Assembly (NCBI GenBank): GCA_040752695.1 | Contig: JBFMGO010000133.1 | Location: 1 to 14,807 of the forward strand | Reading direction: 5' to 3' | DNA from: a bacterium | GTDB taxonomy: Bacteria; SZUA-182; DTGQ01 | Length of the DNA: 14,807 nucleotides | In this document: piece by piece, positions 1-14,807 of the stretch | Numbering within the stretch: the stretch's first letter is position 1 | Layout: every line of letters starts with the position of its first letter | Made by a program: the position numbers and the translations under genes | Notes under the pieces: generated by a model | Told to the model about the DNA's origin: nothing | Seen by the model: only the letters and a program-made list of their open reading frames with translations | Database searches by the model: none

Positions 1-115
1 TTAAAAGAGTAAGAATGTCTATAGGGGCCGGGGAAAAGCCTGAAAACAATTTGCCTCCCGAAACCGCAAGGCATCCGTGACCCGTTTCTACCGGGCTTGG
101 CGCTGCACCCGGACT

Positions 116-132
116 TTGTCGATAATCGGCAA
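116..132. promoter_or_regulatory. Imperfect 17-bp palindrome, candidate transcription-factor operator
   Basis: TTGTCGATAATCGGCAA vs its reverse complement TTGCCGATTATCGACAA; intergenic, downstream of racemase copy 1. Confidence 0.3.
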
Positions 133-170
133 GCTTCGCCCCTCAGACCCCCTGAACAACAACCGACCGC

Positions 171-1016
171 TCAAAACCCGAAATCACGGAAAACCTTCTT
201 TAACATTTCCCGTGGAAAGCCTTGATACTGGCTACTCTGTGCAGTAGTTCTACTCATTCCGATACTCTTTCGGAGATCAGCAAGCAACTCCGCCATCTTG
301 AATGCAGCCGATGCGCCATCGACGATGCGAACGCCAGTTTTGGCTACTTCGGTGTATCCCGCCAGGGAAAGAGCCGGCCCTAAGGGGAAGCCGGGAACCA
401 GGATCGTATCCGCCCCGTCCTTGACGCATTCCAAAGCTGTTCTCTCAAAAAGTTCGATAAGTTTTTCTGGCTTGCCGCGATGAGCATCCATCATGTCGTT
501 CCACACCCACCGATCAAACCATCGAATAGGCCTATCCTTGATAAACCTGTCTTCAAATCCGAACATGCGAATGTGATGCTCCAGCATCCGCAAATACTGC
601 TCACGAATGGTTACCATAGCGAACTTCTCTCCGATGAAACTGCCTACCGCCATTGAGGCCTCGCATGGACCGATGACTGGGATGTGCGCTACGGCCCGCG
701 CGATCTGAACGCCGTTGTCGCTGTGACACCCCAGCACAGCCGCATCGTAGCCCTCCTCTTCAGCCTTGATAATTCGATTAACAAGAGGCATCGACGTAAC
801 CGTGCTCAGATAGAGGTTCTGCAACGAACCAGAATACTTGTCCGGAAACCACTGGGTCACCTTGGTGTCCGGTTTGGTCACTCTCTCCGCGGATTTCTGA
901 ATAATGTCCTCATAAAACCCACCCATCGGTCTGACACCCCACGCACCTGCGAGATCATCCGATGCCTTCTGTCCTGCCCGCGGAAGCGGATGTACAATCA
1001 ATATCCTCAACCCCAT
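171..1016 (-). CDS. Asp/Glu/hydantoin racemase family protein, copy 1
   Basis: 281 aa; motifs AEEEGYDAAVLGCHSDNG, IPVIGPCEASM and DGADTIL typical of hydantoin/allantoin racemase family; AAGGAGG RBS just upstream of the ATG. Confidence 0.85.
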   Translation of the reverse strand: MGLRILIVHPLPRAGQKASDDLAGAWGVRPMGGFYEDIIQKSAERVTKPDTKVTQWFPDKYSGSLQNLYLSTVTSMPLVNRIIKAEEEGYDAAVLGCHSDNGVQIARAVAHIPVIGPCEASMAVGSFIGEKFAMVTIREQYLRMLEHHIRMFGFEDRFIKDRPIRWFDRWVWNDMMDAHRGKPEKLIELFERTALECVKDGADTILVPGFPLGPALSLAGYTEVAKTGVRIVDGASAAFKMAELLADLRKSIGMSRTTAQSSQYQGFPREMLKKVFRDFGF

Positions 1017-1103
1017 TTGACGCCTCCTTCTATTCGTCCGTCTTCGTCCAATATCCTGTTAAACAACTCCTCCGCGGCATCCAAGCCAACCGCCCTTCCC
1101 TTA
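171..1103. repeat. Direct repeat copy A (racemase gene plus about 85 bp leader); copy B at 3130-4064
   Basis: Constant offset of 2959 across the CDS; 11 aa differences in 281; the leaders also align (cgcccttccc at 1091-1100 and 4053-4062). Confidence 0.95.
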
Positions 1104-1257
1104 CGTCAAACCCGTACTCCTCGCTTATCTCCCCAAGCAGCTGTACCGCTCGTTCCTTAACCTCTTCTCGCTCAAAGATCTTTTTACGGTATTTCGGTCA
1201 CCATACCAAGTGATAACTCGTATCGTAGACCGCATGACTCGTTCTTTTAATCACCAT
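1102..1257 (-). pseudogene. tnpA: IS200/IS605-family Y1 transposase N-terminal fragment with an internal stop
   Basis: Manual translation from ATG 1257: MVIKRTSHAVYDTSYHLVW*PKYRKKIFEREEVKERAVQLLGEISEEYGFDV, matching the TnpA YHxVWxPKYRK motif; TGA at 1198-1200; truncated before the HUH motif; absent from the ORF track. Confidence 0.9.
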
Positions 1258-1386
1258 GCATGACTTATATTATATCTCGACGCAAGAACCTATAAGGATA
1301 AGACGAGGAGGCTCCGCTCCCCCTTATAACCCCCTCGGTAAGGCATGCATTCATCCCCGCGGCAAGCCCCGGGGTGTTTTGCAAAG
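1102..1386 (-). mobile_element. IS200/IS605-family element remnant (left end plus tnpA fragment)
   Basis: Subterminal hairpin ccccgcggc-aa-gccccgggg (1355-1374) upstream of the tnpA fragment; minus-strand TTGAT at 1387-1391 immediately 5' of the presumed left end. Confidence 0.75.
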
Positions 1387-1474
1387 ATCAACCTTGTAAA
1401 GCGTATAATTTAGCTATGACTCCAATTACACCCATTGTTTAGGTTTTAACCCACGCCTAAATACCATTTGTTTC

Positions 1475-1509
1475 AGAGAGGAGGCTACAAGTATGGCAGC
1501 CCCCTCTCT
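1475..1509 (-). terminator. Stem-loop downstream of the acetamidase gene, possible terminator
   Basis: Minus strand AGAGAGGGGGCUGC/GUAGCCUCCUCUCU forms a 14-bp stem with 2 G-U pairs, 25 nt after the stop; no clear U tract. Confidence 0.45.
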
Positions 1510-1534
1510 TCAATATGTTCATGAAGGTTTTATT

Positions 1535-2554
1535 CTATTTTTTAAAAATGGCCTTGGGGATCATGGCGTGAATTCCCTTGTTTCTATCCACAATCTGTGT
1601 CACTCTCAGGTCCACAACTAAGCTAGCCAAGTCATAGGCATCATCAGGGGTTAAGCCTTTGGTTTTTACTAAAAATTGGATTGCATCTCGCAAAGCGATT
1701 TTTACAGCTTCATTAAGATCTTTGTCGAAACCCATGGCAATCCAGTGAGTAGGGGTCTCGGCCATTGGCCGTTCGAGTTTCATGTCTTTTCGGACGACAA
1801 ATTGGAGTTCCACCACTTCCATAGCAGTCTCAAGGGCGGTAACGTTGACCTCACCGTCCCCTTGACCGGCATGGGCATCGCCCGTTGAAAAAAGGCCTCC
1901 TTTAACCTGGACCGGCAGATAAAGTGTGGTTCCCGCTACCAGTTCTTTGTTGTCCATATTTCCACCGAAATATTCCGGGATGCTGTTCTGCCGTTTCTCC
2001 CCTGGCTTTGGCGCAACCCCCATCGTTCCAAGGAAAGGGTTTAGAGGAACAACGATTCCCGGAGCGAACTTCGTTTCCATTTTCCCTAGGTCTAAATTGA
2101 ACGTTCTGAGCTGTCCATTTGGAAAATCCTCTGGTAATCCTCCAATCCCCATTCTCCCTGGCATATGATAATTCACAGCACAATGCATAGGGATCAATTT
2201 TTTAATTCTAACTTCCAAGACATCCCCGGGCTCGGCACCATTGACGAAGATGGGACCGGTGAGGGCAATGGGTGAAGCCTTCCGATCAATATACCCTTGC
2301 CTAAGGGGCACGAACTCATCATAAGTAATCCCGCATCTTAATCCACCCATCATCATCATCATCGTATTCAAAATAACGGTATCCTCGGAATCGACAGTCA
2401 ACACTGGAGGAATGGTGCTATCAAAATAACCGCTATGAACTGTTTGGGGTGATGCGACCAGGTTATGGATTTTTCCGCTTTGACTCATGGCTGCTCCTGA
2501 ACAAAACATGACAAGAGAAACGACAAGAGAAATAATCAAACAAATTGTTTTCAT
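1535..2554 (-). CDS. Acetamidase/formamidase (FmdA/AmdA) family protein with predicted Sec signal peptide
   Basis: LTGPIFVNGAEPGDVLEV, GGNMDNKEL, GDAHAGQGDGEV and ALET motifs; hydrophobic N-terminus MKTICLIISLVVSLVMFCSGAAMS; GGAGG RBS. Confidence 0.9.
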   Translation of the reverse strand: MKTICLIISLVVSLVMFCSGAAMSQSGKIHNLVASPQTVHSGYFDSTIPPVLTVDSEDTVILNTMMMMMGGLRCGITYDEFVPLRQGYIDRKASPIALTGPIFVNGAEPGDVLEVRIKKLIPMHCAVNYHMPGRMGIGGLPEDFPNGQLRTFNLDLGKMETKFAPGIVVPLNPFLGTMGVAPKPGEKRQNSIPEYFGGNMDNKELVAGTTLYLPVQVKGGLFSTGDAHAGQGDGEVNVTALETAMEVVELQFVVRKDMKLERPMAETPTHWIAMGFDKDLNEAVKIALRDAIQFLVKTKGLTPDDAYDLASLVVDLRVTQIVDRNKGIHAMIPKAIFKK

Positions 2555-2785
2555 AACCCCCTCCCTTTCCTAATTTATCATTGTTTATAAACCAATCTTT
2601 GATTTTGATCGACAAATACTCCTCCCTACTCAAAACAGAATGATTTTTCACCTCCTTAAGTGTTTAAGTTGAAACCCTTGGGTTAAGCATTCCGCAATGC
2701 TGATGGACCTTGAGCAAGAAGTAATAGACGTTATGGAATAATTTTGATAAAAAGAGCTTCTTATGAAATTCGCTCATTAATGGTC

Positions 2786-3121
2786 CTACGGCACTCGGAT
2801 TTGGCCGCCATCAACATCGATGATCGCGCCTTGCATGAAGCTTGCCCGATTGGATGCCAGAAACGCAGTAAAGGCGGCGATTTCCTCCGGGCGGCCGAAC
2901 CGTTCAATGCGTAAAGCCGCCAGCCGCTGGGCTGCGGCCTCTTCCAGGCTGACATGTCCCTTGCTGGCCATGCGCTCGAGTCCTCGCGTCAAGCGGTCTG
3001 TAGCGATATAGCCGGGATTGATTGCGTTCACCCGTACCCCATCGATCTCCGACATCGCCTTGGTGAAATTCAGCAGCGCCACATTGATTGATCCGCCGAT
3101 GGTGTAATCCGCTTTAAGCAT
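2786..3121 (-). pseudogene. C-terminal fragment of an SDR-family oxidoreductase
   Basis: GVRVNAINPGYIATDRL, RFGRPEEIA and FMQGAIIDVDGG are SDR C-terminal motifs; no N-terminal GxxxGxG; begins 8 nt after the racemase copy 2 stop. Confidence 0.85.
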
Positions 3122-3129
3122 CGGACCGA

Positions 3130-3975
3130 TCAGAACCCAAAATCCCGGAAAACCTTCTTCAGCATTTCCTTGGGAAAACCCTGATACTGGCTACTCTGTG
3201 CAGTAGTTCTACTCATTCCGATACTCTTTCGGAGATCAGCAAGCAACTCCGCCATCTTGAATGCAGCCGACGCGCCATCAACAACGCTGACGCCGGTCTT
3301 GGCCACCTCGGTGTAACCCGCCAGGGAAAGAGCCGGCCCCAAGGGAAAACCGGGAACCAGGATCGTATCCGCCCCGTCCTTGACGCATTCCAAAGCTGTT
3401 CTCTCAAAAAGTTCGATAAGTTTTTCTGGCTTGCCGCGATGAGCATCCATCATGTCGTTCCACACCCACCGATCAAACCATCGAATAGGCCTATCCTTGA
3501 TAAACCTGTCTTCAAATCCGAACATGCGAATGTGATGCTCCAGCATCCGCAAATACTGTTCCCGAATGGTTACCATGGCGAACTTCTCTCCGATGAAGCT
3601 GCCTACCGCCATTGAGGCCTCGCATGGACCGATGACTGGGATGTGCGCTACGGATCGTGCAATTTGAACGCCGTTGTCGCTGTGACACCCCAGCACAGCA
3701 GCATCATAACCTTCCTCCTCAGCCTTGATAATTCGATTAACAAGAGGCATCGACGTAACCGTGCTCAGATAGAGGTTCTGCAACGAACCAGAATACTTGT
3801 CCGGAAACCACTGGATCACCTTGGTGTCCGGTTTGGTCACTCTCTCCGCGGATTTCTGAATAATGTCCTCATAAAACCCACCCATCGGTCTGACCCCCCA
3901 AGCACCTGCGAGATCATCCGATGCACTATTACCTTCCCTCGTAAGTGGATGTACAATCAAAAGCTTCAATCCCAT
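3130..3975 (-). CDS. Asp/Glu/hydantoin racemase family protein, copy 2
   Basis: 281 aa, 270/281 identical to 171-1016; same motifs; AAGGAGG RBS. Confidence 0.85.
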   Translation of the reverse strand: MGLKLLIVHPLTREGNSASDDLAGAWGVRPMGGFYEDIIQKSAERVTKPDTKVIQWFPDKYSGSLQNLYLSTVTSMPLVNRIIKAEEEGYDAAVLGCHSDNGVQIARSVAHIPVIGPCEASMAVGSFIGEKFAMVTIREQYLRMLEHHIRMFGFEDRFIKDRPIRWFDRWVWNDMMDAHRGKPEKLIELFERTALECVKDGADTILVPGFPLGPALSLAGYTEVAKTGVSVVDGASAAFKMAELLADLRKSIGMSRTTAQSSQYQGFPKEMLKKVFRDFGF

Positions 3976-4061
3976 TTGATGCCTCCTTCTTATAATCGCC
4001 CGTTTTCATCTAATATTTTACACAGAAAGCAGCGCCCGACATCCATCCCAAACGCCCTTCC

Positions 4062-5372
4062 CTACTTATACATTAGCCCTGGAAGCCACAAAACAAGTTG
4101 CGGGAAGAAGTACAGCAGTATATAATTCAGTACCGATGCCGCAATGAACGGCATTACTCCTTTGATAATATCCGTCAGGCTTACATCGTCCTTCAGCACT
4201 CCCTTTACGACATAAAGGTTCACCGCTACGGGGGGCGTGATAACGGCCAACTCTGAAAGCCTAACAAACATAATACCAAACCAGATGGGGTCAAAGCCCA
4301 ATTTAATTATCGCTGGCACAAGTATCGGCACAGTAATCAACATTATAACTATCGGCTGCATAATCATGCCTAAAACAATTAGCAGCCCGGTAATTCCCAT
4401 AAAAATCAGATGGGGGGAAACTTCTAGAGAAGTTAAGAACTTGGTGAAATACGATACCGTCCCTCCGAGAACCATTGCCCGCGAAAAGAGAAATCCGCCG
4501 ATTAACGCGAGAAACATCATTCCTGTGATGATAGCGGTCTCCTTAAAACTGGTCTTGATAATATTCCAATTTACTCTCCGCATGCACAAAATGACGATAA
4601 AGCTTCCTGCAGCTCCAATGGCGCCTCCCTCCGAAGGCGTAAACAGACCGATAAAGATTCCGCCGATAGCGAACATAAAAATGAATCCTATAGGGATAAC
4701 ACTTCGGATGCTGAGGAGTTTCTCTCTTAAATCAGATTTCTTTTCAAGTGATGGAGCCAGTTTAGGGTTGCATTTGACCATAATATATACGGTGGCCATA
4801 TATATCAGACATTCCAATATGCCGGGACAGATGCCGCCAATCAGGAGTTTCCCGATCGATTGATCGGATAAGATACCGAACAGAACCAACAGGATACTGG
4901 GAGGTATCATCGCAGCTACGGTTCCGGCCGCCGCGATGCAGCCGGAGGCCAGTTTTTTATCATATCCATATCTGACCATCTCAGGAAAGGCTATCCTTGC
5001 AAAAAGTGCCGCTGTCGAAGCGGTTGAGCCACTAGCAGCACCAAAAGCGCCGCACCCAGCAATGGTGGCCATAGCCAGTCCACCTCGCAGCCGTCCAAGC
5101 CAGAGACGGCCCGCAGCGAAGGCGTCCTGACCGATTCTCGATTCAGCAGCAAATTGACCCATGAGGATAAAGAGAGGGATAACCACATATCCGTATGACG
5201 CGGTGGCATTGTAAGCAACGTTGGCAAGTTGTGCCATTAAGACTTGAGGCCCGGCAATAAGCAGAATTCCTAAAACTCCAGACAGTAGCAAAGCATAGCC
5301 GATATGTACCCCCCCTCCAATAAGCCCCAACATTACAATAAGAGATACGACTGAACTCATCCAATCTTGCAT
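4062..5372 (-). CDS. dctM: TRAP transporter large permease
   Basis: 436 aa polytopic; IPLFILMG, MIPPSI, FTPSE, GFDPIWFGI and ITPPVAVNLYV motifs. Confidence 0.95.
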   Translation of the reverse strand: MQDWMSSVVSLIVMLGLIGGGVHIGYALLLSGVLGILLIAGPQVLMAQLANVAYNATASYGYVVIPLFILMGQFAAESRIGQDAFAAGRLWLGRLRGGLAMATIAGCGAFGAASGSTASTAALFARIAFPEMVRYGYDKKLASGCIAAAGTVAAMIPPSILLVLFGILSDQSIGKLLIGGICPGILECLIYMATVYIMVKCNPKLAPSLEKKSDLREKLLSIRSVIPIGFIFMFAIGGIFIGLFTPSEGGAIGAAGSFIVILCMRRVNWNIIKTSFKETAIITGMMFLALIGGFLFSRAMVLGGTVSYFTKFLTSLEVSPHLIFMGITGLLIVLGMIMQPIVIMLITVPILVPAIIKLGFDPIWFGIMFVRLSELAVITPPVAVNLYVVKGVLKDDVSLTDIIKGVMPFIAASVLNYILLYFFPQLVLWLPGLMYK

Positions 5373-5390
5373 AATATTACCTGCCCTCCA

Positions 5391-5428
5391 TTGTTAATTC
5401 CCCGCAACTTGCTGCGGGGAATTAACAA
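5391..5428. repeat. Perfect 16-bp inverted repeat with 6-nt loop (REP-like) between dctQ and dctM
   Basis: ttgttaattccccgca-acttgc-tgcggggaattaacaa. Confidence 0.9.
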
Positions 5429-5471
5429 GTTAAAGGTATAACCATATCGGAATTACATCCCGCAGGAAGCC

Positions 5472-6026
5472 TCATATCTGGTCACTTGCATGCGAAATAT
5501 CCGGACCGCTCGTTTTGCTATAGGTACGATTTGTAGTAACAAGTTCCTTTATGGAACGGGCAAAGCGTTCAATAAGTCGAATCACAAAGATGGCTAATCC
5601 TACCACTATAGCTATCTTTGCCGTATATATAGGAAATGGTATGATACCTGTAGTGAACTCTCTTATCTGCCATGAATACAAGGCTGGACCAAAGGAAGCC
5701 ACCATCAGCAACCCACAGACAACTATCCCCAACAGGAAGGAGATGCAGTTTATCACCACTTGCAGTGTTTTACTGATATAGGGGAATATGAAGTCGACCC
5801 GCATATGTCTCTTCTCGGCCTCGCAAGGTGCAAGAGATAGAAAAATTACGACTACTAGAAGGATTTCGCCGCTCAGCTCGTAAGTCCCATAGAGTGGTTG
5901 ACGAAAAAGGAACCGACCCCAAACATCAATAAAGCTATATATTACCATTATAGAGATGCTTATCCCGCAAACCCACATAATTACCATCTCAACTCCGGAA
6001 ATTGCCTTTTCAATTTTTTCCAGCAT
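5472..6026 (-). CDS. dctQ: TRAP transporter small permease
   Basis: 184 aa, 4 hydrophobic segments; DVWGRFLF, YELS and HMRVD motifs; lies between dctP and dctM. Confidence 0.92.
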   Translation of the reverse strand: MLEKIEKAISGVEMVIMWVCGISISIMVIYSFIDVWGRFLFRQPLYGTYELSGEILLVVVIFLSLAPCEAEKRHMRVDFIFPYISKTLQVVINCISFLLGIVVCGLLMVASFGPALYSWQIREFTTGIIPFPIYTAKIAIVVGLAIFVIRLIERFARSIKELVTTNRTYSKTSGPDISHASDQI

Positions 6027-6086
6027 TTTTCCCTCCCAACCAATCGCAAAAAATACAACTCCATGTAAGAAACGCCCCGCTGTAAA

Positions 6087-7142
6087 TCACTGTGTTTTTC
6101 TATATTCAGCTTTCAATCGCGTTATAGCTGCCTTTACTGCCTTTACGTCATCCTGGATCTTCAGCTTAGCTGTCTCTTGGTCCCATACTTCTAAAGAGTC
6201 TTTTTGGAGTCGTTCATTCTCTGCTTGCGAGATGTAACTAAATTTAACCCCCTTATCTTTTAAAAATTTTTCATCTTCTGCATCTGTTTCTGAAATCAAC
6301 TGTTTGAGCATCTTAAGGTGATCAACCTGTAGATCCATGATGGTTTTCTGAAGATCAGGGGCTAAGCTGTTGAACAAATTCAAGTTCATTAGCGGTTGAG
6401 CGGCATAACATGCCGGATAAAAATCACCCTTCAGGTGGTACTTGGCAATTTCCCATAACCCTATTTTGTGTTGATCGTTAGGTGAAAGGGTACTTTCGAC
6501 CGCACCCTTCGCCATTGCCTCGTATACTTCTGATGATGGCAGCGCCAAAGGTACCATGCCAAGCTTGGCCACTCTTTTGGGCACCATCGAACCCCACACC
6601 CTTACCCGGAAGCTCTTTAAATCGTCCAACTTATTGATTGGCTTAGTGCAAACCACGCCATAAGGCGGAAGACCTCCGTAACTAAGTATTTTTACATTGT
6701 TTCTTTTGGATTCAGCCTTAATGGCAGGTACCTCTTCAACGACTCTTGGTATTAACCAGAAAAGTTCATCCAAATCCGCACACGGGTATTCAGCTATAAC
6801 TTGCAAAAGAGGATATTCAGAAGGATGGTATGTTATACTTGTTGTTCCAAGCTCAACGCCGCCACGCGCGACCAGCGGTAAAATTTCCTTGGCTCTTGCC
6901 AGTTCCTCGTTAAAGTAGTGCTTGATTTTAATTCTGCCACCAGTGCGCTTTTCAAGCTCGCTTGCCCACCATTTGATCCCCTGCATAAGCACACGCTGTT
7001 CGGGTTGATAATGTGCCATCCTCCATAATAGGGGTTTTTGCGCTTCTGATGATGCTGCGATGACAGGACTGCCCCCCCAAAAAAACAACACAGCCAATAA
7101 CAATAACACTAAAGCCTTTGCATCCAATTTTTTACTAAACAT
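6087..7142 (-). CDS. dctP: TRAP transporter substrate-binding protein
   Basis: Signal peptide; ELEKRTGGRIKI, KPINKLDDLKSFRVRV (conserved Arg), SEVYEAMAKGAVE and LWEIAKY motifs. Confidence 0.93.
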   Translation of the reverse strand: MFSKKLDAKALVLLLLAVLFFWGGSPVIAASSEAQKPLLWRMAHYQPEQRVLMQGIKWWASELEKRTGGRIKIKHYFNEELARAKEILPLVARGGVELGTTSITYHPSEYPLLQVIAEYPCADLDELFWLIPRVVEEVPAIKAESKRNNVKILSYGGLPPYGVVCTKPINKLDDLKSFRVRVWGSMVPKRVAKLGMVPLALPSSEVYEAMAKGAVESTLSPNDQHKIGLWEIAKYHLKGDFYPACYAAQPLMNLNLFNSLAPDLQKTIMDLQVDHLKMLKQLISETDAEDEKFLKDKGVKFSYISQAENERLQKDSLEVWDQETAKLKIQDDVKAVKAAITRLKAEYRKTQ

Positions 7143-7291
7143 TTTTCTTCCCTCCTCATTGGTTGATTTATCTATTGTGCCTCACATAGGCGCTATCAGA
7201 AGATCTTCAAAGAACTTTTTCAATGTCTTGCTATCGCTTCCTACGGAATATAAAAAAACACTGCGCAGTCGATCAATAAAATATCAATCCG

Positions 7292-7387
7292 TCAATTGCC
7301 TGTCACAATCGGATGGTTCCCCCTATCTCCCACCTTGTGACCATCCAGCCCCACCTTGGCCACCAATACCCTGACCATCTTTCCCAT
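7292..7387 (-). pseudogene. Truncated cobalamin-binding mutase small subunit (N-terminus only)
   Basis: Manual translation MGKMVRVLVAKVGLDGHKVGDRGNHPIVTGN*; matches the RVLVAKxGLDGHDRG consensus; GAGGGG RBS; directly after the mutase large subunit; below the ORF-track cutoff. Confidence 0.85.
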
Positions 7388-7426
7388 GCCTCTTGCCCCT
7401 CTATCTAAACAGCTTTCAACAGCTCT

Positions 7427-9106
7427 CTAAAACTGAGCAGCAACCCGATGTTCACCGTAAATCTCACGTAGTACCTGACAGATTTCACCTATTGTCGCAT
7501 ACACTCTCACCGCCTCTAGGATAGGCTCCACCATATTCTGTCCCCTCGAAGCCGCTTCCCGGACACCAGCTAACGTCTCCTTGACCTCTGCGCCGTCTCG
7601 TTCCGCCTTCAGAGTCCTCAGTCTCGCCAACTGACGTTCTTCCACCCGGTGATTCACCCGAAAAGCCCCTGGCGGAAAATTTTCCTCGCTCTTAAAAATG
7701 TTCACGCCCACAGAAACCCGTTCACCAGTTTCAAACTCCCGCTGCCGCTTGACCGCCCCCCGGGTAATAACCCCCTGACAATACCCTTTTTCAATTGCCG
7801 AGAGGGCTCCGCCTAGTTCCTCCACCTTTGCCATTTCCGCAAGGATGCCCCTCTCGATCTCCTTGGTCAGACTCTCCACATAGTATGACCCGCCCAGTGG
7901 GTCCACGGTCCTGGAAAATCCTAACTCATGGGCAATGATCTGAAGGGTACGAATGGACACCTTGCAGGCTTCATCATTAGGCGTCGCCATCGCTTCGTCA
8001 TAGGAGGCGTCATAAAGGAACTGAACCCCGCCCAGTGCATATGCCAGAGCGGCAAAGGCAATTCTGACAATATTGTTCTTCGGTTCCTTGAGAGTCTCTC
8101 CTCCATGGGAATAGGATGTAAATTTGAGCGCCATTGAATGGTGATTTTTTGCGTCAAAGCGATCCCGCATCAAACAGGCCCAGATCTTCCGAGCTGCCCG
8201 ACAGTTGGCAATCGTTATAAAAAAATCCTCCCGCTCATCCAGAAACATACCCAGCAAGGGAGCGATCTGCTCGATCTTGAGACCGCGCTGCAACAAATCA
8301 CCGATGTACACCAGCCCGTTTGATATCGCGAAGGCCGTGCCCTTGGTTGACCCTGATCCCGAGGCGTTGATATGGTTCGCACACAAGGTCATCGGATACC
8401 AGTGAGGGGCTTTCAAGGCGCAGTATTCGACGGTATCGCAGGCAAAATGAACCGCTCGATCTATCGGAAAAATGTAGGTCCCACGGGCAATATACTCCTT
8501 AATCGGATCGTTCTGCAGGTCGACCACATAATCCGCAGGCTTCAGACCCTGCTTCTCCCCCAAAGCAATGAGTAACGCTAACGCAATAGGACCAATTGAA
8601 TTTCCCATCATCCCGACCCGTTTGAAGCTGTTGAGGGGAAGTCCATCAAAAAGGATTTCCATGTCCCGGAGGGAATTGAGCGACACGCCGACGCGGCCGA
8701 TCTCCCCCTTAGACATGATATGATCGGAATCATAACCGATCTGGCTGGGCAGATCCGAGGCAATTTGCACCTCGTCAGCCCCCCAGGCAAGGATTTTTTT
8801 ATATCGTTCGTTGCTGTCCTCCGGTGTGCCAAAACCGGAATAAATCCGGACATGGAACGGCTCACCCCGGTTCATGCTGGGATTGATCCCCCGCGTATAT
8901 GGAAACTCCCCCGGAAAGCCAAGATCCTTTTCATAATCAAATCCCTGCTCACCCAAATCCAGCGGCGTATAAACCGGTTTCACCTCAATGCCTGCATCTG
9001 TTACGAACCGCTGCCGTCGTTCGGGCTTATCCTTAATGTAGTTTGCTCTGATCTCCTTCTCCCAGCGTTGCTGAGAAATAGACAGCGTCTTGCGAGATTC
9101 ACCCAC
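7427..9106 (-). CDS. Methylmalonyl-CoA mutase family large (substrate-binding) subunit, divergent; substrate unknown
   Basis: 559 aa; PGEFPYTRG, DLPSQIGYDSD, QNDPIKEYIARGTYIFP, NNIVR, YDEA, DPLGGSYYVESLT, VGVN and ATIGEI motifs; no fused B12 domain; GTG start with GGGGTG RBS. Confidence 0.93.
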   Translation of the reverse strand: MGESRKTLSISQQRWEKEIRANYIKDKPERRQRFVTDAGIEVKPVYTPLDLGEQGFDYEKDLGFPGEFPYTRGINPSMNRGEPFHVRIYSGFGTPEDSNERYKKILAWGADEVQIASDLPSQIGYDSDHIMSKGEIGRVGVSLNSLRDMEILFDGLPLNSFKRVGMMGNSIGPIALALLIALGEKQGLKPADYVVDLQNDPIKEYIARGTYIFPIDRAVHFACDTVEYCALKAPHWYPMTLCANHINASGSGSTKGTAFAISNGLVYIGDLLQRGLKIEQIAPLLGMFLDEREDFFITIANCRAARKIWACLMRDRFDAKNHHSMALKFTSYSHGGETLKEPKNNIVRIAFAALAYALGGVQFLYDASYDEAMATPNDEACKVSIRTLQIIAHELGFSRTVDPLGGSYYVESLTKEIERGILAEMAKVEELGGALSAIEKGYCQGVITRGAVKRQREFETGERVSVGVNIFKSEENFPPGAFRVNHRVEERQLARLRTLKAERDGAEVKETLAGVREAASRGQNMVEPILEAVRVYATIGEICQVLREIYGEHRVAAQF

Positions 9107-9190
9107 TCTTTCACCCCCTTTCCTAAATATCTCAACAATATTTTTCTATCCTGAATCTGGGATAATGCCCTTACATAATTTTATAGACCC

Positions 9191-9204
9191 GTTGAATATT
9201 CAAC
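9191..9204. promoter_or_regulatory. Perfect 14-bp palindrome upstream of the mutase, candidate operator
   Basis: GTTGAATATTCAAC is self-complementary and lies about 85 bp upstream of the mutase start. Confidence 0.45.
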
Positions 9205-9492
9205 AGATAGTGTCGCAAGTTAAGTTGGCATTTTCTACACTTTCCGAGTAGTCTCATTTTCGTAATTTGTTGGAGTGGTACTCATTACATCATGTAACCC
9301 TCAAGAGATTATCTTAAAAACGATCTGGCATCCTGCAATATATCCATAAAACGGTGATTTTTAATTCTTTCAGGGAACACGATATCGAGCCCCGAGATCT
9401 CACCGCCGTGCCCCTACCGGCGACACATGTCATGATCTAACAACCACAAATTCACCAAACTTTTTCTCAACAATGAGCTGACTGAGATATTT

Positions 9493-10220
9493 TCAAACCA
9501 TTACTCCTATTCCCTCTATCCAGGCAACAATTCCGCCACCAATAAAAGCTATTAAAAGACCTATAAATAATTCTTTACGACTGCCACCTGCCTGTATAAA
9601 ACCCATTGCATGAATCTTCATTCCTTCTCTATATAAAGACACGGCATTAACAGCAAATAACGTTAATTCTTTAATCTTTCGTGACAATGTGCCGTCTGTT
9701 AAAATCTTATTCCGCCAATTATAATATAATTCGACACCGCGGGGTATAGTCTCATCTAATAATCTAATCCAGTCTGGAACACTTCCCATGTTTTTACGAA
9801 AATAGCATAGAATATCTACACCAGTCATTTTAGTATCATTATTAACAAACGGTAATTTATTTCCATCTTGTTTATCCGATAGTATACCAGCCTCCAAGGC
9901 AGTTATTAGCGCTACTGGCCCTCTGGATATTAATACTGTAGATATAATATCTAATAGTTCAACTCTTGTTATTTGTTGTTCCTCGCATATATTAGCTACT
10001 TCGCGAAGTAAGCTACTACGCCCTTGCGATAGGCATATGCCAATCAAAACTAAATATTTCTCCTTATTCGGCAATACGCCATTATTCCAAATAGTGGCAA
10101 TAGGTCACTATAGCATATACCCATTTGAGGTAGTTGAACCTTAAAAGGCTTTATCCAAGCTGTATTCAGGCCAAAAATCTCACGCATAATGACTACTGAT
10201 TCAACATTTCTCTCTTTCAT
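9493..10220 (-). pseudogene. Tandem carboxymuconolactone-decarboxylase/AhpD-like domain protein, frameshifted near 10100
   Basis: ATG 10220 with GGAGG RBS reads MKERNVESVVIMREIFGLNTAWIKPFKVQLPQMGICYSDL, then a shifted frame continues ATIWNNGVLPNKEKYLV into the 193-aa ORF; span 728 nt (1 nt short); DGTLSRKIKEL and HAMGFIQAGGSRKEL are CMD-like. Confidence 0.75.
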
Positions 10221-10267
10221 TCAGATTACCCTCCGACTAAAATACTAACAGATATAAACTGTATTGG

Positions 10268-11242
10268 TTACCTATTAAGATAGTTTTTAAACATACTGAT
10301 GTATTCTGTCAGACCTGCCTTAATATCATAGAGAGGGTCATATCCTAACTGCTCCTTGGCTCTACCAATGTTGATCATAGCTCTATATTTTAATTCTTTT
10401 TCATTCCAGCCATTCATCTCCTCTCCAATTTCTATATTACAATTAGGGATCTGTTCCTTAATTAGTGGCAATAGCATCGCCGGTGTCACTAGCTCCTTCC
10501 CGGTAGCAACGAGAAAGATACTGTCTTTAGGAGGCTCCCTAAACAAGGCTTTTATAACAGCCTGAGTTACATCGAGAACATGAGTATAGTCTCTTGGGAA
10601 ATTAAGGCCGGTTTCAATACGAGTGGACAAATTTTTTAAGGAGTTCTCAACCATCGGTTTTATATACATTGGATACTGCATACCAAAACCGTAAACGGCT
10701 GATGGTCGTAATGCAATAAACTTAAACCCAAAAGCCGAAGCGTAGCTCAAACCAAACGCTTCACTTGCCAACTTTGAGGCGCTATACGGTCCATTCCCCG
10801 GCCCTTCACTAGCTGAAATCACAGGATGGTTTTCATCTATTGGCTCGTATTTCTTGCTAGTAAAGATGCCATTCGTGCTTAAATAAATAATTCGCTCTAA
10901 TCCTTCTATTCGGGCAGCCTCTAATACATTCAATGTGCCACCAAAGTTTATTCGATATGCCATCATAGGGTTCTGTAATAGATATGGTGGATCAACTATG
11001 GATGCTGCGTGTACAATCATCTGAATGCGATTCTCTTTGACTACCCTGATAACAGCTGATAAATCCTCAATAGTACCACGACAGAATTTAACATCAGGCA
11101 ATTCTTTCCGTAGTAACCAAGCCTGTTCCTGGATTGGCGGTCTCACATCAAATGCTACAACTTCACAGCCCTTTTTGACCAATTCTCGAACAACATACGA
11201 TCCTATAAATCCGCTACTCCCCGTCACCATTATCGACGCCAT
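10268..11242 (-). CDS. NAD-dependent epimerase/dehydratase (extended SDR)
   Basis: VTGSSGFIG, HAAS, YSASK (YxxxK), LRPSAVYG and RDYTHVLD; ATG 11242 is better spaced from GGAGG than GTG 11245. Confidence 0.92.
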   Translation of the reverse strand: MASIMVTGSSGFIGSYVVRELVKKGCEVVAFDVRPPIQEQAWLLRKELPDVKFCRGTIEDLSAVIRVVKENRIQMIVHAASIVDPPYLLQNPMMAYRINFGGTLNVLEAARIEGLERIIYLSTNGIFTSKKYEPIDENHPVISASEGPGNGPYSASKLASEAFGLSYASAFGFKFIALRPSAVYGFGMQYPMYIKPMVENSLKNLSTRIETGLNFPRDYTHVLDVTQAVIKALFREPPKDSIFLVATGKELVTPAMLLPLIKEQIPNCNIEIGEEMNGWNEKELKYRAMINIGRAKEQLGYDPLYDIKAGLTEYISMFKNYLNR

Positions 11243-11275
11243 CACTTCCTCCCTTATGTTTCAAGCCAGAGGATA

Positions 11276-11493
11276 TTAATCATTCTGTGCAGTTTTTGAT
11301 GTCCCCATGTAAACTTGAATGATTTCATCTGTTTTTGAAAGCTCTGCCTTCGTGCCCTCCATCCTAAGATGCCCCCCATCAAGGAGGTAAGCATAATCAG
11401 CCAGTTGTATACCAAGATGTGCATTTTGCTCCACCATGATTATTGAAACATTTTTTCTTTGTTGACTTTATGGACGACACCTGCAACATTTAT
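11276..11493 (-). pseudogene. C-terminal remnant of a LivF-type ABC transporter ATPase
   Basis: Manual translation INVAGVVHKVNKEK/NVSIIMVEQNAHLGIQLADYAYLLDGGHLRMEGTKAELSKTDEIIQVYMGTSKTAQND*; VEQN switch motif and terminal YxG; frameshift in the homopolymer at 11451-11456; 5' boundary approximate. Confidence 0.85.
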
Positions 11494-11699
11494 TAATTGA
11501 ATATAACTTCTTCTCGAAACTTACGTTTAAAACTGCGGGCTTAGTGTTCGCTCCCGCTGAAGCTACTCCGACATGCCTTACTTATCCAGTTTTTCAATCG
11601 TCTTTTACGAAACCCGGAATCGACCTCAATAGCGGAACGCTCTATGTTGCCTGCCGCGGATTTCAGCAATTAATTAGATCAATCAGAGATTTCTTAATG

Positions 11700-12455
11700 C
11701 TATAAAGAACTATCCTTAAATATCTCAAAGGCCGTTTTATCATGTGCCGGCAACACTTCGGCGCCGTACCTCTCTATTTTAACAAAGGAATCAAAACAGT
11801 CCTGTAAATCTGTATGCAGGCCACAAGGCAGTCTATTTTGCCAGTTCTCGATAGTATTAATCAAATCACCGGCTATCAAAAATCTTCCTTGCAACGCATC
11901 AATTAATACTCCTTGAGACCCTGGCGAGTGACCCGGCAGTAACACTGTCGATATACCGTCATCAATGACGACATCTCCGTCAATGATTTCCATCTGATTG
12001 TAATACATTAGGAAAAAAGGGATTCGCTCCTTGATATTTGTTTCATAGATTTTCGCATCAAGCGGGTTTGGATTAACCGCATATCTGATTTCTTTACTTT
12101 GCACATACACCTTGGCATTCGGCAGCTTATTCACACCATAGGCATGGTCCCAATGCAGATGGGTCAAAATAACAACCCCAATTTCCTCCGGGCTGATGCA
12201 GTATTTTTTTAAGGCTGGTAGCAAATACTGCTCATCCCGCTCTCGGATGCTGGGCACATGATACTTTCTGCTCCATGCCTCATCTTCGGCTGGTCCGGTA
12301 TCAACCAGAATCTTTCTACCATCGTTTGTATTAATTAGCAGCCATACGATAGAAACATTGTCCACCTTCTCCCCTGCACGATAATCAGCTTTCATTATAT
12401 TGCTACATCTAGCCACTTCAAGTATTCCCATATCCAGAGGTATAATCTTCCACAT
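11700..12455 (-). CDS. Metallo-beta-lactamase-fold hydrolase, N-acyl-homoserine-lactonase-like family
   Basis: LVDTG, THLHWDH (HxHxDH), PGHSPG, AGD and PAHD metal-binding motifs. Confidence 0.9.
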   Translation of the reverse strand: MWKIIPLDMGILEVARCSNIMKADYRAGEKVDNVSIVWLLINTNDGRKILVDTGPAEDEAWSRKYHVPSIRERDEQYLLPALKKYCISPEEIGVVILTHLHWDHAYGVNKLPNAKVYVQSKEIRYAVNPNPLDAKIYETNIKERIPFFLMYYNQMEIIDGDVVIDDGISTVLLPGHSPGSQGVLIDALQGRFLIAGDLINTIENWQNRLPCGLHTDLQDCFDSFVKIERYGAEVLPAHDKTAFEIFKDSSL

Positions 12456-12509
12456 AGACTTAACCGTCCTTTCTGTGCTAACAAATTAATTTTTACCTAA
12501 TAACATGGG

Positions 12510-13568
12510 TCATGGATAGATGAGCACCTTCATTCCCACGCAGTCTTCTACTGTTTTAAATGCTTCTTCTATTCGATCTATTGGGAATTTATGCGTAATT
12601 GCCGCTTCAAATCTGGCCTTATTAACATCATCCAACGATATCAATAATTTGATTAATTCTCTCCACAGCTTGGGCGGTAGTACATGTGTACCCGACATTC
12701 TTATTTCATTCCTTACCAGCGTTATAAAATCAGCTGTCAGCGGCTTGGAGGCTATGCCAATCAATACAATAATCGCTCTTTTCTTGGCTAACGATATGGC
12801 GTTTGACAGGCCGCCCCCGGAACCCGATATTTCCAAAATTACATCTGCGCCCACCCCATTACTAACCTCACTGGTATGGTCCAATAAATCCTCAGTGTTA
12901 GTAAAGATATTGATACCAGGTATGTTGTTCTTGAATATCTTTAACCTTGGGGCATCCTGGGGTAAGCCTGAGATGCTTATATCAACCGCACCTGCCAGAT
13001 AAGCAAACATAGAAGCGTAATAACCGATAGCCCCCGGACCGATTATCACAACATTCTTTCCAAGCAATGAGCCTGCTTTAAACAGAGCATTATAAGCAAC
13101 CGACATCGGTTCAATAGTAGCACCCAGAGCTACCGAAAAATCTTTGGGCAAAACAAAGCATTGATTTTTGTCAATCAAAACATGCTTCGCCATAGCACCT
13201 GGGTATTCCAGGCCAATGGGTTTTCTGTTCAGACATATTTCTCTGCTACCATTATGGCAATAATAACAATTGCCGCAACCCCCTGCTGGAATTACCACTA
13301 TACGATCCCCCACTGAAATTTCATCGCTTGTTCCGTCCATTTCTTCGATAGTACCCGTAAATTCATGCCCAAGAATTATTGGCAACCGATCTCCCAATCG
13401 CTTCTGATAGCCAACTTCCCAATTGTAAATATGAATATCCGTTCCGCAGATACCTACAGCATCAACTCGTGCAACAGCATGACCAGTTTTTAGCTTTGGC
13501 TTTTCCACATCTTTGACGGCAATCTCTTTTGGTATAGGATCAGTTTTTAATACAGCAAGCATTGTCAT
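12510..13568 (-). CDS. Zn-dependent medium-chain dehydrogenase (threonine/sorbitol dehydrogenase-like)
   Basis: GICGTDIH, GHEFTG, CGNCYYC...C structural Zn site, IEP and GPGAIG. Confidence 0.92.
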   Translation of the reverse strand: MTMLAVLKTDPIPKEIAVKDVEKPKLKTGHAVARVDAVGICGTDIHIYNWEVGYQKRLGDRLPIILGHEFTGTIEEMDGTSDEISVGDRIVVIPAGGCGNCYYCHNGSREICLNRKPIGLEYPGAMAKHVLIDKNQCFVLPKDFSVALGATIEPMSVAYNALFKAGSLLGKNVVIIGPGAIGYYASMFAYLAGAVDISISGLPQDAPRLKIFKNNIPGINIFTNTEDLLDHTSEVSNGVGADVILEISGSGGGLSNAISLAKKRAIIVLIGIASKPLTADFITLVRNEIRMSGTHVLPPKLWRELIKLLISLDDVNKARFEAAITHKFPIDRIEEAFKTVEDCVGMKVLIYP

Positions 13569-13612
13569 TTCCTCTTCGTCAATAGGTGGACACCAAACAT
13601 TTCATGTTTTTA

Positions 13613-14425
13613 GGACTTATCTCAAAAGATAAATGGACATAACATTCTGATTATGTAATATAAACAGAATGGAACTGACAAACGCGCAATGGAATCGAGT
13701 AGAGTCCATAGTGCACTCAATAAAACTGCTAAAACATCCACAGAGTAGTAGACTACGCGATTCGTATTAAATTTAACCGGAATCCCATGAGAGGATTTGC
13801 TTATGCGGTATCCGATACACCAGACATGCCGCAGGAGCTTCCGGCAATGGGTTAGATTGGAAGTTTTGAGGCGTATAGGCCAAGAGCTGGCACAGGATCT
13901 ATATAAACCAAATAGAATCAATATTAGCGATGTTTTCATTGACAGAACTTTTGTCCCAGCAAAAGAAGGGGCTTTGCTGTCGGTAAAACAAAGCACGGCA
14001 TAATCACCGAGGCCATGAGCATCGCCGACACTGCTGACTCCTTCGTCTCTACTAACATTAAGAGCGCTACACTTTATGAGATAAAGTTGGTGGAGACGAC
14101 CATTAATAATGGTTTTACCCGCGATGTTTCTGATCGTCTTATTTGTGGTAAGGCATACGACAGTAATGGAGTTGATAAGTGCCTTTTGGACGAAGGCGAC
14201 ATTGAAGTGGTTTCCCCGCACCGACATAAGCGAGGCAAACAATACACTCAAGACAGAAGAAAGCTTCGATGGTATAAGCACTGATGGTAGGTCTAACACC
14301 TGTTTGCCTGGGTTCAAAACTTCAGACGCTTGGATGTTCGTTACGAATACCATACTGAAAACTTTCTCGGTTTGTTGCAGCTCGGTTTTACAATCATGCT
14401 ACTTCGATTATTTTGAGATGGCTTC
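13613..14425 (+). mobile_element. Degenerate IS5-family insertion sequence (two-frame transposase type), about 0.8 kb
   Basis: Ends taggacttatctcaaaa (13611-13627) and ttttgagatggcttcta (14411-14427) match 13/17 as inverted repeats including a flanking TA on each side. Confidence 0.85.
13760..14416 (+). pseudogene. IS5-family DDE transposase pseudogene
   Basis: QTCRRSFRQW and FIDRTFVPAK, then after a frame change at aaaagaagggg (13961-13971) VGKTK, GKAYDS, SPHR and [17 protein letters not shown]; several in-frame stops; 5' boundary approximate. Confidence 0.88.
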
Positions 14426-14580
14426 TAATCTTTTTAATACATGAGCTATCATTCAAAACAGCAGGGAACAAGAAGGCGCATTCGGCCTGTTTGCTTTACC
14501 TGTTGAAAAAAATCGATTTGCTTGTAATAATCTATATTCTAAATTCGTCAGCGTGTTGTCTTTTTATCGTCCATCCTTCC

Positions 14581-14807
14581 TTAATGCTTATCGATTGCCC
14601 TTACAAATTCGACAATCTCTTTCAATGAGCTACCGGCGGGGTAAATCTCTCTGACACCTATCTCTTTCAGAACCAAGATATCCTCCACCGGAATCACCCC
14701 TCCTCCAATCACAACAATCTCACCCGCGCTCCTCGCCTTTAGAAGACGGAGGATCTCCGGGAAAAAGGTCATGTGGGCACCGGATAGAATGCTGATCCCA
14801 ATAACAT
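14581..14807 (-). CDS. Cobalamin-binding mutase small subunit, 3' part (5' end outside the window)
   Basis: Frame is open to the window edge: VIGISILSGAHMTFFP...VVIGGGVIPVED...GVREIYPAG; SxLxGxH and GGG motifs of B12-binding domains. Confidence 0.92.
   Translation of the reverse strand, partial: VIGISILSGAHMTFFPEILRLLKARSAGEIVVIGGGVIPVEDILVLKEIGVREIYPAGSSLKEIVEFVRAIDKH

Follow-up and report, generated by a model that had tools for sequence, protein, structure and literature searches.

A clade of methylmalonyl-CoA mutase-family proteins with a relaxed CoA tunnel and an invariant carboxylate site, and its possible action on free 4-oxo acids

The window (the whole 14,807 nt stretch analysed here) encodes a predicted AdoCbl radical mutase, made up of a large and a small subunit, whose large subunit is supported by sequence comparisons as a member of a so far unstudied lineage within the methylmalonyl-CoA mutase (MCM) family, apart from the characterised mutases. 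As judged from the sequences compared, this clade stands out by joining three features: a carboxylate site of the MCM type that does not vary, a tunnel freed from conservation and an associated thiolase. We tentatively propose that the mutase acts on a free 4-oxo acid (R-CO-CH2-CH2-COO-), and not on a CoA ester, and that it shifts the ketone acyl group. More tentatively still, a CoA-free mutase with the MCM fold, converting free 4-oxo into 2-methyl-3-oxo acids, could form together with a CoA-activating enzyme and a thiolase an undescribed route for gamma-keto acids and for the lactones or lactams yielding them. We infer the substrate, the order of steps and the CoA independence alike from the residue pattern, the clade and the gene neighbours.

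The mutase ORF is intact, with a GTG start, a purine-rich ribosome site just 5' of it and no internal stops. Its product matched PF01642 (519.7 bits, Pfam) and TIGR00641 (513 bits, over the cut-off), and stayed below the cut-off of every full-length MCM and IcmF model in the profile search. An AlphaFold2 model built from a 120-row alignment had a pLDDT of 83.9 and a pTM of 0.90, with lower-confidence blocks at 331–340 and 361–380. The closest solved relative is HcmA (4R3U; Foldseek TM 0.92, 35% identity), which together with the PF01642 score identifies the barrel as an MCM fold; a search of the ESM Atlas returned only generic MCM clusters, and database homologues bear the name 'methylmalonyl-CoA mutase'. 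The small-subunit gene is cut by the contig end, so that its DxHxxG motif lies off the contig and the window holds only a C-terminal stub; this stub shares 87% identity over 68 aa with the small subunit encoded next to an 85%-identical mutase in locus L002, and the motif is present in 7/7 small subunits checked at relative loci.

In MCM, small Ser and Thr residues line the pantetheine tunnel and Arg residues bind the CoA phosphates. Residues were mapped to P. shermanii 1REQ chain A, with a +1 offset to the usual numbering. All the motifs quoted in the original prediction are in the ORF, and the barrel substitutions that it listed were confirmed against 1REQ. The query keeps R87, Y89, Q197 (Q198), R207 (R208), H244 (H245), F287 and E370 (E371); of these, we take His244 to be the catalytic and Glu370 the ribose-binding residue of MCM. 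It is changed at Y75N, T77S, R82E, T85H, G112E, S114Q, F117S, S162R, S164G, T166M, T195D, N236Y, S241C, R283L, S285G, R326K, H328T, S362F and N366A, to which we add Y243N, E247A, Q330Y, S332H and a DER motif at 290–292, absent from the earlier list. The loss of CoA-binding Arg residues, which had also been claimed, holds for R82E and for R283L (Leu in 13/13 clade representatives), but R87 stays, R326 is replaced by Lys (K328) and R163 is new; R82, R87 and R326 differ among clade subgroups.

In an alignment of the query with the 119 best homologues among the matches listed (57–86% identity), Y89, E112, Q198, R208, C242, N244, H245, D290, E291, R292, Y332, H334, A367 and E371 were the same in 120/120 sequences. 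This set contains the MCM carboxylate site (Y89, Q197 and R207, 120/120 each) and the equivalents of His244 and Glu370, as well as a new invariant set (Y243N, Q330Y, S332H and DER), which shows that the protein is not a product of drift; L284 (119), D196 (118), R163 (115) and R87 (115) are nearly fixed. On the B12 face, position 243 is Asn in 120/120 clade proteins and Tyr in 16/16 canonical references, whereas position 247 is Ala in 115/120 and Glu in 16/16, respectively.

Conservation was not distributed evenly between the tunnel and the deep site when 13 representatives of the clade (mean identity 52%) were set against 16 canonical mutases (49%; about 11 MCM-type, 2 HcmA, 2 ICM-like and 2 ECM-like by motif, the label of L022 being uncertain). 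At 15 inward barrel positions, the tunnel positions being picked from known MCM contacts, mean pairwise conservation was 0.37 in the clade versus 0.87 in the canonical set, a value inflated because 11 of the 16 references are MCM-type, and it was 0.37 versus 0.78 at 20 tunnel plus entry positions; conversely, 17 deep positions reached 0.91 in the clade versus 0.70. Another 115 canonical-conserved positions scored 0.74 in the clade, and none of 20,000 random draws was as low as the tunnel set, although part of the tunnel signal is general barrel repacking, since residues that point outwards from these strands have lost conservation as well (0.39 versus 0.66). The query retains only 1/15 canonical tunnel residues. 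The summed side-chain volume of the 15 positions, a crude measure from sequence as a barrel can open, is 2127 Å3 in the query, 1978–2195 Å3 in 10 gap-free representatives and 1929–2289 Å3 in the 119 homologues, compared with 1700–1757 Å3 in canonical mutases; the gain in the clade is about 250–460 Å3.

The HCM, ICM-like, ECM-like and iaa-type mutases have an altered acyl pocket, yet they keep the tunnel. As a control we used iaa-type clusters (L202 and L203), found by gene content in the class of genome G934 and containing a hydantoinase pair, an acyl-CoA dehydrogenase, a hydroxyacyl-CoA dehydrogenase, a thiolase with DUF35 and a mutase. The two mutases, whose substrate is presumed to be a bulky acyl-CoA, keep 9/15 tunnel residues (1899 Å3) as well as Y243 and E247, and are altered in the deep pocket (F287N, Q330G), so that a presumed bulky-acyl-CoA mutase shows the pattern opposite to that of the query clade. 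Together with the 120-row alignment and the tree described below, this control supports the earlier view of a new substrate, as opposed to drift or to a characterised mutase. The surprise is tempered, however, as rewritten barrels are frequent in environmental homologues of MCM: among the 94 cluster representatives that could be scored (out of 115, 480–620 aa, with a rough alignment near strand 1), 24 keep no more than 3/15 tunnel residues, and 17 reach the volume of the clade.

A tree of 85 rows (IQ-TREE quick search, SH-aLRT only, no bootstrap, midpoint root), which includes 26 of the 119 homologues and 21 of 150 cluster representatives and leaves out the iaa-type proxies L202 and L203, placed the query within a 49-row group (SH-aLRT 99) with no canonical reference inside. 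The core clade, drawn open, comprises 44 rows (support 88). The query clade is apart from the MCM, ICM-like, HCM and ECM-like references, in agreement with the earlier expectation that it would not group with a characterised mutase.

We examined 21 clade loci (L002–L012, L015, L059, L063, L073, L091–L095 and L193), which are partly dependent: L015 and L059 belong to one genome, and the thiolases of L011 and L059 are 96% identical. Among their leftover ORFs, 47/72 were scanned and 5 had been scanned earlier, the remainder consisting for the most part of frames that overlap or are antisense. In 13/21 loci a CoA ligase or transferase is encoded no more than about 4.5 kb from the mutase; of the other eight, five are cut upstream by contig ends and L006, L063 and L073 have long flanks without one at such a distance. 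Likewise, a thiolase is found at up to about 4 kb in 9/21 loci (the ligase and thiolase of L059 were assigned by likeness to L011). The classical thiolases, 40–45% identical between Bacillota and Alphaproteobacteria, have intact Cys/His/Cys catalytic motifs in 5/6 cases inspected, the sixth being cut by a contig end; L004 and L093 encode instead a thiolase of the DUF35-partnered type. The class III transferases encoded next to the mutase in L002, L003, L007 and L012 share 52–75% identity across phyla; the two closest relatives, L002 and L003, have the CoA transferase and no thiolase in the locus. Among the ORFs scanned at the 21 loci, we found no acyl-CoA dehydrogenase, enoyl-CoA hydratase, hydroxyacyl-CoA dehydrogenase, epimerase or carboxyltransferase within ~7 kb. 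MeaB is encoded at L004, L011, L012, L059, L094 and L095, and in the alphaproteobacterial operon the genes for small subunit, ligase, thiolase, MeaB and large subunit are arranged as in the hcm operon, apart from the additional thiolase; in the hcm operon the ligase presumably makes the substrate of the mutase, i.e., acts first. A MaoC-like gene occurs 8 kb from the mutase in L006.

These loci modify a contextual argument of the original prediction. By Pfam, the window is indeed devoid of a CoA ligase or transferase gene, with the contig ending inside the small-subunit gene; nevertheless, the argument that this absence points to a non-CoA substrate fails, because relatives carry a ligase or transferase and a thiolase near the mutase. 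The presence of these enzymes indicates that the pathway uses CoA, though the mutase step may not. The possible CoA independence of the enzyme loses its contextual argument but gains support from the protein sequences that the original prediction did not have, in which the tunnel is unconserved and bulkier and the deep site invariant.

Within the window (Table 1), genes for a TRAP transporter, probably for import of organic acids, are directly downstream of the mutase gene, and also occur beside clade mutases in L012 and L093; further downstream are genes for Asp/Glu/hydantoin racemase-family and acetamidase-family enzymes (Pfam). Upstream, the metallo-lactonase and the alcohol dehydrogenase are candidates for a lactone-opening step and for a step from 4-hydroxy to 4-oxo acid, respectively. 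A lactonase 31% identical to that of the window is near the clade mutase in L063, and lactone- or lactam-opening enzymes recur in the window, L063, the sister-clade loci L194 and L195, and as caprolactamase-like pairs in L011 and L095. The link of these two genes to the mutase is weak, however, because they are in a block of lower GC (0.36–0.43 versus 0.52), beside an insertion sequence remnant located between the small subunit and the block, which may be a later insertion. An SDR 25% identical to that of the window is two genes upstream of the mutase in L003, and the carboxymuconolactone-decarboxylase-like protein had an ESM Atlas feature score of 0.93 against CMD clusters. There were no Rfam matches in the window.

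Table 1. Features annotated in the window.
Feature	Position	Strand	Evidence or remarks
TRAP transporter genes dctM (4062–5372), dctQ (5472–6026) and dctP (6087–7142)	4062–7142	-	Pfam
MCM-family B12 mutase, large (barrel) subunit, 559 aa	7427–9106	-	Uncharacterised clade; signature CxNH / FxDER / YxHG
Carboxymuconolactone-decarboxylase-like protein, AT-rich	9493–10074	-	No Pfam match; GC 0.36
Extended SDR (NAD-dependent epimerase/dehydratase family)	10268–11245	-	PF01370
AttM/AiiA-like metallo-lactonase	11700–12455	-	Lactamase_B; AttM model 87 bits, far under the cut-off of 390
Zn-dependent alcohol dehydrogenase	12510–13568	-	ADH_N and ADH_zinc_N (Pfam)
IS5-family transposase remnant	13797–14284	+	NF033580, E 4.5e-5 and 1.4e-4, below cut-off
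B12-binding small subunit, C-terminal stub	14581–14807	-	TIGR00640, 66 bits, over cut-off

In the reaction that we propose, the free carboxylate would be gripped by Y89, Q198 and R208 just as it is in MCM, and H245 would polarise the ketone at the site of the MCM thioester carbonyl, the substrate being equivalent to succinyl-CoA with the CoA-S swapped for a carbon group. After a hydrogen has been abstracted from the carbon beside the carboxylate, a 1,2-shift of R-CO would give a 2-methyl-3-oxo acid, and what was once the pantetheine tunnel would enclose R in a pocket that differs between lineages. This beta-keto acid product would then be activated by the CoA ligase or transferase encoded nearby, and its cleavage by the thiolase into R-CO-CoA and propionyl-CoA would pull the reaction forward; levulinate (R = methyl) is only the simplest example. 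This reading is drawn from the MCM-like carboxylate site, the kept His, the filled and variable tunnel, and the association with activation and thiolase genes without those for beta-oxidation, as expected if the mutase itself yields a beta-keto acid. The recurrence of lactone- or lactam-opening enzymes also counts in its favour, as do the turnover of carba(dethia)-CoA ketone analogues by MCM and the ease of radical acyl shifts on ketones. Against it are the CoA-activating gene in 13/21 loci, the hcm-like operon layout, the lack of a thiolase in the loci L002 and L003, and R87, K328 and R163 of the query, which could bind phosphates.

These same residues and genes also fit the main alternative, which we consider almost as likely, namely an acyl-CoA mutase with a new substrate, with the ligase or transferase acting first and CoA located in a rebuilt or outward-shifted channel; it could convert 4-oxoacyl-CoA into 2-methyl-3-oxoacyl-CoA, or act on a longer dicarboxylate half-ester. 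Its weight derives chiefly from the hcm-like operon layout, where the ligase acts first, along with the similarity of the class III transferases across phyla; besides, to our knowledge every characterised member of the MCM fold uses CoA esters, threading CoA through the barrel. Nonetheless, if all clade members bound CoA, their channel would be expected to stay conserved, which is not the case, and the other mutases with altered acyl pockets, including the iaa-type, retain it. Moreover, there would be no need for Y89 and R208 to be invariant if the substrate were an acyl-CoA in which a ketone replaces the free carboxylate.

The tunnel conservation data would agree equally with a CoA-independent enzyme catalysing other radical chemistry on a free carboxylate, such as a migration of the vinyl, aryl, imine or amide type (cf. 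2-methyleneglutarate and glutamate mutases) or an elimination. The rebuilt B12-proximal site (Y243N, E247A, Q330Y, S332H and DER) and the racemase- and acetamidase-family genes of the window favour this explanation, but it leaves unexplained the recurring thiolase without beta-oxidation genes, H245 is invariant, and we consider it unlikely. Finally, the database names, the kept Y89, Q197 and R207, and the lack of any other MCM-family gene in the assembly would suit an ordinary MCM, an IaaG or a decaying, non-catalytic copy, which the sequence data largely refute and which we regard as very improbable. The query belongs to a separate clade, clade hosts carry 3–26 MCM-family matches, and the epimerase or carboxyltransferase neighbours of an ordinary MCM were not found; the iaa-type mutases are 42% identical to the query with another signature; and codon differences from the two nearest genes show an excess of synonymous changes (184 synonymous to 78 non-synonymous, and 209 to 80) that argues against a dead copy.

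The query should not be filed as MCM, ICM, HCM, ECM or IaaG, given its rewritten CoA tunnel and the replacement of Tyr243 and Glu247. HcmAB (4R3U; plasmid operon of Methylibium petroleiphilum PM1, L201) is the best sequence and fold match, is likewise split into large and small subunits, and shares ligase and MeaB genes with clade loci; HcmA differs, however, in having Ile and Gln at the positions of Y89 and R207, a canonical tunnel and another place in the tree, which rules out a 2-hydroxyisobutyryl-CoA mutase. MCMs (P. shermanii 1REQ, human 2XIJ, E. coli ScpA, Rhizobium BhbA and split MCMs; TM 0.82–0.88 by query length) have Y89, Q197, R207, H244 and E370 in common with the query, but differ in 14/15 inward barrel residues, in Y243N, E247A, Q330Y, S332H and DER, and in their epimerase or carboxyltransferase neighbours, in place of which the clade has ligase, transferase and thiolase; the tree also speaks against methylmalonyl-CoA mutase, as the 49-row group is without canonical references. 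Isobutyryl-CoA mutase is ruled out by the Tyr and Arg of the query at positions 89 and 207, where the ICM-like references L041 and L106 have Phe and Gln, presumably the signature of ICM and pivalyl-CoA mutase, and ethylmalonyl-CoA mutase by the split gene and by the lack of grouping with L079 and L080 (ECM-like by motif only).

IaaGH (phenylsuccinyl-CoA/benzylmalonyl-CoA mutase of anaerobic indoleacetate degradation) is described as an acyl-CoA mutase, and resembles the query in its non-standard substrate and in a cluster with a hydantoinase-family enzyme, a thiolase and CoA activation (PMC8360864). Y89 and R207 are also kept in IaaGH. Identity with IaaG is ruled out through the proxies L202 and L203, defined by gene content and not by a characterised protein, on the basis of their identity to the query, signature, kept tunnel and acyl-CoA dehydrogenase, the latter not found at clade loci. 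Glutamate mutase is of a different sequence family (TM 0.42–0.43, 13–14% identity), although glutamate and 2-methyleneglutarate mutases would share with the query, under our preferred free 4-oxo acid reading, a carbon-skeleton shift on a free acid. Table 3 of a 2010 review (PMC6257451) names no ketone-acyl migrating group.

A literature search, mostly of abstracts, found no description of the clade, of a CoA-free enzyme with the MCM fold or of a 4-oxo-acid mutase; Jost 2015 reportedly lists uncharacterised mutase groups and may, including its supplement, already show the query clade. If the free 4-oxo acid reading is true, it would provide a new migrating group for B12 class I mutases, a new reaction for the MCM family, a fold working without CoA and a novel path for 4-oxo acids, levulinate among them, and would point to free acids as the substrates of many MCM paralogues with filled tunnels in uncultured anaerobes. 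The clade offers a cheap and decisive test of whether an enzyme of the MCM fold can dispense with CoA and catalyse a ketone shift. Whatever the substrate, metabolic models that count these genes as the methylmalonyl-CoA mutases of their database labels are probably wrong.

The query is the sole MCM-family gene in the host assembly (G000, 96.6% complete), in which searches found no MeaB, class III CoA transferase or PduO-type adenosyltransferase (the sole type searched), and no full-length thiolase but 7 partial matches; there were no MCM-family matches in five genomes of the same genus or family (0/5). Its contig (C133) is a composition outlier, ranking 9/161 by tetranucleotide distance, and may be an island or mis-binned, for which reason host metabolism was left out of our reading. 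The best match among 428 plasmid records was 43.6% identical, i.e., no clade member was seen. The original proposal for propionate dismutation in Smithella is said to involve a branched-to-linear keto-acid shift. The enzymes of this pathway are described as still unassigned (PMC13685792). A link with the clade is unsupported, with close homologues in 2/301 genomes of the class of the nearest relative (G041; up to 4 candidates scored per genome), indicating a patchy occurrence. Distribution searches at E 1e-200 gave matches in 1/201, 5/17 and 12/401, several of them canonical or sister proteins. By record label, the hosts of the clade include Deltaproteobacteria, Syntrophaceae, Clostridia, Peptococcaceae, Limnochordales, Rhodospirillaceae, Hyphomicrobiaceae and Chloroflexota.

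The contig that carries the query mutase (C133 of assembly G000) is probably, as a whole, an island or mis-binned, because the assembly yielded no MeaB, class III CoA transferase or full-length thiolase, and the five genomes closest to it gave no MCM match. In the window, the small- and large-subunit genes are kept apart by a lower-GC block, whereas in most relatives they are adjacent. The two racemase-family copies of the window, between which lie a truncated SDR and a gene of the acetamidase family, are 94% (DNA) and 96% (protein) identical and represent a recent duplication.

Features of the window and of the compared loci (L###)
Feature	Position	Strand or content
Asp/Glu/hydantoin racemase-family gene, copy 1	window 171-1016	-
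Truncated SDR	window 2786-3121	between racemase-family copies
Asp/Glu/hydantoin racemase-family gene, copy 2	window 3130-3975	-
Lower-GC block	window 9150-14500	CMD-like, extended SDR, lactonase, Zn dehydrogenase, IS5 remnant
Sister-clade operon	L194:8168-15938; L195:2449-9990	DUF1302, DUF1329, MeaB, mutase, small subunit, SDR, lactonase, SDR, CoA ligase
Large- and small-subunit genes, tandem duplication	L002:8486-12904	
Second uncharacterised mutase family, no His244 equivalent	L073:12495-14318	
Second uncharacterised mutase family, no His244 equivalent	L193:1635-3461	
iaa-type clusters, class of G934	L202:3041-17122 (G974); L203 (G951)	
Sphingobium plasmid mutase, rewritten barrel	L200:2947-6681	

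Barrel residues E112, R163 and D196 are common to the query and the sister-clade mutases (L194 and L195). In the close relative L002, the first large-subunit copy of the tandem duplication contains a frameshift; this arrangement may be an assembly error. The clade mutase adjoins a second-family mutase in two genomes (L073 and L193), and these second mutases cluster in the tree with a support of 100.

Genomes G043, G044, G045 and G025 hold 14–26 MCM-family matches each, many of them only 33–47% identical to the query, which by sequence constitute a large reservoir of putative paralogues. Hydantoinase and mutase matches are co-located also in G1030 and G1031. The iaa-type clusters are accompanied by a tungsten/molybdenum aldehyde oxidoreductase-family gene. 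Sphingobium (L200) is a cultured host, usable for testing a tunnel-altered mutase; its plasmid mutase gene neighbours a cytochrome P450 gene and an EthD-domain gene.
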